NCBI GenBank assembly: GCA_001778985.1
Contig: MFIU01000001.1
Coordinates: forward strand, 126,001-190,000
Direction: 5' to 3'
DNA from: Candidatus Giovannonibacteria bacterium RIFOXYD1_FULL_48_21
Lineage (GTDB): Bacteria; Patescibacteriota; Minisyncoccia; JACPKW01; UBA11713
DNA: 64,000 nucleotides
Shown here piece by piece: positions 1 through 64,000 of this stretch (positions are counted from its first letter, which is position 1; every line of letters starts with the position of its first letter). Below the pieces are notes generated by a model, which had not been told where the DNA came from, ran no database searches, and saw only the letters and a list, made by a program, of their open reading frames with translations. A program made the position numbers and the translations under genes.

Positions 1-521
1 TTGCTTTAGTTGTGATTGTAGCCGGAGACGGCGAAGTTTCTCTCAAAAAGCTCTCGGTAGTATAGGTCCAGGTCCTGGAGTTTTCTGGTTTGTGCGTCCA
101 TTAGCCGAGAAGTTTCTTCTTCTCTTCGATTATTCTTTTCGCAGTGGCACTGGGCCCTAACGATCATGATTGCCTTTTTGAACCGCGGCGGGAGCTCGCT
201 ATGTTTTAGTGGAACCATCTTTGACCTCCTTTATAATTCAGATTTCCCCAATCGTGTTATAACTTTATTTTCTATTTTTTGAAAAGTCAAGTATAATACA
301 CTTTCACATGAAGCGTTTGTCGAAGAGTGTTCGAAAGTTTATTCGCAAAGAAAAATGCCGTCTCAGGCGGCAATTTTTGGATATTAAAACCCAGAACGAA
401 AAAATTAAAGAGTTACTTGCTACCTTGAGATCTACCCACAAAATTCTTTGACGGCAACTTTTATCGGCGCTAGTCTGATATTAAAGTTCTTGCGGTAAAA
501 ATTTTAGAAGAGGAGGTATGT

Positions 522-740
522 ATGGGCGCAAGCGATGCAGGCGAGGGAGACGCAGTAATTTTTCTGAGGGAACGGGAAGGAGCACACGGCCGGAATATAG
601 AGATTCCGCTGGGGAACGGAAAAGTTCCCATCCCGAGTTTGGACGTGGCGCGATATGTGGCAATGCAAACTGCGCCACAGCAAAATGGAGATATTCGCAT
701 CGCGTTCCGCTTTGGGGGCGAACTTTATCAGATAGTTTGA
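522..740 (+). CDS. hypothetical small protein (72 aa)
   Basis: ATG preceded by canonical SD AGGAGG about 7 nt upstream (aagaggaggtatgtATG); followed by a hairpin plus T-run terminator; no family recognised. Confidence 0.35.
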   Translation: MGASDAGEGDAVIFLREREGAHGRNIEIPLGNGKVPIPSLDVARYVAMQTAPQQNGDIRIAFRFGGELYQIV

Positions 741-764
741 TAATCTTGTCCTCGAGATTTTTCG

Positions 765-795
765 AGCCCTGGACTTTTCGGGGCTCCCTTTTTAT
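765..795 (+). terminator. putative rho-independent terminator
   Basis: GAGCCC...GGGCTC stem followed by CCTTTTTAT. Confidence 0.4.
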
Positions 796-812
796 GCTAG
801 GATTTAAAAATC

Positions 813-1550
813 ATGGAAAACTTCTTAAGATTTAAAGGAATTATTTCAATCGTAGGTATTTTGCTGGCTATTTTTCTGGCGGTCAAATCCTGGGAATCTT
901 TTCAGGAACTGCGCCTGCCGCGCTTTGACCGGCCTTCGATTTCCATCACCGGAGAAGGCAAGGTTTTCGCGAAGCCGGACATTGCCCAGATTCAGTTCGC
1001 GACTTCGGTGGACCGGACCAGCGTGGCGGAGGCGCAAGAGCGCGCCACTGAACTCATCAACCGAGTCATCGGGGTTTTGAGAGAGAAGGGGGTCGAGGAG
1101 AAAGACATAAAAACAACTTCATATTCTATAAATCCGCGCTACGATTATTCGGACGGAAGACAAATTTTGCGCGGCTACAACGTTACCCAGAATCTGGAAG
1201 TCAAAGTCCGCGACCTCACTAAGGTTGGCGAAATATTAGCGGCCGCGGCCGGGGCCGGAGTGAATCAAATCGGAGGACTTTCGTTTACGACCGAGGACCC
1301 GCAGAGACTTCAGCAAGAAGCGCGAGACAAGGCGATTGAAGATGCAAAACGAAAAGCAGACGAGCTCGCCTCCAAGGTTGGCGTGAGGCTTGGCAAGGTT
1401 GTCGGATTTTTTGAATCCGGAGGCTTCCCGCCGCCGATTCCCCTCTACGGCAAAGGCGGAGATATGGGCATCGCGGAACGGGCGCCGGAGATTCCGGTGG
1501 GCGAGAACGAAATCGTTGTCAACGTTACAATTACTTATCAGTTGAAATAA
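813..1550 (+). CDS. SIMPL/DUF541-domain protein (BP26/OMP28-like periplasmic protein) with N-terminal TM helix
   Basis: N-terminal hydrophobic helix; ISITGEGKVFAKPDIAQIQF...VTQNLEVKVRDL...NEIVVNVTITYQL pattern typical of the SIMPL domain. Confidence 0.55.
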   Translation: MENFLRFKGIISIVGILLAIFLAVKSWESFQELRLPRFDRPSISITGEGKVFAKPDIAQIQFATSVDRTSVAEAQERATELINRVIGVLREKGVEEKDIKTTSYSINPRYDYSDGRQILRGYNVTQNLEVKVRDLTKVGEILAAAAGAGVNQIGGLSFTTEDPQRLQQEARDKAIEDAKRKADELASKVGVRLGKVVGFFESGGFPPPIPLYGKGGDMGIAERAPEIPVGENEIVVNVTITYQLK

Positions 1551-1610
1551 AAAGTAAGGCTCCATACTTGGAAAGCACGGAGCCTTAACTTAGAAAACAG
1601 ATACCACTGA

Positions 1611-3146
1611 TTATTCAAGCTCGATTGTGGCTGGCGGTTTTGAAGTTTCATCAAACCACACTCGGGTTACGGCCGGATGCGTGGTCAAAGTGCGGATAAT
1701 TTCTCTGCGCACTTGGGATGGAAGTTCTACGCCCCAGGCGGTCATGAAATCAGAGGTTCTGACGGCTCGGACCACGATTGGATAACCGTAGCTGCGGCCG
1801 TCTCCCTTCACTCCGACGGTCTTTGCGCCGATAAGGGCAACCACGAGCTGCGAGATTTTTCTCTCGAGTTGCGCCTCTTTAATGATGTGCGAGACCTCCC
1901 GGTCCGCCCAGCGCACGATGCCGAGCCGTTCTTCGGTAGCCGGCAGGCCGACCACACGGCAGAAAAGTCCTGGCCCAGGGAATGGCATCCGCTCGGAAAC
2001 TTTCTCCGGAAGGCCTAGGGCTCGAGCTAGATCCCGCACCTCATCTTTGAACAACGCTCGGAGAGGATGGAGCTGCTTGAGGCGCGAGTTGCCAAGATTA
2101 TGGTGGGTCTTTATGTGCGCGGCTTCGCCAACTTTCCCCGATTCGATAATATCGGGGGCGAGCGTGCCTTGAATCAGAAGTTCGATGCCACGACGCGCGG
2201 AGTATTCTTCCAGCGTGGCGAAATATGTTTCTTGGAAGTGTGCTCTTTTCTCTTCTGCATCGGCTAATAACTCGATTCGCCGGAAGGCCGTTGGGTTAGA
2301 GATGATTTCCGCGTTGCTTCCTGCACTCTTCGCATTTTCTTGAATTTCTTCCAGTTCTCCCTCGCGCAGTTGACCCCCATCAATCGTGACCAGGGTAAGC
2401 CGTTCTCCCAAAACCAGTTTTAGAATGCTGGCGAGAATGGTCGAGTCCACTCCGCCGGAATAAGCGAGGAGACAGTTGGCATTTCTAGGAACTTTGGCTG
2501 AAATTTCTTCGCGAATTTCCGCAATCACGTTTTGCGCCGACCAGTCTGGCACAGCCCCACAGATATCCAGAAAGTTTTTAAGAATACGCGGGCCGTACTC
2601 CGTCTGTTCCACTTCCGGATGAAACTGTAGTCCCCAAATGGGGCGCTCTTTGTGACGGATTGCGGCAATCGTCCTGCCATCGCCACTTTCACCTATATCG
2701 TCAAACCAAAGTGGCATTACCCTTACGCTGTCGCCATGACTTGCCCAAATTGTGCTGTACTTAGGGACATTTCGAAGGTCATAACCCCAAGGAACTCCTT
2801 CCAGGAGGCCAGTGGGACTTCCAGAAAATTGGGCGGGTCCATATTCAATAAGTGTCTCTTCTCGCCGTATCTCACCACCAAAGACTTGAACCAGCCAATG
2901 CATCCCAAGACAGATTCCTAGAATAGGAACATTCAGTTTCAGAATGTTTTCGGGGGGTTGAGGCGAGTCCGAATCATAGATGCTGGCGGCTCCTCCGGAG
3001 AGAATAATGCCTCTGGGAGTTTCTTTGGCGAGATATTCTTCTACTTCCCGCGGGGGGAGAATTAGGGAGCGCACTCCCAACTCCCGCAAACGCCGTCCAA
3101 TAAGCAAGGTGTACTGCGAACCCAGGTCAATAATCAGTATCTGCAT
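1611..3146 (-). CDS. guaA: GMP synthase (glutamine-hydrolysing)
   Basis: N-terminal class-I GATase (MQILIIDLGSQYT...GICLGMH) and ATP-PPase SGGVDS motif; 511 aa. Confidence 0.9.
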   Translation of the reverse strand: MQILIIDLGSQYTLLIGRRLRELGVRSLILPPREVEEYLAKETPRGIILSGGAASIYDSDSPQPPENILKLNVPILGICLGMHWLVQVFGGEIRREETLIEYGPAQFSGSPTGLLEGVPWGYDLRNVPKYSTIWASHGDSVRVMPLWFDDIGESGDGRTIAAIRHKERPIWGLQFHPEVEQTEYGPRILKNFLDICGAVPDWSAQNVIAEIREEISAKVPRNANCLLAYSGGVDSTILASILKLVLGERLTLVTIDGGQLREGELEEIQENAKSAGSNAEIISNPTAFRRIELLADAEEKRAHFQETYFATLEEYSARRGIELLIQGTLAPDIIESGKVGEAAHIKTHHNLGNSRLKQLHPLRALFKDEVRDLARALGLPEKVSERMPFPGPGLFCRVVGLPATEERLGIVRWADREVSHIIKEAQLERKISQLVVALIGAKTVGVKGDGRSYGYPIVVRAVRTSDFMTAWGVELPSQVRREIIRTLTTHPAVTRVWFDETSKPPATIELE

Positions 3147-3209
3147 TTTTCCTTCCCCTTTCTATAAAAGAAGTTTTCAACATCATAACATATGTTATAC
3201 TGACTTTAT

Positions 3210-4151
3210 ATGGAACCAAAAACCGGCCCCAAAGACGTCTTTCTGCATCTGCTCTCGATAATCGCGCTTTATGTCGCGGCTGGAAGTTTTATCGCGCTCG
3301 TTTTCCAATATATAAATGTTCTCTTTCCAGACCCCCTGACGAGCGGGTACAACTACCTCGCTTCGGCTTATAGCGGCATTCGCTGGTCTATCTCGGTTTT
3401 GATTGTGGTTTTTCCGGTATATCTTTGGTCCATCTGGTTTCTGAACAAAAATTACGCGCTCTCTCCGGAGAAAAGAGAATTGAAATCCAGAAAATGGCTT
3501 ATCTATTTCACGCTTTTCGCGGCCGCGCTTATCATCATCGGTGACCTGATTACTTTGATTTTTAACTTTTTGCAGGGCGAACTATCCCTCCGCTTTTTCC
3601 TGAAAATCATCGCGGTCGGTGTCGTAGCGGCGGTGATTTTCTGGTACTACCTTTCAGAGCTCCGGAGCCGCGCAGGATTTTCCGCTAAATATTTCGCTTA
3701 TCCCGTAAGCGCCGCGGTGCTCCTTGCGGTTATTGCCGGTTTTTTCGTAGTTGGCTCGCCGCAAGAGGAGCGGGTTTTCAGGTTTGACGAGCAAAGAGTT
3801 TATGATTTACAGATGATTCAGGGACAACTTGTGAGTTTTTGGCAGACCAAAGAGAAATTGCCGCAAAATCTTTCCGAACTTTCCGACCCTATCTCCGGAT
3901 TTGTCGCACCGAAAGACCCCGAGTCTGGACAAGATTACGCTTACAAGAAGACAGGCAATTTGAGTTTCAAACTCTGCGCCAATTTTTCGCGTCCGAGCCG
4001 CGAGCCCGGCACTCCCGGCGCAAAACCGGCAGCCGGCCTCGAAGCCCCTTTCCCTTACTTTGGGTCAGAAAATTGGCAGCATGAAACCGGCTCGGTCTGC
4101 TTTGAGAGGACGATTGACCCGGAAAGATATCCGCCTCTGCCCAAGCGTTGA
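3210..4151 (+). CDS. hypothetical membrane protein (multi-TM N-terminus, soluble C-terminal domain)
   Basis: several hydrophobic helices in the first 180 aa; no motif recognised. Confidence 0.45.
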   Translation: MEPKTGPKDVFLHLLSIIALYVAAGSFIALVFQYINVLFPDPLTSGYNYLASAYSGIRWSISVLIVVFPVYLWSIWFLNKNYALSPEKRELKSRKWLIYFTLFAAALIIIGDLITLIFNFLQGELSLRFFLKIIAVGVVAAVIFWYYLSELRSRAGFSAKYFAYPVSAAVLLAVIAGFFVVGSPQEERVFRFDEQRVYDLQMIQGQLVSFWQTKEKLPQNLSELSDPISGFVAPKDPESGQDYAYKKTGNLSFKLCANFSRPSREPGTPGAKPAAGLEAPFPYFGSENWQHETGSVCFERTIDPERYPPLPKR

Positions 4152-4600
4152 AGCGAGAAATTTTTCTCATCCTCCACAACATTCGGAGTCTATATAATGT
4201 AGGCGCGATTTTTCGGACCGCGGACGCGGCCGGGGTCTCAAAAATTTTTTTGACCGGATATACTCCTTTGCCCGCCGCCAAAACTGCGCTCGGAGCCGAA
4301 AAGTACGTCCCTTGGGAAAAGCTTCGATATATCGAAGCAGCAGTAAGGAGATTAAAAAAAGAAAAAGTTCCAATAGTTGCGCTTGAGCAATCGTCCAAAG
4401 CAACTGATTATCGAAAATTCAAGCCGAAGTTTCCGATGGCGCTCGTTCTCGGCAACGAAGTCCGTGGACTTTCAAAACCTCTTTTGAAAAAGTGCGATAA
4501 AATAATTTACATTCCGCTCTACGGCAAAAAAGAGTCTCTTAACGTTTCTGTCGCCGCCGGCGTGGCACTTTTCGGCTTAATACGAAACTTCAGAGATTAA
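4148..4600 (+). CDS. SpoU/TrmH-family RNA 2'-O-methyltransferase
   Basis: FLILHNIRSLYNVGAIFRTADAAGVSKIFLTGY...LVLGNEVRGLS...IYIPLYG SPOUT motifs; ATGA overlap with the upstream gene. Confidence 0.7.
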   Translation: MKREIFLILHNIRSLYNVGAIFRTADAAGVSKIFLTGYTPLPAAKTALGAEKYVPWEKLRYIEAAVRRLKKEKVPIVALEQSSKATDYRKFKPKFPMALVLGNEVRGLSKPLLKKCDKIIYIPLYGKKESLNVSVAAGVALFGLIRNFRD

Positions 4601-5431
4601 ATTTCCGGCCTGGTCAAAGATGCGCACGGAGTCGTGGCGGTTGGACCAGAATTCGCTCTCTCTTCCCATAAAAATCCGCCATTCTTTCTGGTCAAAATCC
4701 GCGTCGTTTTTGAAATCTTTAACACAGCCGGTGTAGTTCGCGTGCTCTGCCACAAACTGGGAACATTCGTCGTCAATGCCCGAGGAGAAATTAATGGTCG
4801 GAGAGGTGCAGTAGGCGATGCGCTCGACGAAAATTTGGCATTTCTCTTTTAAGTTTTTGAATTTGGCAAGCTCGTCCAGCCGCGGGCAGGAGAAAGGCAG
4901 GTCGGGATAATAAGTTTTATTCTGCGCCAGATAGCCCGAGCATTTGTTAACCTTGAAATTGAATCCGCGGGGGCTCTCGCCAGTGGCGATAACGGCGCGC
5001 TCGCCGGGATTTAGAAAAATCGCGCTTCCGAATTCGTCCCGGCCCACTTCAATGGTTTCATTGTTCCGGTTTTTCAGGATAAGGCCGGTTATGACCACTT
5101 TTATTTTGTTCAGGTTTGGAGCGGAGATTTGAATATGCTCACGTTCAAGTTCCAGCCGCGTGCCTCCGGAAGACAGGAGGTTTAGTTGGCCTGGGCTTAT
5201 TGGGACGATGGGCGTTGGCAGAGGTGCCGGTGCCGGAGGAGTGGGTGAGGGAGCTGGAGAGGGAGCTGGCCGTAATTCTTCTTCCACGGTTCCTTCTCTG
5301 GAAGGGGAACCGAAACGAATGCCCGAGCCGCCGAAAAGCCCATCGCCTCTGGAAGAGATTAAAATCACTCCGAGCACAATCAGAAAAAGCCAAATCCAAT
5401 GGTCACCGGCTGGTTTTTCATTGTCCGCCAT
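4577..5431 (-). CDS. hypothetical membrane-anchored/secreted protein with Pro-rich linker and Cys-rich C-terminal domain
   Basis: N-terminal TM helix, PAPSPAPSPTPPAPAPLPTP linker, 6+ Cys in the C-terminal part. Confidence 0.45.
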   Translation of the reverse strand: MADNEKPAGDHWIWLFLIVLGVILISSRGDGLFGGSGIRFGSPSREGTVEEELRPAPSPAPSPTPPAPAPLPTPIVPISPGQLNLLSSGGTRLELEREHIQISAPNLNKIKVVITGLILKNRNNETIEVGRDEFGSAIFLNPGERAVIATGESPRGFNFKVNKCSGYLAQNKTYYPDLPFSCPRLDELAKFKNLKEKCQIFVERIAYCTSPTINFSSGIDDECSQFVAEHANYTGCVKDFKNDADFDQKEWRIFMGRESEFWSNRHDSVRIFDQAGNLISEVSY

Positions 5432-5510
5432 AGTTATATTTTATCGCTTTTGTAACCCTTTTGACAATAAAGCTAGAATATAGTAATATATTGACGGATA
5501 AGGAGGATTT

Positions 5511-5678
5511 ATGAAGAAAGAACAACTAGAGGAAGAGTTATTTTTGTTGCCTCCGGATGATAAAGAGAAGAGTTTGAAACGCATCCAAAAAGCAGCGCGG
5601 CGGAGGCATAAGTCTTCGAGATGGATAAGAGACCTTTCGATCCTGAAAGCCAAGTTGGATCGGAAGAAATCCAACTGA
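5511..5678 (+). CDS. small ORF (55 aa, basic)
   Basis: ATG 7 nt downstream of GGAGG; below the ORF-track length cut-off; no homology recognised. Confidence 0.25.
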   Translation: MKKEQLEEELFLLPPDDKEKSLKRIQKAARRRHKSSRWIRDLSILKAKLDRKKSN

Positions 5679-5722
5679 CTGAAAGACTTGGCAAATTCAG
5701 AAGATTGGCATAGGATATCCCT

Positions 5723-6124
5723 ATGCCATCTTTGTTTCCGGACCTTTTTGTTTTCGAACAATTCGCTCCACTGATTTTACGCCTGGTCTTGGGTGCGGTT
5801 TTTATAGTTCATGGCTATCCCAAGCTTTTCACTCAATTTGCCGAAACGGCCCAATTTTTTGAAGCCGTAAATATCAGGCCCGCGAAGTTCTTGGTTTTTG
5901 TCGTGGGTATTGTTGAATTTTTCGGCGGAATATTTTTGGTCGCTGGTTTTTTGACCCAGCTTGTCGCGGCCTTGATTGCGATAGATATGATGGTCGCGAT
6001 TTGGAAAGTAAAATTTCGACAAGGTTTTTTCGGAGGTTATGAGTTTGATTTGGCGCTTCTGGCCATGGCGGTTTCTTTAATATTGCTGGGTCCTGGAAAA
6101 TTTTCCTTAGATTTGCCATTTTAG
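5723..6124 (+). CDS. DoxX-family membrane protein
   Basis: FAPLILRLVLGAVFIVHGYPKLF...; four-TM, 133 aa DoxX pattern. Confidence 0.7.
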   Translation: MPSLFPDLFVFEQFAPLILRLVLGAVFIVHGYPKLFTQFAETAQFFEAVNIRPAKFLVFVVGIVEFFGGIFLVAGFLTQLVAALIAIDMMVAIWKVKFRQGFFGGYEFDLALLAMAVSLILLGPGKFSLDLPF

Positions 6125-6131
6125 ATTAAAT

Positions 6132-6620
6132 ATGCCGGAGAAAGCAAAATTCATGAGCGCGGGACTTAGCTTAAGCTTCGACGAGCTCGTCGAGCGGCTG
6201 ATTGAATTTGTCAAAGAACAGCCGCAGCGCGAATATAAAATCGTGGTGGGGACGGATTCCAAGGCCGAACAAAGGGTGCGATTTGTGACCGCGGTTGCGA
6301 TTCTACGCGTCAGAAACGGGGCAAGGTACTTCTGGACTCGAAGCGAGGAATTTTTTGTTCCCACTCTACGGGACAGAATTTATAAAGAAACCATGTACTC
6401 GATTGCCTTCACCCAGGAGCTTCGCTCGCGCCTGAAGGATAAACTCGGAGAGGAATTTTTCTGGGACGGAAAAATCTCGGTGCACTTGGACGTGGGTCAA
6501 AACGGCCCGACCAAAGAACTGATTGACGCGGTGGTGGGGATGGTAAGGGGCTACGGCCTGGAAGCGGTCATTAAGCCGGATTCTTTCGGCGCCTTCGTAG
6601 TGGCCGATAGACATACTTAA
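6132..6620 (+). CDS. DUF458/YkuK-like (RNase H-fold) protein
   Basis: KIVVGTDSKAEQRVRFVTAVAILRVRNGARYFW resembles the YkuK family core; recognised from memory only. Confidence 0.4.
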   Translation: MPEKAKFMSAGLSLSFDELVERLIEFVKEQPQREYKIVVGTDSKAEQRVRFVTAVAILRVRNGARYFWTRSEEFFVPTLRDRIYKETMYSIAFTQELRSRLKDKLGEEFFWDGKISVHLDVGQNGPTKELIDAVVGMVRGYGLEAVIKPDSFGAFVVADRHT

Positions 6621-6625
6621 TTTTT

Positions 6626-6697
6626 GTCCCCATAGCTTAACGGATAAAGTACAGCCCTCCGAAGGCTGGGATCGAGGTTCAATTCCTCGTGGGGACG
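6626..6697 (+). tRNA. tRNA-Arg (anticodon CCG)
   Basis: manual cloverleaf: acceptor GTCCCCA/TGGGGAC, D-stem GCTT/AAGT, anticodon stem CAGCC/GGCTG with loop CTCCGAA, T-arm CGAGG-TTCAATT-CCTCG; 72 nt. Confidence 0.7.
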
Positions 6698-6698
6698 C

Positions 6699-6769
6699 CG
6701 GGCTGTAGTATAGCGGTAGTACACAAGGCTGGGGGTCTTGTAGCCGGGGTCCGACTCCCCGCAGCCCGA
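6699..6769 (+). tRNA. tRNA-Pro (anticodon GGG)
   Basis: acceptor CGGGCTG/CAGCCCG, anticodon stem CAAGG/TCTTG with loop CTGGGGG (G37), T-arm CGGGG-TCCGACT-CCCCG; begins 1 nt after tRNA-Arg. Confidence 0.65.
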
Positions 6770-6781
6770 CACTTCGACTTT

Positions 6782-9307
6782 TTATAATATCGCCAGCTCT
6801 TCTGGAGTTAGAGAAAATTCTGCTCCTGGTTTGAGTTCTCCTCGGATGATTTTCTCGGAAATCAGTTTTTCGATTTTGTCCTGAATGAAGCGCTGCATGG
6901 GGCGCGCTCCAAGCGAAGGATTGTAACCTCCTTGAGTTACGGCCTCAATCAGCGCCTCATTTATCCGCAAGAGATAATTTTGCTTTTCGAGTCTTTCCTG
7001 AAGTTTTTTTAAGGCGAGCTCGGAGATTTTTTTCAAAACTTTGAAGCCGAGCGGCCGAAAGACAATCACGGCGTCAAAACGATTCAAAAGTTCCGGACTT
7101 ATGATTTTTTCTCTCTGAATGTGGGTGATAATTTTTTCCTGAAGCTTGGTTTTGTCCAATCCTTGTTTCACGAGTTCCCAGATAATTTCGCTTCCGGCGT
7201 TGGAGGTCGCGACAATGATGGTATTTCGCATATTGATGCGCTTCCCCAGATAATCAGTGAAAAATCCTTCGTCTAAAACCTGCAGGAAAAGATTTCGGAC
7301 TTTGGGATTTGATTTTTCAAATTCGTCGAGGAGTACGACGCTATACGGCGAGGAAAGAATTTTGGAGGCGAGCAGGCCCGGCTCGTTTTTGGCGAAAGAG
7401 CCGACCAATCTCTCCAGGCTGTCCTCGCTTTGATACTCGGACATATCGAAACGCAGCATGGCTTCTTCGTTGCCGAAGTAGATGTGGGCGAGGGTTTTGG
7501 CGGTTTCGGTTTTTCCCACGCCAGTCGGCCCCAGGAACATGAAACTGCCGATTGGTTTTTGGGGATTTCTGATTCCGGAGCGGGCCCGGCGAATCGCGTT
7601 CGCGATAGAATTGATGGCCTCCTCCTGGTCCACCACTCTTTGGTGCAAAATTTCTTCAAGCCCCAGAAGTTTTTTCTTCTCTTCTTCGGAAATCTCGCCT
7701 AATGGCATTTTGGTCTTGCGGCTCACGATTTCCAGCGCCAGCCCAGGCTCGATAATGGCCTGATGCCGCCCAGCCCCTTCTTTGAAGACCTCCTCCATTA
7801 AATCCACGGCGCGTTTCGGCAAGGAGCCCTCGACCAGATTTTGGGTGGCGGCCTCTGCGATTTTTTGAAGCGCGGCGTACGAGAAAAGAGCGCGTCCAGA
7901 GAAGGCTCTTTCCAATTCCGGAGCCAAGTCTTCCAGAATTCTCATAAGATTTTCCAGGTTGGGTTCCGGAAGTTCAATCCGCTCAAAAAATTTCATTAAA
8001 GCCTGGTTGGGTTCAAGAATTCTTCTGGCGCTCGTCCGGTCGGCTAAGGCCAAGATGTGGAGTTTTGAGCTTCCCAGATACGGCGACAAAAGTTCCAAGA
8101 TATTTATGCCCAGGGTGGAAAGAGATTGGGTGAATTCAGGAAAATTGTCGATTGCAAAAATTATGTTTCCGGCCCGGACCGCCTCATTGAAAAGCCTTAT
8201 CAAAATAGCTTCAATTTCCCCCTTATCTTTTCCGGATGCCACGGCCGACTCCGCGTAAAGTTTGAAAACGCGTTTATGTTCGAGCTCTGGAAAAATTTTT
8301 CCTTGCGAGATCATCCGGACCAGGCCCAGCAACACGGTGTGCTTGCCGACTCCGGGTTCTCCAACAATAAGAACGTTTGCCCCGGAGCTTTTCAGGAGAG
8401 CTTTTTCAACCAGTTCCACTTCCCGGCCCCGGCCCACGAGTTTTTCTTTTCTGGACGACGCTTCGCCAACCAGGTCATAGGCGAATCTTTCCAAAAAATA
8501 CGTTTCGCCGTAGGCAAAATCCTTGCCTATTCCTGGAATCCTGGCGAGATTTTCCCGGCGCCACCAGCGCTTTCTTTGATTTTCGGCGAGGGCTTCCCGC
8601 TCCGTCCAGCGAACCGCCTTTGCCGCACCCTCCGGCGTAGTTCCTTTTTCAATCAGGAATTCCCGAAAAGCTCTATGATTTTCAAAAAGCGCGAAGACCA
8701 AATCCGAGAAAAATATTTCACTCCCCGTCTCCTTTTTAGTCTCGAGGTAGTTGAGAAATTCCTGAAGTGAGAGGACTTCTCGAGGAGATTTTTCAAGAAT
8801 CTTTCCGTATTCTCGAGCAGTGAGTCCCAAGCGCCCAAGCGACTTTTGGCCGAGTTTGATTTGTCCAAGGGAGCGAAGAAGCCCGTTTAAGTCCGCCCTC
8901 GGAGAAAAATATATTTGGTACCAGAGCCAGGCGGCGTAGAGATTAAACATTTTGGCGAGATTTTTGGCGCCCGTTTCTCCGTTTGGATTTCTTGTTTTGG
9001 AATTGAAAAAACTTTGAAGGGCGAGAAGCCCGAGCCGCAAGGAAAGAAGAATATATAAAATCCCGAGCCAGAATTCGAAGGGCAGTCCCAGAAGACTGGG
9101 CGGTGCGAGCGGCAGGCGGTAGCCGTAAAAAGACGGCAGGTTTTGAAAAAGTTTTACCAAAAGCGAATATAGGAGCGGCAGAGAAAAAATAAGCAAAGCC
9201 CAGTTTAAAGCGCGCCCGATTTTGCGCCGAAGGCCGGAAGGAAAAATATTTTCCAAAACCAAGGCGCCGAAGAAGCGGTTTTCCGGAAAATTAAAGTAGG
9301 CCGGCAT
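6782..9307 (-). CDS. Clp/Hsp100-family AAA+ ATPase (ClpC/ClpB-like) with unusual N-terminal transmembrane region
   Basis: two Walker-A modules (LIVGEPGVGKHT; FMFLGPTGVGKTETAK), sensor/arginine finger regions; the first ~120 aa are hydrophobic helices, not a Clp_N domain. Confidence 0.8.
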   Translation of the reverse strand: MPAYFNFPENRFFGALVLENIFPSGLRRKIGRALNWALLIFSLPLLYSLLVKLFQNLPSFYGYRLPLAPPSLLGLPFEFWLGILYILLSLRLGLLALQSFFNSKTRNPNGETGAKNLAKMFNLYAAWLWYQIYFSPRADLNGLLRSLGQIKLGQKSLGRLGLTAREYGKILEKSPREVLSLQEFLNYLETKKETGSEIFFSDLVFALFENHRAFREFLIEKGTTPEGAAKAVRWTEREALAENQRKRWWRRENLARIPGIGKDFAYGETYFLERFAYDLVGEASSRKEKLVGRGREVELVEKALLKSSGANVLIVGEPGVGKHTVLLGLVRMISQGKIFPELEHKRVFKLYAESAVASGKDKGEIEAILIRLFNEAVRAGNIIFAIDNFPEFTQSLSTLGINILELLSPYLGSSKLHILALADRTSARRILEPNQALMKFFERIELPEPNLENLMRILEDLAPELERAFSGRALFSYAALQKIAEAATQNLVEGSLPKRAVDLMEEVFKEGAGRHQAIIEPGLALEIVSRKTKMPLGEISEEEKKKLLGLEEILHQRVVDQEEAINSIANAIRRARSGIRNPQKPIGSFMFLGPTGVGKTETAKTLAHIYFGNEEAMLRFDMSEYQSEDSLERLVGSFAKNEPGLLASKILSSPYSVVLLDEFEKSNPKVRNLFLQVLDEGFFTDYLGKRINMRNTIIVATSNAGSEIIWELVKQGLDKTKLQEKIITHIQREKIISPELLNRFDAVIVFRPLGFKVLKKISELALKKLQERLEKQNYLLRINEALIEAVTQGGYNPSLGARPMQRFIQDKIEKLISEKIIRGELKPGAEFSLTPEELAIL

Positions 9308-9310
9308 AAA

Positions 9311-9742
9311 CTAGAGTAGAGCCATGGTTAATCCGGCCAAGAAAAGCAGAGGAATTAAAAGCGGCAGAAAAATCCAGGCCGCAAAGACCGGGATTAAGGC
9401 CAATAAAAGAAAAAGCTCGACCAAGAGGCCGGCCAGAAGAAGAATGGTTCTTAGGATAAATCCGACGAGGCGCGAGATGAGATTTACGATAAGCGTTTCA
9501 AAAAGCGCCTGGGGGTCAAAGCCGCGGCGGTATTTTTCCGAAAGCCGCCAGATGGGGGAGAGAAGAGTTTTGGCCAAAAGCGGGATAGAGAAAAAGTGAT
9601 AGAAAAACCAGAAGAAATTTTTGGCGAGCTCGAGAATATCTTTCAGGGCAGAGCCGTAATGCCAGATAAAATATTCGCGGATGAAGATAGCCAGCGCCAC
9701 TCCTATATTATAGCAGAACAAGTTTGATTTTGGTCCGCCCAC
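9311..9742 (-). CDS. small hypothetical membrane protein
   Basis: 143 aa, 3-4 hydrophobic helices; probably co-transcribed with the Clp ATPase gene. Confidence 0.4.
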   Translation of the reverse strand: MGGPKSNLFCYNIGVALAIFIREYFIWHYGSALKDILELAKNFFWFFYHFFSIPLLAKTLLSPIWRLSEKYRRGFDPQALFETLIVNLISRLVGFILRTILLLAGLLVELFLLLALIPVFAAWIFLPLLIPLLFLAGLTMALL

Positions 9743-9801
9743 CAGGCCTCGAACCTAACCAACAGCAGTTCGTGTATCCTGTGTGGTATACTTGGTTGTA
9801 C

Positions 9802-10542
9802 ATGAAAGATTTCGGTCTTCTTAAGAATCAAGCTTTAAATCTAAGAAAAAAAGGGTTAAGTTATAGTGAAATCCGTAGTAAGATTAAAGTTTCAAAAAGC
9901 ACTTTAAGCATGTGGCTAAAGGGCGTGAAGCTGAAACCTGAACACCGAGCGAGATTATATACTAAGCAAATTCAAATACTTTCACGCGGCCCACAAAGCC
10001 AAAAGGAAAGGAGGGCGAGAGAAATTAAAGAAATTGTAAAAGAAGCAAGCAATGAGATTAAACTTCCCCTCTCGTCCGAAGCCCACCGTCTTATTGGGGT
10101 GGGGTTATACTGGGCGGAAGGATCGAAAGGCAAAATGTTTCAAATAACGAATTCTGACCCGTATTTAATTCTTTTCATGGTGCGGTGGATAGAAAAGATT
10201 TTTAGTATTTCTGTAGAAACTTTAAGAGCACGGCTGAATATTTACCCCCAGCAGGGCGATCTGAAAATTAAGAAATTCTGGTCGAATCTTACAGGGATTC
10301 CGTTGAAAAATTTTAAAAAAAGTTATATAAAGCCGCTTAGTACAGGATATAAGAAGAATAATCTTTATTATGGGACAATTAGGATCGAAGTTCCTAAAAG
10401 TGCCAACTTTGTTTGTAAAACGTTCGGATGGGTTCAAGGACTATTGGCGGATATTAAGCCGCAAGTTGATTTTGTTCAAAAGAAATGGCGTCATCTTTCA
10501 AAAGTGCCCCGGCCTGTGAATTTAAATCCCCCCATAGCTTAA
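9802..10542 (+). CDS. LAGLIDADG-like homing-endonuclease-fold protein with N-terminal HTH
   Basis: LIGVGLYWAEGSKG fits the single LAGLIDADG motif; N-terminus LRKKGLSYSEIRSKIKVSKSTLSMWLKG is HTH-like; start chosen at the second Met (ORF opens at 9724); the stop codon lies inside tRNA-Lys. Confidence 0.4.
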   Translation: MKDFGLLKNQALNLRKKGLSYSEIRSKIKVSKSTLSMWLKGVKLKPEHRARLYTKQIQILSRGPQSQKERRAREIKEIVKEASNEIKLPLSSEAHRLIGVGLYWAEGSKGKMFQITNSDPYLILFMVRWIEKIFSISVETLRARLNIYPQQGDLKIKKFWSNLTGIPLKNFKKSYIKPLSTGYKKNNLYYGTIRIEVPKSANFVCKTFGWVQGLLADIKPQVDFVQKKWRHLSKVPRPVNLNPPIA

Positions 10543-10599
10543 CGGTAAAGCACCCGCCTCTTAAGCGGTGAGTTCTAGGTTCAAATCCTAGTGGGGGGA
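10528..10599 (+). tRNA. tRNA-Lys (anticodon CTT)
   Basis: acceptor CCCCCCA/TGGGGGG, D-stem GCTT/AAGC, anticodon loop CTCTTAA, T-arm CTAGG-TTCAAAT-CCTAG. Confidence 0.65.
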
Positions 10600-10633
10600 C
10601 AAACAACAACATTCGGTGTAAAATATATACACC

Positions 10634-11749
10634 ATGGATGCCGAAAAATTACTCAGGATTCTCAACGATCTGCAAGAGGACGAAGAGAGGCTGAATATCA
10701 AAGGGAAAATAGATGAAATCCGTAATGACCTTGCCCAGAATAACCAAGCTGGATTTGATTCTGCAAAAACTAAATTCGCAGATTTCATTAAAGAAATCCA
10801 GGAGAATAGTATTTCCCAAACTTTTTCCAGAACGGAATCCCTGGCTTTAAAACAAATAAGTGGCGAGGAATATTTTGGTAATGGCCTTATAGCTCAACTT
10901 GAGAAAATTTTTTCTACTCCTGGTTTTGAACTTCCTAGTAAAATTAACGAATATCGCAGCGGACGAAATTCTTTTTTAGAGAAAGTGCAAGGCTTACGTG
11001 CGAGTCTCGAGAAAATTGGAATAGAAGAATATCGTCCAGAATCTTATGAAATTGGCATTGTAATACCGGAAGAAGAAGCTGATTTTGATAAAATTATTAG
11101 GAGAATTAAAGATTTTAAACTACTAATTGCTGGTCTTATAGAAGCGGCGGATTTTGATCTTAAAGGTGTTAAAATAACACGTCTTAATAACGGATCCCTG
11201 GAATTCTTTTCGCTTCAACCTGCAGAAGTAGCAGTTCTTTTAACTACTCTTCTCTTAAATGTCAGCACAATATGGGACAAAATAACTAAGTATCGAAAGA
11301 AGATAGAAGAAACTGAAAATACCGATTTATTAACTCCCGAGAGTAAAAAAGAAATGATAGAAATCTGGAATAGAGAATCAGGAAAAATGAAAAACGCGAT
11401 TTTAGAAGAACTGCCTGAAAGAATTCTCAAGGAATTCAAAAAAATTGAAGATGGTAGAAAAAATGAAATTAGAAATCAGATAAAGATTGGTATAAAAACA
11501 ATTTTTGCTTGGCTCGAAGTGGGAATTGAAATAGACATCACTCCCGTGCGTGTAGATAGTTCGGAAAATATGACAAAAAAGGAAATTACTCAAATAAAAT
11601 CCGTTCAGCAAACTAATGCTACATTACGAGAAATCTATAAATTACCGAAAGAACTAAAGAAGCTACCTTTTAAATTACCAGATATTTCAATACCAGAAGG
11701 GGAAACTCCTATCGGAAAGAGGAAGGGGAAGAGAAAAGCCCAAAAATAA
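10634..11749 (+). CDS. hypothetical protein, K/E-rich, predicted coiled-coil
   Basis: 371 aa, no recognisable catalytic motif. Confidence 0.4.
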   Translation: MDAEKLLRILNDLQEDEERLNIKGKIDEIRNDLAQNNQAGFDSAKTKFADFIKEIQENSISQTFSRTESLALKQISGEEYFGNGLIAQLEKIFSTPGFELPSKINEYRSGRNSFLEKVQGLRASLEKIGIEEYRPESYEIGIVIPEEEADFDKIIRRIKDFKLLIAGLIEAADFDLKGVKITRLNNGSLEFFSLQPAEVAVLLTTLLLNVSTIWDKITKYRKKIEETENTDLLTPESKKEMIEIWNRESGKMKNAILEELPERILKEFKKIEDGRKNEIRNQIKIGIKTIFAWLEVGIEIDITPVRVDSSENMTKKEITQIKSVQQTNATLREIYKLPKELKKLPFKLPDISIPEGETPIGKRKGKRKAQK

Positions 11750-11874
11750 ATTTTGGTCCCGTATCATCTTTGCCTAACGGCGGGTAGGCTCGCCGCCTAC
11801 GGCGCGAAATGCGTTAGAACTATTTCAATAATACTGGACCAATTTGAATCACATAAGGAAGAAGCGGGTTGGTT

Positions 11875-12492
11875 TTATTTCTTTTTCCAGGAGCGGAACT
11901 TCGGGTCGCGGGTTCTGAACCACTTATCTTTTTCATCGAACCACCAATGATCGGGATGAGTTTTCATTAGGAGTTTTGCTATTTCTTTTGCGGCTGGTGT
12001 CTTGAGACGAACCACCACGCCTTTTATCCAAGATTCTGCTTTATTATTTCCTTTTTCAATTTCTTGCCGTAACGTTGCTATCCACTCCAGCTGATCCGCG
12101 TCCTTAGCTATTTTCGCTTCGAGTGTTTTTCGCTCCCGCTCTTCCCTGAAAGCTTCTTGAATATCTTTTCCAAACGGCAGACTCTTTGCGATATCCGCTA
12201 TGGCTTCCGCTTCTGCCAGGCGACCGTAGCGCTGGTGCACGTAATTAAGATCCGAAGTTCTGGATTCTCCTAAATCATGAGCTAGGCATAAAAAAATTAC
12301 TCTGTCTTTATCCGCTTTTGGCGTAAGTCTGGCAAGAATGTATCCGATAATAGCAGTGCGGAACAAATGCTCGGCTACGGATTGTTTTCCAGTTCCGAGG
12401 AACCATAAGCCAGAGCGGGGCGTCCGTTCCAAAATACCAACTTCGTAGATAAAATCAACGATTGAATTCCAGTCTTTTTTCCTGAGTTCCAT
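11875..12492 (-). CDS. HD-domain phosphohydrolase (YfbR-like 5'-deoxynucleotidase family)
   Basis: H...HD motif (CLAHDLGESRTSDL) and overall YfbR-like layout. Confidence 0.65.
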   Translation of the reverse strand: MELRKKDWNSIVDFIYEVGILERTPRSGLWFLGTGKQSVAEHLFRTAIIGYILARLTPKADKDRVIFLCLAHDLGESRTSDLNYVHQRYGRLAEAEAIADIAKSLPFGKDIQEAFREERERKTLEAKIAKDADQLEWIATLRQEIEKGNNKAESWIKGVVVRLKTPAAKEIAKLLMKTHPDHWWFDEKDKWFRTRDPKFRSWKKK

Positions 12493-12501
12493 GCCGATAT
12501 T

Positions 12502-12759
12502 CTAACGCGACTTGTGCAAAATGGCGAGAATTAGAACCGACCATGAACCGACTACTCCGAGGATAAAGCTTATCATTATTGTGAAATTGTTCAGATAAAT
12601 TCCGTAAATAAACCAAGCCAACGTCCCCAGACTAAAAATTATGAAAGAGGGGATTGATATATCGTCAGCAGATTTTGTTTTGAAGATCTTATAGGCTTGA
12701 GGATAGTAGCCTAATGACATCAGTATCCCCATAACAACTGCAAATATTTCTATTAACAT
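12502..12759 (-). CDS. PQ-loop/SemiSWEET-family small transporter
   Basis: 85 aa, three TM helices, PQ motif in TM1 (YYPQAYKIFKTKSADDIS). Confidence 0.55.
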   Translation of the reverse strand: MLIEIFAVVMGILMSLGYYPQAYKIFKTKSADDISIPSFIIFSLGTLAWFIYGIYLNNFTIMISFILGVVGSWSVLILAILHKSR

Positions 12760-12760
12760 T

Positions 12761-12961
12761 TTATTTAGGCTTGTAATTCAAATGTTTTCCTTTCTTCAGG
12801 CAATCGGTGCAGATTTTTATTCTTCCTCCTTGAGGCAAGTGGCCCCACTGGAGGTTGGGATATTTTCTTGTTTTTTTGGTGGGGTTGTATTTTCCGCGGA
12901 GCAAAACCCGGGTCGTCGACATCTGGGAGCCTTTTTTGCAGAGGGGGCAAACTTTAGCCAT
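12761..12961 (-). CDS. rpmB: 50S ribosomal protein L28
   Basis: MAKVCPLCKKG...PNLQW...ICTDCLK: L28 signature (PNLQ) and C4 zinc ribbon; alternative upstream Met at 12970. Confidence 0.7.
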   Translation of the reverse strand: MAKVCPLCKKGSQMSTTRVLLRGKYNPTKKTRKYPNLQWGHLPQGGRIKICTDCLKKGKHLNYKPK

Positions 12962-12975
12962 AATGGGCATTATAT

Positions 12976-13578
12976 ATGCTTGATTTAATTTTTTCAATCG
13001 CGGTTCTGATTATGTCCGTGGTGATTCATGAAGTCTCTCACGGCGCCTTGGCCAATCTGCTCGGCGACCAGACGGCTAAAGATGCCGGACGCCTGACCTT
13101 AAATCCTCTAAAACATCTGGACCCTTTCGGCTCGGTGCTTCTGCCTTTTATTACTTATCTCTTAGGCGGCTTTATCATCGGCTGGGCCAAACCCGTTCCG
13201 TATAATCCTTATAATCTTTCCAACCAGCGCTGGGGTCCGGCTTTGGTGGGCGCGGCCGGCCCGGGTTCGAATATTTTAATTGCTCTCGCCTTCTCTCTGG
13301 TTGTGCGGAGTTTAGATGGCGCTCTGCCGGCCTCCCTCGCCGAAATCTTAACTACTATTATACTAATCAACATCCTGCTCGCGATTTTTAACCTCGTGCC
13401 GATTCCGCCCTTGGACGGTTCCAAAGTTTTATTCGCTCTTCTGCCCGCCAGTTTTTATCGCCTCCAGGGCTTTCTGGAAGAGTATGGTTTTTTCCTTTTG
13501 CTGATATTCATCTTTCTTCTCTGGCGCTGGCTTTTGCCGCTCGTGTTCTTTATCTTCAGAATTTTCGTCGGGGCTTGA
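12976..13578 (+). CDS. site-2 protease (M50) family membrane metalloprotease, short form
   Basis: HEVSHG (HExxH) in TM1 and NLVPIPPLDGSKV (LDG motif). Confidence 0.7.
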   Translation: MLDLIFSIAVLIMSVVIHEVSHGALANLLGDQTAKDAGRLTLNPLKHLDPFGSVLLPFITYLLGGFIIGWAKPVPYNPYNLSNQRWGPALVGAAGPGSNILIALAFSLVVRSLDGALPASLAEILTTIILINILLAIFNLVPIPPLDGSKVLFALLPASFYRLQGFLEEYGFFLLLIFIFLLWRWLLPLVFFIFRIFVGA

Positions 13579-13592
13579 CCCGCCAAGGCGGG

Positions 13593-13621
13593 TTGACTCT
13601 TAATTTTATTTCTGCTAAAAT
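13593..13621 (+). promoter_or_regulatory. sigma70-like promoter for rpsL-rpsG-fusA
   Basis: TTGACT - 17 nt - TAAAAT; the -10 ends only 9 nt before the rpsL GTG start (near-leaderless). Confidence 0.45.
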
Positions 13622-13630
13622 TTTTGCATT

Positions 13631-14053
13631 GTGCCTACGATTCAGCAATTAATAAAAAAGGGGCGAAAGCCCATCCATAAAAAATCCAAAGCCGTGGCCC
13701 TGGCCAGGGGTTTTAATCTTTTGAAAAACCGCCCGGTTTTATACCCCTCGCCCTTCAAGCGCGGAGTTTGCCTAAAAGTTTTTACCACCACGCCCAAAAA
13801 GCCGAACTCGGCCTTGCGCAAAGTCGCGCGGGTCCGGCTTACGAACGGCATGGAGGTTACGGCCTACATCCCCGGCGAAGGCCACAATCTTCAGGAGCAC
13901 TCCGTGGTCATGATTCGGGGCGGAAGGGTGAAAGATTTGCCGGGGGTTCGCTACCACATTGTCCGCGGGGTTTTAGACACCGGGGGCGTGGAAAATAGAA
14001 AACAGCAAAGAAGTAAATACGGCACCAAACAGCCGCAAGAGAAAAATGCGTAG
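13631..14053 (+). CDS. rpsL: 30S ribosomal protein S12
   Basis: [12 protein letters not shown]...[19 protein letters not shown]. Confidence 0.95.
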
Positions 14054-14516
14054 GAAAGCCAGGAGAAAATTTTCCAGAAGTCCTGACCCGTTGTACCAAT
14101 CCAAGCTGGTCGAACAGCTGACGAATTACGTGATGCATGACGGCAAAAAAGCCACGGCCCGAAAAGTGGTCTGGGGCGCTTTTGAAATTTTAAAAACAAA
14201 AACCAAAAACAGCGAGCCGCTTAGAGTTTTGGAAGAAGCGGTGAAAAACGCCTCGCCGGTTTTGGAAGTTCGCTCCCGACGGGTCGGCGGCGCCACTTAC
14301 CAGGTGCCGCGGGAAGTTCGGCCGGAGCGGAGAGTGACTTTGGCCTTTCGCTGGATTATCGGAGCGGCGCGCGCCAAAAAAGGAAAGCCTATGGCTGAAA
14401 AATTATCAGAAGAAATCTTGGCGGCCTCCAAGAACGAAGGCGCGGCCATTAAGAAAAAAGAAGACACCCATAAGATGGCCGAGGCCAACCGCGCCTTCGC
14501 CCACTTCGCCTGGTAA
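14046..14516 (+). CDS. rpsG: 30S ribosomal protein S7
   Basis: [35 protein letters not shown]. Confidence 0.95.
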
Positions 14517-14519
14517 TTT

Positions 14520-16613
14520 ATGCCTAGAGGTTATCCTATTGAGCGAACTCGGGATATCGGCATTATTGCCCACATTGACGCCGGAAAAACCACGGTTTCC
14601 GAGCGGATTTTATTTTACACCGGGGTTTCGCACAAAATCGGTGAGGTGCATGAGGGCGAGGCGATTATGGACTGGATGGAGCAGGAGCGGGAGCGCGGGA
14701 TTACTATTACCGCCGCGGCCACGACCTGCTTTTGGACGCCGACCCACGGCGGGAGCGAAGAGCATCGCATCAATATTATCGATACTCCCGGCCACATTGA
14801 TTTCACGGTGGAGGTTCAGCGCTCTTTGAGAGTTTTGGACGGCGGGGTGGTGGTTTTTGACGGGGTGGCCGGAGTGGAGCCCCAGTCGGAAACCGTCTGG
14901 CGGCAAGCCGATAAATATAAAGTTCCCAGAATCTGTTTCATCAACAAACTTGACCGCTTGGGCGCTTCTTTTGAAAATTCATTGAAGTCCATTCAAGAAA
15001 GATTGACGCCGAACGCCGTGCCGGTGACTATTCCCATCGGGCTCGAATCCAATTTTGAAGGGATAATCGACCTTTTCAGAAGTAAGGCGATTTATTTCGA
15101 AGGCGAGCACGGCGAGAAAATGGCGGAAAAAGAAATCCCGGACCAGATGAAAGCCCAAGCTGAAAAGTGGCGGCATAATTTAATTGAGAAGATTTCCGAG
15201 ACCGAGGACGAGCTCACCCAGATGTATTTGGAAGGGAGGGAAGTTCCGGTTGAGAGGTTGCGCCAAGCTCTTAGAAAAGCTTCTCTTTCCTATCAGTTGG
15301 TTCCGGTTTTCTGCGGCTCGGCCCTCAAGAACAAGGGCGTGCAGCTTTTGCTCGACGGCGTGGTTGATTATCTTCCTAGTCCGGCTGACCTGCCGCCGGT
15401 CAAAGGTCTCGATCCAAAAACCGGGGAAGAAATTTCCCGCGAACCGTCTGACGCCGCGCCTTTCGCGGCCCTGGCTTTCAAACTTCAGTCTGACCCTTAC
15501 GTTGGCCAGCTGACTTTTTTTAGAGTCTATTCCGGAATGCTAAAGGCCGGTTCCTACGTTCTTAATTCCGCTACCGGGGACCAGGAACGGGTGGGACGGA
15601 TTTTAAGACTGCACGCCAACCATCGCGAAGAGGTCAAAGAAATTTTTGCGGGGGAGATTGGGGCGGCGGTCGGACTTAAGAACACAAAAACTGGCGATAC
15701 GCTTTCTGATCCGGAAGAGCCCATTCGGCTCGAGAAAATTGAATTTCCCGAGCCGGTAGTCGCGATGCGGATTGAACCCAAAACCAAACAGGACCAGGAG
15801 CGGATGGGCCTGGCCTTGAAGAGGCTTTCCGAAGAAGACCCGACCTTTAGAATAAAATCCGACGAAGAAACTTTGGAAACCATCATCTCCGGCATGGGCG
15901 AATTGCACCTGGAGATTATCGTGGACCGGATGAAAAGAGAATTTAAGGTGGAGGCCAACGTGGGCCGGCCCCAGGTGGCCTATAAAGAGACCATAAGAAA
16001 CACCGCTGAGGCCGAAGGAAAATATATCCGGCAGTCGGGCGGCCGGGGGCAGTACGGCCACGTTTGGCTTAGAGTTGAACCCCAAGAGAGGGGAGCGGGC
16101 TACGAATTCGAAAACGCGATTCGCGGCGGAGTGATTCCGCAGGAGTTCGTGCCGGCGGCGGAGAAAGGAGTTAAAGAAGGTTTAGAAAAAGGAGTAGTCG
16201 CGGGTTATCCCTTGGTTGACATTAAGGTCACGCTTTACGACGGCTCATACCATGAAGTGGACTCTTCGGAGATCGCGTTCAAAATCGCTTCCTCCATCGC
16301 TCTGCAGGAGGCCGCTAAAAGAGCCAAGCCGGTTTTGCTCGAACCCGTCATGAAAGTCGAGGTGATAGTTCCGGATAAATTCATGGGCGACGTGACCGGC
16401 GACCTCAATTCCAAGCGCGCCCGGATTGAACAGATTTCCGACCGCGCAAATCTGAAAGTGATTGACGCCAAAGTGCCCCTTTCCGAAATGTTCGGCTACG
16501 TGACTAAACTTCGGAGCATTACCGAGGGGCGAGCTTCCTATACTATGGAATTCGACCATTACGAAGAAGTCCCGGCCAATATCGCGGAGTTGATTAAAGA
16601 GGGGAAGAAATAA
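14520..16613 (+). CDS. fusA: elongation factor G
   Basis: [21 protein letters not shown], full 697-aa EF-G. Confidence 0.95.
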
Positions 16614-16622
16614 AAGTCGCTC

Positions 16623-16742
16623 GCTAGTTCCGCTTGAGACACAAATGCCGGCCAGCGCCGGCATTTTCTGGGATTGCTCGCGACTCCGATAACCATCGGA
16701 GACCGTGCTCGCTCGCAATCTATGGTCTCAAACGAAACTAGC
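16623..16742. repeat. nested inverted-repeat structure downstream of fusA
   Basis: outer IR GCTAGTTCCGCTTGAGAC / GTCTCAAACGAAACTAGC encloses a terminator hairpin and a second hairpin CTCCGAT-AACC-ATCGGAG. Confidence 0.35.
16643..16667 (+). terminator. rho-independent terminator after fusA
   Basis: AAATGCCGGC-CAGC-GCCGGCATTT followed by TTTTCT. Confidence 0.5.
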
Positions 16743-16810
16743 TCACTGGGCAGAAACGCCCTTTTTTATTTTTAGCGGATTTGCTATGCTTTTTTTAAAA
16801 GAGGTGTTCT

Positions 16811-17239
16811 ATGATTAGATCATTTTTCGCGCATCTTGCGGCAATGTCGCCCAAAGATTTCTGGTTGGGTATGGTCGGAATATTGGGTCTCGGTGGATTC
16901 GTCATTATGGCCGTCACCGATGTCCTGAAAGAGTTTAAAAAGAAGATCGCCGCTGGTAGGTGGGACGTGAAGCCGAGTATGGTGGTCTACGGTCCAGATC
17001 GCGAAGTGAAAGCGAAGTATTTCGAGGCCGACGAGGCCACCGCGGGATACATCCCAGTTTTCCTGCTCGTCAAGATAGTGTTCGTTCTTTCGCTGGTATC
17101 TCTCATCACGGATTACTTCTACGGTATCGGTTTTCCGTTTCACCCGGTCTTCGCCGTCATCATGTTCTTTTTCTGCGGCGCCGTTCTCGTATTTATGTTT
17201 TTTGTAAACCGTTTCGAACGCAAACACACTACCGCGTAA
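16811..17239 (+). CDS. hypothetical membrane protein
   Basis: 142 aa, 3 TM helices; sits between fusA and tuf. Confidence 0.4.
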   Translation: MIRSFFAHLAAMSPKDFWLGMVGILGLGGFVIMAVTDVLKEFKKKIAAGRWDVKPSMVVYGPDREVKAKYFEADEATAGYIPVFLLVKIVFVLSLVSLITDYFYGIGFPFHPVFAVIMFFFCGAVLVFMFFVNRFERKHTTA

Positions 17240-17247
17240 AGCGCTGA

Positions 17248-17290
17248 AAGGGCACGTCCACTTCTTATGGAAACGGCCCTTTTTTGTTTT
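17248..17290. terminator. putative bidirectional terminator
   Basis: AAAGGGC...GCCCTTTTTTGTTTT between convergent genes. Confidence 0.4.
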
Positions 17291-17504
17291 AGAGAAGTTT
17301 TTTAAATTCGCCGTCGGTGAGTCCAGCGTCACGGATTATTCCCTTCAAGGTATAAGGATTCAATCTGCTATGTCTGGGAATGGTAATTTTCCTAGTTCCG
17401 TTTGTCATACCGATATGTTTCCTTCCCTGGGTTTTTGAAATCCAAAAACCAGCCTTTGTAAAAGCCTTGACGGCCAGATGAGAGGAGATGTCGGTGAAAA
17501 GCAT
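17289..17504 (-). CDS. hicA: HicA-family toxin (mRNA interferase)
   Basis: SSHLAVKAFTKAGFW...TNGTRKITIPRHS...LKGIIRDAGL typical HicA. Confidence 0.75.
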   Translation of the reverse strand: MLFTDISSHLAVKAFTKAGFWISKTQGRKHIGMTNGTRKITIPRHSRLNPYTLKGIIRDAGLTDGEFKKLL

Positions 17505-17704
17505 TATGCCAAGGCGACTTCCACCTCTCGCACTTCGGCTCCTTTGAGTTCTGCTTTCCCCATCTCTAGATAGGTAAAGATAGCGTCTTTTATATTATCG
17601 AGTGCCTCTTTTTGAGTTTCGCCTTGACTATGGCATCCCGGCAGGGCTGGAACGTGAATATCATAACCATATTTCGTTTTGCGAAGGATAACGGAGTATT
17701 TCAT
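17504..17704 (-). CDS. hicB: HicB-family antitoxin (UPF0150)
   Basis: KYGYDIHVPALPGCHSQGETQKEALDNIKDAI; 1-nt overlap with hicA. Confidence 0.75.
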   Translation of the reverse strand: MKYSVILRKTKYGYDIHVPALPGCHSQGETQKEALDNIKDAIFTYLEMGKAELKGAEVREVEVALA

Positions 17705-17822
17705 GCCTTAAGTATAGCACGGATATGTTGGGTTTCCAAGGGTATTGACGTTTTTTTATGCTTCGATTACCATATTAAATACACTTACAATTTAGTGGTT
17801 ATCGGTTAATTTTTTTGTTTTT

Positions 17823-19013
17823 ATGGCTAAATTTGAGAGGACCAAGCCCCACCTGAACGTGGGCACTATCGGACACGTTGACCACGGCAAAACTTCGCTG
17901 ACCGCGGCTATTTTGCATGTTATGAACCTGGCCGGAAAAAAGGTGAAGCTGGAGTCCGTGGACCAGATTGACAACGCTCCGGAAGAGCGCCAGCGCGGCA
18001 TCACCATTGCCCTTCATCACTCGGAGTACGAGACTGACAAGCGCCATTACGCCCACATCGACGCTCCGGGGCACGCGGACTACATTAAGAATATGATTAC
18101 CGGCGCGGCGCAGATGGATGGTGCCATTCTGGTGGTTTCAGCCTCCGACGGCCCCATGCCCCAGACTCGAGAGCACATTTTGCTCGCGCGCCAGGTAGGC
18201 GTTCCGGTGATTATCGTTTTTTTGAATAAAGTTGACACGGTGGATGACAAGGAATTGGTGGACTTGGTGGAAACCGAAGTGCGGGAACTTCTCAATAAAT
18301 ATGAATATCCCGGCGAGAAGACTCCGATTATCCGCGGCTCGGCGATGAAAGCGCTCGAAGCCAAATCGGCCGAGGACGAATGGGCCAAGCCGATTTTGGA
18401 ACTCATGAAAACTTTGGATGAATACATTCCGGAGCCGGTTCGGGAAATCGACAAACCTTTCTTGATGCCGATTGAAGACGTCTTCTCGATTGAAGGCCGA
18501 GGCACGGTGGTGACCGGACGCGCGGAGCGTGGCAAAATTAAGCTGAACGACGAGGTTGAAATTGTGGGACTGAAACCCACCCAAAAAACCATCGTAACCG
18601 GCATTGAGATGTTCAATAAACAGCTGGACGAGGGCCTGGCCGGAGACAACGCCGGAATTCTTTTGCGCGGCGTTAAAAAAGAGGACGTGGAACGCGGCCA
18701 GGTGATAGCCAAACCAGGTTCGATTACCCCCCATACGGATTTCGAATCTGAGGTTTACATCCTGACCAAAGAGGAGGGAGGCAGGCATACTCCCTTTTTT
18801 ACCGGCTATAAACCCCAGTTTTATATCCGCACCACGGACGTGACCGGCGAGGTGACGCTGGCCGAGGGGATTGAAATGGTCATGCCCGGCGATACGATTC
18901 AGTTCACAGTGAAACTGATTGCGCCGGTGGCGCTCGAAGAGAAACAGCGCTTCGCGATCCGCGAGGGCGGCAAGACCGTGGGAGCCGGGGTGGTGACCAA
19001 AATTATCAAATAA
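17823..19013 (+). CDS. tuf: elongation factor Tu
   Basis: [26 protein letters not shown]. Confidence 0.95.
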
Positions 19014-19081
19014 GTAACCCCGACGCCTTTGGGTCGTGGTCCCGACCGAAGCGTCGGGATTGACAAAACAATAAATAAATA

Positions 19082-19420
19082 ATGGCCAAGCCTTCCAAAA
19101 GTGAAACTGAAGAGCTCCAGAAGCTTAGAATCCGCGTCCGCGGATACGACCATAAGATTTTGGATTCTTCGGTGAAGCAGATTGTGGACACGGCGCTCCG
19201 CTACGGGGGAGAGGTGGTCGGTCCGGTGCCCCTGCCGACCGAAATCAGGAAATACACCGTCAACCGCTCCACCTTCGTTCATAAAAACGCCCGGGAGCAG
19301 TTTGAGATGCGGATTCACAAGCGGCTTTTGGACATCATTCAGGTAACGCCAAAAATTATTGACGCTCTGACCAATCTTAACCTGCCGGCCGGAGTGGACA
19401 TTGAAGTGAAAATGATTTAG
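19082..19420 (+). CDS. rpsJ: 30S ribosomal protein S10
   Basis: [20 protein letters not shown]... Confidence 0.95.
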
Positions 19421-19477
19421 CGGGTTTATCTCTCGGGAGAGAGTTCTGCCCCGGAAGGGGCATTTTGTTTAAGAAAT

Positions 19478-20053
19478 ATGAAATATATGCTGGCTCAAAA
19501 AATTCAGATGTCCCAAATATTTGATGAAGCCGGGAACGTAATTCCGGTGACGATTTTGCGCGCTAAGCCGGTTATAGTGACCCAAGTCAAAACCAAGGAA
19601 CGGGACCGCTACGAAGCCGTGCAGGTTGGCCTCGGAGAAAAGAAGAAGAAGGGCTCGAGCTCTTTTCGCTGGCTGCGGGAATTTCCGATAAGTCCGGCGG
19701 ACTTGAAGCTTGGCGACAAGATCGAGCTCACTATTTTTAAGGAAGGCGAGCCGGTTCAGATACGCGGCGTTTCCAAAGGCAAGGGTTTTCAGGGCGTGGT
19801 CAAGCGCCATGGTTTTCACGGCGGCCCCAGAACCCACGGCCAGAAACACTCCGAGCGCGAACCCGGCTCAATCGGCGCCACCTGGCCCCAGCGGGTTTTA
19901 AAGGGAAAGAAAATGGCCGGTCGGATGGGAGGAGAGCGGGTTACAATTAAAAATTCCCAAATCGTTAAAATTGAGCCTGATAAAAATCTTTTGTACGTGA
20001 AGGGGGCGGTGCCTGGGGCGCGGGGCAGTTTAATCCAAGTCGGCTCTGAATAA
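19478..20053 (+). CDS. rplC: 50S ribosomal protein L3
   Basis: MLAQKIQMSQIFDEAGNVIPVT...; the start may be 9 nt downstream. Confidence 0.9.
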   Translation: MKYMLAQKIQMSQIFDEAGNVIPVTILRAKPVIVTQVKTKERDRYEAVQVGLGEKKKKGSSSFRWLREFPISPADLKLGDKIELTIFKEGEPVQIRGVSKGKGFQGVVKRHGFHGGPRTHGQKHSEREPGSIGATWPQRVLKGKKMAGRMGGERVTIKNSQIVKIEPDKNLLYVKGAVPGARGSLIQVGSE

Positions 20054-20059
20054 TAAAAT

Positions 20060-20713
20060 ATGGAAGTGAAAGTTTACAGCCAGGAAGGGAGGGAAGTCAA
20101 AGCCCTGAAAGTGTCAGAGCGGCTGTTCGGCTCCCCTTGGAAGCCCCAATTTGTTCATCAGGTGTGGCTGATGGAAGAGGCGGGAAGGCGGCGGGGCACT
20201 GCGCATACCAAGGACCGGAGCGAAGTTTCCGGCGGCGGCCGGAAACCTTGGCGCCAGAAAGGCACGGGCCGCGCCAGACACGGCTCGATCCGCTCGCCCC
20301 TTTGGATCGGCGGCGGCGTCACCCACGGCCCCCGGACGGCAAAAGTTTACGCGCGAAAGATAAATAAAAAAGCGCGGAGAAAAGCGCTCTTGACCGTCCT
20401 CGCGCAGAAGCTTCGCGATCGGGAAATTTTATTTTTGGAGGACCTGAAGGTTCCCGAAGCTAAAACCAAAAAAGGCCTGGAAATTTTAAAAAAGCTTTCT
20501 AAGATTTCAGGATTCGAAAAAGTTGACCCTAAGGCCAGCACCTTGGTGGTTCTTCCCCGGAAGGATGAGGCCGTCTGGCGGGCGTTTCGGAACATCGGGC
20601 ATATTTCTTTAAGCGAGGCCAGAAATTTGAACATTGCGGACTTGCTCTCGCATAAATTTTTGATTTTTCCAGAGGAAGTCCATCGGGTTTTAGAGGAGAC
20701 TTTTTTGAGATAA
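20060..20713 (+). CDS. rplD: 50S ribosomal protein L4
   Basis: gene order and L4-like sequence. Confidence 0.9.
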   Translation: MEVKVYSQEGREVKALKVSERLFGSPWKPQFVHQVWLMEEAGRRRGTAHTKDRSEVSGGGRKPWRQKGTGRARHGSIRSPLWIGGGVTHGPRTAKVYARKINKKARRKALLTVLAQKLRDREILFLEDLKVPEAKTKKGLEILKKLSKISGFEKVDPKASTLVVLPRKDEAVWRAFRNIGHISLSEARNLNIADLLSHKFLIFPEEVHRVLEETFLR

Positions 20714-20714
20714 T

Positions 20715-20984
20715 ATGGACCAGATTTTAGTGAAGCCGATGGTAAGCGAAAAAAATACCTTACTCTCCAGCCGAGGCGTTTATGTTTTTCAGGTGGAAAA
20801 TGAGGCCAATAAGATCACGATTAAAAAAGCGGTGGAGCGTCTTTATAAGGTGAGGGTTGAGAGAGTCAATTTAGTGAAAGTTTTACCAAAGAAACGAATC
20901 TTGCGGGGCCGGGTTGGGTTTCGTCCCGGCTATAAAAAGGCGCTGGTCTTTTTGGCCGCGGGGCAGAAAATTGATTTAACATGA
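20715..20984 (+). CDS. rplW: 50S ribosomal protein L23
   Basis: MDQILVKPMVSEKNTLL... Confidence 0.9.
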   Translation: MDQILVKPMVSEKNTLLSSRGVYVFQVENEANKITIKKAVERLYKVRVERVNLVKVLPKKRILRGRVGFRPGYKKALVFLAAGQKIDLT

Positions 20985-20985
20985 A

Positions 20986-21094
20986 TCCCGTTAGAAATTC
21001 AACCAAGATTATTATAAGATATTTTGCAGTGAGCGAACTCACCTTTGGTTTTTATAATTGCGGCAAAGGCTTATTAGTAAAATTTCTAACGGGA
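20986..21094. mobile_element. MITE-like TIR element, subtype B copy 1 (109 bp)
   Basis: TIR TCCCGTTAGAAAT / ATTTCTAACGGGA; flanked by direct TGAA (20982-85 and 21095-98); the last A of the element plus TG of the repeat form the rplB ATG. Confidence 0.6.
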
Positions 21095-21921
21095 TGAAAA
21101 CTTATCGCGCCTTCACTCCATCCCGCCGGCAGATGACCGGGATTGAATATAAAAAGATTTTAACTCGTTCCGAACCCGAGAAGAGTTTGACTTTTGGCCG
21201 GAAGAGAGCTTTCGGCCGGTCGAACCAGGGACGGATTACGACCCGTCATAAGGGCGCGGGCGCGAAACGGCTTTGGCGCGAGGTGGATTTTTCTATGGAG
21301 AAAAAAGATATTCCGGCCAAAGTGCTTTCGATTGAATATGACCCCAACCGCACCGCCTTCATCGGTCTCGCGGCCTACCGCGACGGTGCGAAGCGCTACC
21401 TGGTTTTGCCCTCCGGCGTCGGCGTCGGCGATGAAATTTTAACTTCTGAAAAAGCGCCGCTGAAGCGCGGCAACCGCTTGCCTCTTAAAAATATTCCGGT
21501 CGGCAGTCAGGTCTATAATATAGAAGTTTATCCCGGCGGCGGAGCCAAACTGGTCAGGGGCGCGGGAACCTTCGCCCAGATTCTGGCGCAGGACGCGCCC
21601 ATAACTTTGCTTAAACTTCCTTCCGGGGAGATTCGAAAATTACAGGATCGCGCTTGGGCGTCTTTGGGCCAGGTTTCGAATCAGGACGCGAATTTGGTGG
21701 TGATTGGAAAAGCCGGACGTTCGCGCTGGCTCGGCATCAGGCCCACGGTTCGCGGCTCAGCCATGAACCCCGTGGATCATCCCTATGGGGGCGGCGAAGG
21801 CCGGGCGCTCCGAGGCACCAGGCGCCCTAAAAACAAGTGGGGCAAGGGGGGGCGGGGAGTGAAAACCCGTTCCAGAAAGAAGTGGTCGGCGAGTCTGATT
21901 GTTGCGAGAAGAACGAAATAA
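21094..21921 (+). CDS. rplB: 50S ribosomal protein L2
   Basis: [14 protein letters not shown]...; start placed at the Met immediately after the element (the ORF track starts inside the element at 21058). Confidence 0.9.
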
Positions 21922-21922
21922 T

Positions 21923-22249
21923 ATGGCGCGCTCTCTTAAAAAAGGTCCCTGGGTTGACCCCAAACTTTTAAAAAAAATCTCCCGCCTTGGGCGGGGCGAT
22001 AGAAGTGCGATTAAAACTTGGTCCCGGGCTTCCCAGATTTCTCCGGAGATGGTTGGTTTTACCTTTGGAGTTCATAACGGCCGCGAGTTTATCCCGGTGA
22101 CGGTCACTGAAGAAATGGTGGGACACCGCCTGGGAGAGTTTTCGCTCACTCGAAAATTTGTCAGACACGGCGGCAAGATGCAGCGGGAGCTCGAAGCCCA
22201 AGCGAAAAGCGCCGAAGTCCCTGCGGCCGCTCCCCCTGCCAAGAAATGA
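21923..22249 (+). CDS. rpsS: 30S ribosomal protein S19 (C-terminal Ala/Pro-rich extension)
   Basis: [18 protein letters not shown]...GHRLGEFS. Confidence 0.9.
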
Positions 22250-22593
22250 ATTCCATGAAAGAAGTCCCAGCTCAATTGAATTATCTAAGGATGTCTCCAC
22301 GGAAGGTGCGCGAGGTGGCTGACGTGATTCGAGGGCGTCCGGTCCAGGCCGCCCAGGAATATCTGAAATTTTTGTCCAAATCTCCCCGAGCGCCGCTCGA
22401 GAAGCTGTTGAAGTCGGCCGTCCACAACGCTAAACATAATTACGGACTCGAACCGGAGAAATTATTTATCAAAGAGCTTCGGGTGGATGGGGGCCCGACT
22501 TTGAAGCGCCAGATGCCGCGGGCTTTTGGCCGAGCTTTTCCCATTCGAAAACGCTCGAGTCACATCACCCTGGTTTTAGGAGAGAAAATATGA
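22246..22593 (+). CDS. rplV: 50S ribosomal protein L22
   Basis: L22 pattern; ATGA overlap with rpsS. Confidence 0.9.
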
Positions 22594-23243
22594 GTCATAC
22601 CGTGCATCCTTATTCATTTCGAATTGGCGTCATTAGGGATTGGAAATCTCGCTGGTTTCACGGCCGGGCCTCCTATCAGCGGACTTTAAAAGCTGATGTG
22701 ATTTTACGCGCCTGGTTGGAAGAGCGGCTTCGCGGCCGATATGTGGCCGAGATTGAAATCGAGCGCGGCCGGAACGAGCTAAATTTGATTCTAAAAACCT
22801 CGCGGCCGGGACTGCTCATCGGCCGGGGCGGAGAAGGAGTTGAAAAACTGAAAAAAGAGATTTTGACCTACGCCCAGAAACAGAAGCTCGAACTGCCCAA
22901 GAGTTTCAAGGTCACGGTTCAGGAGATTAAAGCGCCGGAAACCCACGCCAAGATTGTCGCCCAGATGATAGCGGAGGATTTGGAAAAAAGAGTTAATTTC
23001 CGGCGGGCCCTGAACCAGTCTTTGGATAAAATTATGGCCAACAAAGAAGTGAAGGGCGCCAAAGTCGCCCTCTCCGGAAGATTGGACGGCGCGGAGATGG
23101 CCCGCTATGAATGGTCCAAGCGGGGGCAGGTGCCGCTGACTACTTTGCGGGCGGATATCGATTTTGCGAAAGAGCGAGCGCACCTTCCGTACGGAGATAT
23201 CGGGATTAAAGTCTGGATTTATAAAGGCGAAAAATTTTCTTAA
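22590..23243 (+). CDS. rpsC: 30S ribosomal protein S3
   Basis: KH domain LLIGRGGEGVEKLKKEI. Confidence 0.9.
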   Translation: MSHTVHPYSFRIGVIRDWKSRWFHGRASYQRTLKADVILRAWLEERLRGRYVAEIEIERGRNELNLILKTSRPGLLIGRGGEGVEKLKKEILTYAQKQKLELPKSFKVTVQEIKAPETHAKIVAQMIAEDLEKRVNFRRALNQSLDKIMANKEVKGAKVALSGRLDGAEMARYEWSKRGQVPLTTLRADIDFAKERAHLPYGDIGIKVWIYKGEKFS

Positions 23244-23246
23244 TCC

Positions 23247-23660
23247 ATGCTTTTTCCAAAAAAAGTTAAATATAGAAAGTGGCAGAGGCTTCGCGGACAG
23301 TTCAAGGGCACAGAAAGCCGCGGGACCAAGGTGGCTTTTGGCAGCGCCGGGATTAAGGCTTTGGAATCCGGACGCATCAACTCCCAGCAGATTGAAGCCG
23401 GCCGTAAAGTTTTAACCCGCTATGTGGCCAAAGGCGGCAAGATTTGGATTCGCATTTTCCCGGACCAGCCTATAACCCAAAAACCTCCGGAAGTGACCAT
23501 GGGCGCGGGCAAAGGCGACCCGGTAGGCTATGTGGCGGTGGTGAAGCCGGGCCGGATTATTTTCGAGATTGACGGCCTTCCGAAAGAGACCGCCGTCCAA
23601 GCGCTGAAACTGGCCCAAGCCAAGCTTCCGGTCAAAACCAAGCTGGTCTCCAGACGCTAA
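23247..23660 (+). CDS. rplP: 50S ribosomal protein L16
   Basis: [14 protein letters not shown]... Confidence 0.9.
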
Positions 23661-23664
23661 TACC

Positions 23665-23862
23665 ATGAAGACGAAAGAACTTCGCGAAAAATCAAGAGAA
23701 GAATTGCTGAAACTGCTGGAAGATAAGGGAGCTTCGCTTCGCGCTTTTCGGTTTGACCTAAGTTTTAGCAAAACCAAGAATATCAAAGTCGGCCGGAATC
23801 TTAAGAAAGAGATTGCCAGAATTTTAACTCTGCTTAATGAGGAGCAACATGCCAGAAGCTAA
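23665..23862 (+). CDS. rpmC: 50S ribosomal protein L29
   Basis: MKTKELREKSREELLKLLED. Confidence 0.9.
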   Translation: MKTKELREKSREELLKLLEDKGASLRAFRFDLSFSKTKNIKVGRNLKKEIARILTLLNEEQHARS

Positions 23863-24094
23863 GCGCCCGAAAACTTTTAAAGGAGCGGTGGTGTCGGGAA
23901 AACTGCCTAAAACGCGGGTGGTTCAAGTGGACCGTTTCGTGAAAATGGCCAAGTATGGAAAATATCTTAAACGCTCCAAGCGCTTCAAAGCCCACGATGA
24001 AAATAATGAATATAAACTGGGCGACCGGGTTATTATTCAGGAGACGCGCCCGCTCTCAAAAGAAAAAAGGTGGAGGATAATTGCAAAGATATGA
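23849..24094 (+). CDS. rpsQ: 30S ribosomal protein S17
   Basis: ...[25 protein letters not shown]. Confidence 0.85.
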
Positions 24095-24456
24095 TTCAGC
24101 ATCGAACCATGTTAAAAGTTGCCGATAATACCGGAGCCGTGCTGGTCCAGTGCATTAAAGTTTTGGGCGGAACCCGGCGGCGCTGGGCCCAGCTCGGAGA
24201 TATCATCGTGGTCAGCGTGAAGAAGGCGGAGCCGCGGAAAATAGTAAAGAAAAAGGAGGTCTTGCGAGCGGTGGTGGTGCGCCAGAAAAATTCTTACCGC
24301 CGTCAGGATGGCTCCTACCTCCGGTTTGACGATAACGCGGTGGTGATTGTGGACGGCAAAGAGCCCAAGGGCGGCCGGATTTTCGGGCCGGTGCCTCGGG
24401 AACTTCGCGATAAAGGTTTTGTCAAAATTATTTCCTTGGCTCCGGAGGTGGTGTAA
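24091..24456 (+). CDS. rplN: 50S ribosomal protein L14
   Basis: [16 protein letters not shown]; SD GGTGGAGG; ATGA overlap. Confidence 0.9.
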
Positions 24457-24457
24457 T

Positions 24458-24772
24458 ATGGCGTCTCGCATCAAAAAAGGCGATATGGTCAGAATTATTT
24501 CCGGCAAAGATAGAGGCCGGGAGGGGAAGGTAATCAAAGTTTATCCAAAAGAGGAGCGGGTGCTTGTGGAAGGCTTGAATTTAAGGAAACGTCACCGCCG
24601 TCCCAGGAAAGCCGGTGAGAAAGGAAGCGTGGTTGAACTTCCGACGCCTTTTCCTTGGGCGAAAGTAATGCCGAAGTGTCCGGGGTGCGGAAAGCCGGTC
24701 CGGGTCGGCGTAAAAATTTTAGAAGACGGCGGGAGAAAGCGAATTTGTAAGAAATGCGGCTATGAATTTTAA
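24458..24772 (+). CDS. rplX: 50S ribosomal protein L24 with C-terminal CxxC...CxxC zinc-ribbon extension
   Basis: KOW motif GDMVRIISGKDRGREGKV, then CPGCGKP...CKKCGYEF. Confidence 0.85.
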   Translation: MASRIKKGDMVRIISGKDRGREGKVIKVYPKEERVLVEGLNLRKRHRRPRKAGEKGSVVELPTPFPWAKVMPKCPGCGKPVRVGVKILEDGGRKRICKKCGYEF

Positions 24773-25295
24773 GGAAAAATACGACAAAGAAGTTCGTCCG
24801 AAAATCATGAAGCAGCATGGCTATAAGTCTTTCTTGGCGGTGCCGCGCCTGATTAAAATCGTGGTTAACAGCGGCGTGGGAAAGGCTCGGGACGACAAAG
24901 AGAAAGAAACAATCGCCAAGCAGCTTTCCTTGATTGTGGGGCAGAAAGTTCAGGAGCGGCCGGCTAAAAAATCCATCGCTTCCTTCAAAACCCGTCAGGG
25001 CATGATCATCGGTTTTTCGGCCACGCTTCGCGGCCGGCGGATGTATGATTTTCTCTCGCGCCTGGTGGAGGTGGCCTTGCCGCGTTCCCGCGATTTTCGC
25101 GGGATTCCCGAGACGAGCCTGGACGAATCCGGCAACCTCACCCTCGGAATTCGGGAGTATATTGCTTTTCCGGAGATTATCGGGGAAGATATTAAGGCCA
25201 TATTCGGGCTGGAGGCCACTTTGGTCACGAACGCCAAAAGTCGAGAAGCGGCCTTGGAATTATACCGGGAATTAGGCCTGCCTTTTAAGAAATAG
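24762..25295 (+). CDS. rplE: 50S ribosomal protein L5
   Basis: YKSFLAVPRLIKIVVNSGVG. Confidence 0.9.
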   Translation: MNFKEKYDKEVRPKIMKQHGYKSFLAVPRLIKIVVNSGVGKARDDKEKETIAKQLSLIVGQKVQERPAKKSIASFKTRQGMIIGFSATLRGRRMYDFLSRLVEVALPRSRDFRGIPETSLDESGNLTLGIREYIAFPEIIGEDIKAIFGLEATLVTNAKSREAALELYRELGLPFKK

Positions 25296-25296
25296 T

Positions 25297-25482
25297 ATGG
25301 CGAAGACTTCCGTAATTGCGCGCTCAAAGAAAAAACCGAAATTTTCTAGCCGCATCGTCAGGCGCTGTTTTCGCTGCGGCCGGAAACGAGGCTATATGAG
25401 AGATTTTGAATTATGCCGCATCTGCTTTAGGGAGTTGGCTAACGAAGGCGTTATTCCCGGAATTAGGAAATCGAGCTGGTAA
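25297..25482 (+). CDS. rpsZ: 30S ribosomal protein S14 type Z (zinc-binding)
   Basis: 61 aa, CFRCGRKRGYMRDFELCRICFRE. Confidence 0.9.
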   Translation: MAKTSVIARSKKKPKFSSRIVRRCFRCGRKRGYMRDFELCRICFRELANEGVIPGIRKSSW

Positions 25483-25483
25483 G

Positions 25484-25585
25484 CCCCGTTAGAAAATCTA
25501 CATGCAATACTATTCACAAAAAATAAATATCTCTCGCAAAAACTGGTCTTGGTCGCATCAGCTTATTAGAGATTTTCTAACGGGG
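25484..25585. mobile_element. MITE-like TIR element, subtype A copy 1 (102 bp)
   Basis: 16-bp perfect TIR CCCCGTTAGAAAATCT / AGATTTTCTAACGGGG; between the rpsZ stop and the rpsH start. Confidence 0.6.
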
Positions 25586-25590
25586 TAAAT

Positions 25591-25980
25591 ATGGACCCGA
25601 TTGCGGACATGTTAACCCGAATTAAGAACGCCGCCCTTGTTAAAAAGGAGACGGTTTTAGTTCCATATTCCCAGATGAAGTTTGAGATTGCCAATATTTT
25701 GAAAGAGCGAGGCTATATTTCGCTGGTGGAGCGGCGGGGGCGCAAGAACAGAAAGTTTTTGGAACTTGGGCTGGCCTACGAACCGGACGGCTCGCCGCGG
25801 CTGCACGGCGCCAAAAGAGTTTCCAAGCCCTCCCGGCGGATTTACCGCAAAGTAGCGGAAATAAGACCGGTCCGGCGAGGTTTTGGGCTGGCAATTATTT
25901 CCACCCCGAAAGGACTCAAAGGCGACGCCGCCGCTAGGCGCGAGCGGGTCGGCGGCGAAGTTATTTGCGAAATTTGGTAA
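25591..25980 (+). CDS. rpsH: 30S ribosomal protein S8
   Basis: MDPIADMLTRIKNA. Confidence 0.9.
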   Translation: MDPIADMLTRIKNAALVKKETVLVPYSQMKFEIANILKERGYISLVERRGRKNRKFLELGLAYEPDGSPRLHGAKRVSKPSRRIYRKVAEIRPVRRGFGLAIISTPKGLKGDAAARRERVGGEVICEIW

Positions 25981-25984
25981 TTCA

Positions 25985-26086
25985 CCCCGTTAGAAAATCT
26001 ACATGCAATACTATTCACAAAAAATAAATATCTCTCGCAAAAACTGGTCTTGGTCGCATCAGCTTATTAGAGATTTTCTAACGGGG
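25985..26086. mobile_element. MITE-like TIR element, subtype A copy 2 (100% identical to copy 1)
   Basis: identical 102-bp sequence; flanks TAATTCA and TAAATG. Confidence 0.6.
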
Positions 26087-26089
26087 TAA

Positions 26090-26632
26090 ATGTCGCGATT
26101 AGGAAAAAAACCTATTTTGATTCCGAGCGGGGTCGTGGTTAAAATCCAGGGTTCGAAAGTTTCCGTCCAAGGGCCGAAGGGAGAGCTTTCGCGCGATTTT
26201 CGGAATGAGATTTCAATCGAGTCTGACGGTCAAATCGTTAAGCTTGCGCCCCGCGTCCACAGCCGGCTTTCGAAAAAACTTTGGGGCACTTACGTTTCCT
26301 TGATTAAGAACATGTTAAAGGGAGCGAGCGAAGAATTTTCCAAAAAACTTATTTTGGAGGGAATCGGTTACCGGGCCGAGCTCGCCGGCAAAGATTTGGT
26401 TCTCTTTTTGGGATTTTCGCATCCGGTAAAGTTTTCGGCTGAAGCCGGCATTAATTTTCAGGTTGAAAAAAATTTGATAACCGTTTCTGGAATCGATAAA
26501 GAAAAAGTCGGGGCTGCGGCGGCGAGGCTCCGCTCTCTTAAGAAGCCCGATCCTTACAAGGGCAAGGGTATCCGCTACGAGGGCGAGGTTATCCGCAGGA
26601 AGGCCGGCAAGAAAGCGGTCAGCACCACATAA
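26090..26632 (+). CDS. rplF: 50S ribosomal protein L6
   Basis: MSRLGKKPILIPSGVVVKIQG. Confidence 0.9.
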   Translation: MSRLGKKPILIPSGVVVKIQGSKVSVQGPKGELSRDFRNEISIESDGQIVKLAPRVHSRLSKKLWGTYVSLIKNMLKGASEEFSKKLILEGIGYRAELAGKDLVLFLGFSHPVKFSAEAGINFQVEKNLITVSGIDKEKVGAAAARLRSLKKPDPYKGKGIRYEGEVIRRKAGKKAVSTT

Positions 26633-26633
26633 G

Positions 26634-26966
26634 ATGAAATCAAAAAGATTAAGCCATCATCGAAGAATTCGGGCAAAAATTTTCGGAACGGCCGAGCGGC
26701 CGCGCCTGGCGGTTTTCCGTTCTGCGAAGCACCTCGAGGTACAGCTGGTGGACGATGCCCAGCGTAAGACCCTGTGGGGCGCGAAGGATTTAAAGATTAA
26801 AAAAGGCACCAAAACCGAACGCGCCGCCAAATTCGGCGGCGAGGCCGCGAAAGGAATTTTAGCCAAGGGTTATAAAAAAATTGTTTTTGACCGCGGCCGC
26901 TGCCAGTATCAAGGCCGCGTTAAGGTCCTGGCCGAAGCTTTAAGAAAGGGTGGTTTAGAGTTTTGA
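26634..26966 (+). CDS. rplR: 50S ribosomal protein L18
   Basis: RPRLAVFRSAKHLEVQLVDD. Confidence 0.9.
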   Translation: MKSKRLSHHRRIRAKIFGTAERPRLAVFRSAKHLEVQLVDDAQRKTLWGAKDLKIKKGTKTERAAKFGGEAAKGILAKGYKKIVFDRGRCQYQGRVKVLAEALRKGGLEF

Positions 26967-26970
26967 TTCA

Positions 26971-27072
26971 CCCCGTTAGAAAATCTACATGCAATACTAT
27001 TCACAAAAAATAAATATCTCTCGCAAAAACTGGTCTTGGTCGCATCAGCTTATTAGAGATTTTCTAACGGGG
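26971..27072. mobile_element. MITE-like TIR element, subtype A copy 3 (100% identical)
   Basis: identical 102-bp sequence; flanks TGATTCA and TAAATG. Confidence 0.6.
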
Positions 27073-27075
27073 TAA

Positions 27076-27543
27076 ATGGCTGGGCGCAGAGAAAAATCAG
27101 AATTTTCCGAAAAACTTATTGACTTAAGAAGAGTTTCCCGTGTTATGGCTGGCGGCAGACGTTTCAGTTTTCGCGCCACGGTTGTGATAGGAGACAGAAA
27201 GGGTCGGGTGGGGGTCGGCGTCGGCAAAGGGACGCATACCGCTCTGGCTATGGAAAAAGCGGTTAGGGTTGCCAAAAAAAATATGGTGGAAGTTCCGCTC
27301 TCGGAAAACGGCTCGATTCCTTTTGAAGTCCAAGCCAAATACGGCGCCGCCAGGATTATAATGCGCCCGGCCAAAGCGGGGCGGGGGCTTACGGCCGGAG
27401 GCGCGGCGCGGATTGTTCTGGAGTTGGCCGGCGTGAGCAACGCCTCGGCCAAGGTCCTTTCCCACACTAAAAATAAAATTTCCAACGCTCGGGCGGCGCT
27501 GGAGGCCTTAAGACATTTAAGATATGCAGCTTCACGAACTTAA
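27076..27543 (+). CDS. rpsE: 30S ribosomal protein S5
   Basis: LIDLRRVSRVMAGGRRFSFRATVVIGD. Confidence 0.9.
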   Translation: MAGRREKSEFSEKLIDLRRVSRVMAGGRRFSFRATVVIGDRKGRVGVGVGKGTHTALAMEKAVRVAKKNMVEVPLSENGSIPFEVQAKYGAARIIMRPAKAGRGLTAGGAARIVLELAGVSNASAKVLSHTKNKISNARAALEALRHLRYAASRT

Positions 27544-27967
27544 ACCTGACAACAAGATGAAAAAGAAAAAACGGGTGGGGCGCGGCGGCAAGCGCGGCAC
27601 TTATTCCGGCCGCGGAATCAAAGGGCAGAAGGCCCGGGCCGGACGCAGGATTCGGCCGGCGTTGCGCGATATCCTTAAAAAATTTCCCAAAAAACGCGGA
27701 TATCGAGTCAAAGTTAAGCCGCGAAGTAGTGCCGTGGTAAATTTGGAGCTTCTTGAAAAAAAGTTTGAGATAAATTCCGAGATTTCTCCCCGGACTTTAT
27801 TCGAGGCCGGGCTCGTCCGAAAAATTTCCGGAAAAATTCCGCAAGTGAAAATATTGGGCCGAGGAAAAATTACAAAAAGTTTCGCGGTTAAAGACTGCTT
27901 TTTCTCCAAAAGCGCGGAAGATGCTATAAAGAAAGCAGGAGGCAGAATATGGAAAAACTCTGGCTGA
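27524..27967 (+). CDS. rplO: 50S ribosomal protein L15 (no L30 gene precedes it)
   Basis: LHELKP...KKKRVGRGGKRGTYSGRG. Confidence 0.9.
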   Translation: MQLHELKPDNKMKKKKRVGRGGKRGTYSGRGIKGQKARAGRRIRPALRDILKKFPKKRGYRVKVKPRSSAVVNLELLEKKFEINSEISPRTLFEAGLVRKISGKIPQVKILGRGKITKSFAVKDCFFSKSAEDAIKKAGGRIWKNSG

Positions 27968-29211
27968 TTTTTAAAGATAAGGACCTGCGGAAGAAAATTC
28001 TTTTCGTATTGGGAGCGCTCGCGGTTTTCCGAATCGCCGCGGCTCTGCCGATTCCCGGAGTCGATCTTTTGCGGCTGAAATCTTTTTTTGAAGGCAACCA
28101 GTTTCTGGGGCTTTTGAATCTTTTCTCCGGAGGCGCCTTGGACAATCTTTCGGTGGTGATGCTGGGGGTCGGCCCCTATATCACTTCTTCAATTATCATG
28201 CAGCTTTTGACCATGATTTTTCCGCGCTTGAAGGAGATGTATCACGAAGAAGGCGAAGAGGGCCGGAGAAGATTCAACCAATATTCGCGCTTTTTAACAG
28301 TTCCTTTGGCGGTTCTGCAGGGTTTCGCGCTTTTGACGCTCTTGGAGCGGCAGGGAGTTTTGGGAGCGCTTTCTTTGCCGGAGCGATTGGTCAATGTCGC
28401 CGTGGTCGCGGCCGGCTCTATTTTTCTGATGTGGCTGGGCGAGCTCATCTCGGAGTATGGAATCGGGAACGGAATTTCGCTTCTGATTTTCGCAGGCATC
28501 GTGTCCGGAGTTCCTGTCTCAATTCAACAGACTTTTTTGGCGTTCGAACCCTCCCAGCTTCCGGTTATTTTAGGATTTCTGGCGGCCGGGCTCGCCATCA
28601 TCGCGGGCGTGGTGATAATAAGCGAGGGAGAGCGGCCGATTCCTGTTTCCTACGCCAAGCGGATTCGCGGCATGAGAATATACGGAGGCGTCTCCACGCA
28701 CCTGCCGCTTCGCGTCAATCAGGCCGGAGTGATTCCGATTATCTTCGCGCTCTCGATTCTTTTGTTTCCGCAGATGCTCATAAACTTCATCGCCCAGAGC
28801 CAGAATGAAATTCTGCGAAGCGTCGCCAACGCCATTTTGGGATTTTTAGGCAGCACTCTTTTTTACAGCTTGGCTTATTTTATTCTGGTTTTTCTCTTTA
28901 CCTACTTTTATACCGCGGTGACTTTTGACCCGGAGCAGATTTCTTCAAACCTGCAGAAAAGCGGGGCTTTTGTGCCCGGAATTCGGCCCGGCCGGCCCAC
29001 TGCGGATTTTCTTTCGAGGGTTTTGACTCGGATTACTTTAATCGGCGCTCTGTTTTTGGGTTTGATTGCGGTTATGCCTCTGGTGATGCAGGCCGCGACC
29101 GGATTGGCGGCGCTCACCATCGGCGGCACCGGCCTTTTGATTGTGGTTTCGGTGGTGCTGGAAACCGTGAAGCAGGTTGAAGCCCAGCTCGTGATGCGGG
29201 AATATGAGTAA
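27949..29211 (+). CDS. secY: preprotein translocase subunit SecY
   Basis: 10 TM helices, position after rplO, SecY motifs. Confidence 0.9.
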   Translation: MEKLWLIFKDKDLRKKILFVLGALAVFRIAAALPIPGVDLLRLKSFFEGNQFLGLLNLFSGGALDNLSVVMLGVGPYITSSIIMQLLTMIFPRLKEMYHEEGEEGRRRFNQYSRFLTVPLAVLQGFALLTLLERQGVLGALSLPERLVNVAVVAAGSIFLMWLGELISEYGIGNGISLLIFAGIVSGVPVSIQQTFLAFEPSQLPVILGFLAAGLAIIAGVVIISEGERPIPVSYAKRIRGMRIYGGVSTHLPLRVNQAGVIPIIFALSILLFPQMLINFIAQSQNEILRSVANAILGFLGSTLFYSLAYFILVFLFTYFYTAVTFDPEQISSNLQKSGAFVPGIRPGRPTADFLSRVLTRITLIGALFLGLIAVMPLVMQAATGLAALTIGGTGLLIVVSVVLETVKQVEAQLVMREYE

Positions 29212-29315
29212 GGATATTCACACCCTCTCTTGAAATAGTCGAACTTTTAGTAGACCTTTTACGTTTAGTTAAGGAGTTACTTGATTTTTTTAAATATTTC
29301 TGATATATTTTTTAC

Positions 29316-29504
29316 ATGACAACTTCCATTCAGGAGAAAAAAATTGAGGAGGCAATAATAAGGGTTTTACAGACAATGATGGCTGACCCGGATTTCGGGT
29401 TGGAACTGCGCCCCGAATTTGAGAGAAAATTAATGAAATCCGCTGCTTCCAGGAAAGCCGGGCACCTTAAAGATTTCAGAGAGGTGCTTGCTTCGCTTTT
29501 GTGA
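29316..29504 (+). CDS. small hypothetical protein (62 aa), possible antitoxin-like partner
   Basis: its stop overlaps the GTG of a RelE/ParE-like remnant (GTGA). Confidence 0.3.
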   Translation: MTTSIQEKKIEEAIIRVLQTMMADPDFGLELRPEFERKLMKSAASRKAGHLKDFREVLASLL

Positions 29505-29611
29505 GCGATAGCTGGAGAATTAAATTCACTCCCGAAGGAGAACAAGATTTAACCAGACTCGATAGAATTGAGCTTAGAGATAAAGTTTATAAGAAGAGAA
29601 GGAAAAGATGA
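29501..29611 (+). pseudogene. truncated RelE/ParE-family toxin-like remnant (36 codons)
   Basis: translation SDSWRIKFTPEGEQDLTRLDRIELRDKVYKK matches the N-terminal helix pattern of RelE/ParE toxins (I/V-x-F-T-x-x-A/G-x-x-D-L-x-x-L) but stops after 36 aa; its stop overlaps the adk ATG. Confidence 0.25.
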
Positions 29612-30195
29612 TTTCCAAATCCACCACTCTGGTTTTTCTGGGGCGGTCGGGAAGCGGGAAAGATACCCAGATTGATTTTTTATTCAAGCGTCCTGATTTT
29701 GCGGGCGCGATTAGAACCGACACCGGCGGGCGTTTCCGAGAACTGGCCCAGCGCGATTCAGTGCTTTGGAAAAAAGCTAAAGACGTTTTGGATCGAGGCG
29801 CTCGCCAGCCGGACTGGTTTGCGTTCTCGCTCTGGCTTTTTTTGGTTGGAGAGAAATTAAAAAGCGATGAGATACTTGTTTCCAGCGGTTCGCCGCGCTC
29901 CTTGCGGGAAGCGAGGCTCATTGACGAGGCCCTCGCGTTTATGGAAAGGCCTCTGGCGGTCGCGGTTTTGGTTGAGGTGAGCCCCCCAGAAGCCACAAAG
30001 AGACTTTTCGCGAGGGGGCGCACGGATGATAACAAAAAGGGCATCGCAGAGCGCATGGCTTGGTTTGAAACCGATGTTATGCCGGCGGTCGAATACTATA
30101 GCGAAGAAAAACGCCTCATCGAAGTTGGCGGCGAGCCTAGTCCGGAAGAGGTTTTTAAAGAATTGGAAGAAAAGCTGGAAAAATATTTTCGATGA
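29608..30195 (+). CDS. adk: adenylate kinase (short-LID type, divergent)
   Basis: P-loop LVFLGRSGSGKDTQ, ARGRTDDN LID motif, conserved position after secY. Confidence 0.6.
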   Translation: MISKSTTLVFLGRSGSGKDTQIDFLFKRPDFAGAIRTDTGGRFRELAQRDSVLWKKAKDVLDRGARQPDWFAFSLWLFLVGEKLKSDEILVSSGSPRSLREARLIDEALAFMERPLAVAVLVEVSPPEATKRLFARGRTDDNKKGIAERMAWFETDVMPAVEYYSEEKRLIEVGGEPSPEEVFKELEEKLEKYFR

Positions 30196-30953
30196 GCGTA
30201 AAAACTCAGGAAGAAATTCAAATTTTGCGCGAAGGCGGCAGAAAACTAGCCGTCGTTTTGGACGCCTTAAAAAGAGAGCTCTCTGACGGAGTTTCGGCCG
30301 AAGACCTGGACCGCCTCGCGGAAAAATTAATCCGCGAGGCCGGGGGCGAGCCGTCTTTCAAAGGCTATCAAGGCGCTAAAGACAAATATCCTTATTCGGC
30401 CACCGTCTGTTTCTCCATCAACGACGAAGTGGTCCACGGGCTTCCGGACGGCAAAAAAATTAAGGACGGAGATATTATCGGTCTGGATATCGGCATGAAA
30501 TATAAAAATCTTTTTACGGATATGGCTCAGACGATTGGGATTGGTAAAATCGATGAATCTGGCGAAAGATTGATTAGAGTCACGAAAGAAACTCTGGATT
30601 TTGCCATCTCCAAAGTCCGGCCCGGAATTAAAACTGGGGATTTAGGCGAAGCAATTCAGAACTTTGTTGAATCCCGTGGTTTCGGCGTGGTGCGGAATTT
30701 GGTGGGACACGGCGTCGGCTATCAGGTTCACGAAGAGCCGCAGATTCCGAACTGGGGGAAATCAGGCACGGGCCTAGAGCTGGTGGAGGGGATGGTGATT
30801 GCGATTGAGCCCATGGTCACGGAGGGGGATTATAATTTGAAGCTCGCCAAGGACGGCTGGACCTGGAAGACTAAAGACGGCAAACGAGCCGCGCATTTTG
30901 AACATACTTTGGTTATAACCAAAACCGGCGCCGAAGTGCTGACTATGTGCTAA
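30192..30953 (+). CDS. map: methionine aminopeptidase type I
   Basis: pita-bread fold motifs (VVHG, DIGM, GHGVG, HFEHT). Confidence 0.85.
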   Translation: MSVKTQEEIQILREGGRKLAVVLDALKRELSDGVSAEDLDRLAEKLIREAGGEPSFKGYQGAKDKYPYSATVCFSINDEVVHGLPDGKKIKDGDIIGLDIGMKYKNLFTDMAQTIGIGKIDESGERLIRVTKETLDFAISKVRPGIKTGDLGEAIQNFVESRGFGVVRNLVGHGVGYQVHEEPQIPNWGKSGTGLELVEGMVIAIEPMVTEGDYNLKLAKDGWTWKTKDGKRAAHFEHTLVITKTGAEVLTMC

Positions 30954-30963
30954 AATAAATCTA

Positions 30964-31776
30964 ATGCCGCAGCCGGATATCTACCCCGTTAGAAGTAAGT
31001 CGCCGTCGGCGACTGCCGTTCCTTTCTCGGAACGGACTTCTAACGGGGTCTATCTCTCCGTCATAATTCCCGCGTACAACGAGGCGGAGCGATTGCCTAA
31101 AACTTTAAGAAGATTTCAGGAATATTTTCAATCCAAACCCTTTTCTTATGAGATTATCGTGGCCGCGGACGGCCCTTCTGACAATACGATTGAAATTGCC
31201 CAAAATATGGCCGCGGAGATAAAAAATCTTAAGGTTTTGGAACGAAGGCAAAACCGCGGCAAAGGTTACACCGTCCGGGAAGGGATGCTGGCCGCCCAAG
31301 GCCGCCTCCGGCTTTTCGCCGACGCCGACAATTCCACGGATATTTCTCATTTTGACAAAATGCGCTCTCTTTTTGATAAGGGCTGCGACGTGGTCATTTG
31401 CTCCCGCGACGAAAAGGATGCCCCGGGCGCGAAACAAGCGGTTCCTCAAGCGTGGCCTAAGCGCCTTTTAGGGAATATGGGAAACCTTTTTATCCAATTC
31501 ATTGCGGTTCGGGGGATTTGGGACACCCAGTGCGGTTTTAAGGCTTTTCGCTCCGCGGCGGCTCAAAATATTTTCTCGCGCGCCAGAATAAACCGCTGGG
31601 GCTTTGACATCGAAGTTTTGGCGCTGGCCCGCGCTTTGAATTATAAAATCGGCATCATCCCCGCCAACTGGATAAACGACCCCAAAAGCCACGTGAAATT
31701 GTCCGGGTATTTGCAGGTTTTGTGGGAGACCGTCAAAATAAGATGGAATTTAATGACGGGCCGATATAATTTATGA
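30964..31776 (+). CDS. family-2 glycosyltransferase (DPM1-like) carrying a 23-codon in-frame element insertion near the N-terminus
   Basis: LSVIIPAYNEAERL...IIVAADGPSDNT... Confidence 0.7.
   Translation: MPQPDIYPVRSKSPSATAVPFSERTSNGVYLSVIIPAYNEAERLPKTLRRFQEYFQSKPFSYEIIVAADGPSDNTIEIAQNMAAEIKNLKVLERRQNRGKGYTVREGMLAAQGRLRLFADADNSTDISHFDKMRSLFDKGCDVVICSRDEKDAPGAKQAVPQAWPKRLLGNMGNLFIQFIAVRGIWDTQCGFKAFRSAAAQNIFSRARINRWGFDIEVLALARALNYKIGIIPANWINDPKSHVKLSGYLQVLWETVKIRWNLMTGRYNL
30984..31048. mobile_element. MITE-like TIR element, subtype D (65 bp), inserted in frame in the GT2 gene
   Basis: TIR CCCCGTTAGAAGT / ACTTCTAACGGGG; perfect 4-bp direct repeat TCTA on both sides; 65+4=69 bp keeps the reading frame. 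Confidence 0.6.
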
Positions 31777-32744
31777 CCCGTTCCGAATTTCGAAAAGATA
31801 TTGTTTCCGGGGATTGGATTTTGGTGGCCGGCGGTCTCAAGAAGAAGCCGAATTTTTTCGCGAAAGCCCCGAAAAAAATAAAGATATCAAAAAAGGGATG
31901 CCCCTTTGAAAATGTGAAAGAGGGACATAAATTAATTTTATCTTCCGAGTTTGCTAAAGTGGTTTTGAATAAATTTCCTATTTTGACTCCGCGCAAGGTC
32001 TGCCCCATTCCTCTTTCCGAAGCTCCTTACGAAAAAATGGCCGGCGTAGGTTTTCAGGAACTCGTCATCACTCCGGACCATTCGCGCTCTTTGGGAGATA
32101 TGATGAAAGAGGAAATCCTTTCCGTCCTTGAAGCTTATCTCTCGCGCTACCAGGCGCTGAAAAAGGAGAAATGCATCGAATATATTTTGATTTTTCACAA
32201 CCACGGACCCTCGGCCGGCGCCACCGTGCCGCATCCGCACTCGCAAATTTTAGCTCTGCCCATAATCCCTTTGGATGTTGAAAGGAGCCTTTCCGGCTCG
32301 GCCAGCTACTTTAAGAAATACTCCCGCTGTGTTCACTGCGCCATTCTTAAAAAAGAGCTTCGGAATAAAAAAAGAATCATCTACAAAAATAAAGACTTCA
32401 TTGCGATTGCGCCCTACGCCTCGCATGTTTCTTTCGAAACCAGGCTTTACCCCTTGAAGCACGGTTCCAATTTCGAAGAGATGAGCCAGGCGGAGAAAGA
32501 AAATTTCGCGGATATGATGCGAGCCGTCTTCGCCAAACTTAAAAATGGGATGAATAATCCGGATTATAATTTTTTCATCCATACTGCCCCGGTCAAGGCC
32601 GACCACGTGAAACATTATCACTGGCATCTCGAGATTCTGCCGCGGACCAACATCTGGGGCGGGGTGGAGCTCGGCACCGGAACCGAAGTGATTAAAATGC
32701 CTCCCGAAGAATCCGCCAAAATTTTACGCGAAGCCAGGACATGA
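31773..32744 (+). CDS. galactose-1-phosphate uridylyltransferase-family (HIT branch) nucleotidyltransferase
   Basis: HPHSQ (H-x-H-x-Q) active-site motif and CxxC zinc site upstream. Confidence 0.5.
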   Translation: MTRSEFRKDIVSGDWILVAGGLKKKPNFFAKAPKKIKISKKGCPFENVKEGHKLILSSEFAKVVLNKFPILTPRKVCPIPLSEAPYEKMAGVGFQELVITPDHSRSLGDMMKEEILSVLEAYLSRYQALKKEKCIEYILIFHNHGPSAGATVPHPHSQILALPIIPLDVERSLSGSASYFKKYSRCVHCAILKKELRNKKRIIYKNKDFIAIAPYASHVSFETRLYPLKHGSNFEEMSQAEKENFADMMRAVFAKLKNGMNNPDYNFFIHTAPVKADHVKHYHWHLEILPRTNIWGGVELGTGTEVIKMPPEESAKILREART

Positions 32745-33358
32745 TGGAAAGTTTTTTCGGATTCGATTTGGTTTCTTTGATTAAAACCGCGGGCTACCTC
32801 GGGCTTTTCGGGATTATCTTTGCCGAATCCGGGCTTTTGATTGGTTTTTTTCTGCCCGGAGACAGCTTGTTGTTTACGGCCGGTTTTCTGGCTTCCCAAG
32901 GGGTTTTGAATGTTTGGCTCCTGGTCCCGTTGACTTTTATTGCCGCGGTCTTGGGAGATAATTTCGGCTATGCCTTCGGGCGGAGAGTCGGGCCCGCGAT
33001 TTTCAGGAAGGAAAACTCGCTTTTCTTCCGCAAAGAATATTTGGAACGCGCCCGAATTTTTTACGAAGTGCACGGCGGGAAAACTCTGATACTCGCCAGA
33101 TTTTTGCCTGTCATCAGAACTTTCGCGCCCATTTTGGCCGGGGTGGGGGGAATGCGCTACCGAGCTTTTCTTTTTTATAATTTTTTGGGCGCGGTCTTGT
33201 GGGCCATCGGCCTGACGCTTTTGGGTTTCTATCTGGGAAATTTCATTCCCGGGGTAGACCGTTACTTTATCCCCATTGTTCTGGCGATTATCATTTTTTC
33301 CAGCCTCCCCGGTCTGGTGCATCTTTTCAGAAACAGGAAACTTTTGACTAAGCCGTGA
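32741..33358 (+). CDS. DedA/SNARE-associated family membrane protein
   Basis: GLFGIIFAESGLLIGFFLPGDSLLFTAGFLA. Confidence 0.75.
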   Translation: MMESFFGFDLVSLIKTAGYLGLFGIIFAESGLLIGFFLPGDSLLFTAGFLASQGVLNVWLLVPLTFIAAVLGDNFGYAFGRRVGPAIFRKENSLFFRKEYLERARIFYEVHGGKTLILARFLPVIRTFAPILAGVGGMRYRAFLFYNFLGAVLWAIGLTLLGFYLGNFIPGVDRYFIPIVLAIIIFSSLPGLVHLFRNRKLLTKP

Positions 33359-34104
33359 AAAAGACCATTATTGCCAATTGGAAGATGGATCCGACAAGCG
33401 CCCGAGAGGCCCGACAGCTTTTCGCGCAGATAAAAAACAAAGTCCGGAAGTTGAGAGGCGTGGAAACGGTAATCGCGCCGCCCTTCGTCTATCTGCCGCT
33501 TTTTAGGCCGACGAGTCATTTTAAACTTGGCGCCCAAGATGTTTCTTTCGCCAGCGAAGGCGCTTGGACCGGAGAGATTTCGGCCAAGATGCTCCTGGAT
33601 TTAAAAGTTTCTTATGTCCTCGTTGGCCATTCGGAACGAAGAGAGCTCGGCGAAACCCATAATTCCGTGCATCAAAAACTGGCGGCCGCCCTTTCCAAAG
33701 GACTTCGCGCGGTTTTATGCGTGGGCGAGAAGGAGCGAAGCCGCGAAGCTTTCCCGGCGCTGGTGCGCGAGGAAGTAAAGTCGGCTCTGAAGGGCGTGCC
33801 GAGGCGTTTTGCCGCCAGAGCCCTCATCGCCTATGAGCCGGTTTGGGCCATCTCTTCTCACTCCGGCGGCAGGGCCGACACCTCTCAGAATTTTTTTGAG
33901 ATGTCCATTTTTATCCGGCGCCTTGTTCTCGATATCTGGGGCAAGTCCGCGGCGCTGAAACTTCCGATTCTCTACGGCGGCTCGGTCAATTCCAAAAATG
34001 CCGCCGGATTTTTGGGAGTGAAAAGCTCCGGAGGGCTTCTGGTCGGCCAGGCGAGTTTGAACCCCGGGGAGTTTAGCAAAATACTCGAGGCGGCGTCACG
34101 ATGA
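33355..34104 (+). CDS. tpiA: triosephosphate isomerase
   Basis: ANWKM, VGHSERR, YEPVWAI. Confidence 0.85.
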   Translation: MKKTIIANWKMDPTSAREARQLFAQIKNKVRKLRGVETVIAPPFVYLPLFRPTSHFKLGAQDVSFASEGAWTGEISAKMLLDLKVSYVLVGHSERRELGETHNSVHQKLAAALSKGLRAVLCVGEKERSREAFPALVREEVKSALKGVPRRFAARALIAYEPVWAISSHSGGRADTSQNFFEMSIFIRRLVLDIWGKSAALKLPILYGGSVNSKNAAGFLGVKSSGGLLVGQASLNPGEFSKILEAASR

Positions 34105-35063
34105 GGAATTTGAGAAAGGCCGAAGTTCGGGGAAAACGCGTTTTGGTACGGGTTGATTTTAACGTTTCCCTGATTGGGCGCGGTGAGAGGAGAATAGAAA
34201 AAACTTTGCCGACCCTGCGCTATCTTCTCGGAAAAGGGGCCAAACTGGTTCTGGCCACACATATGGAGAAGAATGACGGGATTCGCCCCAGCACCAAAAA
34301 GCTTTCTGAATTTCTTAGAAAAACTTATTTTCGGCGAGAGAAAAATTTAGAAATTCTCGAAAACCTTCGCTGGAACCCTGGCGAGGAAAATTGTTCTTTG
34401 GGGTTTGCGAAGCGCCTGGCCCGGGGCGCGGATTTATACGTGAATGAGGCTTTCGCGGCATCGCACCGCCGGCACGCCTCGATCGTCCTTTTGCCGCGGC
34501 TTTTGCCGTCTTATTGCGGTTTTTTGTTCGAAAACGAAATTAAAAATCTCTCCAAAGTTTTTCGGCCGCCCCATCCTTTCACTTTTATTTTAGGCGGCGG
34601 GAAAGTTGAAACCAAACTCCCAATTTTGAAAAGCCTCCTTCCGAGAGCTGACCGGGTCTTGGTCGGCGGCAAACTGCTGGACCTTTTTGCCCTAGGAAAA
34701 AAGCCGCCCCCTTCCAAAAAAATAATTTTGCCGAAAGAAATCATAGTTTTGAGAAAGAAAGTCGTGGACGTCGGGCCGGGAAGTTTTGAGGAGTGGGCCA
34801 GAGTTATCAAAGAATCAAAGCTAGTGGTCTGGAACGGCCCTTTGGGATATATCGAGAAAGGGTTTAATGGCGGCACCAAGAAATTGATTTCGATTTTGAA
34901 GAAGACGAGGGCCGAAGTTATCATCGGCGGCGGGGACACGCTCGATTTCTTGCCCCAGACTCTCCCGAAGAATATTTTTGTTTCCACTGGCGGCGGTGCT
35001 ATGCTGGAATATCTGGCAAAAGGCACCTTGCCAGGGATGCGGGCATTAGAAATTAGGAATTAG
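34101..35063 (+). CDS. pgk: phosphoglycerate kinase (compact, 320 aa)
   Basis: RVDFNV, NPGEE, ASHRRHAS, GGGKVETK, WNGPLG, GGGDT. Confidence 0.8.
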   Translation: MRNLRKAEVRGKRVLVRVDFNVSLIGRGERRIEKTLPTLRYLLGKGAKLVLATHMEKNDGIRPSTKKLSEFLRKTYFRREKNLEILENLRWNPGEENCSLGFAKRLARGADLYVNEAFAASHRRHASIVLLPRLLPSYCGFLFENEIKNLSKVFRPPHPFTFILGGGKVETKLPILKSLLPRADRVLVGGKLLDLFALGKKPPPSKKIILPKEIIVLRKKVVDVGPGSFEEWARVIKESKLVVWNGPLGYIEKGFNGGTKKLISILKKTRAEVIIGGGDTLDFLPQTLPKNIFVSTGGGAMLEYLAKGTLPGMRALEIRN

Positions 35064-35076
35064 AAATTTAAGAAGT

Positions 35077-35871
35077 ATGTGGTTCAAGGATGCGGAAAAT
35101 TTCAAAAAATACTGCGGTTACGAAATAAACGGCGTTTGGTATCCGCGGGTCACGAAGATTATTGATATTAAATCCAAACCGGCGCTTGAATTTTTTTATA
35201 AAGACATGGAGAATTTTTCAGCCGCCAGGCAGGTTTCCTCGAAGTCCGCCCAAGAGGGCTCTTTGGTTCATGAGGTGGTTCAAAAATTGGCGGTGGGAGA
35301 GAAAACCGATATCCCTCCGGAAATTAAATCCGCGGTGGAAGCTTTTCAGGAGATGCAGGAGGAAAAAAATATTGTTTTTTATCCCGAGTTCATAGAAAAA
35401 AGAGTCTGGTCAGCGGAGAATCGTTACGCCGGAACCCTCGACGCCCTGGCCACCATTGACGGCAAGTTTGGGGTTTTAGATATCAAGACCTCGGCCGGCT
35501 TTTATCCGGAATACAATTTACAGACCGCGGCCTACCTCCAGGCCCTGCGGGAGGAGGAAGTGAAAAGCGACTTGGCCCTTCCGGAAGAAGTCCAGACCCG
35601 CTGGATTTTACGCGTAAATCAGCACCGGGTCTGCAAAAAATGCGGCGCAAAACTTCGGGAGAAGGGCGGCCGGAGCAAGGTGACTTTGGCCAAAAATAAC
35701 GGCATTAAGCCCTGTAAAGATGAGGAACACGATTGGAGTCTGGTCATCGGCGACGTGGAGCTGAAAGAATTCCCGTACTACGCCCGAGATATCAAAGCGT
35801 TTCTCGCCGCCAAAATCCTCTGGGAGTGGGAGAACGATTACTGGCTCAGGCAGATTGGCTATTCCAGATGA
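35077..35871 (+). CDS. Cas4/RecB-like PD-(D/E)XK nuclease with 4-Cys (Fe-S) signature, stand-alone
   Basis: LDAL...IDG...VLDIKTS (D-EXK) and QTAAY (QxxxY); one N-terminal Cys plus C-terminal CKKC...C. Confidence 0.5.
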   Translation: MWFKDAENFKKYCGYEINGVWYPRVTKIIDIKSKPALEFFYKDMENFSAARQVSSKSAQEGSLVHEVVQKLAVGEKTDIPPEIKSAVEAFQEMQEEKNIVFYPEFIEKRVWSAENRYAGTLDALATIDGKFGVLDIKTSAGFYPEYNLQTAAYLQALREEEVKSDLALPEEVQTRWILRVNQHRVCKKCGAKLREKGGRSKVTLAKNNGIKPCKDEEHDWSLVIGDVELKEFPYYARDIKAFLAAKILWEWENDYWLRQIGYSR

Positions 35872-36326
35872 CGTTTAAAGCGGCCTCTGAAAAACTGATT
35901 GTCTATACTGACGGAGGGGCGAGAGGAAACCCCGGGCCGGCGGCTTTGGGAGTTGTGATTCAGGACGCGAAAGGCCGCGCTATTAAAAAATATGGGGAGC
36001 GCTTGGGGATTAAAACTAACAATGAAGCCGAATATGAGGCGGTTATTTTCGCCCTTCAGAAATTAAAAGCGCTTTACGGCAGAGAAAAAACAAAAAAAAT
36101 GCAGATTGACATGCGGATGGATTCGGAGTTTGTGGCCAAGCAGTTGAACGGCGCGTACAAAGTTGAAGAGGAGCGGCTTTTCCCGCTTTTCATCAAAGTT
36201 TGGAATTTGAAGATGGATTTTAGGGGAATCAGTTTTACGCATGTTCCCCGCACTCAAAATAAAGAAGCGGATAAGATTTTGAATGAAGTTTTGGACGGGA
36301 AAGGGGCGCCGACGCTTTTCGGATGA
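35868..36326 (+). CDS. rnhA: ribonuclease HI
   Basis: VYTDGGARGNPGPAALGVVI...TNNEAEYEAVI...MDSEFV; ATGA overlap with the upstream gene. Confidence 0.8.
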   Translation: MTFKAASEKLIVYTDGGARGNPGPAALGVVIQDAKGRAIKKYGERLGIKTNNEAEYEAVIFALQKLKALYGREKTKKMQIDMRMDSEFVAKQLNGAYKVEEERLFPLFIKVWNLKMDFRGISFTHVPRTQNKEADKILNEVLDGKGAPTLFG

Positions 36327-37654
36327 GAAATTTTTTCGTTGTTATCCTGGCTGGATTTTTTTCAGGAGTGTTCATTCGCTCCTTTTTTGATTTTGGCTTT
36401 GAGTTTGCGGCACTTTTTATATTTTTAGGAGCTATTCTGGGGTTTCTTTTTTGGCGTTTTTTGTTTTCAAATTTTATTATTTTTTCAGCGATATTTTTCG
36501 TATCTTTTAGCTTGGGTGTTCTCCGTTATGAGATTCGAGACGCCCGCCCCGCCCTAACACCCGGGGAAGTTAAACTTTCCGGAACGATTATCGACGACCC
36601 CCAGAGACTCGATAAGTTCACGCGAGCCGTATTTGAAACAAGTGAGAGTGCGAAAGTTCTTTTGACCTTGCCGCATTATCCCGAAGTTAATTACGGCGAC
36701 AAACTTACCGTCGAAGGCCGTCTCGAAGAGCCTGCCCGGCAGCTGCCGGGTTCAGATTTCGACTGGAAGTCGTATTTAGCCAAAGATAATATTTATTTTG
36801 AAATCTTTTTGCCTAAAATAATCGTGCGAGAAGAAGGAGGCGGTTTTTGGCTGAAGCGATTTTTATTCGCGGTCAAGCATCGGTTCTTGGAAAATCTTTC
36901 AAGGGTTTTGCCGGAGCCGCATAGCGCGTTTCTGGCCGGACTTACGGTGGGCGAGCGGACTTCGCTTCCGGAGGAGCTCGAAGAAAATTTCAGAAAAGTG
37001 GGAGTGGTTCATATCATCGTTCTTTCCGGATATAACATTTCAATTATTGCTGACAGCTCCCTGAAACTTATCGGATATTTGCCGATTGCCAAGGTTTTCA
37101 GAACGCTTCTGGCGACTGGCGGTATTTTACTCTTCGCGATTTTAACGGGCGCCTCGGCGACCGTCGTCCGAGCCGCGATTATGGGTATTTTGCTTCTCTG
37201 GGCCAGAGAAACCGGGAAAATTTATCAGGCACTCGCGGCTTTGATTTTCGCGGCCTTTTTGATGACTTTGGTGAATCCAAAGGTTTTGCGCTTTGACGCC
37301 TCGTTTCAGCTGTCATTTTTAGCCACCGCTGGCTTGATTTTTCTGGTTCCAAGGCTCGAGAAATATTTTAAGTGGTTTCCTAATTTCTGGAAATTCCGCG
37401 AGCATCTTTTAGCCACCATCTCCACGCAAATTTTTGTCTTACCGCTTTTGCTCTCGTTAGGCGGGACATTTTCCTGGGCAACTATTCCCGCGAATCTTCT
37501 GATTTTAAGCGCGATTCCTTCCACCATGTTTTTCGGTTTTATTTCAGGCCTGGCCGGTTTTTTCTCCTACTATCTTTCCTGGCTCTTGGCCTGGCCCGCG
37601 TATTTTCTTTTGGCCTATGAGCTTTGGGTGGTTAAAATTTTCGCCGGACAGTGA
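36323..37654 (+). CDS. comEC: ComEC/Rec2 competence channel, N-terminal and competence domains (split gene, part 1)
   Basis: multi-TM; VHIIVLSGYNISII motif. Confidence 0.7.
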   Translation: MRNFFVVILAGFFSGVFIRSFFDFGFEFAALFIFLGAILGFLFWRFLFSNFIIFSAIFFVSFSLGVLRYEIRDARPALTPGEVKLSGTIIDDPQRLDKFTRAVFETSESAKVLLTLPHYPEVNYGDKLTVEGRLEEPARQLPGSDFDWKSYLAKDNIYFEIFLPKIIVREEGGGFWLKRFLFAVKHRFLENLSRVLPEPHSAFLAGLTVGERTSLPEELEENFRKVGVVHIIVLSGYNISIIADSSLKLIGYLPIAKVFRTLLATGGILLFAILTGASATVVRAAIMGILLLWARETGKIYQALAALIFAAFLMTLVNPKVLRFDASFQLSFLATAGLIFLVPRLEKYFKWFPNFWKFREHLLATISTQIFVLPLLLSLGGTFSWATIPANLLILSAIPSTMFFGFISGLAGFFSYYLSWLLAWPAYFLLAYELWVVKIFAGQ

Positions 37655-38499
37655 AAAAAAGATTTAAGTATCTTTTTATTTTAGGGCTGGTCGCGATTAC
37701 GGCTCTGCTTTGGCGGCAAGTTTTTTATTTAGAGAAGAGAGAGCTGAAGTTTTACGTTCTGGACGTGGGCCAAGGGGACGCGATTTTCATTGAGACGCCG
37801 ACGAAAAACCAGATTTTAATAGACGGCGGACCGGAGCGGAGCGTTTTGGAAGAGCTCGGCGAAGTCATGCCGTTTTACGACCGCACGATTGATTTAGTTC
37901 TGCTTACGCATCCAAATTTAGACCACGCGGCCGGTTTGGTGAACGTGCTTAAAAGTTACGAAGTCAAATATTTTGTCGATACGGATGATTCTTATTATCT
38001 CGCGGAGTATGAGGAATTGAAGAAAATTGTCGAAGAGAAAAATATTTCTCGTGTTATAGCTCGTCGGGGAACGAAAATTGTTTTAGATCGCGGGGCGGAG
38101 CTTGTTATTCTTCATCCGGATAAGTTGGCCAAGGGCGAACCGAATCAAAATAGCATCATCACCCAACTCTCTTTTGGAGATATTGATTTTCTCCTTACGG
38201 GTGACGCGGAAAAAGGCGAGGAGTTAAAATTGATAGAGAATGGCGACGACCTTCAGAGCGAAGTTTTAAAAGTCGGACATCACGGCTCCAAAACTTCTTC
38301 CAATCCTTTGTTCCTGGAAAAAGTTAAGCCGCGATACGCTTTAATCTCCGTTGGCCGCCAAAACCGCTACGGCCATCCCGCGAGCGAAGTCTTAAATAGC
38401 CTCGCGCTCGCCGGCGCAAAAATTTTTCGAACCGACGCGGACTCCCGGATTAAGATTGAAAGCAACGGGACAGATTTGACTGTAAGCCCAGAAAAGTAG
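37651..38499 (+). CDS. ComEC C-terminal metallo-beta-lactamase domain protein (split gene, part 2)
   Basis: DVGQGDAIFIETP, LTHPNLDHAAGL, VGHHGSKTSS. Confidence 0.7.
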   Translation: MKKRFKYLFILGLVAITALLWRQVFYLEKRELKFYVLDVGQGDAIFIETPTKNQILIDGGPERSVLEELGEVMPFYDRTIDLVLLTHPNLDHAAGLVNVLKSYEVKYFVDTDDSYYLAEYEELKKIVEEKNISRVIARRGTKIVLDRGAELVILHPDKLAKGEPNQNSIITQLSFGDIDFLLTGDAEKGEELKLIENGDDLQSEVLKVGHHGSKTSSNPLFLEKVKPRYALISVGRQNRYGHPASEVLNSLALAGAKIFRTDADSRIKIESNGTDLTVSPEK

Positions 38500-38521
38500 T
38501 ATTATCAGAAATACTTATTTT

Positions 38522-39613
38522 ATGAAAAATTTTGATTTCCCGATTTTTAAGACAAAAACAGAAGGGGTTACGGAAAAATTTTCTCTGGAAGACCCGGTGG
38601 GGCGGCGCAAATACTTTGAAGCCAAGGCCGGGGCGGAGATAGAAAAACTTAGGGATTGGCTCTCGGGGAATAATTTCGTTGCTTTTCTTTTGGGCCCCAA
38701 AAATTCAGGCAAGGGGACATATACGAAATTATTCATGGAGGCCGTGGGTTTGGACCGAGTGGCGCATATTTCGATTGGCGATGTCGTCCGTGGCGCTCAC
38801 CAGGATTTGAGCCACGCTGCTTCCAAAAAAGAACTCGTCGAGTTTCTGAAAAAAAGATACCGCGGCGTAGTTTCCATTCAAGAAATTTGCAAGCTGATTC
38901 TCGGCTGGGGAGTTTCAACGCCGCTTTTGCCCACGGAAGCGATTTTGGCTCTGGTGGAGCGGGAAGTTTCTCGAATCGGCCGCAAGGTTATTTTCATAGA
39001 CGGCTTTCCGAGGAATCTTGACCAAATTTCACTTTCTCTTTATTTCCGAGCGCTCATCGGCTATCGCGACGACCCTGACTTTTTTGTGTTCATAGATGTT
39101 CCCGAAGCGGTGATTGACGAACGGCTGAAATTCCGCGTAATCTGTCCGCTTTGCCAAACCCCGCGCAATACGAAACTTTTACGCACGAAAGAGGTCGGCT
39201 ACGATGCGAGCAAAAAAGAGTTTTATCTTATTTGCGACAACCCAACCTGCCAGGGGTTTGGAACAGCACGGATGGTTTCGAAACAAGGAGACGAACTCGG
39301 CATTGAAGCCATTCGGGAACGGATTGAGGTTGACCGCATGGTTATGAAAACTCTCTTGGAGCTCGAAGGCGTTGACAAAATATTTCTTCGAAACAGCGTC
39401 CCGGCGGATAAAGCCGGAGAATATGTTGATGATTATGAAATAACCCCAGCTTATCTTTACGAATGGGATGAAAAACAAAAGAAAGTTTTAGTTCGAGAAG
39501 AACCCTGGACCATAAAAGACGACTCTGGAAAAGATTCATATAGCTTGTTACCGCAGCCAGTGGCCCTCGCGCTTATAAAACAACTTGCAAACAATTTATT
39601 AACAATTTATTGA
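38522..39613 (+). CDS. adenylate-kinase-family NMP kinase-like protein (long zinc-LID form with terminal extensions)
   Basis: P-loop GPKNSGKGT, FIDGFPRNLDQ (AK DGFPR motif), Zn-LID CPLC...C..C. Confidence 0.45.
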   Translation: MKNFDFPIFKTKTEGVTEKFSLEDPVGRRKYFEAKAGAEIEKLRDWLSGNNFVAFLLGPKNSGKGTYTKLFMEAVGLDRVAHISIGDVVRGAHQDLSHAASKKELVEFLKKRYRGVVSIQEICKLILGWGVSTPLLPTEAILALVEREVSRIGRKVIFIDGFPRNLDQISLSLYFRALIGYRDDPDFFVFIDVPEAVIDERLKFRVICPLCQTPRNTKLLRTKEVGYDASKKEFYLICDNPTCQGFGTARMVSKQGDELGIEAIRERIEVDRMVMKTLLELEGVDKIFLRNSVPADKAGEYVDDYEITPAYLYEWDEKQKKVLVREEPWTIKDDSGKDSYSLLPQPVALALIKQLANNLLTIY

Positions 39614-39842
39614 TACGCTTTCAACAGCGAATTCAATTACAACATAACTCCTGGACGCTGGGAACTTCACAAGCTTTTTGTGAGCGCTAGAGTGAAACTG
39701 AAGGTATCGCCAGAGCTACTACACCAAGTTATCACTCCGAAACCTCCCTATGTGCAGCCTTGCCCGTGGGCAGGCGCCGGGGACACATTATGGAGTAAAG
39801 GTAGTCTAGCAACGGCGGTGCCTTTTTGGATACAATTAGGGA

Positions 39843-40247
39843 ATGCCGGCTTTTATACCTTCCGGGAAATTTTTGTCCTGGTTTTTAATCGGCCTTCTCT
39901 TGACCCAAGGCTGGGCGTTAATCACCTCGGCCTATTTTTATATCTGGTGGCTGGATTTACTGATGCATCTCGCCGGCGGATTTTGGGCGGGCGGTCTGGG
40001 CGTTTATCTTCTCCGAGAAACTCCGCTCTCTAAATTTTTATTTTTCTTGACGGTGGTGAGTTTCGCGGCTTTAGTCGGAGTGCTGTGGGAATTTTTTGAA
40101 TTTATGACCGATCCGCTCTGGAGCATCTTGGGCCGCGAGACTTTTTTTCAAGCAGGGCTGGAAGATACTTTGGGAGATTTGTTGTCCGATCTCGTCGGCG
40201 GAGCGCTGGCCGCTATCCTTTTCCGAAAAGAAGAAAAGAAATTATAA
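39843..40247 (+). CDS. hypothetical small membrane protein
   Basis: 134 aa, 4 TM helices. Confidence 0.35.
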   Translation: MPAFIPSGKFLSWFLIGLLLTQGWALITSAYFYIWWLDLLMHLAGGFWAGGLGVYLLRETPLSKFLFFLTVVSFAALVGVLWEFFEFMTDPLWSILGRETFFQAGLEDTLGDLLSDLVGGALAAILFRKEEKKL

Positions 40248-40261
40248 TTAGGGGTAATGAA

Positions 40262-40370
40262 CCCCGTTAGAAATTCAGACGAGGCTATCATAAGATATTT
40301 TACATTGAGCAAATTCGCCTTCGGCTTTTTTAACCGCAACAAAAGTTTATTGGTAAAATTTTTAACGGGG
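40262..40370. mobile_element. MITE-like TIR element, subtype B copy 2 (109 bp, ~78% identical to copy 1)
   Basis: TIR CCCCGTTAGAAATTC / AAATTTTTAACGGGG; direct TGAA flanks (40258-61 and 40371-74); the last G plus TG form the GTG start of the downstream gene. Confidence 0.6.
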
Positions 40371-41737
40371 TGAAAATTTCTTTTTTCGGAGGAGCGCAAG
40401 AAGTGACCGGCTCCTGTTTTCTTTTCGATTCAGGCAAAACCAAGGTTTTGGTGGATTGCGGGCTTTTCCAGTGCCCGCGTTTTTGCGATATTCGTTCCAA
40501 AGAGCCCTTTCCTTTTAACCCTAAAGAAATTTCCGCGCTTTTTGTAACTCACGCCCACATCGACCATACCGGAAGGATTCCAAAACTGATTAAAGCGGGT
40601 TTTTCCGGGAAGATTTTTTCCACCCCGCCCACGAAAGAGCTTGCGGAACTGATGCTTTCCGATAGTTTGGGGGTGCTCGAAAAAGAAGCCAAGCGCCATA
40701 ATGAACCTTTGTTCTATGAAGAACGTGATATCGCCGCCGCGCTCGAGCTTTGGAAGGGAATCGATTATTATCAGAAACTTGAGATCGGCGATTTCAAAAT
40801 AAGACTGCTCGATTCCGGCCATGTTTTAGGGTCGGCCATGGTTGAGTTTGAGGTCGGCACCCGCCTGTCGGACGGGCAGGGGAAGAAAATAGTACTCACC
40901 GGAGACTTGGGAAATCCTCCCACCCCGCTTCTTCGAGATCCGGAGGAAGTGCGGGATGCCCAAGTTCTTCTCATTGAGTCTACCTACGGCAACCGCGTTC
41001 ATGAGAATCGGCCGGAGCGCAAGCTTAAGCTCGAGCGCGTCATCGAGGACACTCTTAAAGCCGGAGGGGTTCTGATGATTCCGGCTTTTTCTCTCGAGCG
41101 CACTCAAGAGCTTTTGGCCGAGATAGACGATTTGGTGCAGTTCGGCCGGATTCCCCAGGTTCCGATTTTTCTGGATTCGCCTTTGGCGATTAAAGCCACC
41201 GCCGTTTATAAAAAATACAAAAGTTATTTTAACAAAGAGGTGCACCTTAAAATCAAATCCGGAGACGACCTCTTCCGCTTTCCAGGACTTCGCTTCACGC
41301 TTACCACCGCCGAGTCAAAACAAATCAACGAGGTGCCGCCTCCGAAAATCATTATCGCGGGTTCGGGGATGTCGACCGGAGGACGGATTTTGCATCACGA
41401 ACGGCGCTATCTTTCCGACCCCAAGAGCACTCTTTTGATGGCGGGCTATCAGGCCGCGGGCTCATTGGGGAGGGTACTTCAAGACGGAGCCAGCGAGGTT
41501 ACGATTTTCGGGGAGAAAATCCCAGTGAGGGCCAGAGTTGAAACGCTTCAAGGTTATTCCGCCCATCCGGATCGGGAGCAGCTTCTGGAGTTCGTTTCCA
41601 AGAGCAAAGATTCGCTGGAGGAGGTTTTCGCGATTCAGGGCGAACCAGCGTCGTGCCTTTTCATGGTGCAGCGGATTCGGGATTATTTGGGGATTGACGC
41701 CTCGGCGCCGAAATACGGAGAAACATATGAAATATGA
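40370..41737 (+). CDS. beta-CASP family MBL-fold ribonuclease (RNase J/CPSF-like)
   Basis: VDCGLFQ, VTHAHIDHTGRIP, beta-CASP motifs; apparent GTG start created at the element junction. Confidence 0.65.
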   Translation: MKISFFGGAQEVTGSCFLFDSGKTKVLVDCGLFQCPRFCDIRSKEPFPFNPKEISALFVTHAHIDHTGRIPKLIKAGFSGKIFSTPPTKELAELMLSDSLGVLEKEAKRHNEPLFYEERDIAAALELWKGIDYYQKLEIGDFKIRLLDSGHVLGSAMVEFEVGTRLSDGQGKKIVLTGDLGNPPTPLLRDPEEVRDAQVLLIESTYGNRVHENRPERKLKLERVIEDTLKAGGVLMIPAFSLERTQELLAEIDDLVQFGRIPQVPIFLDSPLAIKATAVYKKYKSYFNKEVHLKIKSGDDLFRFPGLRFTLTTAESKQINEVPPPKIIIAGSGMSTGGRILHHERRYLSDPKSTLLMAGYQAAGSLGRVLQDGASEVTIFGEKIPVRARVETLQGYSAHPDREQLLEFVSKSKDSLEEVFAIQGEPASCLFMVQRIRDYLGIDASAPKYGETYEI

Positions 41738-41783
41738 CCCTTCAATAAGCTCAGGGTCATGGTGAGCTAAGTCGAATCCATGA
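41731..41783 (+). repeat. intergenic hairpin repeat, copy 1
   Basis: ATATGACCCTTC...CTCAGGGTCATGGTGAG.TAA.TCGAA.CCATGA; begins on the upstream stop codon. Confidence 0.5.
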
Positions 41784-41795
41784 TAAAATTATTTT

Positions 41796-42371
41796 ATGAA
41801 ACCTTCGCCGCATTCTCATCTAAAATTTAAAATCTGCGTTTCTGGCGCGGCCGAAACTGGTCATTGCGGCCCCGAAGCCCTGGAAATGGCCAAAGAGCTT
41901 GGGAGAGAAATCGCGCGTCATAAAGCCGTCTTGGTTACGGGAGCCACGACCGGCGTTCCTTTCTGGGCTTGTATCGGCGCCAAAGAAGAGGGAGGCTTTT
42001 CCATCGGACTTTCGCCGGCCCGAAACGAGAAAGAGCATATCGAAGAGTATAAACTGCCGGTGGACTATATGGACATGATTGTTTACACCGGCTTCGGCTA
42101 CGCTGGAAGGAATCTTTTGCTGACGCGCTCGGCCGATGCTGTGATTTTTGGGTGCGGCCGGATGGGAACTTTGAACGAATTTACGATTGCGTTTGAAGAC
42201 CAAAAACCAATGGGAGTTTTGGACGGCTCTTGGGAAACCGCGGATTTATTCAAAGAAGTAGTGGAAAAATCCTATCGCGGCCCGGGCAAAATTGTCTATG
42301 ATTCCGACCCGAAACGGCTTGTCGAAAAAGTGATTGAACTGATTCGCAAAGAAAAAGTGATTGAGATATGA
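41796..42371 (+). CDS. LOG/TIGR00730-like Rossmann-fold nucleotide-binding protein
   Basis: GCGRMGTLNE (GGxGTxxE) and PGGxGT-like upstream motif. Confidence 0.5.
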   Translation: MKPSPHSHLKFKICVSGAAETGHCGPEALEMAKELGREIARHKAVLVTGATTGVPFWACIGAKEEGGFSIGLSPARNEKEHIEEYKLPVDYMDMIVYTGFGYAGRNLLLTRSADAVIFGCGRMGTLNEFTIAFEDQKPMGVLDGSWETADLFKEVVEKSYRGPGKIVYDSDPKRLVEKVIELIRKEKVIEI

Positions 42372-42418
42372 CCCTTCGATTTATACTCAGGGTCATGGTG
42401 AGTAATATCGAACCATGA
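42366..42418 (+). repeat. intergenic hairpin repeat, copy 2 (~85% identical)
   Basis: same ATGACCCT...AGGGTCAT hairpin and tail; ends on the start codon of the next gene. Confidence 0.5.
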
Positions 42419-43524
42419 AGACGATTGAGGGGCTGGGGCTCTTGTTGGGAATGATTATAGGCGCAGGGCTTTTCGCCCTGCCGTATAGTTTTTTAAAATC
42501 CGGAATTTTGTGGGGCGGCTTGCTTTTTGTTTTAGTTTTTCTGATAAGCTGGCTTTTGCATTCGCTCTACGCCGCCATAATCTATATCACTCCCGGTAAA
42601 CACCGCTTCCCCGGATACATTAAATTACATCTGGGCGAGCGAGCGGAAACTCTGGCGGCGATTTTCACCTTTCTCTCTTACTACGGAGCTATGCTCGCCT
42701 ATGGCCTTTTGGGCGCGATTTTTCTCCAGACTATTTTTGGGCTTGATTTTTTATGGAGCGGAATTTTATTCTTCATCGCCGGGGGAGCGCTCTTTTTTTT
42801 GTCGCTGCGGGTGGTTGGAAAAATAAATTTCTATCTCACCCTCCCGCTTTTGGCCTTCATCCTTATTCTGGTGGTCCAATTATTTCCGGATGTGGCGAGA
42901 GAAAACTTTACCCTGCCGTCCGGCCCGGACTTTCTCCTGCCTTACGGAGTTTTTCTCTTCGCTTTCGGAGGGTACGCCGCCCTTCCGGATTTGCATGATG
43001 TTTTGGGCGCCAATCGGAGAAAACTTTCCAAAAAAATAATTTTTGCGAGCCTCGCGATTTCGGCTCTTTTTTACCTCATTTTCATTCTCGCGGTCCTGGG
43101 CGCCTCCGGCGCCCGGACTTCCCCTGACTCTTTCTCCGGGCTTCTGCCAGTCGCGGCGGGGAGCGTGGTTTTAATCGGTTCTATAATCGGAATTTTAACC
43201 GTATTTACATCGTATATCGTCTTCGGCGTCGATTTAAAACTGACTTTCCGTTACGATTACAAATTTTCAGAGGCTCATTCCTGGATTTTGGCGTTCGGAC
43301 CGCCTATTTTGCTTTTCGCTTTTGGCTTTACTGACCTGATTAAAATTTTGAGCCTCGTCGGCTCGGTCGGCCTCGGGGTTTTCGCGGTTTTTATTTTGCT
43401 GATTTCCTGGCGGGAGCGCGAAAAACTCGCGTCTTTTCTGGGTTTTGTCCCGCGGGCCTGGTGGCTTTTGCCTTTGGGAATTTTGGTTGTTCTGGGCGCC
43501 TTGCAGGATATACTTAATCTATGA
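42415..43524 (+). CDS. amino-acid permease (HAAAP/Trp-Tyr permease-like)
   Basis: 11 TM; N-terminus GLLLGMIIGAGLFALPYSF. Confidence 0.5.
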   Translation: MKTIEGLGLLLGMIIGAGLFALPYSFLKSGILWGGLLFVLVFLISWLLHSLYAAIIYITPGKHRFPGYIKLHLGERAETLAAIFTFLSYYGAMLAYGLLGAIFLQTIFGLDFLWSGILFFIAGGALFFLSLRVVGKINFYLTLPLLAFILILVVQLFPDVARENFTLPSGPDFLLPYGVFLFAFGGYAALPDLHDVLGANRRKLSKKIIFASLAISALFYLIFILAVLGASGARTSPDSFSGLLPVAAGSVVLIGSIIGILTVFTSYIVFGVDLKLTFRYDYKFSEAHSWILAFGPPILLFAFGFTDLIKILSLVGSVGLGVFAVFILLISWREREKLASFLGFVPRAWWLLPLGILVVLGALQDILNL

Positions 43525-43525
43525 A

Positions 43526-43628
43526 TCCCGTTAGAAAATCTACGAGCTTTTATATTTTAGATTCAAGCATTCTTGTTTTAGAGGGTCGGCTATGGTCAAG
43601 TCGGCCTATGGTAGATTTTCTAACGGGA
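43526..43628. mobile_element. MITE-like TIR element, subtype C (103 bp)
   Basis: TIR TCCCGTTAGAAAATCTA / TAGATTTTCTAACGGGA; direct TGAA flanks (43522-25 and 43629-32); the last A plus TG form the downstream ATG. Confidence 0.6.
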
Positions 43629-44869
43629 TGAAAATAGCGGCGGACCTTCATATCCATTCCAAATTCTCCCGGGCGGTTTCCAAGGAGATGACTTTGGAGA
43701 ATTTGGATACTTGGGCGAGAAAAAAAGGCATCAATGTTTTGGGTACAGGGGATTTCACGCATCCGCAGTGGTTTAGGGAAATAAAAGCCAAGCTTGAACC
43801 AAGCGAGGCAGGACTATACAAATTAAAGGGTTCTGATTCTGGAACGAGATTCATTCTGACGGTGGAAATTTCGAATATCTACACCAAGAATAAAAAAGGC
43901 CGAAGGGTTCATAACTTAATTTTCGTGCCGACCATCGAAGCGGCGGAGAAAATTAATGAGCGTTTGGGCTGGCAGGGGAATTTGCGCTCGGACGGCCGTC
44001 CGATTCTGGGTCTCGATTCGAAAGAACTTTTGAAAATTGTTCTCGACATTGAGCCCCGTTCGCTTTTTGTTCCGGCTCACGCCTGGACGCCTTGGTTTTC
44101 GATTTTCGGCTCCATGTCCGGTTTTGATTCCATCGAAGAATGTTTTGACGAGTATTCAAAATATATTTATGCGATTGAAACCGGGCTCTCTTCCGACCCG
44201 GCCATGAACTGGCGGCTTTCGAAGCTAGATAAAATCGCCTTGATTTCAAATTCGGACAGCCATTCCTTGGAGCGAATCGGACGGGAAGCCAATGTTTTCG
44301 ATTGCGAGCTTTCTTATGACGCGATTGTCGAGGCGATAAAATCCAAAAATCCCAAAAAGTTTCTCTATACCATCGAATTTTTTCCGGAAGAAGGAAAGTA
44401 TCACTATGATGGGCACCGGCTTTGCAATTTTTCACAAGACCCGGCCGTGACCAAAGAGAAAGGCAAAATCTGTCCAGTCTGCAAGCGGCCGATGACCATC
44501 GGAGTTTTGTACCGGGTGGAAGAGTTGGCGGATAGACCATCCGGAACAAAACCGGCCAATGCCGTCCCCTTTAAGAGTTTGGTCACGCTCGATAAAATTA
44601 TCGGCGATGCTTTGGGAGTGGGTGAGAAGTCAAAAGCCGTGCAGAGAGAATATGAAAGTTTGATTCAAAAGTTCGGAAACGAGCTCGCGGTTTTGCTTGA
44701 TGTTCGGGAATCTGATTTGAAATCCGCCACAGATTCACGAATTTCCGAAGGAATTTTGAAAGTCCGCGAAGGCAAGGTGAAAGTCACACCCGGCTATGAC
44801 GGCGAGTATGGAAAAATTTCCATTTTTAATGCCGAAGATTTAAAAGTCCCCCAAGAGAGTTTATTTTAA
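43628..44869 (+). CDS. PHP-domain protein with C-terminal zinc ribbon
   Basis: MKIAADLHIHSKFS (PHP motif I), conserved His/Asp in later motifs, CPVCKRP. Confidence 0.5.
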   Translation: MKIAADLHIHSKFSRAVSKEMTLENLDTWARKKGINVLGTGDFTHPQWFREIKAKLEPSEAGLYKLKGSDSGTRFILTVEISNIYTKNKKGRRVHNLIFVPTIEAAEKINERLGWQGNLRSDGRPILGLDSKELLKIVLDIEPRSLFVPAHAWTPWFSIFGSMSGFDSIEECFDEYSKYIYAIETGLSSDPAMNWRLSKLDKIALISNSDSHSLERIGREANVFDCELSYDAIVEAIKSKNPKKFLYTIEFFPEEGKYHYDGHRLCNFSQDPAVTKEKGKICPVCKRPMTIGVLYRVEELADRPSGTKPANAVPFKSLVTLDKIIGDALGVGEKSKAVQREYESLIQKFGNELAVLLDVRESDLKSATDSRISEGILKVREGKVKVTPGYDGEYGKISIFNAEDLKVPQESLF

Positions 44870-44873
44870 AATT

Positions 44874-45509
44874 ATGCTAAAAAAAATTTCAACCATACTT
44901 CTGATTCTGACCTGGGTGGATGTTTTGATTTTGTCGGCTTTTGGGCTTTTGTCCCCGGTTTTTGCGATTTTCGTGACTGGGCAGATCGAAGGCGGAACAG
45001 CCACGGTGGTCGGCTTCGCTACCGCGATTTATTTTATCGCTAAATCCATTTTCCAAATTCCCGTAGGCCGCTATATCGATAAACATTCCGGCGAGCGGGA
45101 CGACTTCTGGGTTTTGTTAGCCGGTTATATAGTTTTGACCGCAGTTCCCTTCCTTTATCTTTTGGCATCCTCCCCCCTTCACGTTTATTCTCTGCAGTTT
45201 TTGTTGGGAGTGGCGGATGCGCTCTCCGTCCCAGCCTACCTTGCCGTTTTCTCCAGGCACCTCGATAAAGAACATGAAGGCACGGAATGGTCTATCCGTT
45301 CGGTCTTCACCGGCGGAGCGGCTGCTGTCGCCGGCGCGGTCGGAGGAATAGTGGTGGATACTTTCGGGTTTCAAACCCTTTTCCTGGCCGCTGGAATACT
45401 TTCGGTTTTTTCCACCCTTTCCATTTTTTTGATAAAACCTTTTCTCTATGAAGAGCGGGCCAGAGCCATTCCGCCTGGGATTACCCATATTGGCTCGAGC
45501 GAAGTGTGA
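44874..45509 (+). CDS. half-size MFS-like membrane protein
   Basis: 6 TM, GRYIDKHSGER resembles MFS motif A. Confidence 0.35.
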   Translation: MLKKISTILLILTWVDVLILSAFGLLSPVFAIFVTGQIEGGTATVVGFATAIYFIAKSIFQIPVGRYIDKHSGERDDFWVLLAGYIVLTAVPFLYLLASSPLHVYSLQFLLGVADALSVPAYLAVFSRHLDKEHEGTEWSIRSVFTGGAAAVAGAVGGIVVDTFGFQTLFLAAGILSVFSTLSIFLIKPFLYEERARAIPPGITHIGSSEV

Positions 45510-47230
45510 AGAACCAAGAGATTTCCAAAATCTTTTTTGAGCTGGCCGAGCTTTACGACATGAAAGAAGCGCCGTTTAAGCCGCGCGCCTTCGAAAAAGC
45601 TTCAAGTTCTATCGCGAATCTCGAAGAAGACATAGCGGACATTTACAAAAAAGGCGGCCTTCGAGCACTCGAAAATATTCCGGGCGTGGGCAGGGGAATC
45701 GCCGAACGGATTGAAGAATATTTGAAAACCGGCCGAATCAAAGAATATCAGCGTCTCAAGCGAGATTTCCCGGTGGACATCGCCGAATTGTCTTCCATTG
45801 AGGGGATTGGGCCTAAACTTATCAAGGTTTTATATACCAGATTAAGGATTAAAAATATATCTGACTTGGAAAAAGCCGTAAAGCAGGGGAAATTGCGCCA
45901 CCTTCCCAGGATGGGCGAAAAGCTAGAGGCCAAGATTATGAAAGGAATTGAGTTTAAAAAAGAAGGCGGAGGCAGGTTCGCCTTGGGGGAAATTTTGCCG
46001 TTCGCGCGCGAAATTAAAGCTCGACTCTTAAAGCTGAAGGGCGTGGAGGCCGTAGAGATTGCAGGTTCTTTGAGGAGATGGCAGGAGACTATTGGGGATG
46101 TGGATATACTCGCCATTTCAGAAGACCCGCCCAAAACCTGCGATTATTTTGCGAAAATGCCAGAGGTTGGACATGTCTACGCTCACGGCGATACCAAGGT
46201 GCTGGTTAGACTAAAAATGGGAATTGATGCCGACTTGCGGGTGGTGCCTAAAGAATCTTTTGGCGCGGCCCTCCAATATTTCACCGGCAACAAAGACCAC
46301 AACGTTGAAGTCCGGAAAATAGCGATTAAAAAAGGATACAAGTTAAATGAATACGGATTGTTTAAGGGTAAAAAAATAATCGCGGCCCGGAGCGAAGAAG
46401 AAATTTACGAAAAACTCGGAATGGAAACCCCGCCTCCCGAGATTAGATTAAACGACGGAGAAATAGAAGCCGCGCTTAAACATCAACTTCCCAAATTAAT
46501 TGGCTATGACGATTTGAAGGGGGATTTGCAAACGCAGTCGGACTGGACCGATGGCTCGAATTCCATTGAGGAGCTCGCTCGAGAAGCGGAAAAGATGGGC
46601 CATGAGTATATCGCGATTACCGACCATACCAAATCATTGGCGATGACCGGCGGTTCGGATGAAAAAAAACTTCTGCGCCAAATGGCGGAAATAGACAAGA
46701 TTCAGAAAAAATTTTCAAAAATAAAAATTTTGAAGAGTGCAGAAGTTAATATTATGAAAAATGGCTCTTTGGATATCGCGAACGAAGTTTTGGCGAAATT
46801 GGACGTGGTAGGGGCGGCCGTGCATTCGCTTTTTAATCTTTCAAGAAACGAGCAGACCGCGCGCATTATTCGCGCCATGGGAAACCCCCATTTGGATATT
46901 CTTTTTCATCCTACCGGCCGGATAATCAACCGCAGAAAACCTTATGATGTCGATATTGAAGCCGTAATTAAAGCCGCGAAGCGCACCGGGACTATTCTGG
47001 AAATAGACGCTCATCCCTGGCGCCTGGATTTAAAAGATGAACATATTAAAATGTCGCGCGAAGCCGGAGTGAAAATGGTTATAGACACAGACGCTCACTC
47101 CGTTCCCGAGCTTCATTATCTTGAATACGGCATCGCCCAAGCGCGGCGCGGTTGGTGCGCTAAAAAAGATATTATAAATACCCTCCCCCTGAAGGAGTTT
47201 TTGAAAGCACTGAAAAAAGTCCGAAAATAA
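45506..47230 (+). CDS. polX: family X DNA polymerase with C-terminal PHP domain
   Basis: HhH N-terminus, Pol beta-like palm, PHP His motifs. Confidence 0.8.
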   Translation: MKNQEISKIFFELAELYDMKEAPFKPRAFEKASSSIANLEEDIADIYKKGGLRALENIPGVGRGIAERIEEYLKTGRIKEYQRLKRDFPVDIAELSSIEGIGPKLIKVLYTRLRIKNISDLEKAVKQGKLRHLPRMGEKLEAKIMKGIEFKKEGGGRFALGEILPFAREIKARLLKLKGVEAVEIAGSLRRWQETIGDVDILAISEDPPKTCDYFAKMPEVGHVYAHGDTKVLVRLKMGIDADLRVVPKESFGAALQYFTGNKDHNVEVRKIAIKKGYKLNEYGLFKGKKIIAARSEEEIYEKLGMETPPPEIRLNDGEIEAALKHQLPKLIGYDDLKGDLQTQSDWTDGSNSIEELAREAEKMGHEYIAITDHTKSLAMTGGSDEKKLLRQMAEIDKIQKKFSKIKILKSAEVNIMKNGSLDIANEVLAKLDVVGAAVHSLFNLSRNEQTARIIRAMGNPHLDILFHPTGRIINRRKPYDVDIEAVIKAAKRTGTILEIDAHPWRLDLKDEHIKMSREAGVKMVIDTDAHSVPELHYLEYGIAQARRGWCAKKDIINTLPLKEFLKALKKVRK

Positions 47231-47257
47231 GGGCTTTTTTAACTTCTCCGTGGGCTT

Positions 47258-47286
47258 GACTTTTTTATTGTTTGGATGTTTAATTG
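47258..47286 (+). promoter_or_regulatory. sigma70-like promoter upstream of the DGR target gene
   Basis: TTGACT - 17 nt - TTTAAT. Confidence 0.4.
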
Positions 47287-47407
47287 TCATTAAAGCTGGA
47301 AATGTAGGGCTGTCTTACATTTTCGAAGCTGTGGTCCTTTAACTCACCTCTGCGAAAAAGGCTATTCGCAGAAGGTTATGCTCCCAATGGGAAGCGAAGG
47401 AGGTTTT

Positions 47408-48058
47408 ATGAAGCCAAGTTTTGAACAAGGGATTTTGTTTGACCGGAATGTCGTAGAACTCAAGGCGAAGCTTGACCACGACGAAATGCAACGGCTGATT
47501 GAGGGCTTCAATCTTGTCTACGGCATCGCCAAAGGCAAGGTCAAGAGAACGGCGTCAGTATTATTAAATCTTGTCGTTTCCGGAGTGAGCATTACCGCAG
47601 CGCCCGCCGCGAAAACGGATGACTGTTTCAAGGTCGGGGACGGCGTCTTCGCTTATCGTGACCAGGATTTTGACCGCTGGTTGCCGGCAACGGTTCCGGC
47701 CGTGGGCGCGGGCAACGCCTCGACGTTTGAGTTTGAAATAGATCTCAACTTTCAGGAAATTGTAGAGGCGCACCTCGGCACCAAAGGCTCAATCGATGAG
47801 CTCAAAAAAGCGCTTATCGAGAATGGAAAGTGCTGGAGCCCGAAGCAGATAGATAAGCTCATCCGCAACTGCGAGAATGGCGACAATCCCTTAAAACTGC
47901 GGACTGACGGCTATGCCAATTTCTTCTTTATTGATATTGGCGGCGGCGTCTTCGCGGTCAGCGCCTATCGGTTCTCGGACGGCTGGGACATGTATGTCTA
48001 CGAGTTCGCGGACACCAATCGCTGGCGCGTCGAGGACCGCGTTTCTTTCCGCAACTGA
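47408..48058 (+). CDS. DGR target protein (variable C-terminus)
   Basis: strong SD GAAGGAGG 5 nt before ATG 47408; the last ~36 codons are the VR. Confidence 0.7.
   Translation: MKPSFEQGILFDRNVVELKAKLDHDEMQRLIEGFNLVYGIAKGKVKRTASVLLNLVVSGVSITAAPAAKTDDCFKVGDGVFAYRDQDFDRWLPATVPAVGAGNASTFEFEIDLNFQEIVEAHLGTKGSIDELKKALIENGKCWSPKQIDKLIRNCENGDNPLKLRTDGYANFFFIDIGGGVFAVSAYRFSDGWDMYVYEFADTNRWRVEDRVSFRN
47947..48055 (+). repeat. DGR variable repeat (VR)
   Basis: 109 bp, 89% identical to the TR; all 12 mismatches fall at positions where the TR has A. Confidence 0.8.
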
Positions 48059-48089
48059 TTCTTTGTTTCTTTGTCCCTCCGCATCCTAA

Positions 48090-48120
48090 ACGCCGGGTGT
48101 TCATCCTGAACATCCGGCGT
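48090..48120 (+). other. GC-rich hairpin immediately downstream of the VR (DGR target-recognition hairpin)
   Basis: ACGCCGGGTGTTCA-TCC-TGAACATCCGGCGT, 14-bp stem with 3-nt loop. Confidence 0.55.
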
Positions 48121-48326
48121 ATCTTTTTTAATGCTATACTCAATATGAATTTCGCTGGCATCCCCGGTCAAGGCTTGGGGTGGCGAAATTCCGGTCTGAA
48201 ATTTTTATTTCCGCCCGTCAAAAAACAAACAGTTGGTGCGGTCTGCTAGGAAACATTAAGGTTTCAAATACTATACAGCCCCGAGAGTATTCAAAGGGCA
48301 GTGGATTGGGCGGCAGGCGGCACGAA

Positions 48327-48435
48327 ACGTCTTCGCGGTCAACGCCAATCGGAACTCGGACGGCTGGAACATGAATGTCAACGAGTTCGCGAACACCAAT
48401 CGCTGGAACGTCGAGAACCGCGTTTCTTTCCGAAA
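48327..48435 (+). repeat. DGR template repeat (TR)
   Basis: nine AAC/AAT codons aligned to diversified VR codons. Confidence 0.8.
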
Positions 48436-48789
48436 CTATTTGTTTTCTCCCGCTGCGCTCTGGCGGGAGTTTTTGCTCCAACCGTAGAGCATTTTCCCGA
48501 CCTCATTCAGATGCTTGGAAAGCAGAATATACTTTTTATTGTTAAGCATCTTTATTTCCCAAGATACTTGCAGAAAGAATTTAAGAATGTCCAGTTTATT
48601 TTGGGCTTTATCCAAATACGGCAATTTCTCTTGTCTCGGCAGATAACTTGCTATGAATAACGATTCAAGGGTTTCCAGGAAGAGTAAATCTATTTTAGCG
48701 CCGAGCGTCAGGCGCAATGTTTTTGGGAGATTTTCAAAAACCCCATGCCACGATTTGTAGACCGCAACCAAGCGCCCGATGATGAGCAC
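48436..48789 (-). CDS. avd: Avd-like four-helix-bundle protein (accessory variability determinant)
   Basis: 117 aa; C-terminal LNEVGKMLYGWSK resembles the TIGR02436/bAvd EIGxxLxGW tail; GTG start; opposite strand to TR/RT. Confidence 0.55.
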   Translation of the reverse strand: MLIIGRLVAVYKSWHGVFENLPKTLRLTLGAKIDLLFLETLESLFIASYLPRQEKLPYLDKAQNKLDILKFFLQVSWEIKMLNNKKYILLSKHLNEVGKMLYGWSKNSRQSAAGENK

Positions 48790-48889
48790 GGTTCCGTAAG
48801 GGGGGGGGCTTAAAGGAAGAATTCAATTCGGACATAGTTTTGAAGATATCATTTCGGTTGAAAATCTCCTAGCGGCTTGGAAAGAATTT

Positions 48890-49777
48890 TTGAAAGGGAA
48901 ACGCAATAAACCTGATGTCCAAGAATTTTCGATACGGCTCATGGATAATATTCTAGCACTTTACCAAGAACTTGCCTCTAAAACTTACGAGCACGGCGGC
49001 TATAAATCCTTTCACATCTTTGACCCCAAGCCGAGGCATATCCACAAAGCCAGTGTTCGCGATAGATTATTACACCATGCCATTTACCGGAAGCTCTATA
49101 CGTTCTTTGACAGAACTTTCATTACCGATTCATTTTCCTGCCGCAAGAACAGAGGAACACATAAGGCACTAAACGGGTTTAAAGCGTTTGGGCAAAAAGT
49201 AAGTCGAAACAACACCAAAATCTGCTGGGTTTTGAAAGGCGACATCCGAAAGTTCTTTCAGAACATTGACCATGAAGTTTTAATGAATACTTTATCGCAG
49301 CATATCCCTGATAAAAATATTCTCTGGCTTCTAAAAAAAGTTATTGAGAGTTTTTCTCCCGGTCTACCCCTCGGCAACCTAACTTCCCAGCTTTTCGTTA
49401 ATATCTATATGAACGAATTTGACCAATTTGTGAAACATAAATTGAAAGTAAAATATTATATTCGCTACGCGGACGACTTCGTGATTTTGTCGGAAGATAA
49501 AAGCGAACTCCATAATCTAATTCCAAAAATCAGAGATTTTTTTCAAGACACCCTGCGTCTCGAACTCCATCCCGACAAAGTTTTTATCAAAACTCTTGCT
49601 TCCGGCGTTGACTTTTTGGGCTGGGTTCATTTTCCGGACAATAGGGTATTGCGAACGGCGACCAAAAGGCGGATGATTAAAAGGATACAAGATAATCTAA
49701 ATCCCCAGACCTTGAATTCATACCTCGGTTTTCTGAAACACGGAAATACATATAAACTTCGGAAAGAAATTTACTGA
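48890..49777 (+). CDS. DGR-type reverse transcriptase
   Basis: YADD box (IRYADDFVIL) and the DGR-specific PLGNLTSQ motif; conserved N-terminal residues (FEDIISVENLLAAWKEF) lie in frame upstream of the called TTG start, back to ~48800. Confidence 0.8.
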   Translation: MKGKRNKPDVQEFSIRLMDNILALYQELASKTYEHGGYKSFHIFDPKPRHIHKASVRDRLLHHAIYRKLYTFFDRTFITDSFSCRKNRGTHKALNGFKAFGQKVSRNNTKICWVLKGDIRKFFQNIDHEVLMNTLSQHIPDKNILWLLKKVIESFSPGLPLGNLTSQLFVNIYMNEFDQFVKHKLKVKYYIRYADDFVILSEDKSELHNLIPKIRDFFQDTLRLELHPDKVFIKTLASGVDFLGWVHFPDNRVLRTATKRRMIKRIQDNLNPQTLNSYLGFLKHGNTYKLRKEIY

Positions 49778-49778
49778 T

Positions 49779-50204
49779 ATGCCTGTGATTCGTTCGGCGG
49801 GGGCAATTGTTTTCAGAGAAACTAAAAAAGGCCGGGAGTACCTTTTGATTAAACATGCCCCGCCCTATGGACATTGGGATTTTCCGAAAGGACACATCGA
49901 GAAAAGGGAGAAGACCGAGGAAGCAGTCAGGCGCGAAGTTGAAGAAGAAACAGGAATTTCCAAAATCGAAATTATTCCGGGTTTCAAAGAGACGATTCGC
50001 TACTTCGTGAAATACACCGGCGAGAAGGCGCTGAAATTCGTCGCGTATTTTTTGGCAAAGACCAACGAGAAAAAAGTTAAACTCTCCCATGAGCACGAGG
50101 ATTTCGCTTGGCTGCCTTTTGAGGAAGCGTACAAGAAGATTACTTACAACACTTCAAAAAAGCTTTTAAAAAAAGCCGATGAATTTCTCGAAAAAAGTTC
50201 TTGA
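49779..50204 (+). CDS. NUDIX hydrolase
   Basis: Nudix box GHIEKREKTEEAVRREVEEETGI. Confidence 0.75.
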   Translation: MPVIRSAGAIVFRETKKGREYLLIKHAPPYGHWDFPKGHIEKREKTEEAVRREVEEETGISKIEIIPGFKETIRYFVKYTGEKALKFVAYFLAKTNEKKVKLSHEHEDFAWLPFEEAYKKITYNTSKKLLKKADEFLEKSS

Positions 50205-50430
50205 GGTTGTTCGGAAAATTCCGCGCGGAAAAACGCTGACTTACAAAGAAGTGGCGCGCCGGGCAGGCTCGCCCCGAGCTTGTCGAGGGGTGGGAAACAT
50301 TTTGAAGAAAAATTTTGACCCGAAAATTCCCTGCCACAGAGTTATTCGCTCGGACGGAAAGCCGGGCGGGTATAATCGAGGTCGGCGTGCTAAAATGCGG
50401 TTATTAAAAAAAGAGGGAATTTTGTTATGA
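50179..50430 (+). CDS. MGMT-family (methylated-DNA-protein-cysteine methyltransferase DNA-binding domain) protein
   Basis: IPCHRVI active-site motif, 83 aa. Confidence 0.65.
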   Translation: MNFSKKVLEVVRKIPRGKTLTYKEVARRAGSPRACRGVGNILKKNFDPKIPCHRVIRSDGKPGGYNRGRRAKMRLLKKEGILL

Positions 50431-51164
50431 CGCTTCTGGCAGCAATTTTATTGTCCTCTTTAGCCGCCGCGCTGGTTTCTTTTGTCGGCGGCATTTTGGC
50501 TATTTTTAACGAGGAAAAGGTGCGGCGGGCAACGCATTTTATCGTGAGTTTCGCCATCGGCGCTCTTTTTTCTGTGGCTCTTTTGGACCTTATTCCGGAA
50601 GCGTTAGAGATTGGTTCAACCAAACTTGTAATGTCTTTTGTACTCTTGGGAGTTTTGCTGTTTTTTCTTCTGGAAAAATTTATCTTTTGGTATCACTGCC
50701 ACGACGGCCAGTGTCCTATCCATACTTATTCTTATTTGATTCTCTGGGGCGATTTTCTGCACAATTTTGTGGACGGAATTATTTTGGCTTTGACTTTCCT
50801 CGTTGATTTGCGGCTGGGGCTTCTAACCACGGTAGCCGTGATTCTTCATGAAATTCCGCAGGAGATTGGCGATTTTGGAATTTTGATTCATGGCGGATTT
50901 TCACGCAGAAAAGCGCTCTGGTATAATTTTCTTTCTGCGATCTCCGTGGTTATCGGCGCCGTTTTGACCTACGCTCTGGGAGCAGTACTCGAGCCGTTCT
51001 TGCCCTTGGGTTTGGCGCTCGTTGCGGGCGCCTTTATCTACCTCGCCGCAGTTGACCTTATGCCGGAGCTTCACGAAACGACAGGATTTTCGCACGCTCT
51101 TATCCAGATCGTTTTTATCGCCATGGGAGCGCTTTTGGTGATAGCCCCAGATTTTATTTTTTAA
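50427..51164 (+). CDS. ZIP-family divalent metal transporter (ZupT-like)
   Basis: HEIPQEIGDFGIL motif, 8 TM. Confidence 0.75.
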   Translation: MTLLAAILLSSLAAALVSFVGGILAIFNEEKVRRATHFIVSFAIGALFSVALLDLIPEALEIGSTKLVMSFVLLGVLLFFLLEKFIFWYHCHDGQCPIHTYSYLILWGDFLHNFVDGIILALTFLVDLRLGLLTTVAVILHEIPQEIGDFGILIHGGFSRRKALWYNFLSAISVVIGAVLTYALGAVLEPFLPLGLALVAGAFIYLAAVDLMPELHETTGFSHALIQIVFIAMGALLVIAPDFIF

Positions 51165-51170
51165 AAAATG

Positions 51171-51196
51171 AAAGGCGGCCCTGCAGGGTCGCCTTT
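51171..51196. terminator. bidirectional hairpin terminator
   Basis: AAAGGCG-GCCCTGCAGGGT-CGCCTTT between convergent genes, T-runs on both sides. Confidence 0.45.
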
Positions 51197-51209
51197 CTTG
51201 GTCACGTCT

Positions 51210-51434
51210 TCAGAGCGTTTGTATTTCCTCGAGTAATCTCGCCGCCTCCTTGTAGTCTGCTTTTTTGAGCGCTTGGGAGTAAAGCTCCTCAAGTTCTTTC
51301 TTTCTTTTTTTTCTTTTCTCTTTCTCGCACGCTTCTTGCACTGCATTCATTTTTGGCTCTCCTTTCTTCCCATTTGAGCTTGGAACAAAATATATCCCTT
51401 CATGAGTTTCCCTCCCCAGTTTGTTAAACAACAA
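51210..51434 (-). CDS. small K/E-rich hypothetical protein
   Basis: internal Met at ~51347 preceded by AAGGAGAG may be the true start (46 aa). Confidence 0.3.
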   Translation of the reverse strand: MLFNKLGRETHEGIYFVPSSNGKKGEPKMNAVQEACEKEKRKKRKKELEELYSQALKKADYKEAARLLEEIQTL

Positions 51435-51645
51435 AATTACCGACCTTGTGGGTCGGCTCCGTCCTTTTAACTATTTACCATTCAACTACTCAACTAATAA
51501 CAGAGGCCGACCCTTAAACTCGTAAAAAAAGAAGCTAAAAAAGAAATTGAATCGGCTTAAATCTGTCATCAATTTTATTCTAGCAAGCCCTAAAAACGAG
51601 TCAAGGGGAGGTCTATCTAAACCTCCCCATTTTGGAATTCGAGCT

Positions 51646-51762
51646 CTAGTCGCCGCCCGCGTAGCGCAGAGTTTCGAATGCTTCGCGGAGTTCTTTTATT
51701 TCTTTCTCCGTAAGCCTTCGCTCCTTTTGGCGTTTCAGTAACTCCTCTATTTTCTTTTCCAT
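51646..51762 (-). CDS. small ORF (38 aa, charged helical)
   Basis: GGGAGGA SD 5 nt before ATG; hairpin GGGGAGG...CCTCCCC downstream. Confidence 0.3.
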   Translation of the reverse strand: MEKKIEELLKRQKERRLTEKEIKELREAFETLRYAGGD

Positions 51763-51786
51763 TTTTCCTCCCTAAAGAACAAAATT

Positions 51787-51805
51787 CCGGTTCTTGGAGA
51801 ACCGG
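51787..51805 (-). terminator. rho-independent terminator after rplT
   Basis: CCGGTTC-TCCAA-GAACCGG followed by AATTTTGTTCTTT on the minus strand. Confidence 0.45.
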
Positions 51806-51923
51806 TTTCTGGAAGTATCTTTATTTCGTCAGGATATGTCCAAAGACCGGCGCTCCAATGAGTCCTTAATGACTACGAGGATAAGAGCCAGTCGTCCTTT
51901 CATATCCATAATTACATACCTTA

Positions 51924-52274
51924 TCACGCTCCTTTTACTTTTTCAACCAGGGCTAGGAAGGCCTGGGGATAATTTTGGGCGAGCTCTGCCAGAATTTTCC
52001 GGTCAAGTTCAATACCGGCCCTTTTTAATTTGTGCGTAAAAACGCTGTAAGAAAGGCCAGACTCGCGCGCCGCGGCGTTTATTTTTATTTGCCAGAGTTT
52101 CCTGAAGTTTCTTTTCTTTTTGCGGCGGTCCTGAAAAGAATGAACGGCGGCGTGCAGTAACCGCTCCCTCGCCAATCTTTCTTTGGATTTTCCGCCCCAG
52201 CGAAAACCTTTGGTGCGGCGCAAAATGTTGCGCCTCTTCTTTAACGAAATTTTTCCTCTTTTTACCCGCGCCAT
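51924..52274 (-). CDS. rplT: 50S ribosomal protein L20
   Basis: [24 protein letters not shown]. Confidence 0.9.
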
Positions 52275-52277
52275 AAT

Positions 52278-52466
52278 TTAAATATAAGGCAAATAATGCT
52301 TAAGAGTTTGCCTATCAATGCTAAAATTTTTCCAGCCTTTCAGGTGGAGCTGTTTAAGCCTTCTCGTTTTGGCGTTGAAATGATTCTGGCCCGGAATCCG
52401 GGCGAACACCTTGCCCGTCGGCGTCACTTTCAGGCGCTTTAGAAATGATTTATTAGTTTTATTCAT
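52278..52466 (-). CDS. rpmI: 50S ribosomal protein L35
   Basis: 62 aa, KSFLKRLKVTPTGKV. Confidence 0.85.
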   Translation of the reverse strand: MNKTNKSFLKRLKVTPTGKVFARIPGQNHFNAKTRRLKQLHLKGWKNFSIDRQTLKHYLPYI

Positions 52467-52975
52467 TTTTTCTCGATGATAAGATGGATTCCGCGCGGCC
52501 CCTGTTTCGGCCCTTCGGAGACTTTGTAGTCCCGCGGAATGAAATGCAGTATTCGCTCCATTCTCTCTTTTATGAAATTTTTGTCAAGATATTTTGCCCG
52601 GCCTCTTAACGCGAGCCCTATTTTTACCTTGTCGCCTTCGTCCAGAAACTCGCCGATTTTCTTCGCTTTCATCTCCAGGTCGTGCTCCGAGGTGTTTAGC
52701 CCCACCCGTACTTCGCGCACCTCGGCGAGGTGGGCCTTTTTGCCCGCCTCCCGGCGCTTTCTATCCTGCTGGTAGGACCACTTGCCGAAGTCCATTATTT
52801 TGACCACCGGAGGCTTGGCCGTGGGAGAGATTTCGATTGCGTCCAGCCCTTTTTCCTGGGCAATTCTAAGGGCCTCGGAAATTTCAATGACACCATAGTT
52901 GGTGCCATCATCGCCGATAACCCTGACGGGGTTCGCGATTATCTGATTATTTATTCTAACGCGCTCTTGAGCCAG
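52463..52975 (-). CDS. infC: translation initiation factor IF-3
   Basis: the ORF track shows only the C-terminal domain (52463..52807); the conserved N-terminal domain (ERVRINNQIIANPVRVIGDDG...ISPTAKPPVVKIMDFGKWSY) continues in frame upstream with no ATG, so a non-AUG start (AUU/AUA/CUG type) is likely; 5' end approximate. Confidence 0.75.
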   Translation of the reverse strand: MAQERVRINNQIIANPVRVIGDDGTNYGVIEISEALRIAQEKGLDAIEISPTAKPPVVKIMDFGKWSYQQDRKRREAGKKAHLAEVREVRVGLNTSEHDLEMKAKKIGEFLDEGDKVKIGLALRGRAKYLDKNFIKERMERILHFIPRDYKVSEGPKQGPRGIHLIIEKK

Positions 52976-53006
52976 ATAGTTTAATTATAGAGTAATTGAA
53001 TTTTGT

Positions 53007-53276
53007 TGTGGAGATGGCGGGAATTGAACCCGCGTCAGAAGAAATTTTGAACCGCGGTTGACAGGCTTAAAACTTTTGAAGGTTTTTCTCGCTTATAACA
53101 CCCGCGACCCTCTAGCGAGAATCAAGGACGGATGCTTACACAGACTTAATTAAGCAACTGCGTAAGAAGGTTGGAATAAGTTTGCACTTACTACATTGAG
53201 AGATTTTTAAGAGCTAACTCTCGTCCTCTGCCTGAGCGCCTGCTCAAACTTTTCCTCCTCGAGGCCGATCATCCCC
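53007..53276 (-). ncRNA. ssrA: tmRNA (ssrA), about 270 nt
   Basis: 5' GGGGATG pairs with 3' CATCTCC-A (G3:U wobble), T-arm GCGGG-TTCAATT-CCCGC, tag reading frame GCA AAC TTA TTC CAA CCT TCT TAC GCA GTT GCT TAA (ANLFQPSYAVA*) at 53150-53185. Confidence 0.65.
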
Positions 53277-53715
53277 GTTTTAAAGTTCTACTGATTTCTC
53301 TTTCAATGTCGCGTTTCTTTATCTTTTCCCTCTTCTCGAATCTCTTTTTGCCTCGGACGACAGCGATTTCTATCTTGATTCTGCAGTGCGTAGTATACAC
53401 CTTGGTGGGGATTACAGTCAAGCCCCTTTCCTCTGCCTTTCCAGCCAGGCGCGAGATTTCTTTTTTATGCAACAAAAGTTTTCGCGTTCTTTGCGGCTCG
53501 TAATCTGGAGGCGTGTTTTTCGGCTGATAGGGCGGGATATCCATCCCGACAATATGGGCTTCATTGCCCCGGATGATGACGCGCGCGCCCATGATATTTC
53601 CGCGCTTTGATTTCAAAGATTTCACTTCAAATCCCTTCAATTCCAACCCGGCCTCGTATTTCTCAAGGATTTCATAATTGAAATATGCTTTTTTGTTTTC
53701 CAAAAGCGCGGGCAT
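53269..53715 (-). CDS. smpB: SsrA-binding protein SmpB
   Basis: KAYFNYEILEKYEAGLELKGFEVKS... Confidence 0.85.
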   Translation of the reverse strand: MPALLENKKAYFNYEILEKYEAGLELKGFEVKSLKSKRGNIMGARVIIRGNEAHIVGMDIPPYQPKNTPPDYEPQRTRKLLLHKKEISRLAGKAEERGLTVIPTKVYTTHCRIKIEIAVVRGKKRFEKREKIKKRDIEREISRTLKRG

Positions 53716-53790
53716 GGTTCCATTTTATCATAATTTGACTTTTATTTTTGGATTTGCTATAGTTTTTAAAAATCCAGTTGAGGGGGAATT

Positions 53791-54183
53791 ATGAAAGTTC
53801 TTATAGTGGAAGATTTTCGCGATTTGGTTGACATCTTGAAGCTTCAATTCGCAAGAATGGGGAACGCCGATGTGAAGGCCGTAGAGGATGGGCTTCAGGC
53901 CTGCTTTTTTCTCGAAGAGCAGGGGGAGCTCATAAGTTTGATTGTCGCTTGCTGGGAGCAATCGAGGAATATGCGCCTGACTCTCGGCGAGGGGACATTG
54001 GAGATGGCGCGAAAAAAGAATCCCAACGTCAAGATAATTCTGGTGACTACCAATCCGAGGCTGGGGCACTTGGATTATCTGAGGTCTATTGGGGCCGACT
54101 ACGTGCTTGTCAAACCATTTATGTACAGGGACCTTATCAACGCGATAAACATTGTCAGGCCAGAGGCCCCACTCTTACATTAA
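53791..54183 (+). CDS. stand-alone receiver (REC) domain protein, atypical
   Basis: CheY-like fold (VLIVEDFRD...KIILVTT...VLVKPF); the expected phospho-acceptor Asp position reads LIVACW. Confidence 0.5.
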   Translation: MKVLIVEDFRDLVDILKLQFARMGNADVKAVEDGLQACFFLEEQGELISLIVACWEQSRNMRLTLGEGTLEMARKKNPNVKIILVTTNPRLGHLDYLRSIGADYVLVKPFMYRDLINAINIVRPEAPLLH

Positions 54184-54264
54184 TGTAAGGTCAGTAATGA
54201 ATGATCAAAGGCATCCTGCGCGGGTGCCTTTGTTCTTTTTGAAGCTCTTGGCTAAACTTAAGCT

Positions 54265-55776
54265 ATGCTTCGTGAAATTATTAGAGGAGAACTCGCCAAA
54301 ATAATAAATGACGACTTGGAGATTAAAATCTCCGAGCCGGAGCGGTCGGAGAATGGCGACTATTCAACCAACGTCGCCTTTTTGCTGGCGAAGAAAGAGG
54401 GGAGGAAACTACAGGAGGTGGCGAAGGAGCTCGCCCTTCGATTGAGCTCAGGGCAATTCGCAGAGCGAGTTGCTGCCAAAAATGGATTCGTGAACATCTT
54501 TTTAAAAGACGAGGTTTTGCTAAAAGCGCTCGGAGAAAAAGAAAAATTTCCCAAGAAAAAAGAGAAAATCAATGTTGAATTTGTCTCGGCAAATCCCACC
54601 GGGCCTTTGACCATGGCCAACGGCCGCGGCGGGTTTTACGGCGATGTTTTATCTAATGTTTTAAAAAAAACCGGCTACGACGTTACGCGCGAATACTATA
54701 TTAATGACGCTGGGAATCAAATAAAGCTTTTAGGCGAGTCCATTCAGGCGGCCGAAGGAAAAATTCCGGAGAAAGAGGAGTATTACAAGGGTGAGTATAT
54801 AAAAAAACTCAAAGGAAAGAGCGCTGCGGAGGCCGCGTCGATTCTGTTGAAAGAAATAAAAAATTCGCTCAAGAAAGCAGGCATAAAATTTGATGTTTGG
54901 TTTTCGGAAGAAAAAAATCTGCGAAAAACCGGCGAATTAAAAAAAGTCCTCGAACTTTTAAATAAAGAAGGAGTGATTAAAGAGGGCGCGGGCGCCCTGT
55001 GGCTTGATGATAACGTTTTGGTTAAGTCAAACCAGGAGTTCACGTATTTTTTGTCGGATTTGGCGTATCACTACGATAAATTTATAAAAAGAAAATTCGA
55101 CGTCGCGATAGATATTTGGGGGGCTGACCATCACGGATATGTCGCACGGATGAAAAGGGGAACGGTGATGCTGGGCGTGAATCCAGAATGCCTTAAAATA
55201 ATTATTATGCAGTTGGTGCGTTTGACGAGAGACGGCAAAGAGGTGCGGATGGGGAAAAGAACAGGCGAATTCGTAACTATGGATGAGCTTTTGGACGAAG
55301 TTGGGCTTGATGCCGCGCGGTGGTTTTTTCTTTCGCATGCGCCCGAGACCCACATGGATTTTGACTTGGATTTGGCAAAAGAGCGGAGCGAGAAAAATCC
55401 GGTCTATTATGTGCAATACGCTCACACAAGAATGCAGAGCATTCTGCGTAAATCAGAAATCCGAAATCAGAAATCCGAAATAAAATCATTTGAACATCCA
55501 GCAGAGAGAGCTTTGGTTATGAAAGTTCTTCGCTGTCCCGAAATTCTGGAAGATATTTCCAAAGATTACCAAGTGCACCGCCTTACAACTTACGCCTACG
55601 AGCTTGCGCAGACGTTCTCCGCGTTTTATAGAGATGTGAAAGTTATTGGCCCGCCTAGACTCGGCGAGGCTGGCTCTGAGCGCGAAGCGGAACTTTTGTA
55701 TCTGGTTTCCAAAGCTAAAGAAACTTTAGCGGATTTGCTCAAATTAATGGGCATTTCTCAACCCGAGGAGATGTAG
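54265..55776 (+). CDS. argS: arginine--tRNA ligase
   Basis: class-I core plus DALR anticodon-binding domain, C-terminal ...EEM. Confidence 0.85.
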   Translation: MLREIIRGELAKIINDDLEIKISEPERSENGDYSTNVAFLLAKKEGRKLQEVAKELALRLSSGQFAERVAAKNGFVNIFLKDEVLLKALGEKEKFPKKKEKINVEFVSANPTGPLTMANGRGGFYGDVLSNVLKKTGYDVTREYYINDAGNQIKLLGESIQAAEGKIPEKEEYYKGEYIKKLKGKSAAEAASILLKEIKNSLKKAGIKFDVWFSEEKNLRKTGELKKVLELLNKEGVIKEGAGALWLDDNVLVKSNQEFTYFLSDLAYHYDKFIKRKFDVAIDIWGADHHGYVARMKRGTVMLGVNPECLKIIIMQLVRLTRDGKEVRMGKRTGEFVTMDELLDEVGLDAARWFFLSHAPETHMDFDLDLAKERSEKNPVYYVQYAHTRMQSILRKSEIRNQKSEIKSFEHPAERALVMKVLRCPEILEDISKDYQVHRLTTYAYELAQTFSAFYRDVKVIGPPRLGEAGSEREAELLYLVSKAKETLADLLKLMGISQPEEM

Positions 55777-56548
55777 CGGTTGGAAAAAGATCGTTCTCTC
55801 TGACGAATTTCTCGAAGTTTTCTGGGTTGCCCGTTGTAATATAGCGGCGCGCGCCGTTTTTAGAGAGTTTTTGCTCGATTTCCGGATGGCGCGAGAAATA
55901 ATTTTCAAGCGCGGCCGGGATTGTTGAAGGGGAGTCGAAAATTTTGGCGTCGGGCATCTCGGCCTGAATCAGGTGTTTTATAAAAGGATAGTGGGTACAG
56001 CCGAGGACGATATTTTGGATGGATTCTGTTTTGAAAGGATTGAGATATTTTTTAAGCGCACGCGACATATCGCTATGATATATCATAGCGGCTTCGATTA
56101 ACGGAACAAGCAGGGGAGCAGCCTGTTGGATTATCTTTATGTCTGGAGATATTTTATGAATCTCGCGGATGTATGCTTCTGATTTGACGGTGGCTTCTGT
56201 CGCGAGAATGCCTACCGTATGTGCTTTGCTGGCCGCGACAGCTTCCGCTACGGGAATCAGAACCCCCAAAACCTTTCTTTCGGGTCCGCCAGCTGGCGGA
56301 CCCTTTTGAATCCTGCGAAGGGCGGCAGCTGCCGCCGTGTTGCAGGCGAGAATCACAAGCCTACACCTTTCGCGAAAAAGCCAATCCACGCATTCTTCGG
56401 TATATTGGTAAATCGTCTCGGACGAGCGCGAGCCGTAAGGTGCTCTGGCGTTGTCGCCAAAGTATATAAAATCATATTTTGGAAATTTTTTGTCCAATTC
56501 CCGAAAAACCGTCAGCCCTCCGTATCCCGAATCAAAAACCCCAATCAT
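55739..56548 (-). CDS. murI: glutamate racemase
   Basis: IGVFDSGYGGLTV, LACNTAAA, GCTHYP. Confidence 0.85.
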   Translation of the reverse strand: MIGVFDSGYGGLTVFRELDKKFPKYDFIYFGDNARAPYGSRSSETIYQYTEECVDWLFRERCRLVILACNTAAAAALRRIQKGPPAGGPERKVLGVLIPVAEAVAASKAHTVGILATEATVKSEAYIREIHKISPDIKIIQQAAPLLVPLIEAAMIYHSDMSRALKKYLNPFKTESIQNIVLGCTHYPFIKHLIQAEMPDAKIFDSPSTIPAALENYFSRHPEIEQKLSKNGARRYITTGNPENFEKFVRENDLFPTATSPRVEKCPLI

Positions 56549-56585
56549 GGCTTGATTATATCTTTATTTTCAGTAGAATAGAGCT

Positions 56586-59500
56586 ATGGCCGATGAGAAA
56601 GGTCACCCTATATACGATTCCGTGTCTCCTCGGGCCGAAGAGGAGATTCTTTCATTTTGGAAGGAAAACGGGATTTTTAAGAAGAGTGTAGCCCTTCGAC
56701 AAGCTCAGGGCAAAAAAGACAAAAGTAAGACGTTTGTCTTTTTTGAAGGGCCGCCATATGCTAACGGTTTGCCCGGGATTCATCACGTTGAATCGCGCTC
56801 TTTTAAAGATATAATTTTGCGCTATAAGACCATGCAAGGTTTTTACGTTCCTCGCAAGGCCGGCTGGGACACGCACGGGCTTCCCACGGAAATGGCCGTG
56901 GAAAAAGAACTAGGCATCAATTCCAAGCGCGAGATTGAAGAAAAAATCGGCGTAGAAAAATTCATCCAGGCCGCGAAGAAAAATGTTTTCTTTTATAAAG
57001 AAGCTTGGGAAAAACTGACCGAGCGGATGGCCTACTGGCTGGATTTGGCCAATGCCTACGTCACGATGACGAACGATTACATTGAATCTTTGTGGCAGGT
57101 CGTTTCGCAGATTTCCCAAAAAGGGCTTTTGTACGAAGATTATCGAATTTTACCTTGGTGTTCTCGTTGCGGCACTTCGCTTTCATCCCATGAACTTGCG
57201 CTCGGGTATAAATTCGTGAAAGAGGAGTCGATTTACGTAAAATTCCCGCTGAAGCAAAAGCCGGGAGTAAAACAACTTTCAAGTTTTCTCGTCTGGACAA
57301 CAACCCCGTGGACTTTGCCGGGCAATGTCGCCTTGGCCGTCAATCCCAAAGCGGATTATGTCACTGTGGAGACGGAGACTTCTCCGGGCGAGTGGCTGAT
57401 TTTGGCGGAGGAGAGGTTGGGCGTCCTCGCCGGAAAATATAAAATAATAAACCGCGAGAAAGGAAAAAATCTGGTCGGGACGGCGTACGAAAGTTTGTAC
57501 AGGGATGAGCCGGGGAAGGTGGTCGCGGCGGATTTTGTTTTGACTGAAGACGGCACGGGCATTGTGCACATCGCGCCTGCTTTCGGGGCTGAAGACTTGG
57601 AAGTCGGCAAAAAACACAGTCTTCCGATATTCATGACGGCTGGAGAGGACGGGAAAATGGTGTCGCCCGGCAAGCCGTGGGACGGGAAATTCGTAAAAAC
57701 GGCCGACCCCCTGATAGTCGCGGACTTGAAAGAACGCGGACTTTTGTATAAAACCGAATTTTACGAGCACGACTACCCGTTTTGCTGGAGATGCGAAACG
57801 CCCTTAATGTATTACGCTAAAAACTCGTGGTTTTTCAAAACCACGGCCGTCAAAGACAAAATGCTTTCGGAGAATTCTAAAATCGACTGGCATCCGGGTT
57901 ATTTGAAAGATGGGCGTTTCGGCGAGTGGCTCAAGGAAAACGTGGACTGGTCCATTTCTCGCGAGCGCTATTGGGGAACTCCTTTGCCGGTGTGGAGATG
58001 CGAAACCCGCCTGCCGGACGGGCAGGAATGTAAGAAGGTAAAAGTCATCGGTTCGCTTAAGGAACTGGACGAGTTGGACCCCCATCCGACTGAGCTTATA
58101 GTGATGCGCCACGGCGAAACCTCGATTAACGTCAAAAAATCTCTCTATGCTCTTTCGCCTGATGATGACAGAAAAATCCATATCACGGGGAAAGGGAGAG
58201 ATGACGTGTTGAAAGCCGCAAGAGAGCTTAAGAAAGAGAAGATTGACGTCATTGTTGCTTCGCCAGCGACCAGGACAAAAGAAACAGCCGAAATTTTAGC
58301 GCGAGAGCTGGGCCTCTCTGACTTTGAAACCATTCCGGAATTTTACGACATTCTTATAGGCGCCGCTTTTGAAGGGAAGCAAGAAGAAGAATTTAATAAA
58401 GAATTTGAAATCTGGGAAGAGAGATTTTGGAAGAAGCCAGAGGGGTCGGAGAACTGGCGGGAGCTTCGAAGGCGCGTTATGGCGGGAGTGAAGAAGCTTT
58501 GCGAGAAATACCGAGGCAAGAAAATTTTGCTGGTGGGGCACGGCGACCCTTTGTGGGTTATGCTGGCGGCGCTGGAGGGACTGGCGGAGAAGGATTACAA
58601 AAAAATACCGTATCCCCAGACAGGAACATTCAGAAAAATCCGGCTTCATAACTGGCCTTACAATGCCGAAGGCGAACTGGATTTGCACAAACCCTATGTT
58701 GATTCCATAAAATTTCGCTGTGATTGCGGGAGCGAGATGGGGCGCGTTAAAGAAGTGATTGATGTCTGGTTTGATTCGGGCGCGATGCCTTTTGCCGCGC
58801 AGGGTTTTGGAAGTCCGACTTCCAAGGGGAAGTCGGACTTCCTCTATCCCGCCGATTATATTTCGGAGGCGATTGACCAAACCCGCGGCTGGTTTTACAC
58901 GCTTTTGGCGGTCTCGTCTTTATTGGGTTTGGAATCTTCCTATAAACGCGTTCTCTCGCTGGGGCTCGTCTTGGATGAGAAGGGAGAGAAGATGTCCAAG
59001 TCCAAAGGAAACGTGGTGGACCCGGTTAAACTCATTGAAAAATACGGGGCGGACGCGGTCCGGTGGTATTTTTATACCGTAAATCAGCCTTGGGACGACA
59101 AGCTTTTCCGAGAGAGAGACATTCAGGATGCCAGACGCAGATTTTTGATGATTTTGTGGAATTCATTCGTCTACTGGCAAACTTACAAAGAAGTCCAACT
59201 TCCAATTGGAAGTTGGACTTCCAAGCCGAAACTAATCATAAACAAATGGATTCTTGCGAAATGGAACGTGATTTTGAAGGAAGTTACCGAAAAACTTGAA
59301 AAATATGATATTGTTTCCGCGGCGCGAATTTTAGAAAATTTCGTGGTGGAAGATATCTCGCACTGGTATATCCGCCGAATCCGGAAATATATGAAGTCTG
59401 AAGATAAAGAGTGTTCTCGAGTGTTGGGCAATATTCTTTTGGAGCTTTCCAAATCGCTCGCGCCTTTCGCGCCGTTTATAGCGGAGGGGATTTATAAAGG

Positions 59501-60041
59501 TACTGACGGCAAAAAGGAGAGCGTGCATTTGGAAGATTGGCCGGAAGCTAAAAAACTAAAAGCTGGAGGCTATAAACTGATTAAAGATATGGAAAAAGTG
59601 CGGGAGATTGTTTCCAAAGCGCTCGAACTTCGACAGAAAGCCGGAATAAAAATCCGACAGCCCCTGCAAAAATTACAAATCACAGACAAATTACCAGCAG
59701 AGTTTCTGGAGTTAGTTAAAGGAGAGGTGAACGTGAAAGAAATTGCTTTTAGCGATAAATTTGAACTGGACACGAAACTTACCGAAGATTTGAAAGAAGA
59801 AGGACTTGTTCGTGAATTCATCCGCCAAGTGCAGGATTTCCGAAAAGAACTCAAGCTGAAACCGCAGGAGAAAGTGGAGCTCTCCGCCTCGGGCGAAAAA
59901 TCTCTTGAAAAAATTCTACAAAAACACGAGAAACTTATTAAAAAAGAAATAGCACTTTCGGAATTTGAAATCGGAAAAGGAAAAGGCCGCAAAAAAGAGC
60001 TTAAATTAGGTGACTCTGTGGTTGAAGTCTACATCTCTTAA
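56586..60041 (+). CDS. ileS: isoleucine--tRNA ligase carrying an inserted histidine-phosphatase domain
   Basis: PGIHH (HIGH), GWDTHGLP, CP1 editing domain, KMSKS; 1151 aa. Confidence 0.9.
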   Translation: MADEKGHPIYDSVSPRAEEEILSFWKENGIFKKSVALRQAQGKKDKSKTFVFFEGPPYANGLPGIHHVESRSFKDIILRYKTMQGFYVPRKAGWDTHGLPTEMAVEKELGINSKREIEEKIGVEKFIQAAKKNVFFYKEAWEKLTERMAYWLDLANAYVTMTNDYIESLWQVVSQISQKGLLYEDYRILPWCSRCGTSLSSHELALGYKFVKEESIYVKFPLKQKPGVKQLSSFLVWTTTPWTLPGNVALAVNPKADYVTVETETSPGEWLILAEERLGVLAGKYKIINREKGKNLVGTAYESLYRDEPGKVVAADFVLTEDGTGIVHIAPAFGAEDLEVGKKHSLPIFMTAGEDGKMVSPGKPWDGKFVKTADPLIVADLKERGLLYKTEFYEHDYPFCWRCETPLMYYAKNSWFFKTTAVKDKMLSENSKIDWHPGYLKDGRFGEWLKENVDWSISRERYWGTPLPVWRCETRLPDGQECKKVKVIGSLKELDELDPHPTELIVMRHGETSINVKKSLYALSPDDDRKIHITGKGRDDVLKAARELKKEKIDVIVASPATRTKETAEILARELGLSDFETIPEFYDILIGAAFEGKQEEEFNKEFEIWEERFWKKPEGSENWRELRRRVMAGVKKLCEKYRGKKILLVGHGDPLWVMLAALEGLAEKDYKKIPYPQTGTFRKIRLHNWPYNAEGELDLHKPYVDSIKFRCDCGSEMGRVKEVIDVWFDSGAMPFAAQGFGSPTSKGKSDFLYPADYISEAIDQTRGWFYTLLAVSSLLGLESSYKRVLSLGLVLDEKGEKMSKSKGNVVDPVKLIEKYGADAVRWYFYTVNQPWDDKLFRERDIQDARRRFLMILWNSFVYWQTYKEVQLPIGSWTSKPKLIINKWILAKWNVILKEVTEKLEKYDIVSAARILENFVVEDISHWYIRRIRKYMKSEDKECSRVLGNILLELSKSLAPFAPFIAEGIYKGTDGKKESVHLEDWPEAKKLKAGGYKLIKDMEKVREIVSKALELRQKAGIKIRQPLQKLQITDKLPAEFLELVKGEVNVKEIAFSDKFELDTKLTEDLKEEGLVREFIRQVQDFRKELKLKPQEKVELSASGEKSLEKILQKHEKLIKKEIALSEFEIGKGKGRKKELKLGDSVVEVYIS
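58085..58675 (+). other. histidine phosphatase (phosphoglycerate-mutase family) domain inserted inside ileS (approximate bounds)
   Basis: LIVMRHGETS (RHG catalytic motif) ... ILLVGHGDPLWV (second catalytic His); about 195 aa between the IleRS zinc-knuckle region and DLHKPYVD. Confidence 0.6.
58809..58842. repeat. in-frame palindromic insertion in ileS (copy 1)
   Basis: GGAAGTCCGACTTCC-AAGG-GGAAGTCGGACTTCC. Confidence 0.55.
59190..59221. repeat. in-frame palindromic insertion in ileS (copy 2)
   Basis: GAAGTCCAACTTCCAA / TTGGAAGTTGGACTTC, a perfect 16+16 palindrome related to copy 1. Confidence 0.55.
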
Positions 60042-60049
60042 ATCTGAAT

Positions 60050-60538
60050 ATGTCTAACGGACTATATCAAACCGAGGGGATAATTTTGAACCGGCTCGAT
60101 GTCGGGGAGGCGGACCGGATTTTGACGGTTTTCACCAAGGACTTCGGGCTTTTGCGGCTTTTCGGCCGCGGGACTAGGAGGGTTAGCTCGAAGCTCAATA
60201 AATTTTTAAATCTTTTTTCGTACGGCCGCTTCAGTTTCGTTTCCGGAAAAGAAACTTGGCATCTCATTGACGCCGAGGATTTGGAGCGCTTTGGCGAGGA
60301 CAAATTCGAAACTCTTGGCCGCGCGTCCAATTTTATCGGACGCTTCTGCCGCGGCGAAGGCCAGGAGGAAAAATTATGGGAGGCGTTTTTGACTTTTATC
60401 AAATCCGGAGACGAGCTTTTGTTTTACGCTCGAGGTTTGGCCGCTTTGGGCTATCTTGATGAAAAAGAAATTGCAAAAAACTCCAGAGAAGATTTAGCCA
60501 GACTGACTAAAGACGCCATCGCCCGAAGCCAGCTCTAA
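60050..60538 (+). CDS. recO: RecO-like recombination mediator (short form)
   Basis: N-terminal OB-fold pattern GIILNRLDVGEADRILTVFTKDFGLLRLFGRGTRR. Confidence 0.45.
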   Translation: MSNGLYQTEGIILNRLDVGEADRILTVFTKDFGLLRLFGRGTRRVSSKLNKFLNLFSYGRFSFVSGKETWHLIDAEDLERFGEDKFETLGRASNFIGRFCRGEGQEEKLWEAFLTFIKSGDELLFYARGLAALGYLDEKEIAKNSREDLARLTKDAIARSQL

Positions 60539-60554
60539 GTGTTAGAATAGAATT

Positions 60555-62429
60555 GTGGCTGACCCCTTAGAGGAATTAAGAAAACGTCTTTACAAAAAAG
60601 AGGGGTCTTTTGAGGCCCGCCTGCGGCGTCCGGAACTGACTCCCCACCCCGAAAAAGCGCCTCTTTCTTGGAAAGAAGAAACCATGCCCAAATCACCCCC
60701 GCCTTACTCGCGAAAAAGGCTTTGGATAATTTTTTTCTCGCTGATTTTTCTGGCGGCGGCCGGAGGAATTTTTTATTTTTTTATCTTCTCTCAGGCGGTT
60801 TCCAGCCGGAAAATCGATTTGGTCATTTTGGCTCCGGACTCGGCCGTGGGCGGGGAGCGGATAGTTTGGGAGGTGGCGCTCGCCAATAATAATAAAAAAG
60901 CTCTGGAATCCTCCGAACTCGTTTTTGAGTATCCCCCCGGTTCCAAAATTTTAGAATCAGGAGCGCGGGGGTTGAGGCTTAGAAAAAGCTTGGGCCGGAT
61001 TGGGGCCGGAGAAATTGTGAAAATTTCTTTCAGCGCTTTTCTCTTTGGTTTCGAAGGCGAAGAAAAAAGGGTTAGGGCTTCTTTGGAGTACCGGCCCGAA
61101 GATTCGAGCGCTATTTTGGTGAAAGAAGGGGAACTCTCCACTTTTATTTCGCGCGCTCCGGTAGGAATTTCTTTTGAACTTCCGTCTGAAATTCGGGCGG
61201 GTCAGGAGCTCGAGGTTAAAATCAATTATGTTTCTAACTCTGAAAGCACGCTGGAGAATCTGATGTTGGAACTGGAAACGCCGCCGGGCTTCGCTTTCAA
61301 AAAGAGCACCCCGTTGCCCGAGGCGGGCGGACGCTCCTGGAAGATAGGCAGTCTGGAGCCGGGCGAGAAAGGTTCCATCATCGTGGGCGGCGTCTTGTCC
61401 GGCGGCGAGCTCGAGGAGAAAAGTTTTAAAGCCCGTACGGGCGTAAAAGATAATTTGGGCGACTTCAGCGTTTACGGCCAAGGGGTGGGCACATTAACTC
61501 TGCGGCGCCCCTTTTTGGAGGTGGACGCAAAAGTAAACGGCGCGGACAGTTATGTGGCTAGGCCAGGCGAGAGTTTAGAAGCGGAGATATTTTTTAAAAA
61601 TAATTTATCAGTTCCGGTGCAGAACGTGGTGATTGAGGGGACTTTTCTCGGCCGCGGGCTGGACGAACGGCAGATTCGGGTTCGGGACGGAAATTATCGC
61701 AGCGCGGACAAAAAAATTATCTGGAACGCTTCTTCGGCCGATTCTCTCCGGCAGTTGGAGCCCGGCAAAGAAAGTTCTTTTCGGCTGCAGTTCGCTTTCC
61801 TGGAGGATATTTCGGTTAGGACTTCGGCCGACCGGGAATTCAAGGTGGTTTTGAGTCTGAAAATTACGCCCGGCATCCTGCCTTCGGGATTTTTTGGAAC
61901 GGATGTGACCGGCGAGGATATTTTGGAAATGAAGCTCGCGACGCGCCTGCAGCTCGTCCGGCGCGGTTTTTACTTCTCTCCGCTCGTTTCGAACTCCGGT
62001 CCCATGCCGCCCAAGGTTGGCCAGGAGACGACCTTTAGCGTGACCTGGTCCTTGATTAATTCCACCAACGATCTGGAAAATGTTTTAGTGCGTTCAAGCC
62101 TCCCGTCTTATATGAATTGGAAGGGAATTTTGATACCGGGCGATGCCGCCGTAAACTACGACCCTAATTCCGGCGAGATTTTGTGGCGAGTGGGGGAATT
62201 AAAAGCCGGGGTAGGTTATCTTTCTCCAGCCCGAGAGCTTACTTTTCAAATCGGTTTTGTCCCTTCTTCCAACCAGGTGGGCCAGGCTCCGGACTTGATC
62301 CCGAAGGTTACGGCCGAAGGCAAGGATACTTTCATTGATTCTTTGCTTTCAGTCGAAGCGCCGGCCTTGACCTTGGAACTCGAGGATGACCCCAAGATTG
62401 AAATCGGCCAGACCAGAGTGGTACCATAG
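60555..62429 (+). CDS. hypothetical cell-surface protein (N-terminal TM anchor, repeated beta-rich domains)
   Basis: TM helix at aa 55-77, then about 540 aa with repetitive Ig/CARDB-like stretches. Confidence 0.4.
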   Translation: MADPLEELRKRLYKKEGSFEARLRRPELTPHPEKAPLSWKEETMPKSPPPYSRKRLWIIFFSLIFLAAAGGIFYFFIFSQAVSSRKIDLVILAPDSAVGGERIVWEVALANNNKKALESSELVFEYPPGSKILESGARGLRLRKSLGRIGAGEIVKISFSAFLFGFEGEEKRVRASLEYRPEDSSAILVKEGELSTFISRAPVGISFELPSEIRAGQELEVKINYVSNSESTLENLMLELETPPGFAFKKSTPLPEAGGRSWKIGSLEPGEKGSIIVGGVLSGGELEEKSFKARTGVKDNLGDFSVYGQGVGTLTLRRPFLEVDAKVNGADSYVARPGESLEAEIFFKNNLSVPVQNVVIEGTFLGRGLDERQIRVRDGNYRSADKKIIWNASSADSLRQLEPGKESSFRLQFAFLEDISVRTSADREFKVVLSLKITPGILPSGFFGTDVTGEDILEMKLATRLQLVRRGFYFSPLVSNSGPMPPKVGQETTFSVTWSLINSTNDLENVLVRSSLPSYMNWKGILIPGDAAVNYDPNSGEILWRVGELKAGVGYLSPARELTFQIGFVPSSNQVGQAPDLIPKVTAEGKDTFIDSLLSVEAPALTLELEDDPKIEIGQTRVVP

Positions 62430-62435
62430 AAATTT

Positions 62436-63692
62436 ATGCCTGATTTGGAGACAATTGTTGCTTTGGCGAAACGCCGGGGTTTTGTATTTCCGAGCTCGGA
62501 GCTCTACGGCGGTCTTGCCGGCACCTGGGACTTTGGGCCGCTCGGCGCCGAACTCGCTCACAACATCAAGGAACTTTGGTGGGAGCATTTTGTGAAGAGC
62601 CGCGAAGAAATGTACGGATTGGCGTCGAGTATTTTAATGCCGGAGGCGGTTTGGAAAGCCTCGGGGCATCTGGAGGGCTTCGCGGACCCGTTGGCGGAAT
62701 GCAAAAAATGCAAAAAAAGATTCCGGGCGGATGAGTTCTCCGGCAAGAAATGCCCTGAATGCGCCGGCGCTCTTTCAGAGCCGAAGCAATTTAATCTAAT
62801 GTTCAAAACCGAAAATTCCTATCTCCGTCCTGAAATCGCCCAGGGGATGTTCGTGAATTTTAAAAATGTTTTGGATACCATGCGCCCGACTTTGCCGTTC
62901 GGCATCGCCCAGATAGGGCGCGCCTTCAGAAATGAAATCGCCCCGAGAGATTTTCTTTTTAGGGTCCGCGAGTTTGACTTGATGGAATTTGAATATTTTG
63001 TCAAAGAGTCAGAATGGGAAAAATATTTTGAAAAATGGAGAGAAGAAATTTGGGCCTGGCTCGAGAAAGTCGGCATTGATAAGAAAAGCGTGCACGAGCT
63101 CGAAGTTCCAAAAGAAGAGCGGGCGCATTATTCCAGGCGCACGATTGATTTTGAATTTGACTTTCCTTTCGGCAAGAAGGAACTCTACGGCCTTGCTTAT
63201 CGCGGAGATTACGATTTGACTCAGCATATGAAGCATTCCGGGGTTGATTTGCGTTATACCGATTCTGCCTCGAGAGAAAAGTTTATTCCGCACGTGGTGG
63301 AACCGACCTTTGGCTTGGGCCGCACCGTGCTCGCGGTTCTACTTTCAGTCTATCGCGAAGACGGCGAGAGAGTTATTCTTTCTCTCCCGCCAAAAATCGC
63401 ACCTTATAAAGTCGCTGTTTTTCCGCTCGTTTCGAATAAAGAAAATCTTGTTTCCAAAGCCCGCGAGATTTATAACGAACTTCGCAAGCATTTCACCGCG
63501 GCTTTTGACGACCGCGGCAATATCGGCAAACGCTACTATTCCCAGGACGAAATCGGCACCCCTTGGTGCGTGACGATTGATTACCAAACTTTGGAAGACG
63601 GCACGGTAACGGTGAGGGACCGCGATTCCGGCTCCCAAGTTCGCCACCCTGCCGCAGAGCTTGACAAGTACTTTTCCGAGAAACTTTCTTGA
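62436..63692 (+). CDS. glyQS: glycine--tRNA ligase (dimeric alpha2, archaeal/eukaryotic type)
   Basis: N-terminus LAKRRGFVFPSSELYGGLAGTWDFGPLG, class II motifs. Confidence 0.85.
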   Translation: MPDLETIVALAKRRGFVFPSSELYGGLAGTWDFGPLGAELAHNIKELWWEHFVKSREEMYGLASSILMPEAVWKASGHLEGFADPLAECKKCKKRFRADEFSGKKCPECAGALSEPKQFNLMFKTENSYLRPEIAQGMFVNFKNVLDTMRPTLPFGIAQIGRAFRNEIAPRDFLFRVREFDLMEFEYFVKESEWEKYFEKWREEIWAWLEKVGIDKKSVHELEVPKEERAHYSRRTIDFEFDFPFGKKELYGLAYRGDYDLTQHMKHSGVDLRYTDSASREKFIPHVVEPTFGLGRTVLAVLLSVYREDGERVILSLPPKIAPYKVAVFPLVSNKENLVSKAREIYNELRKHFTAAFDDRGNIGKRYYSQDEIGTPWCVTIDYQTLEDGTVTVRDRDSGSQVRHPAAELDKYFSEKLS

Positions 63693-63750
63693 GGCGGCTG
63701 GGCCGATTTTTTTGATTGATTTTTGTTTGGAGATTTGATACTATTTTTAC

Positions 63751-63972
63751 ATGGCTAAACAATTACCCCTTTTCGTAGAAAAAGACGAAGATGGTTTTTA
63801 TATTGTAGAATGCCCGGTTTTGGAGGGGTGTTATGCGCAAGGCAAAACTTTGGACGAGGCTTTGAAGAACATTCGCGAGGTCATTCAATTGATATTGCGG
63901 GAAACAGAAAGCCGTGAGGTTCTGAAATCCTATCGTCCTAAGGAATTGAGTCTTCATACCATCACGCTCTAG
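63751..63972 (+). CDS. hicB: HicB-family antitoxin (second copy)
   Basis: FYIVECPVLEGCYAQGKTLDEALKNIREVI; paralog of 17504-17704. Confidence 0.7.
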   Translation: MAKQLPLFVEKDEDGFYIVECPVLEGCYAQGKTLDEALKNIREVIQLILRETESREVLKSYRPKELSLHTITL

Positions 63973-63975
63973 CTA

Positions 63976-64000
63976 ATGACGCGCTTACCGTTTCTTTCCG
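63976..64000 (+). CDS. possible start of the HicA partner (truncated by the window end)
   Basis: ATG 3 nt after the hicB stop, MTRLPFLS... Confidence 0.25.

Follow-up and report, generated by a model that had tools for sequence, protein, structure and literature searches.

Palindromic doublets in ileS of a Candidatus Giovannonibacteria genome and their probable membership in a small hairpin repeat family of Patescibacteria

The ileS gene of a Candidatus Giovannonibacteria genome, located in a 64-kb stretch of DNA that was analysed as a whole (the window), carries two palindromes in frame, which are probably (at a probability of roughly 0.6) copies of a small REP/RPE-like hairpin repeat family widespread in Patescibacteria (CPR). 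The members of this family are doublets of a GGAAG-N5-CTTCC unit, which are dispersed over different genes and CPR phyla and reside in frame in loops of the encoded proteins. The family has apparently not been described before, as no description of it was found in the literature searched on palindromic, in-frame, intragenic, REP or inverted repeats of CPR/Patescibacteria.

The ileS palindromes and their orthologous sites

The IleRS protein encoded in the window is identical to NCBI OGF65565.1 (A2757_00250, Candidatus Giovannonibacteria). The relevant features of the gene are the following:

56586..60041, + strand: ileS coding sequence of 1151 aa with both palindromes inside (open reading frame; Pfam tRNA-synt_1, Anticodon_1, DUF5915)
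58809..58842, no strand assigned: palindromic doublet 1, with 15-nt arms of 100% complementarity and a 4-nt loop
58807..58825, no strand assigned: extended single-unit hairpin TTGGAAGT-CCG-ACTTCCAA inside doublet 1, with a stem of 8-9 bp
59189..59222, no strand assigned: palindromic doublet 2, with 16-nt arms of 100% complementarity and without a loop

Doublet 1 is composed of the unit GGAAGTCCGACTTCC (58809-58823), the spacer AAGG (58824-58827) and the reverse-complement unit GGAAGTCGGACTTCC (58828-58842), and it codes for residues 742-753 of IleRS (GSPTSKGKSDFL, GSPTSKGKSDF(L)); the single-unit hairpin within it fits the flank consensus of the family, (C)TTGGAAG-N5-CTTCCAA(G). Doublet 2 consists of AGAAGTCCAACTTCC (59189-59203), the spacer AATT (59204-59207) and GGAAGTTGGACTTCC (59208-59222), contains the core GAAGTCCAACTTCCAA/TTGGAAGTTGGACTTC as a perfect 32-nt palindrome (59190-59221), and codes for residues 869-880, (K)EVQLPIGSWTSK. 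The open reading frame runs unbroken through both doublets. A first-pass annotation of this DNA had proposed two related perfect palindromes at 58809-58842 and 59190-59221, each encoding an in-frame peptide, and this is borne out by direct reading and by a repeat search, which gives 88% identity over 33 nt and a distance of 380 nt between the starts; the two peptides are spaced by 127 aa. A peptide such as FGSPTSKGKSDFLYPADYISEAIDQTR is the product to be expected if the elements are translated.

Chance, an assembly artefact or a TIGR stem-loop guide-RNA unit embedded in the gene are exceedingly improbable as explanations of these structures. Searching the 64 kb for GGAAGTCSRACTTCC with at most two mismatches returned 8 strand-matches, all at the four ileS unit positions, compared to 0.77 expected, and 8 matches were reached in none of 100 shuffles. 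The RNA hairpins of doublets 1 and 2 are calculated at -33.8 kcal/mol (z = -6.7) and -24.1 kcal/mol (z = -7.0), respectively, with no equally stable shuffle among 200 in either case; chance is excluded by these motif and fold shuffles and by the complementarity of the free bases described below. Assembly can produce palindromes, but the ileS elements recur with compensated differences at orthologous sites in independent assemblies (ENA, NCBI, JGI, Logan). CPR do possess TIGR stem-loop arrays, sometimes in frame inside genes (bioRxiv 10.64898/2026.09.09.750476); a TIGR-Tas unit was rejected here, as the elements lack box C (UGAUGA), box D (CUGA) and a spacer pair and have a loop of only 0-4 nt. 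The sole UGAUGA in the vicinity (59146-59151) belongs to the codons of the conserved FLMILW. A known structured RNA was likewise rejected for 58600-59400, where the best Rfam 15 hits were plant miRNA models with 14-22 bits compared to gathering scores of 71-195. No other inverted repeats with arms of at least 15 nt and loops of at most 6 nt are present within the 64-kb window, nor were further elements of the ileS kind found in its other 60 kb.

As judged from the AlphaFold model of IleRS, both sites are predicted to be disordered surface loops, which flank the KMSKS segment on either side. Site 1 shows pLDDT values below 50 at residues 747-750 in a coil, and site 2 at residues 870-878 in a coil between the helices 843-867 and 884-905, so that two of the five regions of the model with values below 50 belong to the palindrome peptides. 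In the columns of the IleRS orthologue alignment, both sites are hypervariable in length. The closest palindrome-free relative (L123, 84% amino acid identity) has neither element, its loop at site 1 reading GKYYPKL and being shorter by 9 aa, while in L124 the site-1 element is absent and site 2 holds a decayed remnant. The proposed in-frame insertion into ileS is therefore supported by the hypervariable loops and by the shorter loop of L123, but not as a clean insertion into conserved sequence, since the loops elsewhere hold other short repeats or remnants. The junction of an empty site could not be defined from L123 or L124, because their GKYYPKL loop sequence is not colinear with that of the occupied alleles.

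Among the carriers, L126 contains the same 34-mer at site 1 as the window, and L001 the same 34-mer with one compensated pair changed; L001 also has a derived TTCGA/TCGAA common to both of its ileS sites. Doublets orthologous to that at site 2 are found in L001, L125 and L127. A different core, GGNGGC-TTA-GCCNCC, again in a 15-4-15 layout, occupies site 1 of L125 and site 2 of L126, and a variant particular to L003, GGAAAC-TCG-GTTTCC, is present at both of its ileS sites and in degenerate form in argS. The elements are accordingly gained, replaced and lost by decay among the ileS orthologues, and their variants are concerted at the two sites. Among the orthologues with recovered DNA, no case was found in which the peptide is conserved without palindromic DNA, which the first-pass annotation had regarded as contrary to its proposal; the peptide-bearing L001, L126 and L127 are all palindromic at the DNA level. 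P0006 also carries the ileS palindrome peptides, as seen at the protein level. Many non-carriers which keep QNHYPFETKKLN stand between the clade of the window and the carriers P0045 and P0061 in the IleRS tree, and no presence/absence polymorphism of the loop peptides was observed within three species-level clusters (>=90% identity), in which the peptides are fixed.

Anatomy, distribution and pairing of the repeat family

With a length of about 33-35 bp, the family element is a doublet of a 15-nt GGAAG-N5-CTTCC unit and its reverse complement, separated by a spacer of 3-5 nt, and as a whole it can fold to a hairpin of 15-20 bp or to a cruciform. About one third of the copies have additional outer arms, TCAAT(A/G)TT...AA(T/C)ATTGA, extending the element to about 55 bp. 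The common variant is free of stop codons in six of six frames and encodes, depending on the frame, GS.TSK, KSDF or EV.LP within some 11-12 flexible, hydrophilic residues. The spacers are mostly site-specific, and in many copies they are palindromic themselves (e.g., CGCG, TATA, TGCA, AATT), so that the symmetry is unbroken across the centre. In L055, a nested perfect palindrome of 106 nt is made up of TTGGAAG units.

A pattern scan of genome contigs in which the inner 5+5 nt were unconstrained yielded at least 118 stretches, and among these matches listed, 44 derive from MAGs of CPR, covering at least 12 candidate phyla; the preponderance of CPR refers to raw counts among the matches listed. 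In 36 of the 44 CPR loci, the ten free inner bases show full complementarity, with 15 distinct inner variants and a chance expectation of about 1/1024 each. In a control on viral contigs, only one of 17 matches to the family pattern was truly palindromic, and a phage-borne element was rejected on this basis. Scanning metagenomes for the main variant gave more than 115 loci with 118 doublets (111 inverted and 7 direct), often with the 15-mer GGAAGTCCGACTTCC; 97 of these doublets (82%, i.e., about 80%) lie within ORFs of 150 aa or more. The hosts identified via Pfam are intact genes and comprise DnaG, MetRS, UvrA, CysRS, TsaD (twice), LeuRS, FtsK, GatA, GyrB, MurC, MnmA, PGK and others, while motif reading of the translated metagenome ORFs indicated IleRS, ArgRS, RecG, RNR, the beta and gamma subunits of ATP synthase, TopA, Mpg, RecR and PNPase. 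The motif is a dispersed one, which favours the proposal of the first-pass annotation, and it occurs in frame within dozens of CPR housekeeping genes that are unrelated to each other. All three reading frames are used (32/16/29), two frames of the element are seen in one and the same RecG loop, depending on the lineage, and some family copies are intergenic. The C-centred unit comes first on the sense strand in a ratio of 51:20.

Whole doublets are copied within a genome: L031 and L111, both from one MAG, have one and the same 34-mer, spacer included, in two genes which are unrelated to each other, as are the flanks. The copy number is low, with additional copies encountered about once in 60 kb of the CPR loci sampled. 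No target-site duplication was detected as a direct-repeat signal at offsets of 0-12 with k = 2-5, nor was a conserved target, and the tetranucleotides GTAG and CGTC occur in 2 and 3 of 90 element flanks, compared to 3 and 4 in distal control windows.

Pairing within the family is strict. In alignment A2, 97.8% of the cells are paired, 10 of the 15 pairs show changes on both sides (94 cells), a value matched by none of 500 shuffles, and one-sided changes of the G-U type are completely lacking in the inner pairs. This strict Watson-Crick covariation with almost no G-U pairs points to a symmetry at the DNA level. It also fits a purely local origin, according to which each palindrome was made in place from a short hairpin seed, through fold-back replication or template switching, and quasipalindrome correction has kept it perfect, with no mobile element involved and with the likeness between sites being convergent. 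Such an origin would agree with the copies that are perfect through the centre, the site-specific spacers, the nested palindrome of L055 and the absence of target-site duplications, but it is improbable in view of unrelated genes and flanks that hold the 15-nt unit, or in one MAG even the whole 34-mer with its spacer, in identical form. A convergence of more than 115 loci on one 15-mer is not credible, and the viral control indicates that the family pattern is not palindromic by itself.

Selfish repeat or host function

The preferred reading of the ileS palindromes as copies of a REP/RPE-like repeat implies an element that would be selfish or neutral to its host. A copy landing in a permissive loop with the frame kept would add only about 11-12 residues and may be tolerated, because the common variant contains no stop in any frame. 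CPR genomes have little intergenic space, and surviving copies would therefore mostly be found inside long housekeeping genes. The spread may proceed via a DNA hairpin intermediate, either by single-stranded DNA transposition of the HUH/RAYT type or by hairpin-directed gene conversion, and the perfect pairing would then be owed to the mechanism of spread or to templated correction, not to a function for the host. The lack of target-site duplications, the low copy number and the fixation within species-level clusters speak against this reading. The same applies to the 51:20 asymmetry on the sense strand, since a symmetric DNA element alone does not predict a bias, and to site 1, where the window and L126 share 38 identical nt (the next longest identical run in ileS being 17 nt) at an IleRS identity of 52% and a third-position identity of 44%; a purely neutral passenger would not be expected to exceed all the rest of the gene in DNA conservation.

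In an alternative reading, the hairpins would be conserved cis-elements which serve a CPR-wide trans-acting factor and are held by selection instead of mobility, either as mRNA hairpins causing RNase III cleavage or ribosome pausing, or as symmetric DNA sites or cruciforms for a dimeric protein. Hairpins of either type could co-regulate housekeeping genes. The conservation of the 15-mer over many CPR phyla, the 38 identical nt at saturated synonymous sites, the perfect pairing maintained through compensatory changes, the high stability of the hairpins, the orientation bias and the fixation in species-level clusters would all be consistent with such a function, which is still unlikely, because the close relative L123 does without either element, the element decays to a remnant in L124 and can be replaced by a different core at one site (L125, L126), the copies occur in all three frames as well as between genes, and the host genes have no functional relation. 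The essential absence of G-U pairs argues against a structure formed in RNA only, and no Rfam match is present. In a more specific and more doubtful form, the GGAAG-N5-CTTCC doublets would be recognised by a factor conserved in CPR, for instance a double-strand RNase or a dimeric protein that binds DNA or cruciforms. The few dozen hairpins embedded in aaRS, replication, repair and cell-wall coding sequences would then represent a regulon located inside genes, and the conservation of 38 nt in a dispensable IleRS loop would be explained.

Relation to known repeats and implications

The Rickettsia palindromic elements (RPEs), reportedly described by Ogata et al. in 2000/2002, are considerably longer than the ileS doublets, with about 100-150 bp for RPE-1 compared to 33-35 bp. 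The likeness to RPEs put forward in the first-pass annotation holds as an analogy, but not as membership, as the CPR doublets are set apart by length and host. Both types are palindromic and located in frame in functional housekeeping ORFs, including aaRS and DNA-repair genes (PMC3733652), and both represent extra surface or loop peptides in a lineage with reduced genomes; RPEs are restricted to Rickettsia, whereas the doublets of the 15-nt unit are found across Patescibacteria. Intragenic REPs, which are often dimers, are an already described precedent as well (PMC3733652), and the ileS elements are closer to these dimers than to RPEs in their size and doublet structure. The REPs of the GTAG/CGTC superfamilies likewise form hairpins of 20-40 bp, are frequently inverted dimers, and at times lie wholly within ORFs (uvrA, polymerases, tRNA synthetases), adding about 10-30 residues, while a RAYT as mobilising enzyme is hypothesised for them and not always found (Di Nocera et al. 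2013, PMC3733652). In contrast to REPs, which are mainly extragenic, 82% of the metagenome doublets are in ORFs of 150 aa or more, and the family lacks the GTAG/CGTC tag, occurs at low copy number per genome and has a GGAAG...CTTCC core conserved across phyla.

In REPIN/RAYT systems and the palindrome-associated elements derived from IS200/IS605, an inverted-hairpin doublet is the apparent mobile unit, and no target-site duplication is generated. The CPR doublets share both features at half the typical REPIN size, and their 51:20 orientation bias would fit a single-strand transposition. MITEs (Correia/NEMIS, ERIC) differ by terminal inverted repeats around a core of 70-300 bp and by target-site duplication, compared to a spacer of only 3-5 nt and no duplication in the CPR doublets. 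The cyanobacterial SDR sequences, reportedly of about 21-27 nt (Elhai et al. 2008), and HIP1 are tiny hairpin-forming repeats tolerated inside genes, but differ from the CPR doublets in sequence, host phylum and architecture. Perfect inverted repeats in translated sequence, with pairing kept in evolution, are also present in the mitochondria of Nematomorpha, but these have arms of up to 284 bp, code for conserved protein regions and do not form a dispersed family (PMC6649704), whereas the CPR arms code for dispensable loops and one sequence recurs in many genes.

In-frame palindromic repeats were previously known mainly from Rickettsia and from scattered intragenic REPs. The family adds an element that is far smaller, at about 33 bp, and free of stops in all six frames, and that recurs in essential genes across the CPR/Patescibacteria, the largest uncultured group of bacteria. 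It raises the questions of how a 33-bp hairpin spreads without target duplication and whether its strict conservation reflects selfishness or usefulness to the host. It also explains the odd peptides GSPTSKGKSDF and EVRLPIGSRTSK in otherwise conserved CPR proteins, which bears on annotation and phylogeny, and the element may serve as a marker of permissive loops in aaRS and repair enzymes for structural biology and engineering, and as a compact nucleotide marker for strain typing.

Two palindromic doublets in ileS

The two related in-frame palindromes which the first-pass annotation had described within ileS are confirmed by direct reading of the sequence, and both lie in frame in the gene for isoleucyl-tRNA synthetase (IleRS):

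56586-60041 (+): ileS, encoding IleRS (1151 aa)
58809-58842: site 1 doublet, GGAAGTCCGACTTCC (58809-58823), AAGG, GGAAGTCGGACTTCC (58828-58842)
59190-59221: site 2 palindrome, GAAGTCCAACTTCCAA/TTGGAAGTTGGACTTC

A repeat search gave arms of 15 nt (site 1) and 16 nt (site 2) with 100% complementarity in both, and the two elements, whose starts are 380 nt apart, share 88% identity over 33 nt. No further inverted repeats with arms of at least 15 nt and a short loop occur elsewhere in the window, and the motif GGAAGTCSRACTTCC, with two mismatches allowed, matches in the 64 kb only at the four unit positions of the ileS doublets (8 strand-matches versus 0.77 expected; 8 reached in 0 of 100 shuffles). 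The RNA folding energies amount to -33.8 (site 1) and -24.1 kcal/mol (site 2), with z values of about -7. The encoded peptides are GSPTSKGKSDFL (aa 742-753, site 1) and EVQLPIGSWTSK (aa 869-880, site 2) of a protein identical to NCBI OGF65565.1 from a Candidatus Giovannonibacteria metagenome-assembled genome (MAG).

The ileS loops and neighbouring repeats

In an alignment of 38 IleRS homologues, all from CPR bacteria (Patescibacteria) and most with the same domain architecture, site 1 is located between DSGAMPFA and YPADY and site 2 between WNSFVYW.TY and LIINKW, and both represent the most length-variable columns in that part of the protein. The AlphaFold model (mean pLDDT 81.8) contains five stretches below pLDDT 50, namely 1-10 (N-terminus), 57-66, 95-97, 747-750 and 870-878, the last two of which belong to the palindrome peptides and form coil between secondary-structure elements. 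Orthologous DNA was obtained from the contigs encoding IleRS homologues.

Occupancy of the two ileS sites in orthologous contigs (amino acid identity to the window IleRS in brackets)
L001 (70%): site 1, GGAAGTTCGACTTCC-AAGG-GGAAGTCGAACTTCC; site 2, GAAGTTCGACTTCC-TATT-GGAAGTCGAACTTC
L003 (70%): site 1, own unit GGAAAC-TCG-GTTTCC; site 2, GGAAAC-TCG-GTTTCC, single copy
L125 (70%): site 1, GGTGGCTTAGCCACC-ATTT-GGTGGCTAAGCCACC, other core; site 2, GGAAG-type doublet
L126 (52%): site 1, the exact 34-mer of the window; site 2, GGGGGCTTAGCCGCC-ACTG-GGCGGCTAAGCCCCC, other core
L127, Tagabacteria (53%): site 1, none; site 2, GGAAG-type doublet
L123 (84%): site 1, none (GKYYPKL); site 2, none, other short repeat instead
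L124 (72%): site 1, none (GGYYPKF); site 2, decayed remnant GAT TGG ACA TCC AAA

L001 differs from the window by a compensated pair change, with one derived variant common to both of its ileS sites, and lineage-specific variants are common to both sites in L001 as well as in L003. The two ileS loops thus act as landing pads whose content, be it one palindrome or another, a remnant or some other short repeat, varies from lineage to lineage.

These loops seem to house further families of short repeats as well. At site 2 of the closest relative (L123 3620-3700), a direct repeat encodes NYKLKTTNYKL where the palindrome is absent; the word KTTNYKL recurs in distant IleRS, the observation also extending to proteins P0009 and P0066, and several lineages contain PFD(S/F)AQGKP at site 1. 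A second palindrome family of the same 15-4-15 layout as the GGAAG-type doublets but with different cores (GGTGGC-TTA-GCCACC and GGGGGC-TTA-GCCGCC) resides at site 1 or 2 in other Giovannonibacteria (L125 12192-12225; L126 12611-12646), and additional IleRS with peptides like GRPGRHLATGSP hint at more members. In two syntenic contigs from Giovannonibacteria, a reverse-transcriptase gene (RVT_1; L001 215-1054 and L125 483-1322) precedes ileS by about 9 kb.

Further repeats occur nearby. In argS (+), a perfect 14-nt tandem repeat, AAATCAGAAATCCG x 2.3 (55450-55481), encodes KSEIRNQKSEIKS in an ArgRS loop after YVQYAHTRMQSIL; this variable loop contains a GGAAGC-type doublet in L001, a degenerate version of the L003 unit in L003 and the main-variant doublet in a metagenome ArgRS. 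Three perfect palindromes are found in murI (-): GGGTCCGCCAGCTGGCGGACCC (56282-56303, 22 nt), CGCTATGATATATCATAGCG (56071-56090, 20 nt) and GGCGGCAGCTGCCGCC (56321-56336, 16 nt). Translation of the 22-mer gives GPPAGGP, in a loop that varies among four orthologues, and it could be a further in-frame palindrome, unrelated in sequence. Within ileS itself, an imperfect inverted repeat, CAAAAAAGACAAAAGT-AAG-ACGTTTGTCTTTTTTG (56711-56745, aa 42-54; 16-nt arms, 1 mismatch), falls into the N-terminal QGKKDKSKTFVFF segment, where model confidence is modest. A complete histidine-phosphatase domain (58095-58625, aa 504-680; Pfam His_Phos_1, E = 6e-32; RHG motif VMRHGETS) interrupts the catalytic domain of IleRS between WRCE...IGSLKELDEL and DLHKPYVD, and AlphaFold models its fold with confidence. 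Nearly all of the 120 closest IleRS homologues, which all belong to lineages of CPR/Parcubacteria type, contain it, P0102 being an example without it; a literature search on this domain within IleRS yielded nothing.

Dispersal and symmetry of the doublets

Doublets of two reverse-complementary GGAAG-N5-CTTCC units are dispersed over many genes and phyla. When one genome of each species was scanned for GAAG-N5-CTTCC-N(3-5)-GGAAG-N5-CTTC, inner bases free, at least 118 stretches were returned, and among the matches listed, 44 stem from Patescibacteria MAGs (Giovannoni-, Ryan-, Zambryski-, Lipton-, Kaiser-, Nealson-, Harrison-, Vogel-, Nomura-, Yanofsky-, Morani- and Saccharibacteria). In 36 of these 44 listed stretches the ten free bases complement each other perfectly, with 15 distinct inner sequences, versus 1 of 17 in the same scan of viral contigs; among the non-CPR matches listed, terminator-like hairpins rich in G+C and low-complexity repeats predominate. 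A Pfam run on 20 host ORFs identified DnaG, MetRS, UvrA, CysRS, TsaD (twice), LeuRS, FtsK, a ComEA/LTD protein, GatA, a radical SAM enzyme, GyrB, PGA_cap, a GT4 glycosyltransferase, MurC, MnmA, PGK and a ferric reductase. In a Saccharibacteria MAG (CAZYSH010000014.1; L055 3310-3415), an apparently intergenic 106-nt perfect palindrome consists of nested TTGGAAG...CTTCCAA units surrounding a GGAAGCGAAGCTTCC doublet, which suggests that elements could grow through successive inverted duplication.

A metagenome scan with the commonest variant, GGAAGTCSGACTTCC plus spacer plus GGAAGTCSGACTTCC, recovered at least 115 loci and at least 118 doublets, with 91 unique contexts among the matches listed. 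Of the 118 doublets listed, 111 are inverted and 7 direct; 97 fall within ORFs of 150 aa or more. As judged solely from conserved motifs in the translated ORFs, the hosts include IleRS (both sites), MetRS, CysRS, ArgRS, RecG, UvrA, RNR, TopA, PolX, ATP synthase beta and gamma, MurB, RecR, Mpg, PNPase and RNase J. All three reading frames are used (32/16/29 among the matches listed), and one RecG loop contains the element in two different frames, depending on the lineage. About one third of the listed copies possess additional outer arms, TCAAT(A/G)TT...AA(T/C)ATTGA. Additional copies are rare, about 1 per 60 kb of sampled loci, which suggests at most some tens per 1-Mb genome. The densest cluster among the matches listed comprises three main-variant doublets packed into 900 bp of one hypothetical ORF of 518 aa (metagenome contig OBOI01000649.1; L146 8690-9605).

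The two arms covary. In 33 aligned doublets with 4-nt spacers, 97.8% of the cells are paired and in 10 of the 15 pairs both sides have changed (94 cells), values reached by 0 of 500 shuffles, while slid controls drop to 23-55% paired. One-sided changes of the G-U type are zero for every inner pair. Since an RNA-only structure normally tolerates G-U, this strict Watson-Crick symmetry points to a cause at the DNA level, candidates being a requirement for each strand to pair, a site that is symmetric in the duplex, or copying of one arm from the other. Copying within a genome involves whole doublets: one MAG contains an identical 34-mer, including its TATA spacer, in two unrelated genes with unrelated flanks, and the ileS sites of L001 and L003 have their lineage-specific variants in common.

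Known palindromic elements and possible host function

Intragenic REPs (short hairpin repeats) are documented in uvrA, polymerases and tRNA synthetases, often as dimers that code for up to 20-30 residues, as are the Rickettsia palindromic elements (RPEs) (PMC3733652), and "coding palindromes" occur in nematomorph mitochondria (PMC6649704). The CPR doublets have a principle in common with all three, but lack the defining features of each. Unlike REPs, which are extragenic and abundant, they are mainly intragenic and low-copy and carry no GTAG or CGTC tag; at 33-35 bp they also differ in length from RPEs. The analogy to RPEs proposed in the first-pass annotation is supported. The flanks examined show no target-site duplication, no Rfam family matches, and a TIGR unit is ruled out by the absence of box C/D. 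Elements of this sort are not described for CPR bacteria in the literature searched, an absence which is no proof of novelty.

Some observations keep alive the alternative that the hairpin serves the host and is more than a passenger. The ileS genes of the window and L126 are only 58% identical in nucleotides (44% at third positions), yet share an identical run of 38 nt, consisting of the site 1 palindrome plus CTCTA, the next longest run being 17 nt. In a neighbour-joining tree of 118 IleRS, numerous non-carriers, which keep the ancestral QNHYPFETKKLN-type loop, stand between the window clade and the carriers P0045 (L126) and P0061. Taken together, identity and tree suggest that the site 1 element was either acquired twice at one spot or kept by strong nucleotide-level constraint with many losses. 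Moreover, the C-centred unit lies ahead of its G-centred partner on the sense strand by 51:20 among the matches listed, and the elements are fixed within species-level clusters. All of these points are also compatible with single-strand transposition involving a conserved recognition hairpin.

The reading we prefer, at a probability of roughly 0.6, is that the palindromic doublets form a REP/RPE-like family which extends across CPR bacteria, is free of stops in all six frames and persists in permissive protein loops, the two ileS loops being recurrent hosts. The architecture of the element, its distribution over genes and phyla and the covariation are established by the data; such an element would be selfish in nature and would spread via its hairpin.
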